This document shows positions 1 through 64,000 of a stretch of DNA of 64,000 bases, in pieces. Every line of letters starts with the position of its first letter. Within the stretch, counting starts at the first letter, position 1. The translations under genes and the position numbers were made by a program. Origin of the DNA: an uncultured bacterium (GTDB lineage: Bacteria; Hydrothermota; Tepidihabitantia; SM23-42); contig CAYQPW010000008.1 in the NCBI GenBank assembly GCA_964419565.1, forward strand, positions 28,284 to 92,283, read 5' to 3'. Under the pieces are notes generated by a model. The model was not told where the DNA came from. It ran no database searches and saw only the letters and a list, made by a program, of their open reading frames with translations.

Positions 1-2094
1 TGCAATGAATACTTTGATTTTCTCAAGTTCTTTCTTCTTGGCCACAATTTCCTTGTCGAGCTTTTCTTTATCCGTTTTTAATCTTGAGATATTCGTTTTC
101 AAATCATCCATTTTTGCCACCATGGTGACGGTTTCTTTCTTCTGTTTCTGAAGCGCGGTCAGTTCTTGCTTGGTATCTTTTAACTCCTCTTTGAGTTGCT
201 CCTTCTTTTCATCGATTTCTTTATTGATATCAACGAGCTCCTGCCGTCTCTTATCCAGCTTGGATATCATATCCGCCTCAATGACTTTGGCCTTTTCTAT
301 CCCTCCTTCAAGCTCAGAATGTTTTATCTTTAAATCACCGAGTTTTTCTCCTACTTCCTCAACGTTTTTTGCCATTTTCTCGACATCAGCTCTATACTTA
401 TCCCGTTGTTTAATGAGTTCCTTGGTTTCTTTCTTCAATTCAACCGTCGAGGCTTCCTCCTCTTTTTTGAGCATTTCTAGTTTTTCGCTGAGTTTGTTCA
501 CTCTTTCTTCGCGCTCTGATATTTTTCCTTCGATCAGATTGAGTTCCTTCTTGCGCGTATCGAGCAATTGTTTGACCTTTTCATCTTGTTCGACAGCCAA
601 TTTGATCTCTTCGTATTCCTCTTTCATCTTCGGTAAAGAATTGGTTATTTCTTGATATTCGCTATCAACTTCCTTGAGTTTCGCTTCCTTTTCATCGAGT
701 TCTTCGGTTACCTTAGCGAGCGTAGCTTTTTTATCTTTGAGTTCCGCATCGATCGCTTCGTATTTATCGGCTTCCGGTTTTAATTCGGCTATTTTCTTTT
801 TTGCTAACTCGATGGATTCGCCTAATTCCTGGGCTTCTTTTTTCTTGTGATCAAAGTCAGATTTAATCTTTTCGTATTCAGGCTCCAACTTACGTAAATC
901 TTGTTCTTTTTCTTTGAGCTCCGTAACTCTAGGTTCAAGATCATCGTGATCTTCCCTCAACTTTTCCAGGTTCTCATTCAGGGTGTCGAATTCCTTTTGA
1001 TTTTTGGCTAATTCCTTTTCTAAAGAAACACTTTCCTTTTTGGAGGTTTTATATTTTTCATCAAGTTCTTTGAATGATGTCTCGAGGGTACTGAACTCCA
1101 GTTGAAACTGTGAAATATTCGAAACAAGTTCAGCCTCTTCTTCTTTCATATTTTTAAGGTCTGCAGCCACTTTGTCGTGTTCTTCTTTGAGCTTCGTAAA
1201 TTCGCTATTTTCTTTTTCAAGGTTTTGTTTTTCCGCAGTAAGGTTGCCAATGTCCTCGTTCAGCTGCTCAAGAGTCCCTGTTTTGTCCTTTATTTCGGCC
1301 TTTAATTCGCTAACCCTGGAAGTAAGCTCTGGCTTTTCCTTTTTCATTTCATCGATCAGGGATTCATCTTCTTCTTTTGTCTTGGTCAGGGTTTCTACCT
1401 CAGCGCTGAGTTCTTCGAATCTTGTTTGCTCTGAGTCCCTGCTCTTCTTCACCGTATCAAGTTCTTTGCTTAGCGAATTCTTCTCTTCGTTCATAATTTT
1501 CAGGTCTTTTTCTGTTGCTCGAAGATCCGCGAGAGCATTCCTCAATGTCTGTTCAATTTCCTGATATTCAGTCTTTAATTTTTCGGTTTTAACCTTGATG
1601 CCGTTATATTGTTTCTCCTGATCGCTTTGTCCCTTCTGTATTTTTGCCAATTCTTTTTCAGCGCTGCTGAGTTCTTTAGTCAGTGTAGAATGGCGGTTTC
1701 TCATCTCTTTCATTTGGCTGTCTATTTTTGATTTTTCATCATCCGTTTTCTCGATTTCTTTCCTAAGATCTTTTAAATTCTTTTCAAGTTTTTCTTTTTC
1801 TACGGATAATTTATTTATATCTTTTTGGGTTAACTCAATCTTCTTTGCATCTTTCCCGGTTGATTTCAGGGATTCCTTCAGAGATTTTTCCTCTTTCTTC
1901 AGTGCTTCGATATTCTTTTTTAAATCATCAAGTTCACCGGATATTTCCATCTGTGAGGAATATGTTTCAGCTATTTTATCCTCTATGTCTTTTAATTCCT
2001 TTTTCTTCGCAACCAGATCCTTTTCAGCTTGTTCTATTTTTCCGAGTTTTTCTTCGAGATCGGCTAATATATCGACATCATCTTTTTTTGCCAT
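1..2094 (-). CDS. Very long K/E-rich coiled-coil protein (>=698 aa in window, 3' end runs off window start); no P-loop at N-terminus
   Basis: Own translation of minus strand from ATG (complement 2092-2094) preceded by GGGG RBS: MAKKDDVDILADLEEKLGKIEQAEKDLVAKKKELKD..., continuous heptad-like K/E/L-rich frame open to position 1; absent from ORF track because no in-window stop. Confidence 0.6.
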   Translation of the reverse strand, partial: MAKKDDVDILADLEEKLGKIEQAEKDLVAKKKELKDIEDKIAETYSSQMEISGELDDLKKNIEALKKEEKSLKESLKSTGKDAKKIELTQKDINKLSVEKEKLEKNLKDLRKEIEKTDDEKSKIDSQMKEMRNRHSTLTKELSSAEKELAKIQKGQSDQEKQYNGIKVKTEKLKTEYQEIEQTLRNALADLRATEKDLKIMNEEKNSLSKELDTVKKSRDSEQTRFEELSAEVETLTKTKEEDESLIDEMKKEKPELTSRVSELKAEIKDKTGTLEQLNEDIGNLTAEKQNLEKENSEFTKLKEEHDKVAADLKNMKEEEAELVSNISQFQLEFSTLETSFKELDEKYKTSKKESVSLEKELAKNQKEFDTLNENLEKLREDHDDLEPRVTELKEKEQDLRKLEPEYEKIKSDFDHKKKEAQELGESIELAKKKIAELKPEADKYEAIDAELKDKKATLAKVTEELDEKEAKLKEVDSEYQEITNSLPKMKEEYEEIKLAVEQDEKVKQLLDTRKKELNLIEGKISEREERVNKLSEKLEMLKKEEEASTVELKKETKELIKQRDKYRADVEKMAKNVEEVGEKLGDLKIKHSELEGGIEKAKVIEADMISKLDKRRQELVDINKEIDEKKEQLKEELKDTKQELTALQKQKKETVTMVAKMDDLKTNISRLKTDKEKLDKEIVAKKKELEKIKVFIA

Positions 2095-2102
2095 TATACC
2101 CC

Positions 2103-5100
2103 CTATGGTTCAACGTAAACCATTTTAGCAGTTTTCTCCTCCCGAGCCATGGGTTTGGATAGTACAGACCAGCGTTTTCCTAATGGAGAGACATATTTTG
2201 TTCTAACCAAGCCCAGGGGATGTGGTTTTATTCCTAAGATATCTTTTTGTACAGCAAAATTTTGTAATCGGTGGTAAAGAAAAATACCCGGTGCTTCATC
2301 GAGTATCTTTCTCTCGATTTTTTGATATAATATATTTCTTTGGTTGAAATTTCTTAATTTCCTTGCTTGATCAATATCGTGATCAATGTCCGGTGATGAA
2401 AAGAAGAAAGTATTTCCAGAACGGCCGCGCGACGTTGAATGGAACAAGGGATAAACGAAATTATCCGGATCTCCATTATCACTTACCCAACCCCGAAAAG
2501 ACAGTAAAGAATCACCCGCATACGTTTTTTCGATCATATTATGCCACGGCATAGGATTTATCTCGATGCGTACGCCGATCTTCACAAGGCTTTGCTTGAT
2601 ATACTCAGCTCGCTTTATTGCTGTTGCCGTATCAGTTATATCGAGTTTGTAAATATCAGGTAATCCTTTGGCAAAACCGGCGTCCTTAAGTAAACTCATA
2701 CTTTTCCCGGGATCAAATGCATAACCCTCGAGTTGATGATTGAAAACCTTCATTGATGGGGGGAAGATACCTTTTGCTTTGATCGCAGAACCTTTGAGGA
2801 ATTTATTGACCAGCTCATTGGTATTAATGGCATAGGATAAAGCCTGCCTGATTAATCTATTATTAAAAGGTTCTTTCTCGCAATTGATACAGATATATTG
2901 TATTGAGAGCTCGGGTATCGTATAGAGCGATTTTGGCATTTCCGTTCTTATTCGTTTCAGCGCTTCGCCAGTGGGTTGGAAAATGGAAAGAGATCGATTC
3001 TTGAACAGCTCATAACCTACGGTTTCGTCCTTTATAATGAGAAAATAGAACTCATCTATAGTGGGTCTTCCTTCGAAGTAGTGGTCATTAGAATGAAGGA
3101 TAATTCTGTTGCCTTTTTCCCAGGCAACTAATTTAAAAGGTCCGGCGCCCACAGGTACTTCCTCATCCAGGTATGGGTCTGCGATATTGCATGCCAGGTT
3201 TGCCAGGATGGGTCGAAAGGGATATTCTAAATTAACTTTCAGGGTGGATTTGTTTATTACTTCTACTCCGATACCCTGCCCTTCGTTACTTTCAGCTAGT
3301 TCTTGGGCACCGCTGATCATATCATAGAAACTTTTATTCGGTCCTCTGAGAGCTCTTAAAATCGCTTCTTTGATGTCTTGGGCATGAATCGGGCGGCCAT
3401 TATGATACTTCAAATTGTCCCGCAGATGGAAGATATATTCTCGACCGTCTTTTGATATTGAATAATCCTGGCAGAGGCCTGGTATTATATCCGCTCCACT
3501 GCCAAATTGGAATAATCCTGCAGAACAATTACAAATTATCTGATGCGAATTGACATCTGTTTTGCGGTCCGGTTTTAAAGTCAGTGGTTCACTCGATAAG
3601 CTCGCGGTTAAGATCCTTTTAGCTTTGACGTAAACCGGAGTCTGATCCGAGGCTTTGATGAACAGTTTCTTCAGAACATTATTTAATTCAGAAATTTTTG
3701 TAATAATAGCTTCATAAGATTGCCATACATTGCTCAGTTTTTTGTTCTCCTTGTCCACAGCACTGACAACGTTGGAAATTGTTTCTGCTTGTTTTTTTTC
3801 TTCTCCGAAAACACGGCTGATATCGTCGAGGAATATTTTAATTTTTGAATAATCTGGGGGTCTGATCCTCATGGGCAATGCAACCGCTCTTTTCTTGCCC
3901 AGTGCATGGCTATTTTTTCGTACCAAGGTCAGTTGTGGAATTATACTGGCAAATGCCTGTTCAGTTTCTGCCTCAAGCTGGACAAATTCTTCAACAATAG
4001 GTGAGATCATATCTATATATATTGAACTTCTTCCTTGCTCAATTTTCGCAAATACTGATAGCGTCTTGATCCGGTTGAATATCTTGGCGGTGGATGAAAC
4101 GAGCTTTTCAACCTTTTTTATTTCAATATCAATTTCCTTCCCCAGATTGTCGAACCGATCATAAATCGTTTGGATCTCTTTAAGAAACTTTTCAATCTTC
4201 GTGCCGAGATCGATAATTTCAGTCATATCCCCGGCCAGGGTTTCTTTATACCCGTGGATTTCTTCAAGGGAATTATATAATACATCGATTTGTGCAGTCA
4301 TATTACCGATACTGTGGTAAATCTTGCTTGGAAAAAGCGGCGGTTTCTTGCGTCCCGAGAATTTTTCGATTGTTCTCATGTTTTCCTGTAAGAAAAAATT
4401 ATATTGCCCTTCTAAATATGACATATTCATCATTTCAACAAGACGCGGATCCTGATCTTTAGTTAGTAACATTGTTTCACTGAGGCTGCATAAAGTCTGA
4501 GCCAGGGAATTTATTTGATTACAATGAATTGAAATCTCATCGATCGTATTCAGTGAGGTGGTAAGCTGTTTTCTCAAGACGTCCAGACCTTCTGATACGC
4601 TCGATTGCAGTTGATTGTTGACGATACTGTTTTGTTCCAGCTGGGTTATTATATTTTGCAAGGATGCGGTTGTGTCATCTATTGTTCTTAGAGATTGGAA
4701 CGACTTCGTGAGTAATCCGCGCGCGCGCGAAGACAGTTCGATAGTCTTGCCGAGTTCCAGAATTACGGGTTTGGTAAGTTGCTCGAGATTATTCAATAGA
4801 TTAGTGAAATCCTGGAAAGGAAGTTGGGCAAGCCTGGCGAGTGATAGACACTCTTTAGCGATAATTGCCAGCCCCCTACCTTCTCTTTTTGCATGATGAG
4901 CGCATATCTCTGTATTTTTGGCGAGATTGGCGAGTGATTTAGCAGATTTCACAAAAAGATCTGCCTTATCCTGTATCTCTTGCAGCATATTGATCAAGGA
5001 TTTAAGTAATTCACTTATGGACAGTAACTGATCATTAATATCCTCCATCGTTGTTTCATATATGAAATATAAATCCTTTAATTTCAAAACATCCTGCTGC

Positions 5101-5288
5101 AATGTCTTAGAATAATCATGAATTATATGTATTAATTCATCACCCCGTGAGAAATGAGCAAAGAGAACCTCTAATTCACGAGTGAGCTTCTGAATATTAT
5201 CATTATTTTTGTTCAACAATTGTGAGACTTCATTTACGTTATCCCCCAGGATTACAGTCTTTTTTAAGTATTCATTTATTTCTGTCAT
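2103..5288 (-). CDS. Fusion protein: N-terminal MCP-signalling-like domain(s) + C-terminal periplasmic solute-binding protein family 5 (OppA/DppA-like) domain; no signal peptide or TM
   Basis: ORF 2103..5354 trimmed to Met at 5288 (upstream part overlaps tRNA). Motif ANLAKNTEICAHHAKREGRGLAIIAKECLSLA (nt ~4838-4928) aligns to MCP hairpin-tip consensus [30 protein letters not shown]; C-terminal YIFHLRDNLKYHNGRPIHAQDI and GAGPFKLVAWEKGNRIILHSNDHYFEGRPTIDEFYF match SBP_bac_5 signatures. Confidence 0.7.
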   Translation of the reverse strand: MTEINEYLKKTVILGDNVNEVSQLLNKNNDNIQKLTRELEVLFAHFSRGDELIHIIHDYSKTLQQDVLKLKDLYFIYETTMEDINDQLLSISELLKSLINMLQEIQDKADLFVKSAKSLANLAKNTEICAHHAKREGRGLAIIAKECLSLARLAQLPFQDFTNLLNNLEQLTKPVILELGKTIELSSRARGLLTKSFQSLRTIDDTTASLQNIITQLEQNSIVNNQLQSSVSEGLDVLRKQLTTSLNTIDEISIHCNQINSLAQTLCSLSETMLLTKDQDPRLVEMMNMSYLEGQYNFFLQENMRTIEKFSGRKKPPLFPSKIYHSIGNMTAQIDVLYNSLEEIHGYKETLAGDMTEIIDLGTKIEKFLKEIQTIYDRFDNLGKEIDIEIKKVEKLVSSTAKIFNRIKTLSVFAKIEQGRSSIYIDMISPIVEEFVQLEAETEQAFASIIPQLTLVRKNSHALGKKRAVALPMRIRPPDYSKIKIFLDDISRVFGEEKKQAETISNVVSAVDKENKKLSNVWQSYEAIITKISELNNVLKKLFIKASDQTPVYVKAKRILTASLSSEPLTLKPDRKTDVNSHQIICNCSAGLFQFGSGADIIPGLCQDYSISKDGREYIFHLRDNLKYHNGRPIHAQDIKEAILRALRGPNKSFYDMISGAQELAESNEGQGIGVEVINKSTLKVNLEYPFRPILANLACNIADPYLDEEVPVGAGPFKLVAWEKGNRIILHSNDHYFEGRPTIDEFYFLIIKDETVGYELFKNRSLSIFQPTGEALKRIRTEMPKSLYTIPELSIQYICINCEKEPFNNRLIRQALSYAINTNELVNKFLKGSAIKAKGIFPPSMKVFNHQLEGYAFDPGKSMSLLKDAGFAKGLPDIYKLDITDTATAIKRAEYIKQSLVKIGVRIEINPMPWHNMIEKTYAGDSLLSFRGWVSDNGDPDNFVYPLFHSTSRGRSGNTFFFSSPDIDHDIDQARKLRNFNQRNILYQKIERKILDEAPGIFLYHRLQNFAVQKDILGIKPHPLGLVRTKYVSPLGKRWSVLSKPMAREEKTAKMVYVEP

Positions 5289-5296
5289 AGCTCTAG

Positions 5297-5369
5297 TAGC
5301 GGCGGAGGGATTTGAACCCCCGACACAGAGATTATGATTCTCCTGCTCTGCCAACTGAGCTACGCCGCC
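5297..5369 (-). tRNA. tRNA with CAT anticodon (Met / initiator / Ile2-lysidine not distinguishable)
   Basis: revcomp GGCGGCGTAGCTCAGTTGGCAGAGCAGGAGAATCATAATCTCTGTGTCGGGGGTTCAAATCCCTCCGCCGCTA folds as cloverleaf; anticodon loop ATCATAA. Confidence 0.85.
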
Positions 5370-5378
5370 TCAATCAGA

Positions 5379-5406
5379 ATTATATCTATAAATATTGTAT
5401 TGTCAA
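5379..5406 (-). promoter_or_regulatory. sigma70-like promoter TTGACA-N16-TATAAT driving tRNA(CAT) and downstream genes
   Basis: minus-strand TTGACAatacaatatttatagaTATAAT, -10 ends 9 nt before tRNA 5' end. Confidence 0.5.
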
Positions 5407-5535
5407 TGACGATTGGAATCTACGCTTGATGCATACTGGGCGAATAGTCGAATGCTGAAATATTAGCAGTTACCGTTCAACGAATTGTATTGTTGTGTTC
5501 CTGGTTGACTTCATACAAAAAAATGGTATTCTTCT

Positions 5536-6861
5536 ATGCCGATTATGCGAATTCCGATAACGATAAAATTCAGCACTTTGATATTTCTTCTAATCGTAGT
5601 GATTACGGGCGTAATATTCTGGTTCACACTGAATCGGGTAAGAGATGCTTTAACTCAAGAAATAAAACTTCAGGGCGAAATATTGGCGAATCTCATTGCT
5701 TTAAATGCCGAAGATCCGATAATAGCCAAAGATGATCTATATCTTGCGCGGCTGGTAAACGACGCGATCAAGAATGAAGGTGTAAGGTATACATACATTG
5801 TTGATAGTGATCAAATCATTCTCGCTTATGATAAGATGGACTGGATAGGACGGTCTGCTGACTCGATTATTAGGCCGGAAAACACATACCATGTAACACG
5901 GCCAATTGTGTTGGCTGGTAGAAAAAAGATCGGGGAAGTCCACGTCGGGCTTGATATTGAACGAATAAGCAAAATAACGAATAATATGCAGATTATCCTT
6001 ATTCTGATTTCCGTCATGGGATTACTTCTTGGCACGTTTGGTGCTATGTTACTCTCAAGATATTTGACCCGACCCATTCATGAACTTGTCGATGGCTTCA
6101 AAGCGATCGCTAATGGTGATCTTCGCCAGGTGCTCAGTAAAAAATCTGATGATGAGATCGGTGATTTAATGTCCGCGTTCAACCAGATGACCCAAAGCTT
6201 AATGGAAAAAGAGCAGATTAAGGATGCTTTTCGGAGATATGTATCGCGTCAGGTAGCTGAAGAAATATTTAAGAATCCGGATCAGTATATCGATACCTTA
6301 CGCGGAACCAGGCGCAAAGTTACTATACTCTTTGCCGATATACGGGGGTTTACACCACTGACCGAACGTTTGTCTGCCGAGGATGTTGTTACACTACTCA
6401 ATGAAGTTCTAACTAGTATGACAAAGGTGATATTCAAGCATGAAGGCACCGTCGATAAATTCATAGGCGACTCTATAATGGCTGTTTTCGGCGCACCAAT
6501 TGCCCATGTTGATGACACGGATCGATCGATACATGCGGCAGTCGAGATTCAAAGAGCCGTTCAGGAAATGAGTGAACAACGTAGAAGGGAAGAACGCGAA
6601 ATGATCAATGTGGGCATTGGGATTAATGCTGGTGAGGTGGTCGTTGGGAATATCGGCGCAAAAGTTCGTCTTGACTATACTGTGATCGGCGCGTCAGTTA
6701 ATATCGCAAATAGACTTCAGGAAGTGGCGAGTGGAGGTGAAATAGTTATTTCAGAAAGCGTTTTTAAGGAGACTACCGCGCCTTATAAGTATTCTGAGCC
6801 CATGCTCATCAAGGTAAAAGGAAAAGAAGATCCGGTTAAGATTTACCGGGTCTTGTATTGA
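5536..6861 (+). CDS. Membrane-anchored class III adenylate/guanylate cyclase (2 TM + HAMP-like linker + CHD cyclase domain)
   Basis: ORF 441 aa; TM segments, HAMP-like IANGDLRQV..., cyclase motifs ILFADIRGFTPLTE, KFIGDSIMAVFGAP, GINAGEVVVGNIG; alternative start at 5545. Confidence 0.85.
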   Translation: MPIMRIPITIKFSTLIFLLIVVITGVIFWFTLNRVRDALTQEIKLQGEILANLIALNAEDPIIAKDDLYLARLVNDAIKNEGVRYTYIVDSDQIILAYDKMDWIGRSADSIIRPENTYHVTRPIVLAGRKKIGEVHVGLDIERISKITNNMQIILILISVMGLLLGTFGAMLLSRYLTRPIHELVDGFKAIANGDLRQVLSKKSDDEIGDLMSAFNQMTQSLMEKEQIKDAFRRYVSRQVAEEIFKNPDQYIDTLRGTRRKVTILFADIRGFTPLTERLSAEDVVTLLNEVLTSMTKVIFKHEGTVDKFIGDSIMAVFGAPIAHVDDTDRSIHAAVEIQRAVQEMSEQRRREEREMINVGIGINAGEVVVGNIGAKVRLDYTVIGASVNIANRLQEVASGGEIVISESVFKETTAPYKYSEPMLIKVKGKEDPVKIYRVLY

Positions 6862-6862
6862 T

Positions 6863-7951
6863 TTAACCGATGATCAAACTGAATATCGCTCCGCTCAAAA
6901 TTAAAAATATTGGTTCAATTTTGAGCAAAAGTAAGATTATTAAAATTATCAGGCCAAAAATTCCATAAGGTACATTAACCCAATTTAAAAGGACAAAACT
7001 AATCCCCGTAGATAGTAAGATAGCTACAACCGCAGATTTAATACCAGTAAAAAAGGACATAACGAATTTATTATTACAGATCCTTTTGTAGATTTTAACC
7101 AGGACAATCAACATAATAAAAGAAGGAATGAAAATGCAGAATGAAGCTATGATCGCACCCGGTATGCCCATTACTTTTAAACCGACAAAGGTCGCCGTTA
7201 TCGCTACCGGTCCCGGGGTCATTTGGCCTAATGCCATGCCGTTAAGAAATTCTTGGGGAGTGAGCCAGGTTCGAGTAGTGCAGACCTCGTTTTTAATAAA
7301 AGGTATAGCTGCATAACCGCCGCCAAAGATAATCGCGCCTATTTTAAGGAATATCGCAGCTAAAGTGAGCGCCTTTTTCGGTTCAAATACGAATAATGGA
7401 ACAGCAAGCAAGCAGCGCTCGACATTTTTGACATAATCTAACATGACTCTAAGAAAACCACAGAGAAGAACCGTGAAGATAGGGTCAAATTTTACTAAGA
7501 AAAGTACTAAAGCGAAGAAGAAAATAATAAGACCCTTAATATCTTTAATAAGAACCTTGCCCATATCATATGCAGCCCAGAGAATTATCGATGTCATGAC
7601 TGCGCTAATCCCTTTAAATATTTGTGCAACTCCTGGCAGTGACTGGTAAGTAAGATAGAACCATGATAGAATTACCATAAGAACGAAAGAAGGCAGGAGT
7701 AAGGCGATCGCGGCGATCGCCGCTCCTTTCATCCCGAATAGGTGATATCCTATATATTCACAGTAATTCGGGATGAAAGGACCTGGTAATATCTGTCCCA
7801 TTGCCACTGCCGTACAGAGATCATCGTCGTCTATCAATTTTTTCTTTTTTACACATTCATTCCGTAGAATAGCAAGCATGCCAATACCACCACCAAACCC
7901 AAAAAGGCCAACTTTAAAAAGGGCTTTTGCTAAATCTTTAAGGGTTTTCAC
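6863..7951 (-). CDS. chrA: Chromate transporter ChrA family (two CHR domains)
   Basis: 362 aa polytopic membrane protein with duplicated FGGG...P motifs (GLFGFGGGIGMLAI; GAIIFGGGYAAIPF). Confidence 0.8.
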   Translation of the reverse strand: MKTLKDLAKALFKVGLFGFGGGIGMLAILRNECVKKKKLIDDDDLCTAVAMGQILPGPFIPNYCEYIGYHLFGMKGAAIAAIALLLPSFVLMVILSWFYLTYQSLPGVAQIFKGISAVMTSIILWAAYDMGKVLIKDIKGLIIFFFALVLFLVKFDPIFTVLLCGFLRVMLDYVKNVERCLLAVPLFVFEPKKALTLAAIFLKIGAIIFGGGYAAIPFIKNEVCTTRTWLTPQEFLNGMALGQMTPGPVAITATFVGLKVMGIPGAIIASFCIFIPSFIMLIVLVKIYKRICNNKFVMSFFTGIKSAVVAILLSTGISFVLLNWVNVPYGIFGLIILIILLLLKIEPIFLILSGAIFSLIIG

Positions 7952-8748
7952 TTGTTATAACTAGCGGTTTGGTAACCGGCAAGATCGAGGACCACAGACT
8001 CATAACCGAGTCGCTTAAAGTACCTCACAATGCGCTTGCTATTATCTAATATGAAATTGAATTCCGCAGTATAGACTTCGATGCGGGCTACAGGGAAATG
8101 ATCGCGCACCCGGATTTGGGAAAGGTCTAATCGTCTTAAGTAGTTCTCTGCTCGATCGATCCGTTCCAGGATTTTTTTATCTATTTTTTCTCCATAAGGG
8201 ATTCTCGATGCTAAGCATGCCATCGATGGTTTATTCCAGTTGGGTAGCTGTAATTTTCTGGCAGTCAAGCGGATCTCTTGTTTGGTTAAACCAACTTCAA
8301 TAAAAGGAGATAAGACTTTTAGTTTTCTTAAAGCTCTGAGCCCTGGTCGATGATCCGAGAGATCAGATTTGTTGCTTCCTTCAAGAACACTGAAGCCAAA
8401 TTTCGCAGCGATTGATTTTATCTGTTTGAATAATTGAAGTTTGCAGAGATAGCAGCGGTTTTTTGCATTACTGATAAATCGTGGGTTCGCTAACTCGCGG
8501 GTTCTGAGACAAATGTGCTTAACGCCCAAAGACTTAGCCAATTTCTTGGCATAAATAATATCTCTTTTCGGCTGAATCGGTGAAACGGCAGTAACCGCGA
8601 CGACATTGTTCTTCAATACATCGATCGTTAGTTTCAGTAACAGGGTTGAGTCGACGCCTCCTGAAAAGGCAACGACAGCACCTGGATACCTTTTTAAAAT
8701 ATTTTTTATTTCTATGATTTTGCTCTGTACCACCAAAGCCCTCTGCAT
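7948..8748 (-). CDS. PP-loop ATP pyrophosphatase, LarE-like sulfur transferase family (TIGR00268-like)
   Basis: SGGVDS PP-loop motif (AVVAFSGGVDSTLL), conserved Cys, ~266 aa. Confidence 0.7.
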   Translation of the reverse strand: MQRALVVQSKIIEIKNILKRYPGAVVAFSGGVDSTLLLKLTIDVLKNNVVAVTAVSPIQPKRDIIYAKKLAKSLGVKHICLRTRELANPRFISNAKNRCYLCKLQLFKQIKSIAAKFGFSVLEGSNKSDLSDHRPGLRALRKLKVLSPFIEVGLTKQEIRLTARKLQLPNWNKPSMACLASRIPYGEKIDKKILERIDRAENYLRRLDLSQIRVRDHFPVARIEVYTAEFNFILDNSKRIVRYFKRLGYESVVLDLAGYQTASYNK

Positions 8749-8797
8749 ACAGGGTTTGTATTTATAAAACTAGGACAAAATAGGTATGATGTAGTTT

Positions 8798-9064
8798 TTA
8801 AACTAAATAAGGTAAAAATTCTTTGCTGATCGGCGGCTGCTTGACCCAGCGGACGAGTTCATTTTTGTCATCAAGGACGATAACCGTTGGGATATCACTA
8901 ACTTCATGAAACGCACCCTCGGTTAAGCCATCGATCGTTTCCATATCATAATATTCTATTTTGGCATCGAATTTTTCTTTTTCCTTAAAATACTCGATTT
9001 TTTTACGTGCATCTTTGCATACTGGACATGTCGGCTTTCCAAAAATGAAGACTTTTTTCATCAT
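8798..9064 (-). CDS. Glutaredoxin/thioredoxin-like small CxxC protein
   Basis: 88 aa, N-terminal FGKPTCPVCKDARK thioredoxin-fold motif. Confidence 0.7.
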   Translation of the reverse strand: MMKKVFIFGKPTCPVCKDARKKIEYFKEKEKFDAKIEYYDMETIDGLTEGAFHEVSDIPTVIVLDDKNELVRWVKQPPISKEFLPYLV

Positions 9065-9236
9065 ACCTCCTCAAATTGCGGTTACTAAAAATATCTAATC
9101 TCCCAAACCCTGTTAGCTCCCAGCTATCTAAATGGCGCAAAACATACTTGTCGACACACAGCTATTTTTTCTATAGTGCCATATTCGCATCTAACACACT
9201 ATTCTAATCAGGATTCTGAAAATGTCAAGCGCAAAA

Positions 9237-9608
9237 TTACTCCCCTGTCTTTATTGATTTTAATTTAGCTTTGAAAACAACGGTTACAAGGAGTTCGATA
9301 AAAAAACCATAGATCATGCCCATTACGATTGAGCCGAAGAGAATGAATATTTCTTTTCCCGGAACCATAAAGCCGCTGAGCCCCATGGGGATGCTGAGAA
9401 CCGCACCCATTAGAATACCGTGAAACCACCACTTTATTCTCAAGACACTTATTCCGATTGCAAAGCCGATCAAACCACGACTAATAATGGTCGACAATAT
9501 TATTGCCCAGTGGAGAGGTTCTCCGCCTGAAGCGATCAACCACCAGCAGATAAACCCTGATACAAAACCGAAAAGTAGAGCGAGCCAGAATCTTTTTGCA
9601 TTGAACAT
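9237..9608 (-). CDS. Hypothetical small integral membrane protein (4 TM)
   Basis: ORF trimmed to Met preceded by GGAGG RBS (complement ~9613-9617); hydrophobic helices. Confidence 0.55.
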   Translation of the reverse strand: MFNAKRFWLALLFGFVSGFICWWLIASGGEPLHWAIILSTIISRGLIGFAIGISVLRIKWWFHGILMGAVLSIPMGLSGFMVPGKEIFILFGSIVMGMIYGFFIELLVTVVFKAKLKSIKTGE

Positions 9609-9895
9609 ATTGCCTCCTTTCCCTGATGAACGCAATACTAACCAAGATGGAGGGTAATGTCAAGACAACTGCTTCATTGACTGAGTAGCAATAATGAGTA
9701 AAATGATATCAGCGGTTATGCTGGTCCTGGAAAACGTAGTAAATGTTCGAGGGAGTTAACCTAAGGCAAGAAACCACTGTCTTATTGACGTTATGGTATT
9801 GCGAAACTTTTTGTTTAATCTTACGTATAGTATATATAGCACTTTGACGAGGGATTTTTGAGTAATTTTATTTATTAACAGAACAAGGAGTGGTA

Positions 9896-10573
9896 ATGAA
9901 AAGGTTATTAGATGTTTTTTCTGCACCAACAAGATTGTTTACCAGTATAAAGGAAAAACCAGAATGGATTTTGCCTTTTGTCATCGTCCTTGTCATTGTC
10001 GCAATTGCAGCATCGTCTACTGTCGTGCTGACGAAAGATGCGATGATCACTAGACAGGAAGAGGTTCTTAAGGAAAGGGGTTTGGACGATGCTCAGATCG
10101 AGCAGACCAAGAAATTCATGCAGGGACCTTTACCTGCAGTATTTGGTGGTATCAGTGGAGCGATCTTTGTCGGCATACTCTTATTATTGTTCACCGTGAT
10201 ACTCAACCTATTTGTACCTGTTTTTGGCGGCATCAGTGGTTTTAAAAGCGTTCTAACCGTGGTCAGTTTTGCAGCATTGATTAAGGTTCCATCAGCGATA
10301 CTTAAAATAATACTTATGGCGATAACAAAATCTCCATTTGTAACAACATCACTTGCGCTCATTACACCGAATTTAGAGAAAACATCGTTCGTTTATCAAC
10401 TGCTTGCGGGTTTTGATTTCTTTATCATCTGGGAAATGATACTCGTTGCGATCGGAATAAATATCATAAACGGCGTGAAAAAACAAAATGCCTATATTTT
10501 GGTGTTTTTAATCTGGGTTGTATCATTATTTATTGGTATCGGTCTCAGTTTTTTACGAGGACCTGCTGGCTAA
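9896..10573 (+). CDS. Yip1-family membrane protein
   Basis: ATG at 9896 with AGGAG RBS; multi-TM with Yip1-like GG..G-rich helices. Confidence 0.65.
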   Translation: MKRLLDVFSAPTRLFTSIKEKPEWILPFVIVLVIVAIAASSTVVLTKDAMITRQEEVLKERGLDDAQIEQTKKFMQGPLPAVFGGISGAIFVGILLLLFTVILNLFVPVFGGISGFKSVLTVVSFAALIKVPSAILKIILMAITKSPFVTTSLALITPNLEKTSFVYQLLAGFDFFIIWEMILVAIGINIINGVKKQNAYILVFLIWVVSLFIGIGLSFLRGPAG

Positions 10574-10617
10574 AGTTTCTTAAACATGTTTTTCAAAAGC
10601 GAGGATATTAAGAAAAG

Positions 10618-11853
10618 ATGATGGTTTTTTTACTTTTTTTTCAGATCGATTCCCTGTCTTTAAATAAGGCAATCGATATGGCACTTGCCCAGAGCCCGGC
10701 ATACTATGAAGCAAAAGTAACTTTCGAAAAATCCCGGATATTATACTATCAAACGCTGACCAGTTTGCTGCCAACAATATCAGCATCTGGAACTTATTCG
10801 AATAGTGAGTATCAGGGTGTTGAAAGTAGTGGCTATTCAGGTAATATTCAGTTGAACCAGCCTCTCTTTGACCTGGATATTTTAAGTTCTGTTTTTATCA
10901 GCCGCAGACAACAAAGGGGCAGCAGAATACAGTATGACGCACAGATCGCGGGGTTGATCCTCAATCTTAAAACCGCATATTATGATCTTATCAATGCACG
11001 AGAGCTTTTGGAATCATCAGAAGTTGCTATTGAAAGAGCCCGGGAAAATCTTGAATTAATAAAAACAAAATATGAGCTTGGTTCAGCATCGAGGCTTGAG
11101 ATGTTGCAGGGTGAGGTCTTTCACTTGAGTGCTTTGCAGGATAGGGCAAAAGCCCGGACCATGGAAATATCTGCACACGAGGAACTAAAATCAATACTCG
11201 GTACTCACGAGGAGATCAATGTGATAGATACCTTAACAATACCCGATAGCACAGATTTTCTGCCGCTCGACTCGATGTTCGTTATTCTCGCATCAGCGAA
11301 TTATAATATTCAAATCGCTCAGGAGTTAAGAAAAGCGGCAAAATTGGATCTGGTATCGTCTTACCTGAGATTCCTGCCAAGAATTTCATTATTTTACGGC
11401 TATACTTATAATTCAGATTCATTGGTTTTCGACTTTCAGCACGTTGAAGATAACGCAACTCGTAACTATGGGATAACGATGTCTTTTCCTATATTTGAGA
11501 TCAAATCTTTGATCTTCAATCACCTGAACGCGAAAAAGGAACTCGAGCTGCGAGAACATGAACAAAAACGTATTCTTCTGGAAAATGAAAAAAACCTGAG
11601 TACGACTTATTTTGCGCTGAAAGAATCATATGAACGAGTATATTTTGCCAGGAAAAGTTATGATGCCGCGACTGAGGCATCTGTTATTGCTCGAGAGCAA
11701 TATGCGCTGGGTATCATATCTTTTTTGGAATTTTTAGCGTCGGAAAAAGACCTTTATGGAGCCAAAGTTACATTTAAATCTGCTCTGAGTGATCTCTATA
11801 TTCAACGTGCTAACCTGTCTTATCTTCTCGGTCAGTCATTTAGTGAGGAATAG
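10618..11853 (+). CDS. TolC-like outer membrane efflux protein
   Basis: 411 aa, two-repeat OEP architecture, first gene of efflux operon. Confidence 0.8.
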   Translation: MMVFLLFFQIDSLSLNKAIDMALAQSPAYYEAKVTFEKSRILYYQTLTSLLPTISASGTYSNSEYQGVESSGYSGNIQLNQPLFDLDILSSVFISRRQQRGSRIQYDAQIAGLILNLKTAYYDLINARELLESSEVAIERARENLELIKTKYELGSASRLEMLQGEVFHLSALQDRAKARTMEISAHEELKSILGTHEEINVIDTLTIPDSTDFLPLDSMFVILASANYNIQIAQELRKAAKLDLVSSYLRFLPRISLFYGYTYNSDSLVFDFQHVEDNATRNYGITMSFPIFEIKSLIFNHLNAKKELELREHEQKRILLENEKNLSTTYFALKESYERVYFARKSYDAATEASVIAREQYALGIISFLEFLASEKDLYGAKVTFKSALSDLYIQRANLSYLLGQSFSEE

Positions 11854-11890
11854 AAATGAAGTGCATTGGTAGTTTAACCAAAGGAGTGGG

Positions 11891-13051
11891 ATGAAAAAGA
11901 AGTTTTTATTTATAATCGGCGGTGTAGTTATTATTGCTATCGTGATCATACTCAATCTCTTGCAGGGCAATAAGGGCAAAGAAGTTGAGGTGAAAATAAT
12001 CCAAGAAGGCAATATCGTTTCCGAAGTCACGGCTTCTGGTGAGTTGCGAGCTAAGGCCCAAGTCGATATTTCTTCAGAAACGATCGGACGGATAAAAAAG
12101 ATATTTTTTCAAGAGGGTGATTACGTAAAAGAAAACGCCCTGCTTATAGAACTCGATGATGTTAAGGTCAAGGCAAGTAAAACACTTGCGGAAGCTCAGT
12201 TAAAACAAGCAGAACAAGATCTTGCTCGTGCTGAAAAGCTCTTTGAGAAGGACCTAATATCAAAGGAAAGCTACGAGAAAATTTTGTTGAGCTATGAAGC
12301 GACAAAAGCTCAATATGAACAGGCTGCAGATGCCTATAAAAAGACCAAGATCTATGCACCGATATCCGGGAAGATAATGAAGATAAACGTTGAAGAGGGT
12401 GAAACCGCAGTAATGGGCACGATGAACTACCAGGGAACCGTGCTCATGACCATAGCTGATATGTCGATGATGATCGCCGTGGTGACTATCGATGAAACAG
12501 ATGTTCCTACTGTATCAGTGGGGCAAGAGGTGCAAGTTATAGCAGACGCATTACCTGATTCGATATATTCCGGAAAGGTGACGAGAGTCGGTCTGATGCC
12601 TATTACCAGTCAACTCACTACTGAAAAAGTGACTGATTTTGAAGTTGAGATAGAGCTTGGTAAATTTTCGCCATTGCTGCGACCGGGGATGAACGTAAAG
12701 ACCGAGATAATAACCAGTGAAAAAAGTGATGTACTTATTGTCCCGATCCAGGCTTCAGGTAAAAGAAAGATCGAGGAAAAAACAGCGGAAACAGTTTTCA
12801 AAGTTGAGGGTGGCAATGCTGTTCTTAAAGAGATAGTCACTGGCGCCTCGAGCGATACTGATGTTGAAATCATTTCAGGCGTTGAACAAGGCGATACTAT
12901 TATTATCGGACCTTATCGCGTTCTTTCAAAACTGAAGGATGGTGAACATGTGCAATTTAAAATTGACGAAAAAGATACGTCATCTTCTAAATTGCCTCAA
13001 AGCACGGTTGCCCCCAGGCGCGTGCTAGGAGCAATAAAAAAAAGGATATAA
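11891..13051 (+). CDS. Efflux transporter periplasmic adaptor subunit (HlyD/MacA family)
   Basis: N-terminal TM anchor, coiled-coil hairpin (KASKTLAEAQLKQAEQDLARAEKLFEK), lipoyl/beta-barrel segments. Confidence 0.85.
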   Translation: MKKKFLFIIGGVVIIAIVIILNLLQGNKGKEVEVKIIQEGNIVSEVTASGELRAKAQVDISSETIGRIKKIFFQEGDYVKENALLIELDDVKVKASKTLAEAQLKQAEQDLARAEKLFEKDLISKESYEKILLSYEATKAQYEQAADAYKKTKIYAPISGKIMKINVEEGETAVMGTMNYQGTVLMTIADMSMMIAVVTIDETDVPTVSVGQEVQVIADALPDSIYSGKVTRVGLMPITSQLTTEKVTDFEVEIELGKFSPLLRPGMNVKTEIITSEKSDVLIVPIQASGKRKIEEKTAETVFKVEGGNAVLKEIVTGASSDTDVEIISGVEQGDTIIIGPYRVLSKLKDGEHVQFKIDEKDTSSSKLPQSTVAPRRVLGAIKKRI

Positions 13052-13734
13052 TGGGTGATAGAAATACGATTTGCCGAGCGCTCGATCTGAAGAAAACTTA
13101 TTGGCGTGGCAAAGTTGCGGTCGATGCATTACGGGGTGTAAGTATAAAGATATTGCCGAATGATTATATTTCGATCATGGGGCCATCTGGATCCGGAAAA
13201 TCAACGCTGGTCCACATCCTCAGCTGCTTGGATTCCCCAACATCGGGAGAGTACTATCTTGAGGATAAATTGGTTTCAAATTATACAGACCAGGAATTAG
13301 CTAAGGTCAGAAATATATTTTTTGGTTTTGTTTTTCAGAGTTTCAGTTTGTTGCCGAGACTTACCGCGCTTGACAATGTCGCAATGCCCCTTATTTATGC
13401 GGGCGTGAAAAAACAGGAAAGGAAAATCAGGTCTCAGACAATACTCAAGCGAGTTGGTCTCGAGGACAGAATGCTCCACCGCCCCAATGAAATGTCTGGT
13501 GGTGAATGCCAGCGTGTAGCTATCGCCCGATCGTTGGTTAATAACCCAAAGGTAATATTCGCCGATGAGCCGACTGGAAATCTTGATTCCAAGACCGGGA
13601 TGGAGATCATGGAACTTTTTGATAGTCTGGTTAAAGAAGGCAATACTGTAGTAATGGTGACTCATGATCTCAGTGTTGCTGATCATGCAAACCGGATCAT
13701 CAAATTAAAGGACGGGCTTATCGAAAATGATTGA
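13051..13734 (+). CDS. ABC transporter ATP-binding protein (MacB/LolD type)
   Basis: Walker A GPSGSGKST, signature LSGGECQRVAIARSL, Walker B IFADEPTGNLD. Confidence 0.9.
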   Translation: MGDRNTICRALDLKKTYWRGKVAVDALRGVSIKILPNDYISIMGPSGSGKSTLVHILSCLDSPTSGEYYLEDKLVSNYTDQELAKVRNIFFGFVFQSFSLLPRLTALDNVAMPLIYAGVKKQERKIRSQTILKRVGLEDRMLHRPNEMSGGECQRVAIARSLVNNPKVIFADEPTGNLDSKTGMEIMELFDSLVKEGNTVVMVTHDLSVADHANRIIKLKDGLIEND

Positions 13735-14977
13735 AATTCTTGCAAAAATCGCCCTCTCTTTTCAGACATTCAAAACCCACAGACTGAGGTCTGTGCTTAC
13801 CGCCCTGGGTATCATAATTGGCGTAACGACGGTTATTGCTATCCTTTCTTTGATCGAGGGGTTGAATAATAGTGTTGCCGAACAGGTGAAATCGATCGGG
13901 TCAGATTTGATTTTTCTTCAAAAATTTACATGGGTATCGACTGGCCACCGCGATCTTGAAAAACTTGCAGATCGCCCTGATTTAACCCCAGATGATGCTG
14001 TGGCGATCACTAAATTACCATCCGTCGAAATAGCGATTCCTGATATCGATCAACGGATTACCAAGATAAAATACAGGAATAATGAAGTAAGTAACCCAAC
14101 GATTACTGGTTCCGATGAAAATTATTCATGGGTAAATAATCATATTATCGAGAGTGGTCGGGATTTCACAAAGGATGATGTTCTTCACCGTCGACCAATG
14201 GGTATTATCGGATCTTTTATAGCCGCACAATTATTCCCCGATGAATCCCCGATTGGCAAGGATCTATATATCGATGGGCATCGGATAAAGATAATTGGCG
14301 TATTCAAAGAAAAAGGCTCTTTTCTCGGTAATAGTCTTGATAATTTTATACTCATTCCTTATACGGTCTATGAGAAATTTTATCCGAGAAGCAGAGGATC
14401 TATTTTCTCTCGTATTTACGGTGGATACTCAATAGATATAAAACCAAAATCCGGGGAAAAGATGGAAGAGACTATCGATGAAGTTAGGGAACTCATGCGG
14501 CGTAGACATGGTCTTGGTTTTGATGAAGAAGATGATTTTGAGATGAACACCCAGCAATTACTCATGGAGCTCTACCAGAACATAACCAGGGTAGGCTTTA
14601 TTGCGATCGTTGCGATCGCTGCTATTTCGTTAGTGGTTGGGGGAATTGGCATTATGAATATTATGCTTGTTTCTGTAGCCGAGAGGACAAGGGAAATCGG
14701 TATTCGAAAAGCAGTTGGCGCTTCAAATCAATATATCCTTTCGCAATTTCTTGTTGAGTCGGTCATGCTTGCTCTGGCCGGTGGTATTATCGGAATATTT
14801 TTTGGTATGTTACTCGCTGCCTTGATCTCAATTGCATCACCCCTGAAAGCAGCCGTATCTTTCTGGATGATCCTTTTGGGTTTTGGATTTTCCGCGTCGG
14901 TCGGTATATTCTTTGGTATTTATCCAGCGCGGCGTGCCGCGTCACTAAACCCGATAGAAGCTCTCAGGTATGAATAG
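13727..14977 (+). CDS. ABC transporter permease (FtsX/MacB-like, large periplasmic domain)
   Basis: 416 aa, N-terminal TM, ~250 aa periplasmic domain, C-terminal 3 TM FtsX fold. Confidence 0.85.
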   Translation: MIEILAKIALSFQTFKTHRLRSVLTALGIIIGVTTVIAILSLIEGLNNSVAEQVKSIGSDLIFLQKFTWVSTGHRDLEKLADRPDLTPDDAVAITKLPSVEIAIPDIDQRITKIKYRNNEVSNPTITGSDENYSWVNNHIIESGRDFTKDDVLHRRPMGIIGSFIAAQLFPDESPIGKDLYIDGHRIKIIGVFKEKGSFLGNSLDNFILIPYTVYEKFYPRSRGSIFSRIYGGYSIDIKPKSGEKMEETIDEVRELMRRRHGLGFDEEDDFEMNTQQLLMELYQNITRVGFIAIVAIAAISLVVGGIGIMNIMLVSVAERTREIGIRKAVGASNQYILSQFLVESVMLALAGGIIGIFFGMLLAALISIASPLKAAVSFWMILLGFGFSASVGIFFGIYPARRAASLNPIEALRYE

Positions 14978-14978
14978 C

Positions 14979-15073
14979 GGGGTGAGGTCTTGAAACTTAA
15001 AAATAGATTCTTAACGCGATCTTCAGTTAGCAATAACCTTGAGGGTGTATCTTAAATTTCAAGACCTGACCCC
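14979..15073. repeat. Long imperfect inverted repeat (17-bp arms, 1 mismatch) around a ~61-nt loop, directly after the efflux operon stop
   Basis: GGGGTGAGGTCTTGAAA (14979-14995) vs TTTCAAGACCTGACCCC (15057-15073). Confidence 0.5.
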
Positions 15074-15120
15074 ACTATGTCGTCTTGACATAAGAATAAT
15101 TTAGCATAAAATTATTTTAG

Positions 15121-18100
15121 ATGCGAGAAATCTATTACGACGAACTCACCGGTAGCTATAATCGCCGGTTCCTGCACTATTGGATAGACAATGAAATAAA
15201 AAGAGCGACCCGGTTCCCCGCCAAATTTGCTATATTAATGCTCGATATAGATGATTTTCGCAATATAAATAATAGCTGTGGTCATTTAGAGGGTGATAAA
15301 GTACTCATCGAGTTCAGCCGTGTATTAGATATCAACATAAGAGAAGTCGACAGCCTTGTTCGTTATGGTGGCGATGAATACCTCATCTTAATGCCGAATA
15401 CCGATGAAAGTGGTGCGATCGAGCTGGCGCAAAGGGTCATGGATTATCTGAACGAGTCTGATATTGTCGGACACAAGATACACTGCAGTATTGGATATGC
15501 GATATTTCCTGAAGATGGAATTACTTCTGAACCTTTGATCAATCAGGCAGACAATTTAATGTACAATGCAAAGGAACAGGGGAAAAATCGGATCGGCTCA
15601 AAGCAGCAGGCAGTGAAAAACCTTCAGATCCCTTCATTAGAGACGATCGGACGAGAAGATGAAACAAACTGGTGTCTTGGTGAGCTTAAGGATTATGATA
15701 CGTTATTTGTTGCCGGTGGAGCTGGTATAGGAAAAACAAGGCTTGTGCTTGAAATCAAAGATCGAATCAATGCGCCGGTTTTTCTTAGGGGTAATGCCTA
15801 TGCAGCGTTAACATCGGTTCCTTATCACCCGTTTAAGAATATGTTCAGCGAGATGATTAAACGGGATTTTGGTCTAGTCCAGCGGGTTTTTAAGCAATTA
15901 CCGGCAATATCACAGGCTGAGATCATGAAGATCTTTCCGGCCGAGAGTGCACTTAAAGTCACTTATGCGGAAAGTCTTGACAAGTACAGGTTATATAATT
16001 CGGTCAGCGAATTCCTTCAAAGAGTTTATGACATTCATGCTCCCGGTAAAATATTATTGTTACTCGATGATCTTCACTGGTTAGATAAGCCAAGTTGTGA
16101 GTTGATGGATTTTGTGATAAGAAGCACTCATGGAAACTGTAAGATTTTTGGAACATACCGGATTGAAGAAATAAAGAATTCAGCGATTGAGGAATTCTAT
16201 AACGTTTGGATAAGAGAGAAACTTTATACACAAATAACGGTTTCTCCATTGAACGAAACCCAGACTGAGCGTTTATTAAAGGCGATCATGGGTAAGGCGC
16301 CGGGGTCGGGGTTCAAACATATTTTCAAACAAAGCGGCGGTAATCCATTTTATCTTGAGGAGATCATAAGGGAAATGGAAAGGCAGGGAAAACTCTACTG
16401 GAATGGCAAAGAGTGGGTTTTTGCCAGGAGGCTTGAAATAACGATCCCGAGTACAATTGAAGCAACGATCAATAGAAAACTCAAATTTCTTGACTCGGAA
16501 ATAAAGAAGTATCTTGAAATTGCTGCTGTTTACGGGCAGGAATTCGGTGCCGAAATCATCGCCTTAGCGAGTAATAGAAATGTTGGGCAGATCCTTGATG
16601 CGATTGATGAATTATCGAGACTTGGATTCCTGAAGGAACGTAGCCACGATAATCATTTTTTCTCTGAAGATCTGGTTCGTCAAATCGTATATAATAATAT
16701 CAATCGTCAGGATCTGATCAAATATCACCGGGCTGTTGGCGTAACCATAGAAACTATTTATCGCAATGTGCTGCCCAATTATTACGAACAACTGGCAACT
16801 CACTTCATGATCGCTAACGAAGTAAGTAAAGCGCTTTACTATTCCAAAGAAGCGGCTCGCAAAGCACAAAATAATTATGCGCACAGCGCAGCGATCAAAT
16901 TTTATGAGAATGCTTTGAAATACGAAGATAATATCGACGAAATATTCAAGATCAAATTTGCGTTGGCTGAAATATTTTTTTTGATAGGCAAGTTCGACAA
17001 AGCGATCGAGCAGCTGAACGTCTGTTTGAAAATAAACCCGAATTCGTATCGAGTACACGAGAAGCTTGGCAATGTTTATGAAGATATGGGTGATTACAAG
17101 CAGAGTATAAAACAATATCAGGTAGGATTGAAGCTAACCAGAGGAACTGATGCTGTCTATTCATTCGAGAGTGATATCGCCTGGGTGCATACCCGTCTGG
17201 GCGATTATAATAAAGCGGAAATTAAATGCCACAAAGTTTTGACGAAAAGAAGACATCTAAGCAAACAAACCCTTGGTGATACCTATTTGATATTGGGTGT
17301 TGTGTATCTCCGTCTGGGTAAATTCAAAAAAGCAGAATCATATATCAGAAAGGCGTTGAAGATCCGTGAGTCCAGTGGAGATAAAAAACGCATTGCCGCG
17401 TGTTATCTTGATCTTGGCTTGAACTACTATGAAAAATTAGACGAGGAGAAAAGCCATCATTTCTATAACCGGGCTTTGAAAATCTACAAGGAAATCGGTC
17501 ACCAGCAGGGTATCCTTATTGCGTATAATAATATCGGTGCACTTTATGCAAACACTGATTTAACCAAGGCCGAAGAATATTATCTGGAAGCTTTAAAACA
17601 GGCAAAATTGGTGAACGCAAAACAGTCGATCGTCTACCTGTACTCCAATCTTGGTGCCATTGAGTTTAACCGCATGATGTATGACCAGACGCTGCTTCAC
17701 TACAAAGAAGCGTTAAAACATGCAAAGCTCATGAATTATCCTGCAGGGATTGTTTTTAGTAATATTGGATTGAGTGATTTCTATCGAGAACAGGGAAAGA
17801 TAAAACGCGGCAAGCTGCATTTGGAGCGAGCGATCAAAGCGGCAGAACGAGTGGACATGAAGTACCTTCATCTTGACTGCATGAAAGAGGAAATAGACTA
17901 TCTGCTCCTTGAGCGGAAATTGAAAAAAGCAGATGCCCTTTCTAAAAAAATGTTATCAGCGCTACGTATGGAGCGAAAGGGTTCATACAAGGTCAATAGC
18001 TTCATTTATCGGGGAAAGGTATTCACCGAACAGAAGAAATATCCCAAAGCCCTTGAGCATTACACAAAAGCTTTCTCATATTTAAAAACATACCCCAGTA

Positions 18101-18270
18101 CGCGCTTAGCTGGCGAAATTTACTTTTTGCGGGGCATTGTGTACAAAAAACAAAAAAAGACAAGAGAAGCTCTGAAGATGTTCCTTGAGGCGACCAATAT
18201 TTTCCGGGCTAAAGGCAATCTGAGATTCGTCGATAAGATCGAGCGGGAGATTACCGAAGCACATATTTAA
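15121..18270 (+). CDS. Multidomain signalling protein: N-terminal GGDEF diguanylate cyclase domain (GGDEY with RxxD I-site) + AAA/STAND NTPase + C-terminal TPR array
   Basis: REVDSLVRYGGDEYLILM; P-loop LFVAGGAGIGKTRLVLE; long TPR-like repeats to C-terminus. Confidence 0.8.
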   Translation: MREIYYDELTGSYNRRFLHYWIDNEIKRATRFPAKFAILMLDIDDFRNINNSCGHLEGDKVLIEFSRVLDINIREVDSLVRYGGDEYLILMPNTDESGAIELAQRVMDYLNESDIVGHKIHCSIGYAIFPEDGITSEPLINQADNLMYNAKEQGKNRIGSKQQAVKNLQIPSLETIGREDETNWCLGELKDYDTLFVAGGAGIGKTRLVLEIKDRINAPVFLRGNAYAALTSVPYHPFKNMFSEMIKRDFGLVQRVFKQLPAISQAEIMKIFPAESALKVTYAESLDKYRLYNSVSEFLQRVYDIHAPGKILLLLDDLHWLDKPSCELMDFVIRSTHGNCKIFGTYRIEEIKNSAIEEFYNVWIREKLYTQITVSPLNETQTERLLKAIMGKAPGSGFKHIFKQSGGNPFYLEEIIREMERQGKLYWNGKEWVFARRLEITIPSTIEATINRKLKFLDSEIKKYLEIAAVYGQEFGAEIIALASNRNVGQILDAIDELSRLGFLKERSHDNHFFSEDLVRQIVYNNINRQDLIKYHRAVGVTIETIYRNVLPNYYEQLATHFMIANEVSKALYYSKEAARKAQNNYAHSAAIKFYENALKYEDNIDEIFKIKFALAEIFFLIGKFDKAIEQLNVCLKINPNSYRVHEKLGNVYEDMGDYKQSIKQYQVGLKLTRGTDAVYSFESDIAWVHTRLGDYNKAEIKCHKVLTKRRHLSKQTLGDTYLILGVVYLRLGKFKKAESYIRKALKIRESSGDKKRIAACYLDLGLNYYEKLDEEKSHHFYNRALKIYKEIGHQQGILIAYNNIGALYANTDLTKAEEYYLEALKQAKLVNAKQSIVYLYSNLGAIEFNRMMYDQTLLHYKEALKHAKLMNYPAGIVFSNIGLSDFYREQGKIKRGKLHLERAIKAAERVDMKYLHLDCMKEEIDYLLLERKLKKADALSKKMLSALRMERKGSYKVNSFIYRGKVFTEQKKYPKALEHYTKAFSYLKTYPSTRLAGEIYFLRGIVYKKQKKTREALKMFLEATNIFRAKGNLRFVDKIEREITEAHI

Positions 18271-18310
18271 AAGTCATTAGCAGGATAGCAAAAAACAGGA
18301 GGCTTTAATT

Positions 18311-18341
18311 AAAAAGGGGGCATATACATGCCCCCTTTTTA
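18311..18341. terminator. Bidirectional rho-independent terminator between convergent genes
   Basis: AAAAAGGGGGCATATACATGCCCCCTTTTT: 8-bp GC-rich stem, 4-nt loop, A-tract upstream and T-tract downstream. Confidence 0.8.
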
Positions 18342-18361
18342 ATTAGATTAATTCCGCATTA

Positions 18362-20425
18362 TTACCAGCTGAGAACCTTGAATTCGATTCTTCTATTCTC
18401 ATCACGGCCATATTTCGTACGATTGTCTGCGATAGGTTGTGATTCACCATAGCCAACCGCGATCAAGCGGGTCGGGTCGATATTATGGTATCTAATGAGA
18501 TAATCTCTTACTGCATTCGCTCTCTGGTATGAAAGCTTCTGGTTATAAGAATCAGAACCAACGCTATCTGTATGTCCACTGATCTCAACTCTCATGCCGG
18601 GTTTTGCTGATAGTACTTTGGCAGCATCATCGAGTACTGGGTATGACATCGGTTTGATGACTGCGGAGTTGAAGTCGAAGGTTATACCTTTGAGAACGAC
18701 CTTTTCGCCGACCTTTGGTACTGGTTTCAGACTGAAATTTTGTATTTTGGTTTCGTCTTTTGCCAGGACTACTGGTGCGCTTTCCGGCACGTAATCAGCT
18801 GCTTCGATCTTGACCGAATAAGTTCCAGGTGGTACCGTGACCTTGTATATACCAGTGCTGGGATCGGTCGTGACCTTCGGGATATTGGTGTCGATGAAGA
18901 TAAGTTGAGCAAGCAAAGGTTTGCCAGATTCAACTTCAGAGATCTTCCCTGTGAGCGTTGCCTGATCGACTCCGATCTTGGTCAGCGCGATATCAATAAC
19001 CTTTGATTCATCTTCCTGAACAGTAACGACCTTTTCATTGAACTGGTAATTAGTGGCTTCGACATGGAGTCGATAAGTACCAGGATCCAATGTTATATTA
19101 TACATGCCGGCAGTGTCTGAGTTGATCGCTTTTATCTCGGTTTGCGGGAATGTTATTTCAGCAACGATCGGTGCCTTTGTTTCGAGATCATAGATCTTGC
19201 CGATGATCTTTGATACTGGTTTTTGATTCAGAGCAAAATCAAGAACGATCTGGTCACCATCTTTTAAAACCATACCCTGTTCTTTCCATCGATACCCAGG
19301 TGCCTCAACATGAAAACGGTAACTCCCTGGTGTAAAAGATGTTTCATAAAAACCGACATCACCAGTCTGGATCGCTTCTTTCTCTGATCCAGGGAAAGAC
19401 AATGTCGCGGTAATCGGTTCATTGGTTTTTGCGTCATAGACTTTACCCGACATTTTAGCGATTGGAATATGAATTTCCACTTTCTTGACCAGGTCAGTTC
19501 CTGCTGAGAAATTGAAGAATGCTTTCCAATATGATTCATCCGATTCGTTCAGAATACCTAGTTCACAGCCGACATCAAAATTCACACTCTGACCGCCAAA
19601 GCGCAGGCCTGGTGTAACCCAGAGAGACTCGGCGCTCTGGTCAGTATCGAAGATACCATATGCTTCGAACATGATCCGTGCTGCTTCTGCGGGGATCAAC
19701 TGGATCCCGATACCATGCGTAATATAGTTCGGTCGTTCGTGAAAATCCGCCGCCGCGACATAGGCAGGCTGTTCATCAATACCGGTCACCCAATAACCAA
19801 CATTCAAATGCGTGCCAAATGGACCGACCCTGAAATCGAATAACCCGGTGAATGTGAAATCTGGACTATGGGGTATATAGGGCGGGAAATTCGGCGCGAT
19901 GCCGTAAAATGAATCGGCATAGAACATTCGGTCATTGGCATATGCATTTGAGAAATATTCGGTTGATAATCCTGGACCAAAGTTAACATGACCGTCAACC
20001 CCGATTGCCCAGAACATCGGTGATAATTCATCGAGCATAAAAGCATGTCCAAATTTAGTACCCACCTCGATATCTTTGAAACCGATTGGTGGGTAGGGAT
20101 CACCTCTTTCAACTGGATAGTCGTTTGCCTCGTACCATTTACAGAACGGTGTGATATGAACACGTGTTTCAAAAAAGTCAGTTACTGCATAAGAAAGACC
20201 GGTGGTTATCTGGAAATAATGTTTTCGGTCAGTAGTCGTTTGTCCCTGAACATGGACATCGAAACTCTCAAACCGTTCTTCAGGAGCGAGGTGGAATGCG
20301 AACACACCCATATTATGGGGTTGTGCGTATTGAATCTTGAACATTCCATGGTTGCCGTTTATTGATATCTCCTGAGCAGATACCAGAATAGGCAGTAAAC
20401 ATAATACAGCTAACGTCTTCTTCAT
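18362..20425 (-). CDS. OmpA-family outer membrane protein with repeated CarbopepD-regulatory-like beta-sandwich domains and C-terminal OmpA peptidoglycan-binding domain
   Basis: Signal peptide MKKTLAVLCLLPILVSAQ (start trimmed to 20425); three GxYxxxVxAxGY-type repeats; C-terminal OmpA-like motif GHTDSVGSDSYNQKLSYQRANAV. Confidence 0.8.
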   Translation of the reverse strand: MKKTLAVLCLLPILVSAQEISINGNHGMFKIQYAQPHNMGVFAFHLAPEERFESFDVHVQGQTTTDRKHYFQITTGLSYAVTDFFETRVHITPFCKWYEANDYPVERGDPYPPIGFKDIEVGTKFGHAFMLDELSPMFWAIGVDGHVNFGPGLSTEYFSNAYANDRMFYADSFYGIAPNFPPYIPHSPDFTFTGLFDFRVGPFGTHLNVGYWVTGIDEQPAYVAAADFHERPNYITHGIGIQLIPAEAARIMFEAYGIFDTDQSAESLWVTPGLRFGGQSVNFDVGCELGILNESDESYWKAFFNFSAGTDLVKKVEIHIPIAKMSGKVYDAKTNEPITATLSFPGSEKEAIQTGDVGFYETSFTPGSYRFHVEAPGYRWKEQGMVLKDGDQIVLDFALNQKPVSKIIGKIYDLETKAPIVAEITFPQTEIKAINSDTAGMYNITLDPGTYRLHVEATNYQFNEKVVTVQEDESKVIDIALTKIGVDQATLTGKISEVESGKPLLAQLIFIDTNIPKVTTDPSTGIYKVTVPPGTYSVKIEAADYVPESAPVVLAKDETKIQNFSLKPVPKVGEKVVLKGITFDFNSAVIKPMSYPVLDDAAKVLSAKPGMRVEISGHTDSVGSDSYNQKLSYQRANAVRDYLIRYHNIDPTRLIAVGYGESQPIADNRTKYGRDENRRIEFKVLSW

Positions 20426-20457
20426 TATACCTCCTTTAATTACAATCGCCAATAATG

Positions 20458-20529
20458 CGGCCCCAACGGGAATCGAACCCGTGTCTCCACCTTGAAAGAG
20501 TGATGTCCTAACCGCTAGACGATGGGGCC
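20458..20529 (-). tRNA. tRNA-Glu(TTC)
   Basis: revcomp GGCCCCATCGTCTAGCGGTTAGGACATCACTCTTTCAAGGTGGAGACACGGGTTCGATTCCCGTTGGGGCCG; anticodon loop CTTTCAA; G73 discriminator. Confidence 0.9.
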
Positions 20530-21023
20530 TTGTGCGTCAGAATGTACAAATTTCTGAAGGATTCATTGTCGACGATTGCCTGGTTTATTAAAAAATAGTT
20601 CTCGAGATTTGAATTGGTTGCCATGATTCGGTTACTCAAATCTTCACCCATTGCTAAAAGGAACTTTGCGGCAACTTTCGGATTCTCACTTAAAATTTCC
20701 ATGAAATCCTGTTTCTTCAAGGTCAACAACCGGCAATTTGTCTTGGCTTTGACTGTAGCAGACCTTGGTTTTTCGGTAAGCAGAGCCATTTCACCAAAAA
20801 ATGACGCTTCCTGCAATTCCGATAAAAGCAAAACAACATCACCGCGCGTCAAGTAAACTTCAACTCTCCCGGATTCAATTATGTACATCTCATCGCCGGT
20901 CGTACCTTCTTTAATAATCACCGTATTCTCTTGTATGTCTCGTGTTTTCCATTTAACGAGCATCCAATCAATCTCCTGAGGAGTCAGGTATTTAAAAAGC
21001 CTAACCTTTGTAATATCCTTCAT
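20508..21023 (-). CDS. Cyclic nucleotide-binding domain protein
   Basis: 171 aa, cNMP-binding fold motifs (GDEMYIIESGRVEV, FFGEMALL...RSATVKA); 3' end overlaps tRNA-Glu by ~22 nt. Confidence 0.7.
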   Translation of the reverse strand: MKDITKVRLFKYLTPQEIDWMLVKWKTRDIQENTVIIKEGTTGDEMYIIESGRVEVYLTRGDVVLLLSELQEASFFGEMALLTEKPRSATVKAKTNCRLLTLKKQDFMEILSENPKVAAKFLLAMGEDLSNRIMATNSNLENYFLINQAIVDNESFRNLYILTHKAPSSSG

Positions 21024-21074
21024 AAACCCATTCTATTCATATTTGGCTAATTGTCAAGACCACTATTTTGGAAG

Positions 21075-22730
21075 CTACAATAAAACAAACTTCTTTACGA
21101 TCGATGATCTTCCGATCTTAAAACAGCAAAAATATATACCTTTCTGAGCGTATAAGTTGTTATCTGTATATCGATCCCATGTAACCATATGCCCGGGGTT
21201 TTCAAAGATCTTGACGGTTCGTCCACACGCATCATAGATCTCAAGCTGTGTCTGATCAAACCCCGCGTATTGTGAACTAATAATTAATGTGATTTTTCCT
21301 GATCCTGGATTTGGCACAACCAGCAGACTTTTCTCACCAGGTAAATATTCGGGGATTTCTTGAACATAAGGTGAAGCCGTGTCTTTGATGGCTAAAAAGG
21401 CATCCTGGTCACCGAGTCTAGTATCAGTCCAGAGGGGGTGAATGTCATCTATCGACGATGCCGTGAGGCCGATATATTCACCGAGAAGCCCAGCCCGGTC
21501 AGCGAGTATAAAAGGGGTGTCATACTTGACCGGATAACCATCCAGACCCGCCCAGGAACCAGCCGTTGGATCCGATGAAATCGTTGTTATTCTTTCATTA
21601 GTAGACCAGGTAGTACCACCATCAGTCGATATTGTCATGTATAGGTCCATGAGCAGATTTCCAGAGTCAAGCCTTCGATCAAGAAAAACAACGATAATAT
21701 CACCAGCAGGCGTAACTGTGAGCCAGGGGTGGAACTGATCACAGCCATTGTTTTGAGGGTCATCATTAATGCGTATTTTCTGACTCCAGGTAGAGCCACC
21801 GTTTGTTGAACGGGTAAAAAAGATATCAGTATCAGTATATCCAGGTCCATCATCCATGTATGCCACATACATATGACCACTATTCGGCCCGCCGGTTATA
21901 TCGACATCGAGTGCTGGAAAAGAAAAGACTGCGATATTACCGTTGATAGACCCGGAGACAAAAGTGACATTTTGAATTGTAATATCGTTTCCAAAAGTCT
22001 GCCCGCCATCAGTCGAGATATCCAAACGGATCGAACCGGGGTAATAATGCACCCAGGCCACATAGACTTCGCTATTTGGTCCGACCGCAGGGACTGGCCA
22101 CTGGACTCCATTATAATCACTTACCGATACCGGACCGACAAAAGAGCTTCCGCCATCAGTTGAACGGCATAAAAGGATTTGGGTATTATTGAATCTTGCC
22201 CATGCTACATAGAGGTTATTAGTATATGGGCCTGCTGAACGGTCACAAGCGATGAGTTCCTTGTCCTCAAAGACACCGGCAACTCCATTAATAACGGTAA
22301 CCGGGCTACTCCATGTTGCTCCGCCGTCAGTTGATTTATAAACGAACAATCCATTAGGTTCTGAGGTTGAGTTATACGAAAGGATAACTGCATAAAAATT
22401 CCCTGCTGTATCTACGGTCAAACCAGGATCACTATCCCAAACATATTGAGGTTCGTAAAATAGATCCTGATCCCAGGTTAGACCTCCATCATAGGTATAT
22501 GCATAAGCAACTTGGCGATAGCCAAGTCTGAAATCACGCCATACTGCGACCATATTAGTCGTATCAGTAGGGTTCATCACGATCTGCTCTTCATTTTGTA
22601 CCTGATTTGTCGTGTCATTATTGACACGAATATTGAGATACGCTGAATCGCGTTGCCATATAGATCCGATAAGGTATGACGGTACAGCGATTCCCCAAAT
22701 AATACCTATTAGTAGAGAAAATTTTCTCAT
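21075..22730 (-). CDS. Secreted BNR/Asp-box repeat (sialidase/GH-like beta-propeller) protein with T9SS C-terminal sorting domain
   Basis: Signal peptide MRKFSLLIGIIWGIAVPS; five S-x-D-x-G-x-T-W/F Asp-box repeats (STDGGATWS, STDGGSSF, STDGGQTF, STNGGSTWS, STDGGTTWS); C-terminal ~80 aa Por CTD. Confidence 0.8.
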   Translation of the reverse strand: MRKFSLLIGIIWGIAVPSYLIGSIWQRDSAYLNIRVNNDTTNQVQNEEQIVMNPTDTTNMVAVWRDFRLGYRQVAYAYTYDGGLTWDQDLFYEPQYVWDSDPGLTVDTAGNFYAVILSYNSTSEPNGLFVYKSTDGGATWSSPVTVINGVAGVFEDKELIACDRSAGPYTNNLYVAWARFNNTQILLCRSTDGGSSFVGPVSVSDYNGVQWPVPAVGPNSEVYVAWVHYYPGSIRLDISTDGGQTFGNDITIQNVTFVSGSINGNIAVFSFPALDVDITGGPNSGHMYVAYMDDGPGYTDTDIFFTRSTNGGSTWSQKIRINDDPQNNGCDQFHPWLTVTPAGDIIVVFLDRRLDSGNLLMDLYMTISTDGGTTWSTNERITTISSDPTAGSWAGLDGYPVKYDTPFILADRAGLLGEYIGLTASSIDDIHPLWTDTRLGDQDAFLAIKDTASPYVQEIPEYLPGEKSLLVVPNPGSGKITLIISSQYAGFDQTQLEIYDACGRTVKIFENPGHMVTWDRYTDNNLYAQKGIYFCCFKIGRSSIVKKFVLL

Positions 22731-22823
22731 GAAACCTCCTGAAATAATTATATGAAGCATCATGTGTTTGTCAACACAGGTGAATTATCGGGCACAAAGA
22801 TTTGACAACAGAGCATTTGCATC

Positions 22824-22851
22824 TTGATTTTTTCTTAATGCCAAGTATAAT
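22824..22851 (+). promoter_or_regulatory. Promoter TTGATT-N16-TATAAT with ATG 7 nt downstream (leaderless candidate)
   Basis: -10 TATAAT 22846-22851, ATG 22859. Confidence 0.4.
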
Positions 22852-22858
22852 ACCAGAG

Positions 22859-23587
22859 ATGTCTAAAAAGTCGATATACGACACGTTGAACCAAAAAAAG
22901 CCTGGTGTACTGGCACTTTTTGACCCTGATCGCATGGCTATTGATCAAGTTGGAGAAATAACAGAGTATGTTAGCGCCCGAGGTGTTGCAGGTATTCTTG
23001 TCGGCTCATCTATCCTTATATCACCACACCTCGATACTTTTATTGCCGAAGTAAAAAATCATACAAAGAAACCCGTGATTCTTTTTCCTGGAGGTTCTCA
23101 TCAAGTTTCGGCAAATGCCGATGCGATATTCTTTTTGTCATTATTGAGTGGAAGGAATGCCGAGTATCTGGTGGGCGAACAGGTCAAGGCAGTATTCCTG
23201 GTCAAGGAATATGGTCTTGATGTTATCCCGGTAGGTTATATTCTTATTGAATCAGGACATTGCACAGCAGTCGAGTACATGTCAAATACTCGTTCAATCC
23301 CCCGTTTAAAACCCGAGATCGCCATGGCGCATGCACTGACCGGTGAATATTTCGGGATGAAATACATATACCTTGAAGCAGGTAGCGGTGCTGAGCAAGC
23401 AGTCCCTATTGAGGTGGTGAAAAAGGTAAAAGAGACTATCTCTATCCCGCTGATCGTTGGCGGGGGTATAAGAAGTGCCGAGACTGCTCAGGGGTTAATC
23501 AAAGCTGGTGCTGATTACATTGTACTTGGTAGCATTATAGAACGATCCAAGGAACAATTTGAAGTAATTATGAAAGGAGCGGGATGA
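22859..23587 (+). CDS. pcrB: Geranylgeranylglyceryl/heptaprenylglyceryl phosphate synthase (PcrB/GGGPS family)
   Basis: IYLEAGSG and LIVGGGIRSAETAQGLIKAGADYIVLGS align to B. subtilis PcrB FYLEYSG / LFYGGGIKDAETAKQYAEHADVIVVGN. Confidence 0.8.
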   Translation: MSKKSIYDTLNQKKPGVLALFDPDRMAIDQVGEITEYVSARGVAGILVGSSILISPHLDTFIAEVKNHTKKPVILFPGGSHQVSANADAIFFLSLLSGRNAEYLVGEQVKAVFLVKEYGLDVIPVGYILIESGHCTAVEYMSNTRSIPRLKPEIAMAHALTGEYFGMKYIYLEAGSGAEQAVPIEVVKKVKETISIPLIVGGGIRSAETAQGLIKAGADYIVLGSIIERSKEQFEVIMKGAG

Positions 23588-24870
23588 AGATCTTAATTGT
23601 CGGCGGTGGTGGTCGGGAACATGCTCTTGCCTGGAAACTGAGTAAAGCAAAAAAGGTTAAAAAGATCTATGCTGCACCAGGTAATCCTGGTATTGCGGAA
23701 CTCGGAACATGTGTTAATATTCTATCTTCGGACATCAAAGGTTTGGTCCGTTTTGCTGAAGAAAAGAAGATTGATCTGACTGTTATCGGGCCTGAAGTTC
23801 CTCTTGCTTTGGGTATTGTCGATGAGTTCGAGCAGAGCGGATTGAAAATATTCGGCCCTAACAAGAGTGCAAGCCGCATCGAGGCTGACAAATCCTTTGC
23901 CCGTGATTTCATGCACCGGTTCGGCATACCGGCACCGAAATTCCAGGTGTATGATACTGCTTCTGAGGCTCTTAAATATACCAAAACGATCAGCAAATAC
24001 CCAGTTGTTATTAAAGCATCAGGATTAGCCTCAGGAAAGGGCGTATTTATCGCTAATACCAAGAAAGATTACGAAAAGCAGATCGATGAAATTTTGGTAC
24101 AGCACCGTCTCGGTGAAGCAGGTAAGCGGGTAGTCGTCGAGGAATTCCTCACCGGACAGGAGGCTTCGATATTTATCTTGACTGATGGTATGGCGATCAC
24201 CTATTTACCATCTTCACAAGACCATAAAAAACTTTATGATCGCAATCGGGGCCCTAATACCGGCGGCATGGGAGCTTATGCTCCTTATCCGACAAACCGC
24301 CGTGTTAGTACTATTATTGAACAGGTTATTATTCAGCCGACAGTTCTATCCTTAAGAGATCAGGGGATTAACTATAAAGGCGTGCTCTATGCGGGTATAA
24401 TAATAACTTCGTTAGGACCAAAAGTCCTGGAATTCAACTGCCGTTTTGGCGATCCTGAAGCCCAGGTGATCCTGCCCATAATTGAAGGAGATATGCTTGA
24501 AATGATGCTTGCCGTGGTCGACGGTAAGCTTGCTGACGTTGAGGTTAAGACGAAAAATCAGTGGTCGATATGTGTTGTTTTAGCGTCAGGCGGATATCCA
24601 TTTGATTATCGAGTCGGCGAGGAGATACAGTTTAAAGAGAAATTATCCACTAAGACGATTATTTTCCAGGCCGGGACAAAAAAAGAGAATTCAAAGCTCG
24701 TTACTGCATCTGGACGGGTATTGAATGTCGTTACAACACATGAAAATTTGAAAGTGGCTAAACAGAAAGTCTATAGTGAAATTAAGAAAATACACTTTAA
24801 AGGCATGTACTACCGCAAGGATATCGGTAATTCAGGCATGAAGAAGATGAAAAGAAAGAGGCGAAAATGA
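23584..24870 (+). CDS. purD: Phosphoribosylamine--glycine ligase
   Basis: MKILIVGGGGREHALAWKL, ATP-grasp; 428 aa. Confidence 0.95.
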   Translation: MKILIVGGGGREHALAWKLSKAKKVKKIYAAPGNPGIAELGTCVNILSSDIKGLVRFAEEKKIDLTVIGPEVPLALGIVDEFEQSGLKIFGPNKSASRIEADKSFARDFMHRFGIPAPKFQVYDTASEALKYTKTISKYPVVIKASGLASGKGVFIANTKKDYEKQIDEILVQHRLGEAGKRVVVEEFLTGQEASIFILTDGMAITYLPSSQDHKKLYDRNRGPNTGGMGAYAPYPTNRRVSTIIEQVIIQPTVLSLRDQGINYKGVLYAGIIITSLGPKVLEFNCRFGDPEAQVILPIIEGDMLEMMLAVVDGKLADVEVKTKNQWSICVVLASGGYPFDYRVGEEIQFKEKLSTKTIIFQAGTKKENSKLVTASGRVLNVVTTHENLKVAKQKVYSEIKKIHFKGMYYRKDIGNSGMKKMKRKRRK

Positions 24871-25277
24871 AGGTTTGGATATTCATGGGCAGTAAGTCTG
24901 ACAATGAGGTTATGATGAATGCCGAGGAGATTCTTAAAAAAGAATCTGTTCCTTTTGAAACTTTCATCTATTCAGCACACCGTGAGCCCGAAAAAATTAA
25001 AGCATTACTGGTCAAGGCAAAAGATGAAGAAGTCATCGCAATTATTGCGGGCGCTGGATTAGCTGCCCACCTGCCAGGTTTTGTCGCATCCCAGACAGAC
25101 ATCCCGGTTTTGGGTGTGCCCTTACCAGGTTCGACACTGGGTGGTATTGATTCATTGCTTTCGATCGTCCAGATGCCATCAGGTGTGCCAGTCGCATGTT
25201 TCGGGATCGGAAAACACGGGGTGAAGAACGCGGCGCTATTTGCCGCGCGACTATACCATCTTTTAGATAAAAAGTAA
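24867..25277 (+). CDS. purE: 5-(carboxyamino)imidazole ribonucleotide mutase
   Basis: 136 aa; SAHR motif, GAGLAAHLPG, PVLGVP. Confidence 0.9.
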   Translation: MKVWIFMGSKSDNEVMMNAEEILKKESVPFETFIYSAHREPEKIKALLVKAKDEEVIAIIAGAGLAAHLPGFVASQTDIPVLGVPLPGSTLGGIDSLLSIVQMPSGVPVACFGIGKHGVKNAALFAARLYHLLDKK

Positions 25278-25305
25278 TAAAACCTTAGTTTTTTAATTAA
25301 CTCCT

Positions 25306-26397
25306 ATGTTGATAAATATCAAAGATACAAAAGAGTTTTATTCCCGGATCATAGAGAATCTTAAAAAGGGACGGATCATAGCATTACCCACGGATACAAT
25401 ATATGGTTTTGCAGTTGATGGGGTCAATACAAAGGCATTGGAAAGATTAACGAAAATCAAAGAGCGCGAAGATAAGCCGTTTACATTCTTCACATCAAGG
25501 AATCGTATAGAAGATTATGCACATATTACCAAAAGAAATATCATTGAGTGTTTTGTGCCCGGACCGATTACCGTCATATTGAGAAGAAACAAGGGGAAAC
25601 CATTGCCCGTGGAAAAAGATAAGATCGGTATCAGAATTCCGCAGGTTGATTTTATCATTAAACTTCTGAGTAAATATGATAACCCCTTGGCAGTAACGAG
25701 TGCAAATCGATCAGGAGAGTTAACACTCCATTCAGCTTTGGATATTGTCGAGCAATTCCCCGGAGTCGATCTGGTTATCGATGGCGGTAGGCTTATTTCA
25801 GAGCCATCGACAGTTATTGATCTTGCGACTACGCCACCGGTCGTAAAAAGAAAAGGAGTTGTCCCGATCCTTGAAATAGAAAGAGTCTATGGACACAATA
25901 TAATGCTCGAGCATTCCCTTAAATTCAACGTGCTTTTTGTATGCAGCGGCAATACTTGCCGAAGCCCTATGGCCGAAGGTCTTCTAAAAACTATGGTCGA
26001 TGAAGACTACTGTGTTGTCAAATCAGCTGGCACATTACCGATGAACGGGCTGCCGCCTTCAGCGAACAGTGTGCAGGTCGTTAAAGAGTACGAGGGGTCT
26101 ATTAGGGATCACTTATCTCAAACCGTGAGTAAAGAATTGATAGGCTGGGCTGATTTGATCCTGGTAATGGGTTATAAGCATTTCCAGCACATTATTGATA
26201 TCCAACCCGCGGCTGTCATTAAAACCTCACTTCTAAAAGAATATAAAAGGAAAGTCAAGTATAATGAAATTTCTGACCCGGTCGGGCAGGATATCGACGC
26301 TTACCGGGATAGCGCAGAGAGTATGCTGCCTTCACTCAAACTCATTGCGCGAGATATCAAGAGAAGATTTGAAAAAAGAGTAAAGAGTAAGGAGTAA
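25306..26397 (+). CDS. L-threonylcarbamoyladenylate synthase (TsaC/YrdC/Sua5 domain) fused to C-terminal low-molecular-weight protein phosphatase (LMW-PTP/arginine-phosphatase-like) domain
   Basis: N-terminal YrdC fold (ALPTDTIYGFAVDG, VTSANRSGE); C-terminal P-loop LFVCSGNTCRSPMAEG (CX5R). Confidence 0.85.
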   Translation: MLINIKDTKEFYSRIIENLKKGRIIALPTDTIYGFAVDGVNTKALERLTKIKEREDKPFTFFTSRNRIEDYAHITKRNIIECFVPGPITVILRRNKGKPLPVEKDKIGIRIPQVDFIIKLLSKYDNPLAVTSANRSGELTLHSALDIVEQFPGVDLVIDGGRLISEPSTVIDLATTPPVVKRKGVVPILEIERVYGHNIMLEHSLKFNVLFVCSGNTCRSPMAEGLLKTMVDEDYCVVKSAGTLPMNGLPPSANSVQVVKEYEGSIRDHLSQTVSKELIGWADLILVMGYKHFQHIIDIQPAAVIKTSLLKEYKRKVKYNEISDPVGQDIDAYRDSAESMLPSLKLIARDIKRRFEKRVKSKE

Positions 26398-26473
26398 GGA
26401 GTAAACAGTATGGAGTATTGGAATACGAATACGACACACGAATCACGAATACGGAGCAATAATCTGTAATCAT

Positions 26474-27961
26474 ATGAAGGTATTATTAGCCGGCTTTAAT
26501 GTCGACCTCGGTGCGCTTAAAGAATACAAGAAAAAGAACGTTATTTTAACACCCGAGTCGATATCCGCAGCTTATGCCCGGATCAGCCGAAGTCCTAAAG
26601 AAGTAGATAAACTGAGACAGGAATCAAGAAAAGAGGTCGCTAAAGCGCGGCGTTCTAACCGGACGATTATTTTTGAGATGGGGCACCATTCAGTCGCCGA
26701 ACACGCAGTCTTTAATTTTGATATAATCGGTATTTCACGTATCGCCATCGAAGAACTCGAAAAATTCCGTTTGTGTTCTTATACGGAAAAATCCCAGCGT
26801 TATGTAAGATTAAAAGGTGATTTTGTCATTCCCGAAGAATTAGCTAAATCCGATTTAGTCGATGAGTACTGTGCGATGATAAAAATCCAGAACGACACTT
26901 ATAAAGAACTATATGAAAAAATCAGTGCCCATAACATCGAGAGACTTTCCGGTAAAGAAATAAACAAAAAACAGACGAAGATATTATATAATTTAGCCAA
27001 GGAGGATGCAAGATATATCCTTTCTATGGCGACACAAACCCAGGTCGGCGCGACGATAAATGCACGTAACCTCGAATTAATGATCAGGCGATTTGCTTCC
27101 CATAATTTAAAGGAGGTCAACGAGCTTGGACAAAAATTCTATGCATTAGTACACAAGATCGCGCCTTCGATCATATTATTCCATAAAGCCAATGACTATG
27201 ACCAAAAAACATACCCTGGTTTGCAGAAACACATGAGAAATTTTGAGGTTGAGAAGATCAGAAATTCTGAAAAGAAAAAAAACAGTGACGTTGAGCTTGT
27301 CGATCATACGCCAGATGGAGATAATAAAATACTCACGGCACTTTTATTCAAGTCGTCGAAATTAACTTATAAACAAGCACTACAAGCTATAAAGAAGATG
27401 TCAAAAAAGAAGAAAATTGAATTTTTTAAGAAAGCATGTTCTAATATGGAGTTATACGATGTCGCATTGAGAGAATTTGAATATGCTAACCTGACGTATT
27501 CCTTGATCGTTTCTGCTGGTTGTTTTGGCCAGCTTAAGCGCCACCGTCTTGCTTCAATGACATGCCAGGATTATGACCCCGCACTCGGTTTTACGATCCC
27601 CGATTCAGTGATAGATGTCAATGAGGAGAAAAAATTTGTTGATATAATAAAGAAATCCGAAGAAGTCTACGAAAAAATAGAAAAAAAACACCCGCATCTT
27701 GGTGCATACATCCTCACTAATGCGCACCGCAAAAGAGTACTTTTAAGAGTCAATCTCAGAGAGCTCTATCACATATCCCGTTTGCGCGAAGATCCTACAG
27801 CACAGTGGGATATAAGAGATAAAGCAAAAAAAATGTCGGCACTTGCCAGAAAGGTCATGCCCATAACCGCGTCACTGCTCGCAGGCAAATCAGATTATCC
27901 AAAGATCTACAAAGCTGTATATGGAAAAAACCCAAAGATAACAGAAGTTCCCCCGTTATAA
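26474..27961 (+). CDS. thyX: Tandem-domain flavin-dependent thymidylate synthase ThyX (two ThyX-like halves)
   Basis: First half EHAVFNFDIIGISRIAIEELEKFRLCSYTEKSQRYV (RHR replaced by KFR, S-QRY kept); second half FGQLKRHRLASMTCQD (RHR kept, Ser/QRY lost); 495 aa. Confidence 0.8.
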   Translation: MKVLLAGFNVDLGALKEYKKKNVILTPESISAAYARISRSPKEVDKLRQESRKEVAKARRSNRTIIFEMGHHSVAEHAVFNFDIIGISRIAIEELEKFRLCSYTEKSQRYVRLKGDFVIPEELAKSDLVDEYCAMIKIQNDTYKELYEKISAHNIERLSGKEINKKQTKILYNLAKEDARYILSMATQTQVGATINARNLELMIRRFASHNLKEVNELGQKFYALVHKIAPSIILFHKANDYDQKTYPGLQKHMRNFEVEKIRNSEKKKNSDVELVDHTPDGDNKILTALLFKSSKLTYKQALQAIKKMSKKKKIEFFKKACSNMELYDVALREFEYANLTYSLIVSAGCFGQLKRHRLASMTCQDYDPALGFTIPDSVIDVNEEKKFVDIIKKSEEVYEKIEKKHPHLGAYILTNAHRKRVLLRVNLRELYHISRLREDPTAQWDIRDKAKKMSALARKVMPITASLLAGKSDYPKIYKAVYGKNPKITEVPPL

Positions 27962-28017
27962 TTATATAATCCTTGACACCTACACTGTATCGTTGATAAT
28001 AAGGCAAGGAGAGGATC

Positions 28018-29526
28018 ATGAAAAAAAATATGCTCCTTTTGATTGTTTTGCTCGGCAATTCACTTTTTGCTGCAAATTATTTTGTCGCACCGTGGGGTAA
28101 TGACGGTTATAGCGGGCTCTCATGGGATTCTGCCTTTGTGACCCTACAGCATGCTGCAGATATCGTTGTACCGGGTGATTCCGTATTTGCTGAGAGCGGC
28201 GCGTATGTGGGTTTTGACTTGAGGACCAGCGGTACGATGTCGCTGCCCATAGTTTTTATCGGTTATGGCGATACAACGACGATCATTACCCAAAATAACG
28301 AGACTCCGGACGGTATAAATATTGAAAACGCTGATTGGGTCGTGATCGATGGTTTTTATGTCGTCGGCATACAAAGAGCCGGTATCCGGGTTGCAGTGTC
28401 CGAGCATGTCGTTGTAAAAAACAATGTATGCAGTAATAATGGAACATGGGGGATTTTCACGGGCTTTGCTGATTTTGCAGTCATTGAAAATAATCTGTGT
28501 ATGTATTCACAGCAAGAACACGGCATTTATTTTTCCAATAGCGCCGACCATCCGACAATAAGATACAATACTTGCCATCACAACAACGCAAATGGCATCC
28601 ACATGAACGGTGACGAGTCTATGGGTGGTGACGGGCTGATAACCGATGCCACGGTTGAAGGAAATATTATATATGAAAATGGCCAGGCCGGAGGCTCCGG
28701 GATTAATTGCGATGGTGTTGCCGATTCAAAGATCTTCAATAACCTTTTATATATGAATCATGCAAGCGGTATCAGCCTTTACCGCATAGACGCTTCAGCT
28801 GGTTCCTATAATACAAAGGTTTTTAATAATACGATAATCAATGCATCAGACGGAAGGTGGTGTCTGAATATCAATAATGGTTCTTATGCAGATACAGTTT
28901 ATAATAATATCCTGATCAATCTCCACACCTGGCGCGGCAGTATCGCTATAGATGCTTCTTCACTTTCTGATTTCTGCAGTGACTATAATATCGTCGTTAA
29001 TAGGATGAGTAATGACGGCGGTAATACGAGCATGTCACTCGCGCAGTGGCAGGTATTGGGTTATGATCTCAATTCGTTCCTTGCCGACCCTCTTGATAGC
29101 ATTTTTACTGACTGGTCAGGTGGTGATTACCATTTACAGGATAATTCCCAGGCCATCGATGCGGGCACTGATCTGGTCAGTCTGGTAGTTCAATATGACC
29201 TCGATGGTGTTATAAGACCCCAGGGTGCAGGATATGATATCGGCGCTTATGAAAAACTGCAAACCGGGATTTTCCAGGTGCATGATCTAAACAAATCTGG
29301 ATTCTGCATAATCCACCAGGCATCGAAAAATATACTATTCAAAAACCTAAGTAACGGCGATATGATCAAGCTTTATAATACCCAAGGTCGATTGATCCGT
29401 GATTCAGGCAGAATATCTTGTGCTGAATATGAATTACACACGAGGAGTTTGGCAAATGGTGTTTATTTCTGTGTTATTCACCGGGGATCACAAATACTCA
29501 AAGGCAAGATAGTCTTGATTAGATAG
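28018..29526 (+). CDS. Secreted right-handed parallel beta-helix repeat protein with T9SS C-terminal sorting domain
   Basis: Signal peptide MKKNMLLLIVLLGNSLFA; repeated NN/GI beta-helix rungs; C-terminal CTD ...GVYFCVIHRGSQILKGKIVLIR. Confidence 0.75.
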   Translation: MKKNMLLLIVLLGNSLFAANYFVAPWGNDGYSGLSWDSAFVTLQHAADIVVPGDSVFAESGAYVGFDLRTSGTMSLPIVFIGYGDTTTIITQNNETPDGINIENADWVVIDGFYVVGIQRAGIRVAVSEHVVVKNNVCSNNGTWGIFTGFADFAVIENNLCMYSQQEHGIYFSNSADHPTIRYNTCHHNNANGIHMNGDESMGGDGLITDATVEGNIIYENGQAGGSGINCDGVADSKIFNNLLYMNHASGISLYRIDASAGSYNTKVFNNTIINASDGRWCLNINNGSYADTVYNNILINLHTWRGSIAIDASSLSDFCSDYNIVVNRMSNDGGNTSMSLAQWQVLGYDLNSFLADPLDSIFTDWSGGDYHLQDNSQAIDAGTDLVSLVVQYDLDGVIRPQGAGYDIGAYEKLQTGIFQVHDLNKSGFCIIHQASKNILFKNLSNGDMIKLYNTQGRLIRDSGRISCAEYELHTRSLANGVYFCVIHRGSQILKGKIVLIR

Positions 29527-29589
29527 TCAATTCATAATTTGATATACACTCTATTTCTATGTCATTTCCCCTATTACAGTTACTGTGTC

Positions 29590-29626
29590 ATTCCCCGATT
29601 TAATCGGGGAATCCATTTTCTTATTT
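29590..29626 (+). terminator. Hairpin terminator candidate (11-bp stem, 1-nt loop, T-rich tail)
   Basis: ATTCCCCGATT-T-AATCGGGGAAT followed by CCATTTTCTTATTTT. Confidence 0.55.
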
Positions 29627-29654
29627 TGACAATACAAATACCTGGTGATATAAT
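29626..29654 (+). promoter_or_regulatory. Promoter TTGACA-N17-TATAAT upstream of the frameshifted mini T9SS gene
   Basis: TTGACA 29626-29631, TATAAT 29649-29654, GAGGGAAA RBS 29662-29669. Confidence 0.45.
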
Positions 29655-29674
29655 CAATAGTAGAGGGAAATATA

Positions 29675-30018
29675 TTGAAAAGAATTGTATTCGTTGGAAT
29701 ACCATTATTGACTACATTGTTATTTGCACAAACACCTGATACGCTGTGGACCAAGACGTATATTGGGATTGAAAACGATGGGGGCTTCTTAAAATCGCAC
29801 CTGATACCTTTGCTGTGGAGGAAGCAAAGGGAAATATCATAGCAAATCACTCACTTGGTGCGTCAATCTTACAAGGATCATTAATCCTACCCGAAGGCAA
29901 AACCTGCAAAGTTTTTGACATCATAGGACGAGTAGTATTACCTCAACATATTAAACCAGGGATTTATTTTATTGAGGTCGATGGAAAGATCACACAGAAA
30001 GTTATTAAGATTCGTTAG
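29675..30018 (+). pseudogene. Frameshifted mini T9SS substrate (signal peptide + short linker + Por C-terminal domain); frameshift at G5 tract 29780-29784
   Basis: Frame A from TTG 29675: LKRIVFVGIPLLTTLLFAQTPDTLWTKTYIGIENDGG...stop 29840; frame B 29773..30018 encodes CTD ...KVFDIIGRVVLPQHIKPGIYFIEVDGKITQKVIKIR; +1 G would fuse to ~115 aa. Confidence 0.5.
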
Positions 30019-30061
30019 ATAACGCGTAAAACAGTAGTGTCTTAATTTATTTGTGACAACG

Positions 30062-30089
30062 TTGACACGGAAATATTGTTGATTATAAT
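30062..30089 (+). promoter_or_regulatory. Promoter TTGACA-N16-TATAAT for tRNA-Leu
   Basis: TTGACA 30062-30067, TATAAT 30084-30089, tRNA starts 30109. Confidence 0.5.
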
Positions 30090-30108
30090 AGAGTGCTTAG
30101 TAGATAGC

Positions 30109-30192
30109 GCCGGGATGGCGGAATTGGGAGACGTGCTAGGTTCAGGACCTAGTGCCTGAAAGGGCGTAGGGGTTCAAATCCCCTTCCCGGCA
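30109..30192 (+). tRNA. tRNA-Leu(CAG)
   Basis: GCCGGGATGGCGGAATTGGGAGACGTGCTAGGTTCAGGACCTAGTGCCTGAAAGGGCGTAGGGGTTCAAATCCCCTTCCCGGCA; long variable arm; close to E. coli tRNA-Leu(CAG). Confidence 0.9.
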
Positions 30193-30255
30193 TATGCCAC
30201 CTTTGGTGGCATCGATTACAATGATAACGACAGATTACAGTGATGTAGTATTTCA

Positions 30256-30765
30256 ATGAAAAAACACTTAATTCAAGCTGGGCGAATTTTATTTAAATAC
30301 CGCGCATTTATCGCGGTTCCTTTTTTTATCCTGCTCTTTATCTTCTCAAAGCCTGCGCCTATCAAAGTCATCCCTTATTTTATAATATTTATCGGCTTGT
30401 TCATAAGAATCTGGGCAGCGGGCTATATCGGTCAAAAGGCCCGGGCAACAGGATTTACCACTGGATGCAGGATAATGAACGCGCCCTATAAATATTTGAA
30501 ACATCCTTTATATATTGGAAATTTCTTTCTTGTTTTGGGCATTGTTATACTTTTTAATCCGGCAACATGGTTTGCTGTTTTGCTCATGATACTATTCTTG
30601 CTTATATATACAGTGATCATTATAAGCGAATTACATTATTTAAAGGATTTGCCCAAGATAAAAGCACAATTTAAGTTGACGAATTGCAAAGGTGAGATAT
30701 CAACGATAGTCATTGTTATAATTATTCTCATCATCTACCATATTTTAACATATACCATAAAATAA
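30256..30765 (+). CDS. Isoprenylcysteine carboxyl methyltransferase (ICMT)/phospholipid methyltransferase family membrane protein
   Basis: Polytopic; motif RIMNAPYKYLKHPLYIGNF (L.T.G.Y...RHP.Y.G). Confidence 0.65.
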   Translation: MKKHLIQAGRILFKYRAFIAVPFFILLFIFSKPAPIKVIPYFIIFIGLFIRIWAAGYIGQKARATGFTTGCRIMNAPYKYLKHPLYIGNFFLVLGIVILFNPATWFAVLLMILFLLIYTVIIISELHYLKDLPKIKAQFKLTNCKGEISTIVIVIIILIIYHILTYTIK

Positions 30766-30821
30766 TAATACCTATTTGGTAGATGTATTAACGAATAATG
30801 TGGAGATTTATCTGTTGATGT

Positions 30822-32915
30822 TTAGTAGTTGTCGATATCCAGATCGTTTATTTTATTGAAATCATCCTGATAATCAAAACCGCCTTCAAAACTATGGACG
30901 TCGCATGAATCCTGTGGTTCAGTGCCGGCGATAAAGACTTCTTCACTTACATTCGGACAAAACTGCCGTGCTAAAAGACCGGTTTGTGAACAGACCTTGC
31001 GATCGACCAGGCCGCTCGGTTTAGGGAACACGCCATGGGGTGGTTTATCTATTACTTTCATGAGGTCACCCCATATCGGTGAAGAAACATTGCCGCCCGT
31101 TGCGCCTCTGAATATCCGGTCATTGTTATCATTTCCAACCCAGACACCGCAGATGTATTTTGGTGTATAACCGATAAACCAGGCATCAGAGTAGTTGTTC
31201 GTTGTACCTGTTTTTCCGGCCGCAGGTCCTGTATAGTATCTTCTGATATAATAGGCTGTACCACCGTCGACAACAGAGCACATCATATTGGTCATGATAT
31301 AACTTATCTGGGGAGACAATATCTTTTCAGGGATGGGGTTATTCATTTCAATGATCGTACCATCACGGTCAGTTATCTTGCGGATATATGTCGTTTCCAG
31401 CCTTTCACCAAGATTGGCTATTGTACCGACCGCGCCGACCATTTCTATGAGACTAACATCGCAGGAACCAAGCGCTAGAGATACAACCGCGAGCAATGGC
31501 GAATTGACACCAAGGTTATGTGCATACTGGACAACGAGCTCAGGTCCGATATTGCGGATCAAACGTATCGCCGCGAGATTTCTGGAATGTTTCAGTGCCT
31601 GTTTTATGGTTATCGGACCCATGAACTTACGGTCGTAATTCGAGGGGCGATATATACTGTCCATACCCGGTACTTCAAGTACGATCGGTAGATCGAGCAC
31701 GACATCAGACGGCGTAAACCCATTATCGATCGCCGCGGTGAAGACAAACACCTTAAAAGCACTTCCTGCCTGACGTGTTGCTTGCGTGGCCCGATTCCAT
31801 TTACTCTGGGCAAAATCACGGCCACCGACCAGGGCTTTGACCTCACCAGTATGATAATCCATCACTGCTATTGCGCCCTGGAGATAGGGTGAATATGTTA
31901 ATGTATCAGGGATACCTATCGAATCGTATTTTGCTTTGGTTTCTTTAAAGTGATAATCTTTTTCGATCTGAACCAGGTGCTTTTCCATTATTTCTTCAGC
32001 TGCTTTTTGGATTTCCGTGTTCAACGTCGTGTAAATATGGGCACCGCTTCGATACAGGAATTCTGGTCCATATTTGAGTTCAAGATACCTTCTAATCTCT
32101 TCAACATAATATTCGCCAAAACGCTTCTGCGGTTTATGTTCGATGACGATAATCGATTCAGCTACTGCTTCCTCGTACTGGCTATTCGAAATAAGATTAT
32201 TTTCAAGCATTACTTTAAGCACAAGGTCTCTTCTTTGTCTGGCAATATCAGGATGCTTGTATGGCGAGTAATTTTCCGGCGATTTTGGTAAGGCGATCAA
32301 AAGAGCACATTCCGTAAGCGTTAATTCAGTGATATCTTTGTCAAAATAATATCTTGCCGCAGTAGCTACGCCGTACCTGCCCTGACCAAAATTTATTTGG
32401 TTCAAATACCGCTCCAGGATTTCGTCTTTAGTATAAGCCCGTTCAATACGAATAGCCAATGCCATTTCCTTGAGTTTTCTGTCCATGGTCTGTTCAAGCG
32501 TAAGGAACATATTCCTGGCCAATTGCATCGTTATCGTACTTCCGCCCTGGACAACACTCATATGCAGAATATTTGTGATCAACGCCCGAACCAGGGCGAG
32601 AATATCAACACCCCAGTGTTTGTAGAACGTTTTATCCTCAATACAGATCACCCCGTCTTTTAAGTAATCCGGGACCCGTTCTATTTGCGCTAATTCCCGT
32701 CGTTCAATAAAAAACTCGCTGATCAGGTTATCATTATCATCATAGACTCTCGATGAAACCGGTGCCATGAAGAATGATATCGATTCTGTAGGCGGTAGAT
32801 CCTGGACGATCGACAGATAGCCCCCGGCACAAAGACCGAGAAATAACGAGATCAATATGATTATCGCCCAACGAACGCGATGGCGTTTATTTGAGCGCGT
32901 GTTTATTTTTTGCAT
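30822..32915 (-). CDS. mrcA: Penicillin-binding protein 1A (bifunctional GT51 transglycosylase / transpeptidase)
   Basis: N-terminal TM; GT51 motifs EDKTFYKHWGVD, GGSTITMQLARN, RKLKEMALAIRIE; C-terminal TPase SAFK, SxN, KTGT. Confidence 0.9.
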   Translation of the reverse strand: MQKINTRSNKRHRVRWAIIILISLFLGLCAGGYLSIVQDLPPTESISFFMAPVSSRVYDDNDNLISEFFIERRELAQIERVPDYLKDGVICIEDKTFYKHWGVDILALVRALITNILHMSVVQGGSTITMQLARNMFLTLEQTMDRKLKEMALAIRIERAYTKDEILERYLNQINFGQGRYGVATAARYYFDKDITELTLTECALLIALPKSPENYSPYKHPDIARQRRDLVLKVMLENNLISNSQYEEAVAESIIVIEHKPQKRFGEYYVEEIRRYLELKYGPEFLYRSGAHIYTTLNTEIQKAAEEIMEKHLVQIEKDYHFKETKAKYDSIGIPDTLTYSPYLQGAIAVMDYHTGEVKALVGGRDFAQSKWNRATQATRQAGSAFKVFVFTAAIDNGFTPSDVVLDLPIVLEVPGMDSIYRPSNYDRKFMGPITIKQALKHSRNLAAIRLIRNIGPELVVQYAHNLGVNSPLLAVVSLALGSCDVSLIEMVGAVGTIANLGERLETTYIRKITDRDGTIIEMNNPIPEKILSPQISYIMTNMMCSVVDGGTAYYIRRYYTGPAAGKTGTTNNYSDAWFIGYTPKYICGVWVGNDNNDRIFRGATGGNVSSPIWGDLMKVIDKPPHGVFPKPSGLVDRKVCSQTGLLARQFCPNVSEEVFIAGTEPQDSCDVHSFEGGFDYQDDFNKINDLDIDNY

Positions 32916-33957
32916 CGAATTTATAAATTCTAGTGGGATCGATACGGAGAGTGAATATTTCTCCAGTATGCGGTATCTGCCCTTCAGGTAAGCAGGCGGA
33001 TAGAGCTATTTTCCCCCGACGACCATATATATAATGTTCATTGCCAAGTGGTTCTACGACATCGATCGTGATCTTAATAGTCGAACCTTTCTTCGTTGAA
33101 AAATCCGTTGGTCTTATGCCGATGGTCATCTCCTGACCAACATATTTAACGAATTTGCGGTTTAGTTTTAGCACGATATCTTCATTTTCAAAAATAATCT
33201 CCTTGCCTTTTCTTTTGATCCTTCCGGTCATGAAATTCATCGGTGGAGTGCCGATAAATCCAGCGACAAAGCTGTTCTTTGGTTCCCGATACAACTCGCC
33301 CGGGTCAGCTACTTGTTGTATTTCACCGTCTTTGATCACAATAATCTTCTGTCCCAGAGTCATTGCCTCGATTTGATCATGCGTTACGTAGATGATTGTC
33401 GCCTGAAGTTTTCTGTGGAGCCTCGAAAGTTCGGCGCGCATCTGTACTCGCAGTTTAGCATCGAGGTTAGATAGAGGTTCATCAAAAAGAAAGAGTTTTG
33501 GTTGTCTTACTATCGCCCGACCGACCGCGACGCGTTGGCGCTGACCTCCGGATAATTGCTTTGGTTTTCTCGCCAGAAGATCATCAATACCCAGAATCAC
33601 CGCCGTTTCATTGACCCTTTTTTTAATTTCGTTTTTTGGATATTTGCGCATTTTTAGTCCGAAAGCCATATTATCGAAGACATTCATATGCGGATATAAC
33701 GCATAATTTTGAAAGACCATCGCAACATTGCGGTCCTTTGGCGAAAAATCATTGACACAGCTGCCATCGATATAGATCTCTCCTGAGGTTAGTTCTTCAA
33801 GGCCAGCGATCAAACGTAATGCCGTGGTTTTACCACAACCAGAAGGACCGACGAGAACAGCGAATTCTTTATCGCATACTTCAAAGGAAAGATCCTTTGC
33901 TGCATAGACATTCTTGTCGTATATTTTGGTGACCTTATTTAGTTGGAGTCTCGCCAT
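32887..33957 (-). CDS. ABC transporter ATP-binding protein, MalK/UgpC/MsmK-type with C-terminal regulatory domain (no cognate permease adjacent)
   Basis: GPSGCGKTT, LSGGQRQRVAVGRAI, LFLFDEPLSNLD; 356 aa. Confidence 0.85.
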   Translation of the reverse strand: MARLQLNKVTKIYDKNVYAAKDLSFEVCDKEFAVLVGPSGCGKTTALRLIAGLEELTSGEIYIDGSCVNDFSPKDRNVAMVFQNYALYPHMNVFDNMAFGLKMRKYPKNEIKKRVNETAVILGIDDLLARKPKQLSGGQRQRVAVGRAIVRQPKLFLFDEPLSNLDAKLRVQMRAELSRLHRKLQATIIYVTHDQIEAMTLGQKIIVIKDGEIQQVADPGELYREPKNSFVAGFIGTPPMNFMTGRIKRKGKEIIFENEDIVLKLNRKFVKYVGQEMTIGIRPTDFSTKKGSTIKITIDVVEPLGNEHYIYGRRGKIALSACLPEGQIPHTGEIFTLRIDPTRIYKFDAKNKHALK

Positions 33958-34780
33958 GCTTCCAGATAATACTCAATATCCGTATCAGGGTATTTCGGAG
34001 TTCTTTTCTCGATACGACAATGTCGATCATCCCGTGGGCTAGCAGATTCTCTGACCGCTGTAATCCCGGTGGAAATTTCTCACCGATGGTTTGTTCCGCG
34101 ACCCGGGCACCGGTAAATCCAAGCAAAGCGCCGGGTTCGGTAATAATAATATCGCCTAAAGAAGCATAAGAGGCCATAACACCGGCTGTTGTCGGGTGGG
34201 TGAGGATAGAGATGTAAGGCAGTTTATTCTGAGCCAGGAGGGCCAATTCCGCGGATGTTTTTGCCATTTGCATTAAAGATAATATCCCTTCTTGCATCCG
34301 GGCACCACCCGATGCCGACAGGATTATCAAAGGCAGTTTTTTCTCGCGTGCTGTCCGAATAGCCCGGGCTATTTTTTCACCTATTACTGAACCCATACTA
34401 CCACCCATAAAAGCAAAATCCATTGCCGCAAAAACAACTTCTATACCGCCGATCGTAGCAAGACCATAGACGACGCCTTCTTTCATGCCGGTTTTTTCCT
34501 GGGCGGTTTTGATTTTTTTCTTGTATTCAGGAAAGTCTAGAGGATCCAGGGCTTCGAGGTTCTCGTCTTTTTCATTGAGATGAGCATTGTCAAACAATAG
34601 GGAGATGTACTTACGGTTATTTATCCTGAAATGAAAATTGCATTTTGTGCAAATCCACAGATTTTTCTCGAGTTCCTTACGATAAAGGATCTCCCCGCAG
34701 GTTTCACATTTAACCCATATTCCGTCGGGGAGTTTTAATTTCTCTTCCGGCTTTGCTTTTACCTTTTTCTTAAACCACAT
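33935..34780 (-). CDS. accD: Acetyl-CoA carboxylase carboxyltransferase subunit beta
   Basis: N-terminal Zn-ribbon CETCGEILYRKELEKNLWICTKCNFH; carboxyltransferase domain. Confidence 0.9.
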   Translation of the reverse strand: MWFKKKVKAKPEEKLKLPDGIWVKCETCGEILYRKELEKNLWICTKCNFHFRINNRKYISLLFDNAHLNEKDENLEALDPLDFPEYKKKIKTAQEKTGMKEGVVYGLATIGGIEVVFAAMDFAFMGGSMGSVIGEKIARAIRTAREKKLPLIILSASGGARMQEGILSLMQMAKTSAELALLAQNKLPYISILTHPTTAGVMASYASLGDIIITEPGALLGFTGARVAEQTIGEKFPPGLQRSENLLAHGMIDIVVSRKELRNTLIRILSIIWKHGETPTK

Positions 34781-34824
34781 AGGCTTTATTTTAACTTAAA
34801 TTAGGAAAATGTCAAGATAAGCTG

Positions 34825-35904
34825 CTAGCGCGGTACTCTGAAAATAAGGACAATACCAACGATACCAAAGAGCATATTGGGAAACCAGGCAGCTAGAAAG
34901 GGGTCTATTAAACCCGCGACTCCATAAGCACGACATGACTGTATGAGGCCCCAATAAGTAAAGGCAAGAGCAACACTTATGCCCAGTCCTATGGCAATAC
35001 CTCCCTTTTTTAATACCACAGAAAGAGGAAGGGTTATCAGGAGGATTATCAGCGTGATTATCGGGTAGGAAAAACGATAATTCAGTTCCACCTCTTCTTT
35101 TGCTACGTTTTCACCGCCCCTTGCTCGCTTCTGGACAAACCGGTAGATCTCTATAAAATTCATTTCTTCAAGCGGCTTTATTCTTTTTAAAAAATCTTCT
35201 GGTTTTTCCTGTAATTCCGGCATTTCCAGAACTTTGTAGGACTTTACAGTTTCATTTCCCTGGTCATCGAATTCACGGAACGTTGCTTCGCTGAATTTCC
35301 ATGAGCCGTCATAGATCGCAGCATCAGCATCGATCCTCTTTTTAATCTTATTTTCCCGAGAGATCTGCCATAAGATAACGACATTGATTCTCTGTGTTGA
35401 AGAATCAAATTTTTTGATGAAATAGATCCAATTATTCTCACCATTATAGAAAAAATTACTTCGAGTGTTCTGTGGTCGCTTGGGCCGCTTGTCGATTTTC
35501 TCCTGTTGGTGCGTGAACAACTGTGCGTGGGACCAGACCCCCACGGTTTCCTGAAAGACAAAGGTCAGTAAACAGATCACGATCCCGGCGAAAAGGATCA
35601 AGTAAAAAAGGCGATTCGTATTCAAACCGCACGTTTTCAAAGCGACCATTTCCTTATTTTTGGTCATAATCCCAAAAACAAAAAAGACCGCCATTATCGA
35701 CGCGACCGGAATGAGAAGCACAATATAAGACGGAGTCAGGTATAAATAATAGATGAGGATATCTTTTGCTAGAGCATCTTTGACCAGAAATTTCCCCAGA
35801 TTATCAAACAGGTTTATGATTATATATATGAATATTAGGACAGCGAGACAGATAAACAGATACTTTACGAAATTTCTAAGTACATAACGGTTAATGACTT
35901 TCAT
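34825..35904 (-). CDS. lptG: LPS export ABC permease LptF/LptG family (YjgP/YjgQ)
   Basis: 359 aa, 6 TM with periplasmic beta-jellyroll insert; paired with paralog upstream. Confidence 0.8.
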   Translation of the reverse strand: MKVINRYVLRNFVKYLFICLAVLIFIYIIINLFDNLGKFLVKDALAKDILIYYLYLTPSYIVLLIPVASIMAVFFVFGIMTKNKEMVALKTCGLNTNRLFYLILFAGIVICLLTFVFQETVGVWSHAQLFTHQQEKIDKRPKRPQNTRSNFFYNGENNWIYFIKKFDSSTQRINVVILWQISRENKIKKRIDADAAIYDGSWKFSEATFREFDDQGNETVKSYKVLEMPELQEKPEDFLKRIKPLEEMNFIEIYRFVQKRARGGENVAKEEVELNYRFSYPIITLIILLITLPLSVVLKKGGIAIGLGISVALAFTYWGLIQSCRAYGVAGLIDPFLAAWFPNMLFGIVGIVLIFRVPR

Positions 35905-37148
35905 TTTAATAATTTTCTAAAAGGAGATCTCTCGTATTCGGCGAGCAGAAATAAATATACGCCAGAGACAAAAAGCACAATATTGGGCAACCACATCGCC
36001 CAGTAAGGCGAAAAGCCGCGGCGATCAGCAAATTCCTCGCCGGCTAGGATAAGGATGTAATAGGAAGAAAACAACAGGATGCCGATAAGTACGCCGGCGA
36101 TCCCGCCACGACGGAAAAGATAACCTAAGGGCGCACCGATCAGGACAAAAAGGATACAGGCGACAGCTAATGAGAATTTTTTATTGAACTCAACGATATA
36201 TCGAGAAACCCTTCTCTCTTTGCCCTTTATAACGTTTATTTTTTTCTCGATCTTAAAACGCGCGGCATCGAGGTTGCTGACATTACCATTAACGAATCCG
36301 GTAATCGCCTCACTGCCAATGGCGGCTATTTCATCATTTAAAACCGCGATCTCTTTTCTCGCTTCGTCAATTTTCGCCCGAAGTCCAAAGACATTCAACT
36401 CATTTTGATTCCGGCTTGTTCGTTCTTTTCTTATGAGTTCAGTATTTACCGCCATGTTAATTGTCTGTTTGCTGAAATCTGTTTTCTGGTATTTGATCTC
36501 ATCGATAAGCTGGTGTAATTCACCATTGTAGAGAGTGAATTGAAGTATGCCCTCATCTTCAAAATCATTAAGATCCCCGTTGGGCGCGGTCATCATCAAA
36601 TTATTACGAAGATCATAGATCGTAATATCATAGAGTTTCGAACGATGTTCGTCTTTTCTACCTACATAAACCATATAACCGGGAAACTCATTTGTAAAGA
36701 CACCTTCAGGTAATCTTATCGCTGGTCTTTTACGCGAGACATCGAGCATAAGATTCCTTACGCGATGGTTAGATTCTGGGAGAATGAAGCTGTTGAAAAA
36801 GATAAGAAAGAGCATAAAAATAAGAGTAGCTATTAAAGGCGTCTTCATGAGCGAAAAGAAAGTCTGACCACTGACCTTTAGAGCGAGAATTTCATTGTCC
36901 TGGGCAAAGCGTCCGAAGGTCATGACGATAGCGACAAGAATCGCCATTGGTGCAGTATAAGAAATGATCAAGGGCAGTGTATAGACGAGTATCTGACCGA
37001 CGATGTCAAAAGGTAGGCCTTTTCTTACAAAAAGATCAATAAGGCGGAACAGTTGATCCATCAGCAGGATAAAGGTTAACGCGATCAAAGAAAAAAAGAA
37101 AGGGGGTATGAACTCGCGAAGGAAATAGCGGTCTATTAATCTATTCAA
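35901..37148 (-). CDS. lptF: LPS export ABC permease LptF/LptG family with extra coiled-coil insertion in the periplasmic domain
   Basis: 415 aa; MNRLIDRYFLREF...; ~90 aa charged coiled-coil insert. Confidence 0.8.
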   Translation of the reverse strand: MNRLIDRYFLREFIPPFFFSLIALTFILLMDQLFRLIDLFVRKGLPFDIVGQILVYTLPLIISYTAPMAILVAIVMTFGRFAQDNEILALKVSGQTFFSLMKTPLIATLIFMLFLIFFNSFILPESNHRVRNLMLDVSRKRPAIRLPEGVFTNEFPGYMVYVGRKDEHRSKLYDITIYDLRNNLMMTAPNGDLNDFEDEGILQFTLYNGELHQLIDEIKYQKTDFSKQTINMAVNTELIRKERTSRNQNELNVFGLRAKIDEARKEIAVLNDEIAAIGSEAITGFVNGNVSNLDAARFKIEKKINVIKGKERRVSRYIVEFNKKFSLAVACILFVLIGAPLGYLFRRGGIAGVLIGILLFSSYYILILAGEEFADRRGFSPYWAMWLPNIVLFVSGVYLFLLAEYERSPFRKLLK

Positions 37149-37905
37149 TCAATCCTCTCTTTTTGAGTTGCGCAACTCCGGTCACTGCTGAGGTGAGCGG
37201 TGCCCACTTGCCGGGATCAAGATCGGCATTGAAAGGCATGATCCCAAGGTGAACAAGTCTCATATAGGGGATGTAAAGATATGAATTATTTTGTATTTTT
37301 TTCATAGCAAAGAAATCTTTAGGATAGATCGGGTCAACCAACCGGTCAAAAAGAATGATCAGATTACCATTTGTCAGGGTATCATACTCATAGAATTTAC
37401 TGTCCGGGAATAATGGTAAGTAGTTTTCCGATACCGCAAAGACCATCGGGTCAGCGTATATTGGACGATCACTTGCACCACACACGATTTCTGCAAAAAG
37501 CCTTCTGGTGAGAGTGTATTTTTCATTGACAACGCGATTGATCGACGGCTGCAAGCCGTTGAGAAAAGCAAACATTTCCTGGTATTTCTTGTTTCTTCGA
37601 TAAAAGAGAAACAGATTCAAATATGCATTTTCGTCAGTACTACCGATATTGATCAATTGTTCCAAAACATGCACGGATTTAATCTCATCTTTGAGCTTCT
37701 TATAGCAATCATATAGATAATACAAGGTAGTCTGGGATTCTGGATGTTCATTATAATAAGCGTCGAAGTGGATTACCGCTTGTTGGTAATGGTCTTTTTG
37801 ATACTCGATCAACCCTTTTTCAAACTCGCTTCGGCGTTTGAAAAATGTTGAGCAGCTTATGCAAATGAGGAGTACTAAGGTCCAAAAATAATGGCGAGAC
37901 GGCAT
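37141..37905 (-). CDS. Hypothetical lipoprotein with TPR-like N-terminal region
   Basis: Lipobox LLICISCS; helical repeat region. Confidence 0.5.
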   Translation of the reverse strand: MPSRHYFWTLVLLICISCSTFFKRRSEFEKGLIEYQKDHYQQAVIHFDAYYNEHPESQTTLYYLYDCYKKLKDEIKSVHVLEQLINIGSTDENAYLNLFLFYRRNKKYQEMFAFLNGLQPSINRVVNEKYTLTRRLFAEIVCGASDRPIYADPMVFAVSENYLPLFPDSKFYEYDTLTNGNLIILFDRLVDPIYPKDFFAMKKIQNNSYLYIPYMRLVHLGIMPFNADLDPGKWAPLTSAVTGVAQLKKRGLIE

Positions 37906-38663
37906 TCTCTTAAAAGGTTCAAGTTATTTTTCGAACCGTGTATGCGTTGTCCATTCGAGACAGTAACTTTGATATCGGTTCGCGAGCTACCGACGACATC
38001 GGTTGCCCTAATTCTAAGGGGGTTTTGCCCGATTCTCGGATCATTGTGCGGTTCTTGCATTGTGTAAAGGACTAAACCCTGATCGATAATGAAATTCTGG
38101 TCAGCAAAATTCACCGAGTATATCTCATCCAGAGCCTCATTATAAATCTTTGGGAAAAGACATGGTTTCAAGTTGAGACCTCGACAATCGATGATAATAC
38201 CGGTATACACAGCAGTTTCAATCTGTTTCGGAACAAGCTTTATGTCCGGATGCACTGGTTTACCTTCAGGCCATTCCTGGCCGCAGTAAGGACACAGCAT
38301 GGGCACAACGAGTTTTACCGGCGAGGGTTTCGGCAAGATATAGAGCATTATTTTATTAGTTAAAGAAAGATTGTAGACATATTCGGTACTGCCGTCGGTC
38401 AGGTAATTCTGCTTGAGAACACGGTATTCTGCAAGAAGGCTGGATACTTGATCACTGTATTGAGTATTGGTCTTGAGAAAATCCCTGACCAACATGCTTT
38501 GATCGTATTGCAGATTGCTGAATTCTTTTTTCAAAAGATCAAATGCAGTTACCTGGTCAGTTGCTGATGCCTTGAGTGTGTAAGTTTCCCAGTCCATATC
38601 TCCGGAAGTCGGTCCGGTAGCAAGAAGACAAAATAAAATAAAGAAAAACTTCAATTTCAACAT
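37875..38663 (-). CDS. Hypothetical secreted protein
   Basis: Signal peptide MLKLKFFFILFCLLATGPTSG; no recognisable domain. Confidence 0.5.
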   Translation of the reverse strand: MLKLKFFFILFCLLATGPTSGDMDWETYTLKASATDQVTAFDLLKKEFSNLQYDQSMLVRDFLKTNTQYSDQVSSLLAEYRVLKQNYLTDGSTEYVYNLSLTNKIMLYILPKPSPVKLVVPMLCPYCGQEWPEGKPVHPDIKLVPKQIETAVYTGIIIDCRGLNLKPCLFPKIYNEALDEIYSVNFADQNFIIDQGLVLYTMQEPHNDPRIGQNPLRIRATDVVGSSRTDIKVTVSNGQRIHGSKNNLNLLRECRLAIIFGP

Positions 38664-38799
38664 AATACCTCCATGCGATCCATATATGGATCGCAGCTAA
38701 TAGTAGATAGCTTCTGGCAGATAACCGATAACGAGTCTCTTATAAGCCATTAACTATGAGCTATCTGTGGTGTCACTTTGGGTGACACGCCACATACAC

Positions 38800-38871
38800 A
38801 GCGGGCGACGGGATTCGAACCCGCGACCCTCGGCTTGGGAAGCCGATGCTCGACCCCTGAGCTACACCCGC
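38800..38871 (-). tRNA. tRNA-Gly(CCC)
   Basis: revcomp GCGGGTGTAGCTCAGGGGTCGAGCATCGGCTTCCCAAGCCGAGGGTCGCGGGTTCGAATCCCGTCGCCCGCT; U73. Confidence 0.9.
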
Positions 38872-38883
38872 AACTTTGCAAAA

Positions 38884-38911
38884 ATTATATGCCAAATGCT
38901 TAACATGTCAA
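38884..38911 (-). promoter_or_regulatory. Promoter TTGACA-N16-TATAAT for tRNA-Gly
   Basis: minus-strand TTGACAtgttaagcatttggcaTATAAT, 13 nt before tRNA 5' end. Confidence 0.5.
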
Positions 38912-38923
38912 GATTAATGATTT

Positions 38924-40075
38924 TTAAAAAAGATATTTAACACAAATAGACCAGTTTGAAAGAATATTTAGATGCTCCTGGTTGCACAAGTCGATCGATA
39001 GATCTTTATTAGGCTGCCAGCCGATACCGAAAGAATAATTATAGCCAAACTCGTGAGTGATATCTTCCTGAATAAGCCCGGTATCATTTGACTCTCTTAA
39101 TCTTGTAAAATCATAAACAAAACTCGTGCCGAAACGCACATAGACTTTGTTGATCAGGTATTCAACAGCCAGCGGGATCCTCATGCTATTAGTGATCGCC
39201 TTGAGAATGTTATCGGTTACATAATTATGCGTCGGTTGATAGACGAAATCATTGCGCAGTCCGATGGCAAAAAAACCATTCTCGGTCAAAGGACATACTC
39301 TTGCCCAGCCGAATCGGGATATAAAGGTATTCCCAAAATATTTGATTTTCCTTTCATGATCTGCGATATCGCTGTAGATAGAATAGGGCAAGGAATTTAT
39401 CTCGGCCCTTGATATTGGACCGCCGAGAGTAAGATAGCATGATGTAAACCGCTTATCATTTGGCGGAGTCATACCAACATAATACAGTCCGATGCGTCCA
39501 CTTGTGATCCCGATGCGTTGGTTATAGTTATCAATATGATTGTACTGGTCAACCCTTTCGTAAAAGCCAGCGGCAACTTTGAAGTCAATATCTACTCTAC
39601 CGATAAAAAAAGATGTTTGAGCTCTTATAAAGTATTCAAGGTCCTTGAACAAATGATTATTATATGTTTGCGCATTATCTAATTCATAACGGCGGATGCA
39701 ACCATCATTGGAAAAATTCCAGACTTCATCTTTGATCCTGACCATCCAGAGGTCTTCGAATTCTATCGTATAATCTTCAGTGCTTTGCCAGCCCGGATAA
39801 CTCTGTTCGAGTTCATAATCATATTCTAACCAGTACCTTGCGAGAACACCCATACGCCGTGAACATAACAGTATACTCAAGGGCGTTGGTTCACTTTCAT
39901 CATAGGCTATACCGATCATTTTTGCACAAAAACACTGCGGGCTGCGATAGAGATCAGTCTGATAATCAGGGATAAGCCAGGCAAGATCAGTACCCAGAGC
40001 TTTAATCCGGGATGAGAACTCTAAGGCATGAGTTGAACTTATCAGAAGAACCAAACATATTGCAGAATATCTCAT
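38924..40075 (-). CDS. Hypothetical outer-membrane/secreted protein (C-terminal Phe, beta-barrel-like)
   Basis: ORF trimmed to Met at 40075 with strong RBS AAAGAGGAGGAAATC; signal peptide MRYSAICLVLLISSTHA; ends ...VKYLF. Confidence 0.6.
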   Translation of the reverse strand: MRYSAICLVLLISSTHALEFSSRIKALGTDLAWLIPDYQTDLYRSPQCFCAKMIGIAYDESEPTPLSILLCSRRMGVLARYWLEYDYELEQSYPGWQSTEDYTIEFEDLWMVRIKDEVWNFSNDGCIRRYELDNAQTYNNHLFKDLEYFIRAQTSFFIGRVDIDFKVAAGFYERVDQYNHIDNYNQRIGITSGRIGLYYVGMTPPNDKRFTSCYLTLGGPISRAEINSLPYSIYSDIADHERKIKYFGNTFISRFGWARVCPLTENGFFAIGLRNDFVYQPTHNYVTDNILKAITNSMRIPLAVEYLINKVYVRFGTSFVYDFTRLRESNDTGLIQEDITHEFGYNYSFGIGWQPNKDLSIDLCNQEHLNILSNWSICVKYLF

Positions 40076-40211
40076 GATTTCCTCCTCTTTACTTGAATTT
40101 ATCGAATTAAGTGTAATGAGGAAAGTCTGATTGTCAATATAACCGATTGACAGCAGATGGTTTCTTATTATAATTCCCTCAGGTCCTATTAGAAGAAAGG
40201 AGGTTGATAGA

Positions 40212-40619
40212 ATGAAGTACCAAAGACATCTTTTAATAGTATTGCTTTTGGCGGTGTTTTTTATCTGCTGCGACAAGAAAGATGACCGTCAAAAAGCAGG
40301 TGACTATACTCCTTTGGCTGAACAATTTGTCAAGCTGCTAATTAATGAAGAGTATGAAAAAGCCATACAGAGTTTTGATGATACCATGAAAAACACCTTA
40401 CCGTCAGATAAACTTGAAATTGCATGGCAGAATTTGATCACCCAGGTGGGTCATTATAAAAGGCAGCTCGGTGTGCGTCAGACAAAAGAGCAGGGTTATG
40501 ATATAGTTTTTGTATCCTGCGAGTTTGAAAAAAATAATGCAGATATTAAGATAGTATTCAATAATACGAAAGAAATCGCCGGATTGTGGTTTGTTCCGCC
40601 GATAGAATACAAACCATGA
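40212..40619 (+). CDS. Hypothetical lipoprotein
   Basis: RBS AAAGGAGG; lipobox LAVFFICC; 135 aa. Confidence 0.6.
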   Translation: MKYQRHLLIVLLLAVFFICCDKKDDRQKAGDYTPLAEQFVKLLINEEYEKAIQSFDDTMKNTLPSDKLEIAWQNLITQVGHYKRQLGVRQTKEQGYDIVFVSCEFEKNNADIKIVFNNTKEIAGLWFVPPIEYKP

Positions 40620-40775
40620 CAATATTTTGGTTAGGGGTGAACCCTAAACATAAGTGATAACGAGGGCAGGTTCACCCTATGGAGTGTCCTGTCAGTTAAT
40701 AATAATAAGAGGAGTTTTTCTCGTAACTATGTCAAAATCCGTGGTAAAAGCACGGCTTTGACCTTAAGGTAATGC

Positions 40776-43007
<2,232 letters not shown>

Positions 43008-43011
<4 letters not shown>

Positions 43012-44231
43012 TCGCGGATCTGCATATACATTCACGGTATTCAAGGGCGACATCAAAAGAAATGATGATCCCAAAAATTGCCGAATATGCGAAACTCAAG
43101 GGTATCAATCTGGTAGCTACTGGTGATTTTACGCATCCGGAATGGTTAAAGCAGTTAAAGGCGAATCTGGAAGAGGCCGGCAATGGGATTTATCAACACG
43201 GCGGCGTAAAATTCATATTGAATGTAGAGGTCAATAACATATACACCAAGAAAGGTAAATTACGGCGTTTACACAATCTAATTTTTGCTCCTGATTTTGC
43301 CACGGTCGAAAAGATCAACAGCTATTTGACTAAATATGGAAAACTCGCTTCGGACGGTAGACCGATTCTGTCACTTGATAGCCTTGAAATGTTCAAAGCG
43401 CTGCTCGATATTTCTTCAGACATAATGCTCATCCCGGCGCATATCTGGACACCGTGGTTTTCTATGTTCGGTTCCAACTCGGGTTTTGATACGATCGACG
43501 AGTGTTTCGGGGATCTGAAAGACGATATTTTTGCCATGGAAACCGGGCTGTCATCTGACCCGGCCATGAACTGGCGTTTGTCAGTACTCGATAATTATAC
43601 CCTGGTGTCGAATTCTGATGCTCACTCACCTTCACGCCTGGGGCGTGAGGTCAATGTTTTTAAAGAAGACCTGGATTATTTCCAGCTTCGGGATGTACTA
43701 AAGCAAAAAGATAAAAGCAGATTTTTATATACGATCGAATTCTATCCAGAAGAGGGGAAATACCATTATGATGGACACCGTAAATGCGATGTCCGGCTGT
43801 CTCCGAAAGAAGCGCGATTCAACAATAATCTTTGTCCAGTCTGCTCACGCAGCTTAACGATCGGCGTACTGCATCGCGTTGAATCCCTTTCTGACCGTGA
43901 TGAAGGTTTTGTCCCGGATAGTTCAATACCCTATAAAAAAATGATCCCTTTAGAAGAGATCATCGCTGAAGCAAAAGGGTGCGGACGCGACACGGTCGGC
44001 GTGAAAAACGAATACCGCAGACTGTGCGGCATCTTTGGCAATGAATTTGAAATATTATTACATGCCTCGGCCGATGAATTAAAAAATAATGCTGATGAGC
44101 GCATCGCCCTTGCCGTCGAACGCGTACGCCGGGGTGATCTTATAATAAACCCTGGTTATGACGGTGAATTCGGTACGGTGAGGATATTCGAAGAGCAAAA
44201 GCCAAAAGAATCACAATTAGGTCTGTTTTAA
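43008..44231 (+). CDS. PHP-domain phosphoesterase with Zn-ribbon (COG1379 / EndoQ-like family)
   Basis: N-terminal MIADLHIHSRYSRATS PHP motif, HSP...DAHS, CPVCSRSL Zn-ribbon. Confidence 0.7.
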
Positions 44232-44253
44232 ATTCCCCCTGTTACATTGCCTT

Positions 44254-44736
44254 TTAGAAAGCTGCTGTACAGTACCAGTAGTCGGGTTTCGGAACGTCCG
44301 TTGTTTGTTGTGAAACGTTCTGAATTTCCAATCTGCCGTCGCTTGACACGACCCTGAAATAACAGGCGCCGATCGGTATTTCTCCAAAGAATATCTTCAG
44401 GTAATAATCACCTAATACGTACGGACCAAAAACTTCAACGGAATAAGCGGTAATTCCTAATTGACCAGTGAATTCGATTTCAGTGCGAAGACTTGCTCCT
44501 TCATAGAACTCGTGATACAAAGGCAGGTCTTTTTCGAATCGATCGGTAAAATCTATTTGCATACGTACGCCGCAGAGGTTGCCATAGATATCGTAATAGG
44601 CAGCGGAAACCCAGGTATCCCATATATGTGGAGGTGCCATGAAATCATCGCTATGAATGTCAAACAAATTGGTTCTTTCACGGCAGCTTAACAGACAGAG
44701 TATCATAATAGGTAATATATAAGAAAAGCGCTTCAT
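44254..44736 (-). CDS. Lipoprotein, family A (copy 1 of tandem duplicated cassette)
   Basis: Lipobox LLSC followed by RERTNLFD; paralog of 45311..45754 (shared RER.N.FD, DF.PP, FEK, YFG.IPIGA). Confidence 0.6.
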   Translation of the reverse strand: MKRFSYILPIMILCLLSCRERTNLFDIHSDDFMAPPHIWDTWVSAAYYDIYGNLCGVRMQIDFTDRFEKDLPLYHEFYEGASLRTEIEFTGQLGITAYSVEVFGPYVLGDYYLKIFFGEIPIGACYFRVVSSDGRLEIQNVSQQTTDVPKPDYWYCTAAF

Positions 44737-44745
44737 CTTATCTCC

Positions 44746-45159
44746 TCAAAGAATCGTTTTGATGCCTAATGACAATTTATTTCGGTAAGAATACTGGAAA
44801 TCAAATGTTGGTGTGTGCTTTGCTGATTTTGATGCCTTAACATGCTTCAGTTGATAATACAGCGCCCGCAACGTAAATACCACTGCACCGACTGCGCAGA
44901 TATTCCTTAGATTATCATAGCGTATTGTTTTATCCCAGTTTTCAATTGAGCTTCTTATTGAATCACTATAAATATAATCCTCGTACGCTTTTTTACCAAG
45001 GGTGTGGAAAATGCCTGTGCCGATCCCGAATCCAATACCAACAAAACCATTCAACAATACTTGTTTTGTGTAGCTCTTTGGTTTTACGACATTAGCCTGT
45101 TGTATTAAGGTATCAGCAGAGGTATTAAAACAAAATACAAAGATCAGTAAATGTGTCAT
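44746..45159 (-). CDS. Small secreted/membrane protein, family B (copy 1)
   Basis: Signal/TM then NGFVGIGFGIGTGIFH glycine-zipper-like; paralog of 45764..46183 (NGF..G.G...GIFH, NW..T, RNICA.GAV.F, LYY). Confidence 0.55.
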   Translation of the reverse strand: MTHLLIFVFCFNTSADTLIQQANVVKPKSYTKQVLLNGFVGIGFGIGTGIFHTLGKKAYEDYIYSDSIRSSIENWDKTIRYDNLRNICAVGAVVFTLRALYYQLKHVKASKSAKHTPTFDFQYSYRNKLSLGIKTIL

Positions 45160-45310
45160 TTTTCCCCCTTATCTCAGTATAATATTAAGAAACCCGATGT
45201 CAACCATGATCAATCAAATGTCCGTGCGGATCTTACTGCCCGATAATAAAATTGCGATTGGCTTGTGATTATTTATTAACTGATAAGATTACTGTATTGT
45301 TTATACGTAA

Positions 45311-45754
45311 TTATTCTGCGATCGGCTTGATGACCCTGGCGCCATTATCATCTACAATCGCAAAGGTTGCTGCACCGATCGGTATGCCGCCAAAATAGAC
45401 AGTCAAACAAAAAAGCCCGATATCATACGTGGCATATACATCCCGGTCATAGATACGATCACCATAATTCATCCGAACGTCAAAACTTGTCATCTCAGTC
45501 TTTACACTGTCGACAAATTCATAGAGTATATTATGTAAAATAGTTTCTTTTTCAAATTCTTCAACGAAATTTACAGTAAAATGAACGCCGATCAAAATCC
45601 ACTGCTCATTATATATCGCTGAATCAGCAAGCGCGGAAAAGATAGCTGGAGGCGGTGTAAAATCATCACAGCCCGGATCGAACATATTGTCTCGTTCCCG
45701 GCACCCCGCCAGTAAAAGCAATAGCATTCCGAGGATTTTAACATTAGATCTCAT
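45311..45754 (-). CDS. Lipoprotein, family A (copy 2)
   Basis: Lipobox LLAGC followed by RERDNMFD; paralog of 44254..44736. Confidence 0.6.
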   Translation of the reverse strand: MRSNVKILGMLLLLLAGCRERDNMFDPGCDDFTPPPAIFSALADSAIYNEQWILIGVHFTVNFVEEFEKETILHNILYEFVDSVKTEMTSFDVRMNYGDRIYDRDVYATYDIGLFCLTVYFGGIPIGAATFAIVDDNGARVIKPIAE

Positions 45755-45763
45755 ACGATATCC

Positions 45764-46183
45764 TCACAACGCTTTTTGTATGCAGAACACCCATTTTGAA
45801 GTATCGATATATTTGAAGTCGAACAAGGACGGTGATTTGAGAGCGTCAGATTGTTTTGTCTGCCTGTTTTTTATGTGATAATACAAGGTTCGAGCAGCAA
45901 ATAAAACAGCTCCGCCAGCACAGATATTGCGTACATTATCATTGAGTTTTGTTCTTTCCCAGTTTTCGACCGCCTCAGCGACGGTCGTGCTATTTTGATA
46001 ATCAGTATAAGCGTGATTGCCGCGGAGATGAAAGATACCGGCTGTGATGCCAAGTCCAGCACTTAGAAAACCGTTGATAATAACCTGTCTAGAATGAGTC
46101 TTGCGCAATACTCGTTGATCGACTTTCAAGCTGTCATTATTTAGATTAAAAAAACAAAGAATGAGCATGCACTGCGCCATCAA
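45764..46183 (-). CDS. Small secreted/membrane protein, family B (copy 2)
   Basis: paralog of 44746..45159; same 9-nt spacing to downstream A gene. Confidence 0.55.
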   Translation of the reverse strand: MMAQCMLILCFFNLNNDSLKVDQRVLRKTHSRQVIINGFLSAGLGITAGIFHLRGNHAYTDYQNSTTVAEAVENWERTKLNDNVRNICAGGAVLFAARTLYYHIKNRQTKQSDALKSPSLFDFKYIDTSKWVFCIQKAL

Positions 46184-46251
46184 ACCTCCATTCGGTCAAG
46201 TATATATCAGTAAATCGTGAAGTCAAGACCAAGCTGAGATTAACGAATGAG

Positions 46252-46279
46252 TTGAAATCCAATACAGGACAGATATAAT
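46252..46279 (+). promoter_or_regulatory. Promoter TTGAAA-N16-TATAAT with ATG 5 nt downstream (leaderless candidate)
   Basis: TATAAT 46274-46279, ATG 46285. Confidence 0.5.
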
Positions 46280-46284
46280 GACGA

Positions 46285-46971
46285 ATGATCGGGGTAATCG
46301 CAAATACCATGCTTGTTCTTGTCGGTAGCGTGATAGGACTTATTCTAAAAAAAGGTATCCCTGAAAATATAAAGAAATCCATTATGACAGGCCTAGGTCT
46401 TTTTACATGTGTCCTCGGCATGAAATTCGGGCTCGAGCTGAATAACGGTCTGGTCGTTGTATTGAGTATTATTACCGGCGGTGCACTCGGTCAATTGATC
46501 GGCATTGAAGAAGGTATTGAAAGACTCGGTCTAAAACTAAAGAAACTAATAAATACACAAGATAAGGGTCTTTTTGCTCAAGGTTTTGTATTCGCCAGTC
46601 TGCTCTTTTGTATCGGACCTATGACCGTGCTCGGTTGTGTCCAGGCTGGTCTGGGAAATAACCCGGAACTTCTCTTTATTAAATCATTAATGGACGGCGT
46701 GTCGGCGATCATCTTAGCATCCTCTTTTGGCATAGGCGTGCTTTTTTCAGCACTTACGGTTCTTTTTTATCAGGGGGGATTGGTCTTGCTTGCCGGTCAG
46801 ATGGGTTTCTTAACGATACCTAAATACTTAAATGATTTTACGAGTGTCGGCGGGATAATAATCTTCAGTATAGGTATCAAATTATTAGGGCTCAAGCCGA
46901 TAAAAAGCGGAAATTTTTTGCCAGCTCTGGTCTTAGTTATTTTGATTACTTTTTTGATGAGCATCATTTAA
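46285..46971 (+). CDS. DUF554 (YqgA-like) family membrane protein
   Basis: 228 aa polytopic protein with Gly-rich helices typical of DUF554. Confidence 0.7.
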   Translation: MIGVIANTMLVLVGSVIGLILKKGIPENIKKSIMTGLGLFTCVLGMKFGLELNNGLVVVLSIITGGALGQLIGIEEGIERLGLKLKKLINTQDKGLFAQGFVFASLLFCIGPMTVLGCVQAGLGNNPELLFIKSLMDGVSAIILASSFGIGVLFSALTVLFYQGGLVLLAGQMGFLTIPKYLNDFTSVGGIIIFSIGIKLLGLKPIKSGNFLPALVLVILITFLMSII

Positions 46972-46975
46972 TTAT

Positions 46976-47003
46976 CTTGACTAAATAGATTTTCCATTTA
47001 TAA
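46976..47003 (+). promoter_or_regulatory. Promoter TTGACT-N16-TATAAT for riboswitch-btuB transcript
   Basis: TTGACT 46976-46981, TATAAT 46998-47003. Confidence 0.5.
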
Positions 47004-47007
47004 TACT

Positions 47008-47180
47008 CCAGGTTGGTGGATCCAAGGGAAGCACCGTGAGAATCGGTCGCGGTCGCCGCCACTGTGATTCTTTGTAAGACTCTGATCACTTAAAGTCACT
47101 GACGTCCACACACTGATCTTATTAGTGTCGGGGTTGGGAAGACTGATTAGAGCAAGATAAGTCAGGAGACCTATCCATCA
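47008..47180 (+). promoter_or_regulatory. Cobalamin (B12) riboswitch
   Basis: AAGGGAA (47024-30), GTGAGAATC, GCGGTCGCCGCCACTGTGA (cf. consensus GC.G.CCCGCCACTGT.A), GGGAAG, B12 box AAGTCAGGAGACCTATCC (47159-47176); upstream of a TonB-dependent receptor. Confidence 0.8.
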
Positions 47181-47218
47181 ACATCGCGAGAAAATCCTTC
47201 GGACGAAAGGGGGTAATA

Positions 47219-49174
47219 ATGATACCTTTGGCTTTTCTTGTCATACTCATTGCTCAACCGATCTATGAACTGGATGAGATCGTCGTTACTGCTACGCGTT
47301 ATCCTGCAGCTTTACAGGATGTCGCATTAGCAACGATAGTCATTGATCGGGAAGAACTCGACGAGTTCAATCCATCGAGTCTCACGGATGTTTTACAAAC
47401 ATACGCTGGTACTGATACCAAAGATTATGGTGTTCCAGGGACAGTGTCGAGCATATCTATCCGCGGCATTCCATCGAATGGCACACTGGTGCTCATTAAT
47501 GGTCATCCATTGAACTCGATAACCGTGGGGATGGCCGATCTGAGTGCGATAAATCTCAGTACAATCGAGCGTATTGAAATCGTTAAAGGACCGGTTTCAA
47601 GCTTGTACGGCGCGAATGGTCTTGGTGGTGCAGTAAATATCATAACAACAAAAGGTTATAAAAAGCCTGAATTCAAAATGTCCTTTTGTCCATCAACGAC
47701 CGATATAGATGTTCCCTTACAATCAAGAGAATTCTTTGCCAAACTGGGTTTACCAGCAGGTAGAATGATCTTTGACATTGCCGCAACATACGGTGCTTCT
47801 GATGGTTTCAGAGAAAACAGTGAATATACCGGCTATTATCTAACAGGTTCACTCGGCTATGAACTCGATAATACAAAGTTCATATCATCGCTGGTTTATA
47901 GTAATAGAGAATACGGATTGCCCGGACCAATGCTTGCCGATTCTACTTCCTCTTCTTTACTCGACCATGAGAAAGATGAATACCTTTTAGGAGATATAAA
48001 CATTTCATGGAACTTTTTAGAGAATTTTGCATGGGATAATACTTTATTTGCGGATCGTCGTTTTATCAAGTATCATACCGCGTATACGGATCTAAGTCAG
48101 GATACGCTGGAGAGTGATTATGATTACCTGACCTATGTTGTTGGCGTCAATTCGATCGCTCATTTTAAAAGCGGTAGGACTGATTTGACGATCGGTATTG
48201 ATACCCACTTTGACACCCTGGAAACGACTGAGACCCATGAGCTGTCGCGCGATACAATTTGGAATGCTTCTTCACATAATATCGGCGCCTGGCTTGAATT
48301 CAAATACCGAATAAAACATATTATTCTTGCGCCGAGCCTGAGATATGACCGGAATTCAAGGTTTGGGAATTTCCTTTCACCTGGGGTAGGTCTTATCAGC
48401 CCGCTTATTGATAATCTCTGGATTAAATTATCTGCGGGCAAGGCCTTTCGTGCACCGACATTCAATGACTTGTTCTGGCCTAATGCTGGCAATCCAGATC
48501 TTAAACCAGAACATGGCTGGGCATATGAATTACGCTTTGAAAGTTCTCCTTCACCGACGCTCTTCGCAGCATTATCTTTGTTTGCACGTTCTGTAAATGA
48601 CCGGATAGCCTGGCTTCCGGGCGATAATAATATGTGGCAGCCGCAGAATGTTAACCATATTTCAGTTCGTGGTGTGGATTTCGAAATGAACAAACAGATC
48701 AATGATTTCACAAACATTTATCTTGAAGGGTCTTATTTACAAGCAAAACAGAGAAACAATGAGATTACCTATGATTTTTATGATTGGGTAGCTGATACAA
48801 GCCTTACAATTATTGAAGAAGTAAAAAGAGATGCTGCTTTTACCCCAAAATATACGGCTTCAGCAAGACTCCATTTCAGTTTACCTTATGGATATGATTT
48901 TAATATCGAAGGTTTGTACGTCGCTGCGCAGGTCAACTATTATGTTAGTTATGATGAATACCCTGATATAACGATGGATACTAAAACACTCGATTCCTAT
49001 ATAATGCTCAATATAGGTTTTAGTAAAAAGGTCTTGAATTACCTGAAACTATCAGTCGGTGCGAAAAATCTACTAGACAAAGACCATGCGAAACAATTCG
49101 GTAATAGTATGACCGACTTGGATTATCCGATGCCTGGACGCCTGTTCTTTGCCCGGATCTCCATGGATTATTGA
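47219..49174 (+). CDS. btuB: TonB-dependent outer membrane receptor, BtuB-like (vitamin B12)
   Basis: TonB box DEIVVTATR, plug domain, 22-strand barrel, C-terminal aromatic; B12 riboswitch in leader. Confidence 0.85.
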   Translation: MIPLAFLVILIAQPIYELDEIVVTATRYPAALQDVALATIVIDREELDEFNPSSLTDVLQTYAGTDTKDYGVPGTVSSISIRGIPSNGTLVLINGHPLNSITVGMADLSAINLSTIERIEIVKGPVSSLYGANGLGGAVNIITTKGYKKPEFKMSFCPSTTDIDVPLQSREFFAKLGLPAGRMIFDIAATYGASDGFRENSEYTGYYLTGSLGYELDNTKFISSLVYSNREYGLPGPMLADSTSSSLLDHEKDEYLLGDINISWNFLENFAWDNTLFADRRFIKYHTAYTDLSQDTLESDYDYLTYVVGVNSIAHFKSGRTDLTIGIDTHFDTLETTETHELSRDTIWNASSHNIGAWLEFKYRIKHIILAPSLRYDRNSRFGNFLSPGVGLISPLIDNLWIKLSAGKAFRAPTFNDLFWPNAGNPDLKPEHGWAYELRFESSPSPTLFAALSLFARSVNDRIAWLPGDNNMWQPQNVNHISVRGVDFEMNKQINDFTNIYLEGSYLQAKQRNNEITYDFYDWVADTSLTIIEEVKRDAAFTPKYTASARLHFSLPYGYDFNIEGLYVAAQVNYYVSYDEYPDITMDTKTLDSYIMLNIGFSKKVLNYLKLSVGAKNLLDKDHAKQFGNSMTDLDYPMPGRLFFARISMDY

Positions 49175-49199
49175 CACCATAAATCATTTTGATTATACT
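49171..49199 (+). promoter_or_regulatory. Near-consensus sigma70 promoter TTGACA-N17-TATACT for rnpB
   Basis: TTGACA 49171-49176, TATACT 49194-49199, predicted TSS ~49206 = first nt of P1. Confidence 0.6.
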
Positions 49200-49252
49200 G
49201 ATATGTGGGGTGACTGGATAGCCGCTCCCACACTTTTAGGGAATAATGAATT

Positions 49253-49513
49253 ATGTTCTATGTCTATTTAATAAGAAGCAAAAAGGACAAGAGATTATAC
49301 ACTGGTTATGCTAATGACCTTAAACGAAGATTCAATGAACATAATTCAGGTTTCAACAAATGCACCAAGGGACGTGGACCGTTTGAGCTGATGTGTTATG
49401 AAGCATATGAAGCCAAACAAGATGCAGTACATCGGGAGAAAATGTTAAAGCTTAGAGCAAAAGCTCTCGGTCAATTAAAAAGACGTCTCCAATATAGTCT
49501 GGATATTCCCTAA
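49253..49513 (+). CDS. Small GIY-YIG nuclease family protein (COG2827/YhbQ-like), nested in rnpB P3 loop
   Basis: MFYVYLIRSKKDKRLYTGYANDLKRRFNEHNSG...GRGPFELMCYEAYEAKQDAVHREKMLK: GIY (VYL), YIG (YTG), Arg, Glu (NEH), Asn motifs; stop TAA inside the 3' strand of the closing stem. Confidence 0.8.
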   Translation: MFYVYLIRSKKDKRLYTGYANDLKRRFNEHNSGFNKCTKGRGPFELMCYEAYEAKQDAVHREKMLKLRAKALGQLKRRLQYSLDIP

Positions 49514-49614
49514 TAGTGTGGGAGAGGAAAGTCCGGGCTTCAAAGGGCAAGATGCTTCCTAACAGGAAGCCCCGCACCTTCTTTGTCATATGAGATTAGG
49601 GATGGATTATCGCT

Positions 49615-49848
49615 ATGCATTATGTTTACATTTTTAAGAAACGGAATAATGAAGAGATCTATATCGGTTGTACGAACAATCTCAAGAGAAGATCTCGAGA
49701 ACATAATGTCCACGGTATGAAGTGGGATTTGATTTATTATCAAGCATACAAGGCGCGAAAAGATGCTTACTTACGGGAAGAAAGGCTCAAGTATTATGGT
49801 CAGGCGCTTGGTCAACTTAAGAGGCGCATTAAGAATAGCCTTGTATGA
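49615..49848 (+). CDS. Small GIY-YIG nuclease family protein, paralog, nested in rnpB P9-like hairpin
   Basis: MHYVYIFKKRNNEEIYIGCTNNLKRRSREHN...; shares C-terminal LGQLKRR with ORF1; stop TGA is the first 3 nt of the 19-bp closing stem strand. Confidence 0.8.
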   Translation: MHYVYIFKKRNNEEIYIGCTNNLKRRSREHNVHGMKWDLIYYQAYKARKDAYLREERLKYYGQALGQLKRRIKNSLV

Positions 49849-50167
49849 CAAAGAAGGTGCGGGGGGAAAGTGCCACAGAAAATATACCTCCAGCTACATT
49901 AGTGGTTGGTAAGGGTGAAATGGCGAGGTAAGAGCTCACCGCTTTAGTGGCGACACTAAAGGCACGGTAAACCCCATCTGAAGCAAAACCAAATAAGCCC
50001 CGTATGAAATGGCCCGTTTCTACTGCTTTGCAGTGACGGGGTGGGTAGGTTGCACAGAGCATAGTAGTGATACTATGCCAAGACAAATGGCTATCCTTGA
50101 CAGAACCCGGCTTATAGGTCACCCCGCTTGTTGGTTTATTCGGTAATTCCCGAAGAAATACGGAGGT

Positions 50168-51862
50168 ATGTTGACTGAGTGGGTGCCTAAGAATGAAGCT
50201 ATCGAGGCGAGTGATATAGAAATTCGCCATAAAAAGATCCCCAAACTCATTGTTCAAATTTTAAAAACGCGGGGTTATGATACACCCGAGAAAATAGAGA
50301 AATATTTTGCGCCGTCTTTGTCTGAATTACACGATCCGTTTTTATTGAGCGGTATGAAAAAAGCAGTGGAAAGGATAAAAAAAGCAATTGACCATAAAGA
50401 GAAAATATTAGTCCACGGCGATTATGACACTGATGGTATTACCGGTTCGGCACTCATAATCGAGAACCTGAGAAGATTCGGGCTCGAGGTTGAATATTAT
50501 ATCCCGAACCGGCTCATTGAAGGTTATGGACTTTCATCCGATGGGGTAAAGTATGCGATAGAAAAGAAATGTACCTTGGTAATTACGGTTGATTGTGGTA
50601 TTACCGCGATCCAGGAGATCCAGGAGGCAAAAGACAAAAATATCGATGTAATAATCTGTGATCACCATAAACCCCATTTAGAAATCCCTGATGCATATGC
50701 CATTCTCAATCCAAAATTACCCAGTGATAAATATCCTTTCAAAGAATTAGCCGGGATCGGCGTCGCCTTTAAAATGATACAGGGTCTATTAATGGATCTG
50801 GAACAACCGATTGAACGATCATACGATGACCTGGACCTTGTCGCTCTTGGCAGTGTTGTCGATGTCGTACCCCTGATCGACGAAAACCGCGTGCTCGTCA
50901 AGTACGGTATGAAAAAGATCGGTAAAAGCAAGAAAGTCGGTTTACAAGCGATGCTAAAACAAGTCGGTCTAAGGGGTGATATAACCGCATACCATCTCGG
51001 ATTTATAATAGGGCCAAGGATCAATGCATGCGGCCGGCTGCGTCATGCAGAAGAAGCCCTGGAACTCTTTCTGACCAATGATATGAAAAAGGCGACTGAG
51101 CTTGTGGGGAATCTTTCAGCTGACAATCAAGAGAGACGATCGATCGAGGGGAAAATTTATCGGGAAGCCAGGTCGATGATCGAAGAACTTGGCTATGCTA
51201 AAGACCGCATAATTATCGCGCAAAAACAAGGTTGGCATGAGGGTGTCGTCGGGATCGTTGCCTCGACAATAAGCGAGGATTTTTACCGGCCTTCGATCCT
51301 GTTATCTGCTAAAGAGAATGTTTTAAAGGGCTCGGCCCGGTCCATCCCGGGTATCGATATCACCGAAGGACTCAGTGTTTGTCAGGAATATCTTAGTAGA
51401 TACGGCGGTCACAGCCAGGCTGCTGGTTTGGAATTGGAAATCAGTAAAATCACGCAATTGCGTGTTTGTATTAATGAATATGCGCAGAAATTTGACGATA
51501 CGATCTTTACAAAAAAACGTTCTTATGATGCGCAGGTATCGCTCGATCAATTGACTGAAGATGTCGTATATTTCTTGAAGTATTTTGAACCGACCGGTTT
51601 GGCAAATCCTCAACCGGTTTTTTTAGGCAAAAACCTTGAAGTCGTCGGTGTACCGAGAGTAGTTGGCAGCGACCATTTGAAATTCGCGCTAAGGGATAAT
51701 AACAGAGTGCTCGATGCCATCGCTTTTTGCCAGGCTGGTAAGATCCTCGATATCGAGGTCGGGAAAACCCGACTCGATTGTCTTTTTTCAATATCCGAGG
51801 ATTCATTTACCGGCAAGAAAAAAACGACCCTCAAGATCAAAGAAATAAAGGTAAGTATTTGA
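50168..51862 (+). CDS. recJ: Single-stranded-DNA-specific exonuclease RecJ
   Basis: RBS GGAGG; DHH motifs HGDYDTDGITG, DHH(K); DHHA1 domain; 564 aa. Confidence 0.9.
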   Translation: MLTEWVPKNEAIEASDIEIRHKKIPKLIVQILKTRGYDTPEKIEKYFAPSLSELHDPFLLSGMKKAVERIKKAIDHKEKILVHGDYDTDGITGSALIIENLRRFGLEVEYYIPNRLIEGYGLSSDGVKYAIEKKCTLVITVDCGITAIQEIQEAKDKNIDVIICDHHKPHLEIPDAYAILNPKLPSDKYPFKELAGIGVAFKMIQGLLMDLEQPIERSYDDLDLVALGSVVDVVPLIDENRVLVKYGMKKIGKSKKVGLQAMLKQVGLRGDITAYHLGFIIGPRINACGRLRHAEEALELFLTNDMKKATELVGNLSADNQERRSIEGKIYREARSMIEELGYAKDRIIIAQKQGWHEGVVGIVASTISEDFYRPSILLSAKENVLKGSARSIPGIDITEGLSVCQEYLSRYGGHSQAAGLELEISKITQLRVCINEYAQKFDDTIFTKKRSYDAQVSLDQLTEDVVYFLKYFEPTGLANPQPVFLGKNLEVVGVPRVVGSDHLKFALRDNNRVLDAIAFCQAGKILDIEVGKTRLDCLFSISEDSFTGKKKTTLKIKEIKVSI

Positions 51863-51866
51863 TCCA

Positions 51867-52532
51867 ATGAAATTGCAGGGGAATAAAGGAGCGCCTTTTA
51901 TAGAATGGAAGCTTATTGAAGAAGATAATATGAAATTCTTCCAATTCAAATCAGGTAATTGGATCATGAATTATTCAACGATAGGGACAGATGATAGATT
52001 CCTTGAGCATTTTAAACCGTTCCTTCTCAAACAGATCCATTCAGATACAATTATTAATATAGACAATACAGAAAACAGGATCGGAGACGGGTTGATTACG
52101 CACAAGAAAAATCAATTTTTAGGGATCAAGATCGCAGATTGCTTGCCGGTTTTCTTATTTAATGAACAAAAAATGTGTATGATCCACTGTGGCTGGCGCG
52201 GGATCATCAAAAAGATAACACAAAGAGCAAAAATACTCATGGGTGACTACAAATATGTACTCGGCGCATGTATAGGACCATGCTGCTATGAAGTTGGTGA
52301 TGAAATTGCACACCTTTTTAAAGCGCAGTATAAGAATGCAGTGATCAACAGCGATAAGAAATCTTTTATCGATCTTAAAACCGCAGTTATAGAAGATCTT
52401 GGCAAAGACAGACTCATCGGTAACCTTGACCTTTGTACAAAATGCCATCCTGAGTATTTTTATTCATATCGCCGGGGCGATATGAAAAAGCGAAATTATT
52501 CTATCGCTACAGAAGTCAAGAGCAAATATTGA
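51867..52532 (+). CDS. pgeF: YfiH/PgeF (DUF152) purine nucleoside phosphorylase / peptidoglycan editing factor family
   Basis: Conserved QIHS, ADCLPV, HCGWRG, CCYEV motifs. Confidence 0.8.
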   Translation: MKLQGNKGAPFIEWKLIEEDNMKFFQFKSGNWIMNYSTIGTDDRFLEHFKPFLLKQIHSDTIINIDNTENRIGDGLITHKKNQFLGIKIADCLPVFLFNEQKMCMIHCGWRGIIKKITQRAKILMGDYKYVLGACIGPCCYEVGDEIAHLFKAQYKNAVINSDKKSFIDLKTAVIEDLGKDRLIGNLDLCTKCHPEYFYSYRRGDMKKRNYSIATEVKSKY

Positions 52533-52559
52533 CTTGCATGTGAAACCCGATAAAATGGA

Positions 52560-54638
52560 TTGATGTCGAGGTCACTTTTTTTCCTTATTTTTCCTTTAAT
52601 GCTATTGGCACGAGAATGGACTGCGCTCGTTTATATGGCAGCAGATAATGATCTTGCCCAGTGGGCTGATTCAGACCTTGTAGAAATGGAAACAGTCGGT
52701 TCAAGCGATGATTTTTCCATTATCGTCCAGGTCGATAAACCATATATCGGTGCAAAACGGCTTCTTGTCAGTAATGGAACCTCTTATGAACTGCAGAATC
52801 TGGGCATTGTCGATATGTGTGATCAGGAGACCCTCGTCGATTTTCTCGAATGGGGGATGCGTAACTATCCAGCAGAAAAATACTTTGTGATCCTGTGGGA
52901 CCACGGTTCAGGGTGGACATTCATGCCCAAGTACTCTTTTGGAAGCGATTGGTCGAGCGGCAATGAACTTGGGGTTTACAATGGTGATCTGCGCAACGCA
53001 TTGAGATCGCTTTATACTTATACCGAAAAAAGAATCGACCTTTTCGCATTCGATGCGTGTTTGATGCAGCAGATCGAAGTCGCCTTTGAATTAATAGATT
53101 ATGCAGATATTTTCCTTGCTCCCCAATCATTATGTCCGACACAGGGTTTTTGTTATGATAAGATATTTGCCTATCTTGATGCTGATCCAAAAAAAGATGC
53201 AAAGGATATCGCTCAAGCATCAATCCCTTTATTAATGGAAACCTACAGCAATGTGCAGCCGGTCGCCTTTTCCGCGCTTGAACTGACAAAACTCGATGGT
53301 TTCAAGGCTGCTCTTGATAAATTCGCAGATGCGATGATAAACGGAACACCAAATCCGTTATTGATCAATATCCGTGATAATGTCCAGACGATACCGATAC
53401 GAGATCAAGCACCATCACCAGATGATGAATTCATTGATCTGGGAGATTTGACACAAGGATTAGATGCGCTTTATGGCATTAGTGAAACACAGTCGCTCAC
53501 TCAAGCTTATGATCAGGTGATATTAGAATCTGGTTTTTGGGGTGATGATTTTTCCGGTGTCACTGGTCTAACGATCTGGTTTCCACGCGAATACCGACTA
53601 TTCAAACAGCTCGTCGATGAATACAGCGGACTCGATTGGGCATATTCAAGGTGGCGTCAATTTCTCAATTGGTATTACAATGCCGATGATATCAGACCGA
53701 CATCAGTGAGCTGGTTGAACACGAGTAATGTCGGCAATAATAATGATTTTGAGTTATCCTGGGGTACATCACATGATCTTGCTCCAGTCACATATAGTAT
53801 ATTTGAAATATTCTCTGATAGCACGATAGACATTTTACTTGACCCGTGCGAGGATTCAAACCAGTGGAATTTCCAGGGGTTTGTTATCGATTCGAGCAAT
53901 ACATATTCAGGTACCGGATGTTTTTTCTCGGGCAATGCCAGTAATCTGCAAAATTCCATCGAGACCAAGCAAGTAATTTCATTACAGAATATGTCGATCC
54001 TCGATCTTTATCTTTATTATAATACTGAAGATATGACTGATTCTTTGATCATCGAATTTGCCGGGTTTCAGGATATCCATTATGGCTGGTCAAATGGCTG
54101 GCAAAGACGTCGGGTCATACTGCCTTCGGGCAGCGACCGATTGACTATTTCTTACCGGACAAATGGCTCGATCAATCGAGGAGGATGCTATCTTGATGAG
54201 ATCGAGGTCAACGAGATGAAAAATAGTAAGTTGATCCGGGAATTTCTATTAGACACAACCTTGTATATTTTTGGGAAAACAAGAGGGGATTATGGATATG
54301 CGGTTATTGCAAAAGATAGTTATGGCAATACCAACAATTTAAGTGATTTTCTTAACGTATCGATCGAACGCTATGCCACGCCGTATTCAGTCCCAGGACC
54401 GTTTCAAACAAATTGCCAGATTGTCCTGGATTTTCCGGATTCTCTTGCGCCAGTCATTAAGATCTTCTCAATATCTGGAAGATTGGTAAAGAGTTTTGAC
54501 CCAGAGCTGATCGATAATAAACGCATATTTTGGGACGGCAAAGACAAAAGTGGTAAGGATGTCGGGTCTGGGCTTTATTTTGTCTTGGTTCAAGGAGATG
54601 GTTTTAAAAAACTTGGTAAAATAGCGAGGCAAAGATGA
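52560..54638 (+). CDS. Clostripain-like (peptidase C11) cysteine protease with T9SS C-terminal sorting domain
   Basis: Signal peptide; ALVYMAADNDL; catalytic His WDHGSGW and Cys FDACLM; C-terminal CTD ...GSGLYFVLVQGDGFKKLGKIARQR. Confidence 0.8.
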   Translation: MMSRSLFFLIFPLMLLAREWTALVYMAADNDLAQWADSDLVEMETVGSSDDFSIIVQVDKPYIGAKRLLVSNGTSYELQNLGIVDMCDQETLVDFLEWGMRNYPAEKYFVILWDHGSGWTFMPKYSFGSDWSSGNELGVYNGDLRNALRSLYTYTEKRIDLFAFDACLMQQIEVAFELIDYADIFLAPQSLCPTQGFCYDKIFAYLDADPKKDAKDIAQASIPLLMETYSNVQPVAFSALELTKLDGFKAALDKFADAMINGTPNPLLINIRDNVQTIPIRDQAPSPDDEFIDLGDLTQGLDALYGISETQSLTQAYDQVILESGFWGDDFSGVTGLTIWFPREYRLFKQLVDEYSGLDWAYSRWRQFLNWYYNADDIRPTSVSWLNTSNVGNNNDFELSWGTSHDLAPVTYSIFEIFSDSTIDILLDPCEDSNQWNFQGFVIDSSNTYSGTGCFFSGNASNLQNSIETKQVISLQNMSILDLYLYYNTEDMTDSLIIEFAGFQDIHYGWSNGWQRRRVILPSGSDRLTISYRTNGSINRGGCYLDEIEVNEMKNSKLIREFLLDTTLYIFGKTRGDYGYAVIAKDSYGNTNNLSDFLNVSIERYATPYSVPGPFQTNCQIVLDFPDSLAPVIKIFSISGRLVKSFDPELIDNKRIFWDGKDKSGKDVGSGLYFVLVQGDGFKKLGKIARQR

Positions 54639-55522
54639 AAAAGTACAAACCAGTCATTATCGCTCATGGCGGCGCCGGTGGTATTAACCACCCGAATCGG
54701 CGCTTGCAAGGGTTGATCAAAGCATGCAGTATCGGGTATGGTATGTTGATGCAAGGTAGCTCAAGCCTTGATGCGGTCGAGCGCGCAATCATGATACTTG
54801 AAGATATTTCGATCTTCAATGCGGGCAGGGGTTCTTCGTTCAATCTTGAAGGCATCCCTGAAATGGATGCATCGATAATGACGAGTGAAATGAGATTCGG
54901 CGCGGTCGCAGCGATTACCGATGTACAATACCCGATAAAGGTAGCGCGCATGGTTATGGAAAAAACCGACCACCTTGTGCTCGGCGGTAAGCATGCGGTA
55001 CGGTTCGCACGCATCATGGGTATGCCTAAGTTTGATTGTCGGACAAAAGAAAAAAAGCGCATTTGGCAGAGAATGCACAAAAAGCTGCGCAGTGCATATT
55101 TTCAGAAACTCGCCGACCTTGCTGAATACTATGGTACGGTCGGGGTCGTGGCGATCGATAAGAATGGATCGATCACTGCCGGGACATCGAGCGGTGGTAT
55201 TACCATGCGTTTACCCGGACGTATCGGCGATACACCCTCGCCTGGCGCCGGTACTTTTGCCGATAAAAACGGGGGCGTGGGTGCGACCGGACACGGTGAG
55301 GAGATATTACGCCACCTCTTATCATTCCGCGCCGTGCAGCTCATGGCGCGTTACCCAGCACCAACAGCCGGTAAAAAGATGATCGAATATGCTTCAACAC
55401 ATAAATGCCGCTGCGGTCTCATCGGTATCGATAAAAAAGGCCGGATCATGTGCGTGAATAATACCAAGGCGATGTCCTGGTGCTATATCAAGCATGGACG
55501 CATGCACATGTTCAAATACTAG
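54635..55522 (+). CDS. Isoaspartyl peptidase / L-asparaginase (Ntn-hydrolase)
   Basis: IIAHGGAG; autoproteolytic nucleophile region YGTVGVVAID...AGTSSGG; 295 aa. Confidence 0.85.
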   Translation: MKKYKPVIIAHGGAGGINHPNRRLQGLIKACSIGYGMLMQGSSSLDAVERAIMILEDISIFNAGRGSSFNLEGIPEMDASIMTSEMRFGAVAAITDVQYPIKVARMVMEKTDHLVLGGKHAVRFARIMGMPKFDCRTKEKKRIWQRMHKKLRSAYFQKLADLAEYYGTVGVVAIDKNGSITAGTSSGGITMRLPGRIGDTPSPGAGTFADKNGGVGATGHGEEILRHLLSFRAVQLMARYPAPTAGKKMIEYASTHKCRCGLIGIDKKGRIMCVNNTKAMSWCYIKHGRMHMFKY

Positions 55523-55543
55523 CAGCCGTATATTTTTTTGTCA

Positions 55544-55564
55544 TTATCCAGTTCAACTGGATAA
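55544..55564. repeat. Perfect 8-5-8 palindrome TTATCCAG-TTCAA-CTGGATAA (operator-like or weak terminator)
   Basis: Direct reading; lies between the asparaginase stop and the promoter at 55682. Confidence 0.4.
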
Positions 55565-55681
55565 TCCATATTTCTGGAAGTCAATGGGCTCAAATCTTTG
55601 CAATTCACAATTGAGATAATCAGATTCTGAAAAAGAGCTTTTTAGAATGACCCCGACGGATTGTACGGTTTATGCATAGCA

Positions 55682-55709
55682 TTGACAAGTCTGGTGTGTT
55701 TGCTATAAT
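55682..55709 (+). promoter_or_regulatory. Promoter TTGACA-N16-TATAAT with ATG 5 nt downstream (leaderless candidate)
   Basis: TATAAT 55704-55709, ATG 55715. Confidence 0.5.
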
Positions 55710-55714
55710 AACCC

Positions 55715-55912
55715 ATGGCTAAGATCGATAAGGTACTGTGTCCCTTTTGTATGTTTACCTCAAAATATATAGATCTAACGATAACTGATGAAGGTTTTTA
55801 TATATGTCCAAGCTGCAATGCAACTTTTTCTTATGAAGAGCTTATGCAGCTATACAGCTTCACTCAATTTACTTTTGAATTGAAGGACAGCAAATTCAAT
55901 CCAACTATATAA
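55715..55912 (+). CDS. Small zinc-ribbon protein (CPFC...CPSC)
   Basis: 65 aa; two CxxC pairs; own consensus promoter. Confidence 0.5.
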   Translation: MAKIDKVLCPFCMFTSKYIDLTITDEGFYICPSCNATFSYEELMQLYSFTQFTFELKDSKFNPTI

Positions 55913-55932
55913 TAGAAGGTCCAGATTGCAGT

Positions 55933-56904
55933 TTACTTTTCAAAAATTTCTACTACTTCATTGACCGCCGGCATGCGGTTATGTTTATAAAAGAAAATCC
56001 TCTGATAATGCGCGTGGTCGGTCACGTAAAAATCATCGTTGATTAAATCAATAGCAACTGTTTTGTTACTCGCAAAATAGTTGCCGATAATAAATTCCAA
56101 GATGAGAACAACAACCGCAATTGCCAGGGTGATCGGCATTCGCAGAGCCTTAATAGAGAAATCCTTTTTCTGCCGTATCTTCTTTGGCGTTGGTTTTGCA
56201 TAGGCCATGGTAATTTGACCTGTGGACAGAAGACGATACAAGTATGAGTAAGTACGGAACTTGCCCAATCCTGAAATCTCGATCATATCATCGACGCTGC
56301 GATGACCATTGAGCAATGATAAAACACGTTCTTCCTCGGCTGATGGTTTCAATTTAAGTTCCGGACGTTCGACCTTTTTAAAAACGATATCACCAGAGGT
56401 AATAGATTTACTGATCTTGGACCATTCATCAAAACGACGTGCAGCTTCAAGGATCAGACCTTCGGTATTCATGCGTATTCTTATCACACTTTTTGGATAG
56501 ATAATCGAGTTCTGTTCGAATTTAAAAGCGCCGTCGTTCCATGTAAAGATCTCGTCAATGACTTCCTGTATTTTAAATTTTATAAGGCTTTCCACTTGAT
56601 CCCTGGTAACGTACTTGTCTTCCAGGATAATATTCATAATAGGTCTTTTTGTTTCCTGGTGGATTTCTTCGACGAGTTCGTAGACATTCTTACCGATAAT
56701 CCCAGATCTTACCAGATACTTCTCCATCCTTTCTGCTTTCTCACCCTTTTCGTAGAAAGCTCCGGTAACCTGTCCAGTAGAAAAACCGATATCAACTACC
56801 TCATTACGGCGTTTGATCTTTAATACGCCGGTGAGATTCTCCTGCGATATTAGTTGCATAACACTCGACAGATTAAGACTTTTTAGATCACCCTCAATCG
56901 GCAT
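55933..56904 (-). CDS. DUF4388 domain-containing protein
   Basis: N-terminal GDLKSLNLSSVMQLISQENLTGVLKI typical of DUF4388; C-terminal TM. Confidence 0.65.
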   Translation of the reverse strand: MPIEGDLKSLNLSSVMQLISQENLTGVLKIKRRNEVVDIGFSTGQVTGAFYEKGEKAERMEKYLVRSGIIGKNVYELVEEIHQETKRPIMNIILEDKYVTRDQVESLIKFKIQEVIDEIFTWNDGAFKFEQNSIIYPKSVIRIRMNTEGLILEAARRFDEWSKISKSITSGDIVFKKVERPELKLKPSAEEERVLSLLNGHRSVDDMIEISGLGKFRTYSYLYRLLSTGQITMAYAKPTPKKIRQKKDFSIKALRMPITLAIAVVVLILEFIIGNYFASNKTVAIDLINDDFYVTDHAHYQRIFFYKHNRMPAVNEVVEIFEK

Positions 56905-58618
56905 GGTGCTCCCTTATCATAGAAAAAGATATTATATAAGAAATAATTGCGATAATCGCGGCGAAGAGGAAAACAACTGGACCAAGGGGCAGAGTTATCC
57001 AACCGGTTGGTTTTACGAAGATATACGGGGAGAAAAGAGGGATATAACCGATCAGCACCAGGCATACGAGGATCGAACCGACCAGATGTTTTTTAATATA
57101 TATCAAACCTGCACCGGGGATGATGATATTGAGTGCGTAAAGTATGATCTTTTTAATCACTCTTCTTCGTCTGCCAACAGTTCTTCGTAAGGCTTGTTCG
57201 ATTTCATCCTTTTTTGTCGACTTAAATCTTGTAAAACAGTCCTTGCAGATTACCTCTTGATCGATTTCTTGCGAACAGTCTTTGCATATCGGACGCCCAC
57301 AGCTGCTGCAAAAGAAGGGCGGGGATAATTTGAAAGGGATAAAACTCATGATCAGAATAAGAACCAAGGGTATAATATAAGCAGTTTTGACGATGCCATT
57401 GCTTTCCAAATTCTCGGCCATAACATATTTGTAAAGATCATTATTATCCGGTGTTATATCAACAAAATCTTCATAGGGGCTAATAAATCCTCGACGGCGG
57501 GCTTCCTCCATATACCTGGAGGATTCTGAATATTCGATATTTCTCAGCTTCAACAGACCCATATTAAAATATGCTTCCCCCCGGTCTTGTATTAATATCG
57601 CCATGTTATATAACGATTCGGCGAGTGCCGTTTCATCATATGCTGCATAGATGTTAGCCAGATTATTGACGATGGCGATATTCCGGTTGCCGTCATAGAA
57701 AAGGTCTTCATAAAGCTCCATTGCTTCTTCTGTGTTGCCTTCCTGTTTTAAGCCATAGGCTAAGAATTCCCGGTCAATATCATGCATTTCCTGTGCATTG
57801 ATCGCCGTGTCGTATGTTACGAGTTCATATATTTGATAGCTTTGATTATTTTCTTTGAGGAAAACTATGAAATTATTGATAGGCAGAGAAAGTACGAAAA
57901 TTAGCAACAATATAAGGAGATCTAATCTTAACCAGTTTTTTTCCCGTTTTGTCATCACCAGCATGAGGAGAAAAGCATAGCATACAAAAATAAGGTATGG
58001 ATTGCGCAATACTATGATCGGTATTAGAAGCACCAGAATTTTCAGAATATCCGCGAAGCGAAAGTGAAATCGCGGCCAGATCTGGTGGCTCAAAGCCGGT
58101 AAATAGTAAACAATTTTCACGATAACATAGATCACTCCCCAAAGGAATGCTGTGGCAAAGAGCAATATTATCAGATTAGTCATAGTAAAAAGCTGATTTC
58201 TAAAATCAGATAATACCGGAAGAAATAATGCCGTTCGAACGTTGCTTAAGTCACGATGCATGACAGCTAAGGATATGAACGATAAGAAATTCTCAACCGC
58301 CGCCGAATCGAAGTGAGTGGCAAGCTGTAATTTACTGACTTTTGTGTCATAATCAGTTGCTTCTTTGGCTTCCCAACGAAGAACTGCTGACAAGTTAAAA
58401 TTTCTCCTCATATGGAGTTTCTTGAGCAGGGAGTCAGCCTCGGAGTTACCTGAAGTGCTGCGCCAGAACCAGAGTACAACCGGATCATCAGCAAACTCGG
58501 ATATGCTCTGATAGCCACGCGTAAGATTGATAAATACCGAATCGCTTGCCGGTGAATTGACAAAATGCTGATAATTTTTACTGAATTGAGCGACAAAAAG
58601 CAGTAGAAAAATCGACAT
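56894..58618 (-). CDS. Polytopic membrane protein with cytoplasmic TPR-like region and Cys4 zinc-ribbon
   Basis: 574 aa; multiple TM; CSSCGRPICKDCSQE...CKDC. Confidence 0.55.
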   Translation of the reverse strand: MSIFLLLFVAQFSKNYQHFVNSPASDSVFINLTRGYQSISEFADDPVVLWFWRSTSGNSEADSLLKKLHMRRNFNLSAVLRWEAKEATDYDTKVSKLQLATHFDSAAVENFLSFISLAVMHRDLSNVRTALFLPVLSDFRNQLFTMTNLIILLFATAFLWGVIYVIVKIVYYLPALSHQIWPRFHFRFADILKILVLLIPIIVLRNPYLIFVCYAFLLMLVMTKREKNWLRLDLLILLLIFVLSLPINNFIVFLKENNQSYQIYELVTYDTAINAQEMHDIDREFLAYGLKQEGNTEEAMELYEDLFYDGNRNIAIVNNLANIYAAYDETALAESLYNMAILIQDRGEAYFNMGLLKLRNIEYSESSRYMEEARRRGFISPYEDFVDITPDNNDLYKYVMAENLESNGIVKTAYIIPLVLILIMSFIPFKLSPPFFCSSCGRPICKDCSQEIDQEVICKDCFTRFKSTKKDEIEQALRRTVGRRRRVIKKIILYALNIIIPGAGLIYIKKHLVGSILVCLVLIGYIPLFSPYIFVKPTGWITLPLGPVVFLFAAIIAIISYIISFSMIREHHAD

Positions 58619-58721
58619 AATCGGTTATATTATAGGGTATATTTTTGTTCTGTCAATACCATAATTGATCTAAGCCTGAGTTCATCCTGGAGTTGTAAAC
58701 CTCTATATTTCATGGGGAAGC

Positions 58722-58749
58722 TTGACTTCGAAATGTTTTCGGATATAAT
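58722..58749 (+). promoter_or_regulatory. Promoter TTGACT-N16-TATAAT for the oxidoreductase operon
   Basis: TTGACT 58722-27, TATAAT 58744-49, ~85 nt before korD start. Confidence 0.5.
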
Positions 58750-58835
58750 ATATTTATGTGAATCAGCGAAGAATCATTTTTTAAAACTGTGTTTAAAATA
58801 GTAAGTTAGTTCATAGCATTGGAAAGGAGGCTTCA

Positions 58836-59045
58836 ATGCCTGAAGTCAAGATTTTGGAAGAAGTTTGCAAAGGATGCGGCCTATGCTGTGATGATGTATG
58901 TCCTGAGGGCATCCTTATCCTTGCACCTGACCGGATCAACTCAAGTGGTTACCACCCAGCGATGGTTACGGATATGGAAAAATGTAAAGGTTGCGGATTC
59001 TGTTATATGGTGTGTCCAGAACCAGCGATTGAAGTCTACAAATAA
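58836..59045 (+). CDS. korD: 2-oxoacid:ferredoxin oxidoreductase delta subunit (2x[4Fe-4S] ferredoxin)
   Basis: CKGCGLCCDDVCP and CKGCGFCYMVCP motifs; 69 aa. Confidence 0.85.
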   Translation: MPEVKILEEVCKGCGLCCDDVCPEGILILAPDRINSSGYHPAMVTDMEKCKGCGFCYMVCPEPAIEVYK

Positions 59046-59055
59046 GGGGAGTGAC

Positions 59056-60123
59056 ATGGCTGATAAGAGATTAATGTATGGTAATCACGCAATAGTCGAG
59101 GGTGTGCTTGCAGCAGGTTGCCGTTTTTTTGCTGGTTACCCGATCACACCACAAAATGAGATCCCAGAATTAATGTCAATAAGAATGAATGAAGAAGGCG
59201 GCGTTTTTATTCAGACTGAAAGTGAAATCGCGGCTATTAATATGCTTTTTGGCGCCGCGGCGGCAGGTAAGAGAGCGATGACGTCATCATCCTCCCCAGG
59301 TATCAGTCTTATGCAGGAAGGGATTTCATATTTGGCGGGCGCTGATATACCAGTTCTCGTTGTCAACGTCGTTAGAGGCGGTCCTGGACTCGGTAATATA
59401 GCACCAGCGCAGTCTGATTATTACCAGGCAACCAGGGGTGGCGGACATGGTGATTACTTCACTATTACCCTAGCGCCAAATTCGGCTCAGGATCTATACG
59501 AATTTCCTAAACTTGCCTTTGATTTAGCCGAGCAGTACCGAACTCCGGCTCTGCTTTTAGCCGACGGTCTATTGGGTCAGATGATGGAACCGGTGGAATT
59601 TTCTTTTAAACCGATCGATCCAGAGAGTCTGCCGGAAAAAGAGTGGGCTTTGAGCGGGTGTAGTGGTAGGGAAAGAAGGGTGGTCCGTTCATATGACCTG
59701 AAACCGGGTAAGCTCGAGGAAATGAATGTCCGCAGATTTGAGAAATACGACATTATTAGGAAAAAAGAACAACGCTTCAAAGCCGAGTATTGTAATGATG
59801 CCGATTTAATCATTGTTGCTTACGGCACCTGTTCGCGCGTCTCAGGTGCAGCAATGAGAATGGCCCGGGACAAAGGGTTGAAAGTTGGTCTGCTAAGACC
59901 GGTTACGCTATGGCCTTTTCCAACCGATGTGTTTGCTGATCTGTCAAAGAGTACTGAGAACTTCCTCGTTGTGGAAATGAGCTGTGGTCAGATGATTGAT
60001 GATGTGAAGCTTGCTACTGAATGTCGTTCAAAGATTCACTTTCACGGGCGTCCAGGCGGCGGCGTACCGACACCACCTGAAATCTATGAGAAGATCGAGA
60101 AGATATTAGGGGGTGCCAAATGA
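59056..60123 (+). CDS. korA: 2-oxoacid:ferredoxin oxidoreductase alpha subunit (KorA/PorA/VorA family)
   Basis: Start set at ATG 59056 (RBS AAGGGGA); MADKRLMYGNHAIVEGVLAAGCRFFAGYPITPQNEI. Confidence 0.9.
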   Translation: MADKRLMYGNHAIVEGVLAAGCRFFAGYPITPQNEIPELMSIRMNEEGGVFIQTESEIAAINMLFGAAAAGKRAMTSSSSPGISLMQEGISYLAGADIPVLVVNVVRGGPGLGNIAPAQSDYYQATRGGGHGDYFTITLAPNSAQDLYEFPKLAFDLAEQYRTPALLLADGLLGQMMEPVEFSFKPIDPESLPEKEWALSGCSGRERRVVRSYDLKPGKLEEMNVRRFEKYDIIRKKEQRFKAEYCNDADLIIVAYGTCSRVSGAAMRMARDKGLKVGLLRPVTLWPFPTDVFADLSKSTENFLVVEMSCGQMIDDVKLATECRSKIHFHGRPGGGVPTPPEIYEKIEKILGGAK

Positions 60124-60869
60124 AAAAGGTTTTTTCAAGACCAGGGGGATTGACCGATACCTTAATGAGATACTGTCCAGGATGTGGGCATGGAATCGTA
60201 CACCGTATAATCGGTGAACTACTCGTCGAATTGAACATCCGAGAAAAAGCTGTCGGTATTGCACCAGTTGGATGTTCAGTTTTTGCAGATGAATATTTCA
60301 ATTGTGACATGATTCAACCACCCCATGGTCGGGGACCGGCTGTATCAACCGGGATAAAAAGAGCCCGACCCGACTGCATAGTGTTCAGCTATCAGGGCGA
60401 TGGTGACCTTGCCTCGATAGGTACTGCCGAGATCATCCATGCAGCAGCACGTAATGAGAATATAACCGTTGTTTTTATAAACAATGCGATTTTTGGCATG
60501 ACCGGTGGTCAAATGGCACCGACAACACTGCCCGGGATGAGGTCAACAACATCAGTAAAAGGGCGTGATATAAAGAAACAGGGTTACCCCATGAAAATTT
60601 GCGAAATGCTTGCAAGCCTCGATGGTCCTTATTACCTGGAACGGTGTGCGGTTGATATCCCGAAAAATGTCGTCAAAACGAAAAAAGCCCTGAAAAAAGC
60701 ATTTAATAACCAGATTAATGGCAATGGTTTTTCACTCGTTGAGATCCTCTCAATGTGCCCTACAGGATGGGGACAAACCCCGGTACAGTCGAAAAGATGG
60801 ATTCAAGAAACGATGTCAAAGTATTACCCCCTGGGAACATATCGCGATCAGTCTAAGGAGGCAGAATGA
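60120..60869 (+). CDS. korB: 2-oxoacid:ferredoxin oxidoreductase beta subunit (TPP-binding)
   Basis: CPGCGHG, GDGDLASIG TPP motif. Confidence 0.9.
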   Translation: MKKVFSRPGGLTDTLMRYCPGCGHGIVHRIIGELLVELNIREKAVGIAPVGCSVFADEYFNCDMIQPPHGRGPAVSTGIKRARPDCIVFSYQGDGDLASIGTAEIIHAAARNENITVVFINNAIFGMTGGQMAPTTLPGMRSTTSVKGRDIKKQGYPMKICEMLASLDGPYYLERCAVDIPKNVVKTKKALKKAFNNQINGNGFSLVEILSMCPTGWGQTPVQSKRWIQETMSKYYPLGTYRDQSKEAE

Positions 60870-61399
60870 CTAAAGAAATAATCATTTCAGGTTTTGGCGG
60901 ACAGGGGATCGTTAGTTCAGGGATCATTCTTGCCCATGGTGGTTTAATAGAAAACAAACACGTAACCTTTTTCCCTTCTTATGGTGCTGAAATGCGTGGG
61001 GGAACAGCAAATTGCTCAGTAGTCATATCTGCTGAACCGGTTGCATCACCAATTGTCGCATCCCCTGATGTGGTTATTATTATGAATGAACCTTCTTTGA
61101 CACGTTTTGAACCTACCGTGAAAACCGGGGGTATGCTTTTTTTCAACAAAACTTTGATCAAATCAAAACCGAAGCGTACAGACATTACAGTTATTCCAGT
61201 CGAGGCAAATGCTCTGGCCGAAGAGCTGGGACAGGGACGCGTTGCCAATATGATCATGCTTGGGGCCATGGCAAAGAAGACTGGCATGCTTAGTCTGAAA
61301 ACACTACAAAAAGCACAGCGTAAGCGATATACAAAAGCAAGTGATGAGCAATTAACCTTAAATGATAAGGCTTTGGAAAAAGGATATGGACTTTTATAG
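60866..61399 (+). CDS. korG: 2-oxoacid:ferredoxin oxidoreductase gamma subunit
   Basis: IIISGFGGQGIVSSG motif, 177 aa. Confidence 0.85.
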   Translation: MTKEIIISGFGGQGIVSSGIILAHGGLIENKHVTFFPSYGAEMRGGTANCSVVISAEPVASPIVASPDVVIIMNEPSLTRFEPTVKTGGMLFFNKTLIKSKPKRTDITVIPVEANALAEELGQGRVANMIMLGAMAKKTGMLSLKTLQKAQRKRYTKASDEQLTLNDKALEKGYGLL

Positions 61400-61552
61400 G
61401 GGAATTTCTAAATCCGAAATCCTAAATACTAAACAAATTTTAGTTGGCGAAAGGTAATATTCGGAACACGATCTTTAAAGAAAAATGGTTTGAACATTCG
61501 AGTTTTGATATTGTTTAGAATTTAGAGATTAGCATTTAGTATTTGATAAAAG

Positions 61553-63967
61553 ATGTTTGATAAGATACTTCCGCTTGTAAAAAAGCCAATACGTTATACT
61601 GGTGGCGAGTATAACATAACAATAAAGAAACAGCCAGTCATCCGCACTGGTATTGTTTTTCCCGAAGTATATGAAATTGGTATGTCTAATCTTGGGATAA
61701 GGATACTTTACCATATCCTGAATAGTGAAGCTGGTATACAGTGTGAGCGAATATTTGCGCCGTGGCCGGATTTTGGCGAGAAACTAAGTACAAACGAACT
61801 TCCGCTTTACGGTTTAGAGACGAAAAAACCGGTACATGATTTCGATATGCTGGGTTTTTCCTTGCAGAGTGAATTATGTTATACTACTGTACTCTATATG
61901 TTAGAACTTGCCCAGATACCATTTCGCAGTTCTGACCGGGATCACAGCCATCCGATTCTTATCGCTGGTGGTCCTGCGGTCTTGAATCCATCACCACTTT
62001 CCCCGGTTTTTGATGCATTTGTCATAGGTGACGGCGAAGAAGTCATCCGAACGATTGGACAAATACTGAAAGATATTCCTAGAAATAAAAAAAATGATCG
62101 CCTTACCGAAATGTCGAAACTCGAGGGCATTTGGGTTCCTCAAATACACGGCAGTGAAAAAACAATTAAGAAATTAGCGGTACGAGAACTCACCGAGCAG
62201 GCATTGCCCTTACCGCCGATCCTGCCCATTTGTGAAATAACCCACGACCGTTTAGCTATCGAAGTAATGAGAGGATGCACCTGGGGCTGTCGTTTTTGCC
62301 AGGCCGGGTATGTTAATCGGCCACAAAGGATTCGATCAGAACAGGAAATTCTAAAAGCGGTCGAAAAAGGCATAAGAGATACTGGCTGGGAAGAAATATC
62401 ATTGCTTTCGTTCTCGATTCTTGATTATCCAGACCTGCTAAATATGATAAGACGACTGAATGCGATCTTGCGGAAGAAAATGATAAATATCTCTCTTCCT
62501 GCTATGCGTGGTGAATTGTTCAGTGAAGATCTGGGGTTACTCCTTAAAGAAATTAAGAAAACAGGTTTAACATTCGCCCCGGAAACAGCAAGTGAAGACT
62601 TAAGACGTAAATTGAACAAGTCGTTTTCAAATGACAGACTTATTAATTCAATTCAGTCGGCTCATAAACTTGGCTGGAAACAAGTAAAACTTTATTTTAT
62701 GGTGGGATTACCCTTTGAAAGTAATTCCGATATTATGGAAATGGAGAAACTTGTCGGACAGATACTAAAGGCATACCCGAAAGGTGGTATAAAACTTTCG
62801 ATTAACCCCTTCGTGCCTAAACCTCACACGCCATTCGAGAACGTTGCCATGGCTCCCTTAAGCGAATTAAGAGAAAAAATAGATATCATAAAAGAAATGA
62901 GGCGCCGCCGCGTCGAGGTAAAATATCAGGATCCAGAAGTGTCTTTTGTTGAAGCGGTTATGTCGAAAGCAGATGCGAAGGTATTTCCAGTCATAGAAAC
63001 TGTGTACCGACAGGGCGGAAAATTCGAAGAATGGCGTGAAGGATTTAATTTTGAGCGGTGGCAGCATGCTTTTGATGAAAATGGCATTGACCCGATGGAT
63101 TATTTGAGACCAAAAGACAAACATCCATGGGATTTTCTTGATGTTGGTGTCAGCAAGGATTTTCTTAAGGCAGAATTTTCGCGTGCAGAAAAATCAGTGA
63201 CAACTGAAAACTGTTTCTATAATAATTGCTCGAACTGTGGAGCCTGTGATGGGGATATGGTGAAGCATTCAACAAGCTCTGAGAAATTCGTTCACTATGG
63301 GCGATTCCCCAAGAGAAAGATCCAAGCCAAGTCTTATCGAGTGAAGTATTCAATCGGTGAAATATTCCGCTACGCTTCGCACCTGGATATTACAAGAACA
63401 ATATATCGCGCACTGCGCAGGTCGGATCTGCCTGTACAGTTTACCCAGGGATTTGCGCCGATACCTAAGGTGTCTTTTTGCCCGCCCAAGAGCGTTGGTC
63501 AGACGACAAAAGGTGATTTTTTTGATTTTTCGCTCGCCGCTGAGTATTACGGTAACATATCGATGGAGCTTAACTCCCGATTTCCTTCCGGGATCCGGGT
63601 ACTTGAAGTTCGGCCTATGTCTGCTAATACACCATCACTTTCCAGTTCGATAAACTTGATCTACTACGAAGTCATGGTGCCCAAGGATCTGTTAAAAAAG
63701 CCCTTGGATTTTCCACTGGATAATCCAATATATGTTCAGGCAAAATCGGGGATGAAAAAAGTACAGGATGGTCTAGAATCAATAAGTTATGATGGTGACA
63801 TTCTATCCTGCGGCATAAGATTTGGAGGCGGGAAGATAAATATCTACGATCTAGTCAGTTATTTAACCGATCTTTCTGCTGAGGAAAGCAAGATTTTTAA
63901 GACAACAAGGACCACAATGTTTATAAAGAAGGAAGGGATACTGTACTCTCCAATGGAGGTAAAGTGA
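61553..63967 (+). CDS. B12-binding-domain radical SAM protein (TIGR03960-like) fused to DUF2344 (TIGR03936-like) C-terminal domain
   Basis: Radical SAM CTWGCRFCQAG; N-terminal B12-binding-like region; large C-terminal domain. Confidence 0.8.
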   Translation: MFDKILPLVKKPIRYTGGEYNITIKKQPVIRTGIVFPEVYEIGMSNLGIRILYHILNSEAGIQCERIFAPWPDFGEKLSTNELPLYGLETKKPVHDFDMLGFSLQSELCYTTVLYMLELAQIPFRSSDRDHSHPILIAGGPAVLNPSPLSPVFDAFVIGDGEEVIRTIGQILKDIPRNKKNDRLTEMSKLEGIWVPQIHGSEKTIKKLAVRELTEQALPLPPILPICEITHDRLAIEVMRGCTWGCRFCQAGYVNRPQRIRSEQEILKAVEKGIRDTGWEEISLLSFSILDYPDLLNMIRRLNAILRKKMINISLPAMRGELFSEDLGLLLKEIKKTGLTFAPETASEDLRRKLNKSFSNDRLINSIQSAHKLGWKQVKLYFMVGLPFESNSDIMEMEKLVGQILKAYPKGGIKLSINPFVPKPHTPFENVAMAPLSELREKIDIIKEMRRRRVEVKYQDPEVSFVEAVMSKADAKVFPVIETVYRQGGKFEEWREGFNFERWQHAFDENGIDPMDYLRPKDKHPWDFLDVGVSKDFLKAEFSRAEKSVTTENCFYNNCSNCGACDGDMVKHSTSSEKFVHYGRFPKRKIQAKSYRVKYSIGEIFRYASHLDITRTIYRALRRSDLPVQFTQGFAPIPKVSFCPPKSVGQTTKGDFFDFSLAAEYYGNISMELNSRFPSGIRVLEVRPMSANTPSLSSSINLIYYEVMVPKDLLKKPLDFPLDNPIYVQAKSGMKKVQDGLESISYDGDILSCGIRFGGGKINIYDLVSYLTDLSAEESKIFKTTRTTMFIKKEGILYSPMEVK

Positions 63968-64000
63968 AAAAGAAAGATATAGTCATTAACGTTTCGAATA
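63964..64000 (+). CDS. Start of next gene (partial, overlapping stop of radical SAM gene)
   Basis: GTG/ATG overlap GTGAAAAAGAAAGATATAGTC...; only 12 codons in window. Confidence 0.3.
   Translation, partial: MKKKDIVINVSN

Follow-up and report, generated by a model that had tools for sequence, protein, structure and literature searches.

Among chemoreceptors that operate in the cytoplasm, DosM (VC1403) of Vibrio cholerae is a receptor with two signalling domains that belongs to a cytoplasmic array in F9-type systems (PMC7534058), and TlpD of Helicobacter pylori is a soluble receptor in which the signalling domain precedes the sensor, a C-terminal CZB domain (PMC13001251). A peptide-binding protein also feeds into chemoreception in E. 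coli, where free DppA signals to the chemoreceptor Tap (PMC8050422). Finally, Tls, a chemoreceptor-like regulator of E. coli B2 strains, is Trg-like and sequesters FlhDC (PMC12623472).

The window, which is the whole stretch of 64,000 nucleotides analysed here, encodes a protein (paralog A) that is best explained, with a probability of roughly 0.6, as a cytoplasmic DosM-like double-signalling-domain chemoreceptor with an internal peptide-type binding domain as its sensor. Two such receptors are conserved throughout WOR-3, a little-known phylum; paralog A is one of them, and the sister gene heads a chemotaxis-type cluster. The gene and its surroundings contain these features:

2103..5288, minus strand: receptor gene (paralog A) for a soluble MCP-MCP-SBP5 protein of 1061 aa, stop codon included in the coordinates
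5296..5369, minus strand: tRNA with CAT anticodon (Met or Ile2), identified by ARAGORN, ending 7 nt before the receptor ATG
5379..5406, minus strand: promoter-like site of the sigma-70 type (TTGACA, 16 nt, TATAAT), a consensus match only, 10 nt upstream of the tRNA
1..2094, minus strand: K/E-rich coiled-coil gene, co-oriented and downstream, with its ATG at 2094 and its last 19 codons past the window edge

The reading frame of paralog A starts with ATG 5288 and terminates at 2103. A longer frame from TTG 5354, present in the mechanical list of open reading frames, was rejected, and ATG 5288 was preferred, because the extension reads through the tRNA(CAT) gene. The same tRNA has been mistakenly translated in several database entries. 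Homologs of paralog A (n = 36) cover 79-100% of the query at 37-100% identity; their lengths range from 833 to 1094 aa, with 33 of the 36 between 982 and 1094 aa and the other three being truncated entries. The MCP-MCP-SBP5 fusion is conserved, and orthologs are found only in WOR-3/Ca. Stahlbacteria. No signal peptide, lipobox or transmembrane helix occurs in the 36 paralog A orthologs or in 12 sequences of paralog B; the N-terminus of paralog A is polar and helical, and the maximum Kyte-Doolittle score over 19 residues stays between 0.97 and 1.56 across all 36 family members, which bears out the cytoplasmic location proposed in a sequence-only reading of this DNA.

The same homologs speak to the suspicion that the protein is an artefact, either of a sequencing or assembly error fusing two genes or of coincidental similarity between coiled coils. 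The domain order is identical in all 36, which come from independent assemblies and include two closed chromosomes, and a protein 100% identical to that of the window (P0001) lies on JGI contigs from three different samples. The earlier view that this is one gene and not a frameshift fusion was thus upheld, with alignment of the homologs over nearly the full query. The case for chance similarity draws on three results, all from the helical half and described below: a Pfam score under its threshold, a low probability in the comparison of the two hairpins, and a fold search dominated by generic coiled coils. Against it stand the family profile matches and the registration of the tips, and the evidence as a whole refutes this explanation. 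Within the protein, the following parts were distinguished:

4458..5288, minus strand: MCP hairpin 1, residues 1-277, from the AlphaFold model (pLDDT ~80-90) and profile matches to MCPs
4836..4931, minus strand: tip 1, residues 120-151, ANLAKNTEICAHHAKREGRGLAIIAKECLSLA, where conservation within the N-terminal half is highest
4326..4457, minus strand: inter-hairpin segment, residues 278-321, with a variable loop, a short helix (286-310) and a conserved PPLFP loop
3663..4325, minus strand: MCP hairpin 2, degenerate, residues 322-542, from AlphaFold and a profile of residues 286-548
3969..4076, minus strand: tip 2, residues 405-440, RIKTLSVFAKIEQGRSSIY...ISPIVEEFVQLE, with K408, T409, L410 and E417 invariant
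3615..3662, minus strand: linker between hairpin 2 and SBP5, residues 543-558 (16 residues), non-helical and of low pLDDT
2169..3614, minus strand: DppA-like family-5 solute-binding domain (SBP5), residues 559-1040 (~480), from PF00496, 1DPP and Foldseek

The AlphaFold model yields two helical hairpins followed by an SBP5 fold, in agreement with the separate folds anticipated from the sequence. In hairpin 1, a descending helix (residues 2-132) and an ascending helix (134-277) meet at a turn at residue 133. Tip 1 aligns without gaps to the canonical MCP tip and retains its N, the I/V position, two A, G-x-G, A, I/V-A, E and L-A, while four residues ahead of the canonical consensus motif are absent; invariant within the paralog A family are N125, A133, G137, G139, L140, A141, I143, A144, L150 and A151. 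Compared with Tsr, in Tsr numbering, R388 is replaced by H, G390 by K and F396 by L. This departure from the near-universal MCP consensus explains why the window protein alone scores only 26.0 bits (E 9.7e-6) against Pfam PF00015 (MCPsignal), below the gathering score of 34.6. Taken by itself, this shortfall tells against the MCP signalling hairpin that had been proposed for the N-terminus, but the family profile overturns it. A profile of 16 orthologs matched 2ch7/3ja6, MCP structures of Thermotoga maritima, over query 66-274 (E 4e-14 to 8e-14), and TM14 (3g67, E 9e-10). Searched against the representative library, it retrieved 30,425 proteins with E<=1e-3; the non-family matches listed align at query positions ~10-280. 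Foldseek returned 2ch7 with a probability of 1.00 but an E-value of only 0.03, amid generic coiled coils, so that the fold search alone is not discriminating. Judged by the profiles, hairpin 1 is a true, full-length MCP signalling hairpin, and the family alignment presents tip 1 as strongly conserved and lineage-specific.

In the model of hairpin 2, a helix (residues 322-420) and a turn (421-424) are followed by two further helices (425-465 and 481-542) that are parted by a conserved PDYSKIK loop. The second motif noticed in the sequence, LSVFAKIEQGRSS..., corresponds to residues 410-440 (nt 3969-4061). When a profile of residues 286-548 was aligned to 133 independent MCP targets, its tip coincided with that of the canonical hairpin in 132 of them, which bears out the degenerate second tip at ~290 residues after the first; hairpin 2 also matched the N-arm of 2ch7 weakly, and hhalign related hairpins 1 and 2 to each other with a probability of only 6.5%. 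Hairpin 2 is a second MCP hairpin with a degenerated tip. The MCP-like "motifs" of the sequence-only reading were indeed MCP-like, and they are now refined to two tandem MCP hairpins in a DosM-type architecture. Measured against the DosM standard of two canonical tips, GRGF is absent from tip 2 in both A and B, and tip 2 of paralog A reads KTLSVFAKIEQGRSS. The loss of GRGF makes a DosM-style contact with a second baseplate doubtful. Likewise, since no continuous helix runs from one hairpin to the other and the segment between them is broken and contains proline, an extended-rod geometry is unproven; this inter-hairpin segment has the lowest pLDDT of the helical half and is the site of length variation among orthologs.

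The predicted C-terminal family-5 solute-binding domain was confirmed by a PF00496 match over residues 601-953 (E 8.8e-77) and by E. coli DppA (1DPP, E 1.9e-58) as the best solved relative; Foldseek on the AlphaFold model recovered GbpA and DppA at E ~1e-29, with TM ~0.7 normalised to the target. The closest solved SBP5 relatives bind dipeptides, glutathione, murein peptides and oligopeptides. D937 of the window protein, invariant in the family, aligns within an identical DNGDPDNF motif with DppA Asp408, whose role in DppA is to bind the peptide amino group. At the position of DppA Arg355, the carboxylate clamp, the paralog A family has D or N; since Arg355 is not conserved, the ligand is probably not simply a dipeptide. 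The protein scores 192 bits against the DppA equivalog model (NCBIfam NF043070), far under the cut-off of 1005.

The affinity of the domain to the transport proteins DppA, GbpA and OppA, and the public pipelines that annotate members as "ABC transporter substrate-binding protein" or "peptide/nickel transport system substrate-binding protein", could be taken to mean that it is no sensor at all. It would then be a cytoplasmic peptide-binding, storage or chaperone module, or a non-classically exported, tethered binding protein that serves an ABC importer from a helical stalk. This is very improbable. The domain follows ~555 cytoplasmic-type residues, signal peptide, lipobox and transmembrane helix are absent from the 36 orthologs and the 12 B sequences, and the equivalog score separates it from DppA proper. 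No permease or ATPase genes of the peptide type (Dpp/Opp) were found within 10 kb in the window, L001, L002, L003, L041 and L090, and none adjoin A or B there; ABC genes do occur in this range, namely a MacB/FtsX-type efflux set, which is unrelated, and a small ABC_tran gene. Moreover, SBP5 is fused to a signalling domain, and its counterpart in B belongs to a che operon.

The strongest support for the chemoreceptor reading is the position of paralog B directly ahead of cheW-cheY-cheA. This soluble protein is carried by the same WOR-3 genomes and is collinear with A over residues ~30-1043 at 28-30% identity. It combines two MCPsignal stretches with SBP5 (B in L041 and a B-like copy in L030), and two MCPsignal stretches are likewise detected by Pfam in P0075; B and distant relatives pass PF00015 with 60.6, 83.2, 92.7 and 143 bits. 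Among 13 genome loci with enough flank, 12 encode CheW, CheY and CheA directly after B, as do L088 and L090. The operon runs in the order B, cheW, cheY, cheA, cheC/X, two TPR genes (the second of which carries a Roadblock domain), a Roadblock gene and usually a PCMT gene; every contig of sufficient reach continues with CheC/X, both TPR genes and the Roadblock gene. For the enzymes of methylation-based adaptation, searches by phmmer with E. coli queries, in the fetched loci and the window at ~10 kb on each side, gave no match for CheR and only receiver-domain matches for CheB. A and B occur together on each of the two closed WOR-3 chromosomes (CP070664.1, loci L015 and L041; CP070834.1, loci L025 and L090); one scan found the two together in nine genomes, to which CP070834.1 is additional. 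For the organism of the window, the nearest evidence of B with CheW comes from a Ca. Stahlbacteria MAG (L038).

The two paralogs share a tip-1 signature, N-x-x-I-x-A-[HYF]-x-A-x-x-x-G-[KR]-G-[LF]-x-[IV]-I-A-x-E, and tip 1 of paralog B reads RNAGITAFHAGxxGRGFEVIAREM. Tip 2 of paralog B, LLGLYAGIESARSG, is more canonical than that of A, yet also lacks GRGF. From tip to tip, most A sequences span 275-289 residues and B sequences 277-280; six canonical MCPs with two tips span 281-287.

The surroundings of paralog A are of a different kind, and paralog A was next to che genes in no locus examined; only B is. The annotated parts of the window (~1-15 kb and 25-60 kb) and the scanned window and A-locus flanks contain no che genes. 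The tRNA(CAT) gene is found directly upstream of A in 19 of 19 loci, ending 7-8 nt upstream in most, and the predicted promoter ahead of it is the only 12/12 consensus match within positions 1-5600 of the window. Downstream, the coiled-coil gene follows directly in 19 of 19 loci with enough downstream sequence; in the window its ATG lies 8 nt past the receptor stop, with an SD-like GGGGG between. The coiled-coil protein, 717 aa long in the identical contig L003, has no Pfam or PDB match, and its N- and C-termini are conserved across paralog A loci.

These strictly conserved neighbours, a tRNA and a coiled-coil protein in place of che genes, invite the suggestion that A is a repurposed receptor, decoupled from CheA/CheW, in which the MCP-derived bundles form an assembly platform with the ~720-aa coiled-coil protein and the SBP5 domain makes assembly responsive to a metabolite. 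Cytoskeletal, positioning or sequestering structures would be examples of such a platform, and the metabolite would be intracellular. The suggestion gains from the divergence of tip 1 in A to below the Pfam threshold, with B at 60-93 bits, from the four family-invariant residues kept in the degenerate tip 2, which imply some conserved partner, and from the precedent of E. coli Tls, an MCP-like protein without Che signalling. Yet A has the tip-1 signature and module lengths of B, which the two receptors would need in order to assemble into one array; no part of the helical half is more conserved than tip 1, a pattern also seen in working MCPs; and a coiled-coil partner without a recognisable domain offers nothing specific in favour of a cytoskeletal role. 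Repurposing is therefore regarded as possible but rather unlikely, clearly behind the chemoreceptor reading.

As a chemoreceptor, paralog A would keep its SBP5 domain in the cytoplasm, where it would serve as the sensor. The two SBP5 lobes would close on a peptide-like ligand that carries a free amino group, and lobe closure would be passed on through the helical bundle to alter the output at tip 1. A peptide-type sensor is in keeping with the ligands of the closest solved relatives, with the invariant D937 and with cstA, a peptide/pyruvate transporter gene that is found upstream of B, in divergent orientation, in the two closed genomes. Most likely, A joins the CheA/CheW array of B, in which it would be either a second receptor or a structural one of the DosM kind, and it probably works with the long coiled-coil protein with which it appears to be co-transcribed. 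The output of the pathway may be type IV pili or cell polarity, and not flagella. Points that weigh against the chemoreceptor reading include the absence of che genes beside A, the lack of CheR matches within ~10 kb and the one cultured WOR-3 strain, which showed pili but no motility (PMC12285271).

Compared with known systems, paralog A resembles DosM in being soluble, in having two MCP signalling hairpins in one chain, with a tip spacing of ~280 residues that matches the six canonical double-tip MCPs, and in having a paralog, B, encoded inside a che cluster. It differs in its degenerate tip 2 and off-consensus tip 1, in the broken segment between the hairpins and in the ~480-residue SBP5 domain that follows them; the WOR-3 cluster has one single-domain CheW, in contrast to the triple CheW of the DosM cluster (PMC7534058). 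A two-baseplate sandwich array is unproven for paralog A. With Tls, to which the repurposing alternative appeals, paralog A would share membership of the MCP family and a possible place outside classical CheA signalling, whereas the SBP5 domain, the double hairpin and the coiled-coil partner of paralog A are absent from Tls.

Like TlpD, paralog A has no membrane anchor, places the signalling (MA) domain first and the sensor last, and would read an intracellular cue; TlpD has one hairpin and a small (~65 aa) zinc-binding sensor, whereas paralog A has two hairpins and a large, two-lobed sensor of the periplasmic-binding-protein type. The SBP5 domain shares its fold with DppA (1DPP), GbpA, HbpA, OppA and MppA, with clear homology (E 2e-58), and keeps the GWxxDNGDPDNF motif with its counterpart of Asp408; the two also have in common the theme of a chemoreceptor served by a peptide-binding protein. 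Unlike DppA, it is covalently fused and cytoplasmic, lacks a signal peptide and linked peptide-type ABC transporter genes, has D or N at the Arg355 position and remains well short of the equivalog cut-off. Regulators of the SgrR type (NCBIfam PRK13626) likewise sense a ligand with a cytoplasmic family-5 fold and join it to an output module, which is a DNA-binding domain in SgrR and a pair of MCP hairpins in paralog A; the SgrR model matches A weakly (E 0.019) and B at E 4.7e-12, both far under its cut-off. The architecture had been called unusual in the sequence-only reading; a C-terminal sensor as such has a precedent in TlpD (PMC13001251), and what remains unusual is that the sensor is a DppA-like SBP5 domain located in the cytoplasm.

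Paralog A, the receptor gene of the window, very probably codes for a soluble member of the MCP family in which a DppA-like domain follows two hairpins; its parts are hairpin 1 (residues 1-277, tip 1 at 120-151), a degenerate hairpin 2 (322-542, tip 2 at 405-440) and a family-5 solute-binding (SBP5) domain (559-1040). The gene and its neighbours in the window are:

5536-6861, plus strand, divergent from the tRNA: membrane-anchored HAMP + adenylate/guanylate cyclase
5296-5369, minus strand: tRNA gene, CAT anticodon (elongator Met or Ile2)
2103-5288, minus strand: paralog A, 1061 aa
1-2094, minus strand: coiled-coil gene, 2094 nt up to the left edge

The paralog A reading frame has its stop end at 2103, and an automatic ORF list places its start at TTG 5354; since the TTG-extended stretch is the overlapping tRNA gene, the true start is ATG 5288, as the sequence-only reading had it. 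The spurious N-terminal peptide AEQENHNLCVGGSNP in several database entries is translated tRNA; the public calls for the proteins P0004, P0007, P0008, P0010 and P0019 begin inside this gene, with the false N-terminus MAEQENHNLCVGGSNP... (window 5289-5354, minus strand), in which GGSNP stems from translation of the T-arm (in the window, GGTTCAAATCC). The two tip-like motifs of that reading lie where it had placed them, at residues 120-151 and 410-440. The mean Kyte-Doolittle hydropathy in 19-residue windows reaches at most 1.56 across 36 family members, and their N-termini are polar; paralog A is therefore soluble and cytoplasmic, which bears out the earlier statement that signal peptide and transmembrane segments are lacking.

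An MCP signalling motif at the N-terminus had been recognized from the sequence alone, with the proviso that it would be coincidental if PF00015 gave no significant match. Taken literally, this check went against the single sequence, which matched Pfam MCPsignal at E 9.7e-6 and 26.0 bits, below the gathering score of 34.6, but a family profile covering residues 1 to ~556 in 16 of the 36 homologs does match MCPs: it aligned with the cytoplasmic domain of the Thermotoga maritima MCP TM1143 (2ch7/3ja6; E 4e-14 to 8e-14, query 66-274) and with the soluble receptor TM14 (3g67; E 9e-10). In a library of 1.84 billion representative proteins, only 12 clusters, the family itself, fell below 1e-30, followed by a wide gap; 30,425 proteins matched the profile at E<=1e-3, and the non-family matches listed align to query positions ~10-280, mostly in their own C-terminal parts, as ordinary MCPs do. 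The family-level evidence therefore reverses the literal refutation. AlphaFold (pLDDT 78 for the full length, 84 for the N-terminal half) predicts one long hairpin (helix 2-132, turn 133, helix 134-277). The invariant residues of the helical half (N125, A133, G137, G139, L140, A141, I143, A144, L150 and A151) gather at the turn, the pattern that would be expected of chemoreceptors, and tip 1 aligns without gaps to the canonical MCP tip; the positions that we take to be those of Tsr R388, G390 and F396 are H, K and L in paralog A. A fold search of the helical half did not discriminate, returning Rad50, SMC and generic coiled coils, with MCP structures at E 0.03 or worse.

That the similarity is coincidental or the fusion erroneous has, the low single-sequence score notwithstanding, a negligible chance of being right. 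The 36 homologs cover 79-100% of the query at 37-100% identity and are 833-1094 aa long, three entries being truncated; frameshift or chimera as the origin of the fusion was rejected on account of its conservation in these homologs and in closed chromosomes, so that the split into two separate genes for which the sequence-only reading had allowed did not materialize.

For hairpin 2, AlphaFold predicts a helix (322-420), a turn (421-424) and two further helices (425-465 and 481-542). A duplication test by hhalign of hairpin 1 against hairpin 2 brought the tips into register and was too weak for use (probability 6.5%, E 0.006). It was replaced by a search with an HMM of residues 286-548 against 133 previously recovered MCPs; in the best domain of 132 of them, S421 always fell four residues away from the site to which G137 of hairpin 1 aligns, and this site is the canonical tip of the hairpin. 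Coiled-coil matches driven by composition would not be expected to keep such a register. The second tip is more canonical in distant relatives (P0075, LLSLYASIEAARSGE; paralog B, LLGLYAGIESARSG). The AlphaFold model and the tip registration together lead to the view of paralog A as two MCP hairpins in tandem, of which the second is degenerate, and substantiate the degenerate tip-like segment noted earlier. Among the canonical MCPs recovered, 12 have two canonical tips, in 6 of the 12 at a spacing of 281-287 residues.

At the C-terminus, the bona fide family-5 solute-binding domain claimed from the sequence is amply confirmed: PF00496 matches residues 601-953 (E 8.8e-77), and the best solved relatives are Escherichia coli DppA (1DPP, E 1.9e-58), the glutathione/haem-binding HbpA/GbpA, OppA and MppA. 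Foldseek on the model concurs (E about 1e-29). In the HMMER alignment the paralog A motif GWVSDNGDPDNF pairs with DppA GWTGDNGDPDNF; D937, invariant across the family, is aligned to Asp408, which in DppA reportedly binds the amino group of the peptide. Where DppA has its carboxylate clamp Arg355, the paralog A family has D or N, and paralog A scores 192 against a cut-off of 1005 with the NCBIfam DppA equivalog; the domain is thus a peptide-type binding fold whose specificity is predicted to differ from that of DppA. Automatic database labels read "ABC transporter substrate-binding protein" or "methyl-accepting transducer domain-containing protein". A role of the domain in transport or storage, as the first label and the fold might imply, is highly improbable; paralog A lacks an export signal, and its neighbourhood is free of peptide-type ABC transporter genes.

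Paralog A lies outside any che cluster, but in a strikingly fixed neighbourhood. No che genes were found in the annotatable parts of the window (about 1-15 kb and 25-60 kb) or, by phmmer, over the whole window. Immediately upstream of the receptor and in its orientation, 19/19 loci (L002, L009-L027 and L043 listed) carry the tRNA(CAT) gene, which in most of them ends 7-9 nt ahead of the receptor start codon; in the window, a perfect TTGACA-16-TATAAT promoter-like site, matching the sigma-70 consensus, stands 10 nt ahead of the tRNA, and no terminator-like site follows the tRNA on the receptor strand. This arrangement suggests a tRNA-mRNA co-transcript whose receptor mRNA would be nearly leaderless after tRNA processing. 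The coiled-coil gene starts 8 nt past the receptor stop, with GGGGG in between, and occurs in every one of the 19 loci whose downstream sequence is long enough. Its K/E-rich (37%) product of ~712-738 aa (~717 aa in locus L003, 13195-15348; 387 aa in the closed WOR-3 chromosome CP070664.1) has conserved termini (MAKKDDxDILADLEEKLG... and ...KELEKIKxFIARLREAQ...QISF) and no match in Pfam or PDB. NCBIfam matches of SMC and Rad50 type are composition-driven and nearly all far under their cut-offs; TIGR04211 (71 vs 65 bits) covers only the coiled-coil segment of the model and is uninformative, and the pilus-taxis coiled-coil protein HmpF (24.7 bits vs a cut-off of 200) was judged a product of bias. 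The coiled-coil gene also causes the strong AT skew (-0.44) of window positions 1-2000. A YitT/DUF2179 gene follows it in the four paralog A loci with gene calls (L001, L002, L003 and L005). The divergent HAMP-cyclase gene, found at the same place in the close relatives L003-L005, is missing from that position in CP070664.1 (locus L001); it was therefore placed outside the conserved unit and rejected as a partner. Together, the tRNA, the receptor and the coiled-coil gene form a conserved trio, an operon design that is unusual and testable.

Further features were observed elsewhere in the window:

15121-18270, plus strand: 1049-aa AAA_16 + TPR + GGDEF protein, about 10 kb from the receptor
26474-27961, plus strand: Thy1 (ThyX) family protein, 495 aa
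44254-46183, minus strand: tandemly duplicated two-gene cassette, no Pfam match
55933-58618, minus strand: PatA_N-domain gene (323 aa), then a 574-aa gene with no Pfam match

A GGDEF/AAA_16 protein occupies the matching position in CP070664.1 (L001), where the PatA_N/574-aa pair also recurs (L001 16852-19537), adjoining ferredoxin/POR genes as in the window. The Thy1 protein is presumably long for its family, and its halves have no detectable mutual similarity. Within the cassette, two lipoprotein-like ORFs (160 and 147 aa) are paralogs of each other (E 2e-26), and so are two further ORFs of 137 and 139 aa (E 4e-33).

In one scan of species-representative genomes, which took in two closed chromosomes, all full-length orthologs of paralog A came from MAGs of candidate division WOR-3 and Ca. 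Stahlbacteria; the group (L009-L027, L043) spans 36-86% identity, the MAG nearest to the window being JBARXB01 (86%), and the family extends across the phylum. The che cluster of WOR-3 has as its receptor gene a sister of identical design, paralog B. This protein aligns collinearly with A across residues ~30-1043 (28-30% identity), is soluble by hydropathy, and is nearly constant in length (1046-1049 aa in most of 69 clusters found); Pfam detects two MCPsignal stretches and SBP_bac_5 in the L041 copy and in a B-like copy in L030. Both paralogs occur in nine genomes of the scan, to which a later look-up added the second closed chromosome; neither of two JGI contigs with B homologs that were looked up derives from the window's samples.

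Genes following paralog B, identified by phmmer with E. coli Che proteins and then Pfam
Gene 1: CheW
Gene 2: CheY, single-domain
Gene 3: CheA, ~505 aa, with Hpt, dimerisation, HATPase and CheW-like domains
Gene 4: CheC/CheX phosphatase
Gene 5: TPR protein, ~800 aa
Gene 6: TPR-Roadblock/LC7 protein
Gene 7: second Roadblock protein
Gene 8: PCMT methyltransferase, usually present

CheW, CheY and CheA follow B in 12 of the 13 genome loci with enough flank, and likewise in L088 and L090; the genes from CheC/X onward are present wherever the contig reaches far enough. Paralogs A and B and the che cluster all occur in both closed genomes, CP070664.1 (L015, L041) and CP070834.1 (L025, L090); cluster coordinates are 9896-20539 in L041 and 8178-20676 in L090, and further copies lie in L028-L047. 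In the flanks of the loci, phmmer found no CheR and, for CheB, receiver-domain matches only. The Roadblock proteins of the cluster are MglB-like, and its PCMT is conserved. The gene cstA is divergent upstream of B in both closed genomes, and tRNA-Phe(GAA) precedes B on the same strand, at 44 nt to about 1 kb, in eight of ten loci checked (L028, L033, L034, L037, L040, L041, L047, L090); thus both receptor paralogs stand behind tRNA genes.

The tip-1 signature N-x-x-I-x-A-[HYF]-x-A-x-x-x-G-[KR]-G-[LF]-x-[IV]-I-A-x-E, which was not seen in ordinary MCPs, is common to paralogs A and B, and their module lengths are nearly identical.

Spacing of modules in the two paralogs (residues)
Tip 1 to tip 2: mostly 275-289 in A, 277-280 in B
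Tip 2 to GWxSD motif: mostly 512-516 in A, 514-519 in B

Two long ORFs, one of 1606 aa in MAG STE_202 (L044 764-5581; two hairpin + SBP5 units, for which Pfam reports two MCPsignal and two SBP5 stretches) and one of 1515 aa in an uncultured bacterium (L045 7475-12019; each MCP-like hairpin followed by its own SBP5 domain), indicate that the hairpin-plus-SBP5 unit exists in other arrangements. The database protein P0037 combines two N-terminal transmembrane helices, MCPsignal (143 bits) and an SBP5 domain.

The overall reading, a soluble double-hairpin chemoreceptor with an internal SBP5 sensor, is given a probability of roughly 60%. A 16-residue linker would join the sensor to the end of the ascending helix of hairpin 2, at the bundle end distal to the tips, where input domains usually act; when the two SBP5 lobes close around a ligand, the packing of the helices would change, and with it the output of tip 1. 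A free amino group is a probable feature of the ligand, and imported peptides would be the obvious candidates, with cstA next to B. Coupling of paralog A to Che proteins is somewhat favoured. Because A and B have the same dimensions and a related tip, the simplest model would place A in the CheA/CheW array of B, either as a second sensor or as a structural receptor in the manner of DosM, and the co-translated coiled-coil protein may help in building or positioning the array. The divergence of tip 1, a tip 2 that is degenerate yet conserved, and the lack of che neighbours speak for the main alternative, in which A has left the Che pathway and makes some other ligand-controlled assembly with its coiled-coil partner; the E. 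coli protein Tls, receptor-like and sequestering FlhDC, offers a precedent (PMC12623472). Against the tip-1 signature and module lengths common to A and B, this alternative appears unlikely, if a serious contender.

Returning to the chemoreceptor reading, the TPR and MglB-like Roadblock genes, the lack of CheR and CheB nearby and the phenotype of sy37, the only cultured WOR-3 strain, with pili but no motility shown (PMC12285271), point to an output other than flagella; literature searches on WOR-3 chemotaxis, flagella and motility found nothing on Che systems, the statement on sy37 being the sole relevant one. In its most specific form, which we consider doubtful, the reading would be that a wholly cytoplasmic, methylation-independent array of soluble double-hairpin MCPs in WOR-3 reads the intracellular pool of imported peptides through built-in DppA-like domains and acts by way of CheY, TPR proteins and MglB-like Roadblock proteins on pili or cell polarity, not on flagella, while A, on its tRNA-led transcript with the 720-aa coiled-coil protein, builds or positions the array; if true, this would be a receptor-plus-filament scaffold without described counterpart. 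If the proposed function holds, the paralogs would be a natural case of taxis or behaviour controlled by already imported compounds, a metabolism-linked sensing with a purifiable sensor domain, and a first functional handle on signalling in a widespread phylum with one cultured strain.

All single elements of this design have precedents: soluble receptors, C-terminal sensors, double signalling domains, DppA input and cytoplasmic SBP5 sensors. Their combination, two hairpins with a fused cytoplasmic DppA-like domain in two paralogs per genome, one in a che-TPR-Roadblock cluster and the other in a tRNA-receptor-coiled-coil operon, was not found described in the searchable literature, in which a search for MCP-SBP5 fusions found only separate solute-binding proteins that bind receptors. 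Chemoreceptors ordinarily encounter solute-binding proteins only as separate partners in the periplasm, as in the pairs DppA with Tap and MBP with Tar, and DppA feeds into chemotaxis while free in the periplasm (PMC8050422); in paralog A, by contrast, the DppA-like domain is cytoplasmic and fused behind the signalling domain, a relocation of a binding protein that extends throughout a whole phylum. SgrR is a precedent for a cytoplasmic SBP5 sensor, and TlpD, with its CZB domain, shares with paralog A a sensor placed C-terminal to the signalling domain (PMC13001251). Vibrio cholerae DosM, the described member of the double-signalling-domain class, also has two signalling domains in one chain, with which it bridges both CheA/CheW layers of a cytoplasmic array (PMC7534058); if the proposed function is true, the WOR-3 paralogs would add a second, very different lineage to this small class known from Vibrio, and would aid in asking how cytoplasmic arrays are built.

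Follow-up and report, generated by a model that had tools for sequence, protein, structure and literature searches.

Insertions that encode GIY-YIG proteins and are not introns have been described in genes for 16S and 23S rRNA of CPR/Patescibacteria (Tsurumaki et al. 2024, PMC11270868; also Brown et al. 2015, as cited there). They are viewed in the former paper as sparse and outside homing, and it mentions neither rnpB, nor an association with tRNA or tmRNA genes, nor a conserved inverted-repeat bracket. In Coxiella burnetii, the IVS in helix 45 of the 23S rRNA encodes the S23p protein and is excised by RNase III; its ORF is decaying, and the protein is apparently not made (PMC4990558). The cassettes described below resemble the CPR insertions in protein family, in the lack of intron-like RNA, and in their location at helix tips of a stable RNA, but their host gene encodes the RNase P ribozyme and their host organism is a WOR-3 bacterium. 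They resemble 23S IVSs as apparently selfish stem-loops, with an ORF in the loop, at a peripheral helix tip of an essential stable RNA, and the mark of an rRNA-type IVS (a helix-tip insertion closed by long inverted repeats of its own) is found at both P3 and P9. However, the IVS protein is the four-helix S23p/23S_rRNA_IVP protein, whereas the cassette protein is a predicted GIY-YIG nuclease under purifying selection. An earlier note on this DNA had named homing ORFs of group I introns as the closest analogy; the CPR insertions and the ORF-bearing 23S IVSs are the better one, and members of the cassette family occur at IVS sites. I-TevI and the T4 Seg proteins do share with the cassette ORFs the GIY-YIG catalytic fold and residues and a selfish way of life, in which a fixed site is polymorphic for presence, absence, and replacement. 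Nevertheless, I-TevI owes its site specificity to a long DNA-binding domain, whereas the cassette proteins, of ~80 aa, have no such domain and are not intron-embedded. Literature searches combining rnpB or RNase P RNA with GIY-YIG or homing endonucleases brought up fungal mitochondrial genomes and unrelated papers and nothing else, and we found no published report that describes GIY-YIG insertions in rnpB, the conserved bracket, or the association with tRNA genes, in agreement with the earlier note, which knew of no description of ORFs in rnpB.

The RNA of RNase P counts among the two universal ribozymes, and the gene encoding it is usually short, without interruptions. In the window (the whole stretch of DNA analysed, 64 kb from the genome of an uncultured bacterium of candidate division WOR-3), a functional-looking rnpB gene consists of three collinear pieces separated by two inserts of ~295 nt, which lie at the tips of P3 and P9. 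Its features are as follows:

49171..49199, + strand: sigma-70-type promoter of rnpB (TTGACA, 17-nt spacer, TATACT; 11/12 matches)
49205..50128, + strand: whole rnpB unit, type A, with two cassettes (~921 nt; RF00010 matches)
49207..49227, + strand: rnpB piece 1, with the 5' strands of P1 (GGGGTGAC) and P2 (GGATAGCC) and the 3-nt host P3 5' strand CTC
49228..49521, + strand: cassette A, 294 nt, with bracket CCACACTTTTAGGGAATA / TATTCCCTAATAGTGTGG around ORF1
49247..49258, + strand: ORF1 start-codon region TGAATTATGTTC, pairing partner of the E-H-N-S codons GAACATAATTCA (49337-49348)
49253..49513, + strand: ORF1, an 86-aa stand-alone GIY-YIG nuclease domain (UPF0213/SLX1-like; PF01541, E 8.7e-18)
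49522..49569, + strand: rnpB piece 2, with the P3 3' strand GAG, J3/4-P4 AGGAAAGTCCGGGCT, P5, P7, and a P8 hairpin closed by a UAAC loop
49570..49864, + strand: cassette B, 295 nt, ends uncertain by 1-4 nt, with bracket CCCCGCACCTTCTTTGTCA / TGACAAAGAAGGTGCGGGG around ORF2
49615..49848, + strand: ORF2, a 77-aa GIY-YIG domain, a short variant without the 7-residue G..TKGRGP segment (PF01541, E 1.9e-10)
49865..50128, + strand: rnpB piece 3, with P10/11, P12, P13, P14, P15-P18, and the 3' strands of P5, P4, P2, and P1

The gene is collinear with ORF-free WOR-3 rnpB genes. Piece 1 pairs with 50086-50125 and is near-identical to positions 2398-2420 of a related locus, L010, which Rfam aligns to model positions 1-23 (such relatives score 245-257 bits). 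Pieces 2 and 3 correspond to RF00010 model positions ~45-90 and ~100-367 (PP ~1 in both), and the P4-P8 segment at 49508-49573 matches RF00010 by itself in a sub-window search (E 3.7e-8). All nine of the nine universal rnpB motifs are present; to the universal core belong ACAGAAA, AAGGGUGAAA, GGUAAGAGC, and the two strands of P4 (GAGGAAAGUCCGG / ACAGAACCCGGCUUA). A single one of 102 clade-consensus pairs is broken, compared with 1-5 in ORF-free relatives, and the rnpB alignment contains 27 covarying pairs. When the cassette interiors are collapsed in silico, the aligned RNA is 360 nt long. The -35 and -10 hexamers of the promoter are kept in L007 and L010, and their position would place the transcription start at ~49205-49207. 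The hallmark type-A elements in order, the two small same-strand GIY-YIG ORFs of UPF0213/COG2827 type inside them, the near-consensus promoter, and the length of ~360 nt without inserts had all been proposed in the earlier note, and each is borne out by these comparisons.

Cassette A stands where the ancestral 3-bp P3 had a TATGT loop. The resulting stem (49225-49241 / 49508-49524) has 17 bp with one mismatch and can be extended to 21 bp (49225-45 / 49504-24). Cassette B occupies the place of P9, where its stem (49570-88 / 49846-64) is a perfect 19 bp, and it follows a P8-like hairpin, GCTTCC-TAACA-GGAAGC, at 49554-70. Both stems and the hairpin thus lie where the earlier note had put them. 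Its description of the inserts as expanded P3 and P9 helices holds in that the ORFs are nested at these sites, but the long stems are mostly inverted repeats of the cassettes themselves and not host helices, because the same bracket and ORF occur together in P9 of relatives and, in other bacteria, beside tRNA genes and in rRNA genes. In ORF1, the start-codon helix is a perfect 12 bp in both the MFE and the centroid fold and is kept in L007 and L010; across the family, a start-codon pairing run of at least 8 bp is found in 33% of members versus 1.1% of control windows.

The two proteins, which are 43% identical to each other, belong to the UPF0213/SLX1-like branch of the GIY-YIG superfamily (PF01541), and nuclease activity is predicted for both from their sequences. 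Across 31 sequences, both window ORFs among them, Y3, Y5, Y16, G18, R26, H30, and E62 do not vary. Among solved structures, UPF0213 proteins and Slx1, a structure-specific nuclease, come closest: ORF1 matches PDB 1ZG2 with an E of 3e-13, and its AF2 model (pLDDT 90.8) has a predicted fold resembling UPF0213 and Slx1. No sequence-specific DNA-binding module is evident in these proteins of 77-86 aa, which are modelled as a GIY-YIG core plus one C-terminal helix, and this helix is basic. A transposase of a known family was not found in the cassettes, where the GIY-YIG domain alone was detected. For ORF1, dN/dS is 0.08-0.11; purifying selection of this strength on the ORFs would likewise suit a protein that benefits the host. 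ORF2 has ~14 close relatives, at 60-81% identity.

Closely related WOR-3 genomes differ in which site is occupied, by which cassette, and whether a remnant or nothing is left, which shows, at the level of sequence comparison, that the cassettes are mobile over evolutionary time. Cassette A (89% DNA identity) is found in P9 of L007, L009, L018, L021, and L010-12, in all of which P3 is empty. In L019, cassette A is in P3, and the P9 bracket has collapsed to 20 nt; this gene had been taken for an uninterrupted rnpB from its Rfam coordinates, a reading rejected because P3 holds cassette A and P9 alone is short. The bracket type of cassette B occurs in P9 of L017, while P9 of L103 has an ORF-less 92-nt form whose interior shares the bracket alone with cassette B. 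In L106 and L107, the cassette B bracket type is found on the 3' side of a tRNA, together with TATGAGATT and a gene of ORF2 type. L108, which shows read-through decay, has a remnant bracket in P12 whose interior yielded no GIY-YIG remnant, and the arrays of L014-16 consist of ORF-less hairpin derivatives. Among close relatives, P3 and P9 are thus each filled, empty, or left with remnants, a polymorphism typical of homing endonuclease genes that pass through invasion, decay, and loss. The comparison for empty sites that the earlier note had suggested therefore yielded single-site empties, but no doubly empty rnpB allele was found among the closest relatives; ORF-free rnpB genes are present in more distant WOR-3 genomes, whose RecJ is 61-72% identical. 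The order TonB receptor - rnpB - recJ is kept in relatives, including one complete WOR-3 genome, and the rnpB-recJ synteny is lost in L101 and L102. A DNA pattern scan of metagenomes returned four loci, of which L020 is a chance match, and the 64-kb window holds no further copies of the ORFs or bracket motifs.

In a wider survey, at least 581 family loci were found in species genomes. Eighty genome loci (L021-L100) were analysed, 40 of them by Rfam scans and the other 40 by aragorn, rRNA BLAST comparisons, and searches for RNase P motifs. At 67 of 79 loci, an inverted-repeat bracket forms terminal inverted repeats, a trait of TIR transposons and MITEs: a near-perfect inverted repeat of 17-30 bp tightly flanks a GIY-YIG gene of ~80 aa. 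The outer end of the bracket usually reads CCCC[C/T/G]CAC(C)...(G)GTG[G/A/C]GGGG, with the conserved outer motif CCCCCACACC / GGTGTGGGGG. In the inner zone, 8.8 of 11 positions pair with the locus's own partner arm versus 4.8 when arms are swapped between loci. Sixty brackets contain 12 G.U and 16 A.C pairs, whereas the counts in rnpB core helices are 124 and 4. By these substitution patterns, the palindromic bracket evolves like DNA and unlike an RNA helix.

Of the 80 loci, which are mostly from CPR, 24 lie in or against stable-RNA genes, namely in 23S helices 25 and 45, 16S helix 6, and rnpB, and at tRNA and tmRNA 5' ends; L032, L065, and L099 are inside 23S and 16S genes. The two 23S sites were mapped on rrlH of E. 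coli K-12; a 2.9-kb E. coli 'plasmid' considered as the numbering reference was dropped, its 23S being non-E. coli-like. In all stable-RNA loci except two, the cassette is co-oriented with the host RNA. The remaining 56 loci have no recognised adjacent RNA gene. Cassettes of the same kind in CPR rnpB genes show that the arrangement is not unique to the window genome, and CPR homologues of the ORF proteins are 50-66% identical. One contig carries two cassette copies (L047 and L064). The tRNA-associated copies are flanked by 8-12-nt direct repeats of the tRNA 5' end; a target-site duplication is not evident at rnpB P3 or P9, nor in most intergenic copies. The viral collection yielded only nine distant relatives and hence no evidence for a phage vector.

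We consider it likely that an intact rnpB gene has been colonised by two paralogous selfish, palindrome-bracketed GIY-YIG cassettes, which are mobile and probably involve RNase III release and DNA-hairpin copying. Because the cassettes sit at the tips of the peripheral P3 and P9, the bracket would merely lengthen the host helix and leave the ribozyme core undisturbed. The ORFs, which probably have no promoter of their own, would be expressed from the strong stable-RNA promoter, and their translation may be held low because the bracket and the helix between start codon and E-H-N codons would sequester the initiation region. On balance, we slightly favour cleavage of the bracket by RNase III, with release of the ORF RNA and a three-piece RNase P RNA left behind; this step is suggested by analogy, because 23S IVSs at the same rRNA sites undergo RNase III excision. 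P1, P2, P4, and the stubs of the brackets could keep the three pieces together. Since the bracket evolves like DNA, it is probably also a substrate at the DNA level, as a hairpin or cruciform, and a structure-specific nuclease could promote copying of the cassette into other hairpin-forming sites through such DNA.

A reading with somewhat less than an even chance is that the cassettes are retained, so that the gene product is a continuous RNase P RNA of ~920 nt with 300-nt expansion segments at P3 and P9 that doubles as mRNA for two proteins. Both cassettes fold as closed, self-contained domains (z = -6.5 for A and -6.2 for B), the MFE fold of the full RNA retains P1 and both brackets, and large helix extensions have been reported in RNase P RNAs of CPR (PMC8172020). 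Nor does the bracket, nearly free of G.U pairs, look selected as a helix for RNA processing. Against retention, family members sit at two 23S sites of known RNase III-removed IVSs, and an ORF locked in a stable ribonucleoprotein seems hard to translate. RNase III could plausibly act on a perfect duplex of 19-21 bp. If the GIY-YIG proteins were instead host factors, processing or quality-control nucleases for stable RNA encoded in the genes of their clients for co-regulation, then the dN/dS of ~0.1, the invariant catalytic residues, the co-orientation with the host RNA gene, and the striking association with RNase P RNA and with its substrates, the tRNA and tmRNA 5' leaders, would all be expected. 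We nonetheless regard this as improbable, given the patchy distribution among close relatives, the switching between P3 and P9, the ORF-less remnants, the decay in L108, the presence of several copies per genome, the related WOR-3 genomes with ORF-free rnpB, the 56 of 80 loci away from any recognised RNA gene, and the DNA-like evolution of the palindrome.

Pseudogene decay or faulty assembly might be suspected from the RF00010 score of the locus, 183 bits (gathering score 100): P1-P18 follow in order and the 3' domain carries this score, but the match is misplaced onto ORF2 over its 5' third. Natural alleles with one insert or none score 215-270 bits, those at 245-270 being full length, and the drop in the window is explained by the failure of cmscan to bridge two long insertions. 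Given that the locus was assembled independently in at least six samples, that broken pairs are not in excess, that the promoter and the universal motifs are intact, and that rnpB has this syntenic position in relatives too, this explanation is very improbable. Still less credence can be given to self-splicing group I or II introns with homing-endonuclease ORFs. GIY-YIG ORFs are typical of group I introns, and NCBIfam gives weak matches (E 3e-4, well short of the cutoff) to 'group I intron endonuclease', but no Rfam intron family was found in the window or in any Rfam-scanned locus; the ~35-60 nt of non-coding sequence per insert are all bracket, which leaves no room for a ribozyme core, and the GIY-YIG-encoding CPR rRNA insertions resemble neither intron class (PMC11270868).

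Colonisation of rnpB by selfish cassettes, the reading preferred here, also invites comparison with REP/RAYT and IS200/IS605 elements, which likewise have a small nuclease gene between palindromic repeats and ORF-less hairpin derivatives (here L103, L108 P12, and L014-16). Their enzyme, however, is an HUH/Y1 transposase and that of the cassettes a GIY-YIG protein, and, unlike REP/RAYT, genome-wide dispersal of hairpins is not seen within the 64-kb window; the resemblance is mechanistic speculation. It is possible, though rather doubtful, that the cassettes represent an unrecognised class of mobile elements: palindrome-bracketed mini-cassettes, with a bare SLX1-like GIY-YIG nuclease as the sole gene, that would spread by structure-specific cleavage of hairpin DNA in highly transcribed stable-RNA genes, namely those for rRNA, tRNA, tmRNA, and RNase P RNA.

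On that last reading, the WOR-3 RNase P RNA would be either a natural three-piece ribozyme or a ribozyme doubling as a translated mRNA; RNase III excision, if it occurs, would leave a ribozyme as the fragmented product. A natural 921-nt rnpB with two ORFs offers a test of what the ribozyme tolerates, large L3/L9 insertions or assembly from three non-covalent pieces. The GIY-YIG ORFs of CPR rRNA genes, the sites of classical IVSs, and the 'diverged' RNase P RNAs of CPR all fit one element family that has a conserved palindromic bracket and prefers stable-RNA genes, and the large uncharacterised UPF0213 family would gain a tractable candidate function. Cassettes also explain why, in some lineages, rnpB scores too low in covariance-model searches or escapes them: cassette-bearing rnpB genes of CPR reach ~110-120 bits against RF00010 or fall under the threshold. 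The protein family as a whole comprises 5,751 clusters at 50% identity.

On re-examination of the sequence, every element that the earlier note had placed in or beside the type A RNase P RNA gene (rnpB; 49205–50128, forward strand) was recovered at its position:

49171–49199, forward strand: rnpB promoter, TTGACA-17-TATACT, matching at 11 of 12 positions
49225–49241 and 49508–49524, forward strand: P3 stem, 17 bp with one mismatch
49253–49513, forward strand: ORF1, 86 aa, carried by cassette A (49228–49521)
49554–49570, forward strand: P8-like hairpin with a UAAC loop
49570–49588 and 49846–49864, forward strand: P9 stem, 19 bp, perfect
49615–49848, same strand as ORF1: ORF2, 77 aa, carried by cassette B (49570–49864, ends uncertain by 1–4 nt)

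The promoter hexamers are kept in relatives. Rfam found RF00010 in the window at 183 bits, with the 5′ third of the model forced into ORF2 at low posterior probability; in a search restricted to 49190–49592, the P4–P8 piece was recognised alone (E = 3.7e-8). The intactness of the gene was judged on natural alleles in place of an artificial deletion construct. Single-insert relatives, which share the same neighbours (a TonB-dependent receptor gene upstream and recJ downstream), score 245–257 bits across the full model, with the insert handled as one 291-nt insertion, and the ORF-free rnpB genes of more distant relatives score 215–270 bits. When ten rnpB alleles were aligned with their cassette interiors collapsed, the window RNA measured 360 nt, the length expected by the earlier note, and was collinear with the ORF-free genes. 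It has one broken consensus pair out of 102, compared to one to five in the ORF-free genes, and keeps nine of nine universal RNase P RNA motifs, while compensatory changes are found at 27 pairs across the clade. Neither the collapsed alignment nor the natural-allele scores gave any sign of decay of the window rnpB. The double-cassette arrangement recurs in independent assemblies from at least six samples. Sediment samples containing the organism are JGI 3300031359 and 3300031360, SRR8557364/5, SRR9710542 and SRR8556609. RecJ homologues at 56–61 per cent identity bear the name candidate division WOR-3, and a complete WOR-3 genome among their sources has rnpB at the same locus.

Around this locus, a cobalamin riboswitch (66 bits; 47001–47192) lies directly upstream of the TonB-dependent receptor gene (47219–49174), an ordinary BtuB-type arrangement that is kept in relatives. 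In the more distant WOR-3 loci L101–L105, a 105-aa ORF with weak HTH_5/TrmB matches lies directly upstream of recJ, at about 100–180 nt, and in L104 and L105 it sits between rnpB and recJ; neither the window nor its close relatives have it.

Judged from their sequences, ORF1 and ORF2 are real genes. Pfam identifies a GIY-YIG domain in each (E = 8.7e-18 and 1.9e-10, respectively), and the two are 43 per cent identical; ORF1 has a dN/dS of 0.08–0.11 against its orthologues. The catalytic set Y3, Y5, Y16, G18, R26, H30 and E62 does not vary across 31 family members, ORF1 and ORF2 included. The closest solved structures are stand-alone UPF0213 proteins (1ZG2, E = 3e-13), followed by Slx1 and the I-TevI catalytic domain. 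A confident structure model (pLDDT 90.8), which superposes best on UPF0213 and Slx1, comprises only the nuclease core and a C-terminal basic helix, with no separate DNA-binding domain in the modelled protein. Inside cassette A, an out-of-frame upstream ORF (ATGAATTATGTTC..., ~22 codons; 49246–49314) overlaps the ORF1 start.

The earlier note had read P3 and P9 as expanded host helices with ORFs nested in them. An alignment of the window with related rnpB loci upholds the nesting in long stems and not the enlargement of host helices: as the alleles read, the long stems are the cassettes' own inverted repeats (brackets). Cassette A, consisting of the bracket CCACACTTTTAGGG...CCCTAATAGTGTGG and ORF1, occupies P3 in the window, L019 and L108. 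It is found in P9 of L007, L009, L018 and L021 (89 per cent DNA and 87 per cent protein identity), and L010–L012 have a version at 78 per cent protein identity, also in P9. Where cassette A is in P9, P3 is merely CTC-TATGT-GAG, which is ancestral because it is also present in the ORF-free relatives L103 and L105. Cassette B, consisting of the bracket CCCGCACC...GGTGCGGG and ORF2, occupies P9 in the window and L017. In L103, the same bracket in P9 surrounds a highly structured, ORF-less interior of 74 nt (a 92-nt segment), and in L019 it has shrunk to a 20-nt hairpin. L106 and L107 show the bracket to be part of the cassette: in both, an ORF2-type gene with the cassette B bracket lies directly 3′ of a tRNA, ahead of the tRNA's terminator. 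In L108, loss of the stop codon lets the ORF in P3 run on into P4–P8, and P12 carries an ORF-less 180-nt CCCCCACACC...GGTGTGGGGG element (1643–1822, −62.9 kcal/mol); no GIY-YIG remnant is detectable in the ORF-less elements of L108 P12 and L103 P9. By this comparison, the alleles trace how cassettes are gained, switch sites, decay and are lost, the pattern that a selfish element would be expected to leave.

The wider family comprises at least 581 loci in species-level genomes, nearly all from Patescibacteria/CPR, and 5,751 clusters at 50 per cent identity (E ≤ 1e-10). In 67 of 79 loci, an inverted repeat, usually 17–30 bp long, closely flanks the ORF on both sides. The outer end of the bracket is conserved (CCCCCACACC / GGTGTGGGGG, with variants CCCCTCAC and CCCCCACCAC), whereas the inner part varies among elements yet remains complementary, with 4–6 pair types per column; 8.8 of 11 inner positions pair with their own partner arm versus 4.8 when arms are swapped between loci. 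Sixty distinct brackets contain 1141 Watson–Crick pairs, 12 G·U and 16 A·C, whereas the rnpB core helices have 124 G·U and 4 A·C. By this difference, the bracket evolves as a strand-symmetric DNA palindrome and not as an ordinary RNA helix, which suggests a role at the DNA level, such as forming the hairpin or cruciform on which a structure-specific SLX1-like nuclease acts, or being regenerated when the cassette is copied.

Among 80 genome loci of the family, 24 lie in or against stable-RNA genes, with the ORF co-oriented with the host RNA gene in all but two. A tRNA or tmRNA starts within 20 nt of the ORF end in 11 loci, where the G-run of the 3′ arm constitutes the tRNA's first nucleotides; 3 further loci have a tRNA start within 75 nt, and 2 abut an opposite-strand tRNA. 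Five copies are located in rnpB (3 Rfam-confirmed, 2 of these from CPR, where the cassette occupies P3, and 2 by motifs only), 2 in 23S rRNA and 1 in 16S rRNA. Mapped on E. coli rrlH, the two 23S elements stand in place of the helix 45 and helix 25 hairpins; judged by its flanks against the E. coli 16S sequence, the 16S element presumably replaces the helix 6 hairpin. The first 8–12 nt of the downstream tRNA (e.g. GGGCGCTTAG, GGGCGGTTAGC) are directly repeated upstream of the cassette 5′ arm (L022, L024, L026, L040, L049, L060, L080, L088 and L089, at about 1440–1790 in each locus), resembling a target-site duplication whose first position is precisely tRNA +1. L025 has an imperfect repeat of the same kind with tmRNA; no direct repeat or target duplication was seen at the rnpB insertions.

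Cassettes occupy helix tips, where the bracket extends the host helix, and both window cassettes fold into closed domains (z = −6.5 for A and −6.2 for B). The codons of the catalytic E-H-N motif base-pair with the region around the start codon, and in cassette A this helix is 12 bp long and perfect; pairing over at least 8 consecutive bp is found in 33 per cent of family members versus 1.1 per cent of control windows. Expression of the ORFs would ride on the rnpB promoter and would be held low by sequestration of the start codon. As to the fate of the transcript, helices 25 and 45 are classical sites of intervening sequences (IVSs), which RNase III removes without religation (PMC11270868), as shown for the ORF-bearing helix 45 IVS of Coxiella (PMC4990558). 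Since the family occupies these same sites, we slightly favour cleavage by RNase III within the 19–21-bp brackets, which would yield a three-piece RNase P RNA. The main rival, retention of the cassettes as expansion segments of the RNase P RNA, has a probability only a little short of even.

The earlier note reported a real and specific finding: its description holds, and its interpretation, which drew an analogy with introns, stands in part. Non-intron insertions with GIY-YIG proteins have already been published from CPR rRNA genes, so selfish, non-intron, ORF-bearing insertions in stable RNAs are a known kind of element. A published account of divergent CPR RNase P RNAs with large extensions of their helices does not mention ORFs (PMC8172020), a published paper on Patescibacteria tRNA introns mentions neither GIY-YIG nor RNase P, and a literature search for GIY-YIG or homing endonucleases in connection with rnpB or RNase P RNA found nothing relevant. 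What appears to be new is that the host RNA is the RNase P ribozyme and that the host organism lies outside CPR, along with the conserved palindrome of the bracket, the association with tRNA and tmRNA genes and the series of alleles. Cassette-bearing rnpB allows the modularity of a universal ribozyme to be studied in a natural experiment, and the ORFs offer a handle on an uncharacterised nuclease family.

Several further observations were made among the compared loci. Cassette-bearing CPR rnpB genes (L071, L091, L092, L042) score only 110–120 bits or fall under the Rfam gathering threshold, which may be one reason why RNase P RNA has been reported as missing or diverged in CPR genomes. In the Wildermuthbacteria-type loci L014–L016 (about 2400–2960), a GIY-YIG ORF lies amid at least six short CCCCCAC[AT]ACT...AGTGTGGGGG hairpins, an array suggesting that the bracket gives rise to ORF-less forms akin to MITEs or REP elements. 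L044, L047 and L053 have 10–11-nt direct repeats (GGGGTTATCC, GGGGATAACCC) on both sides of the cassette that join the end of one arm to the start of the other, as if insertion had been into a small hairpin resembling the bracket, or into a tandem element; one contig carries two copies, L047 and L064. L119 (NZ_AP027616.1), a 2.9-kb 'E. coli plasmid', is almost wholly a 23S rRNA gene with a sequence unlike E. coli 23S, and probably entered its RefSeq assembly as a contaminant or a misassembled replicon.
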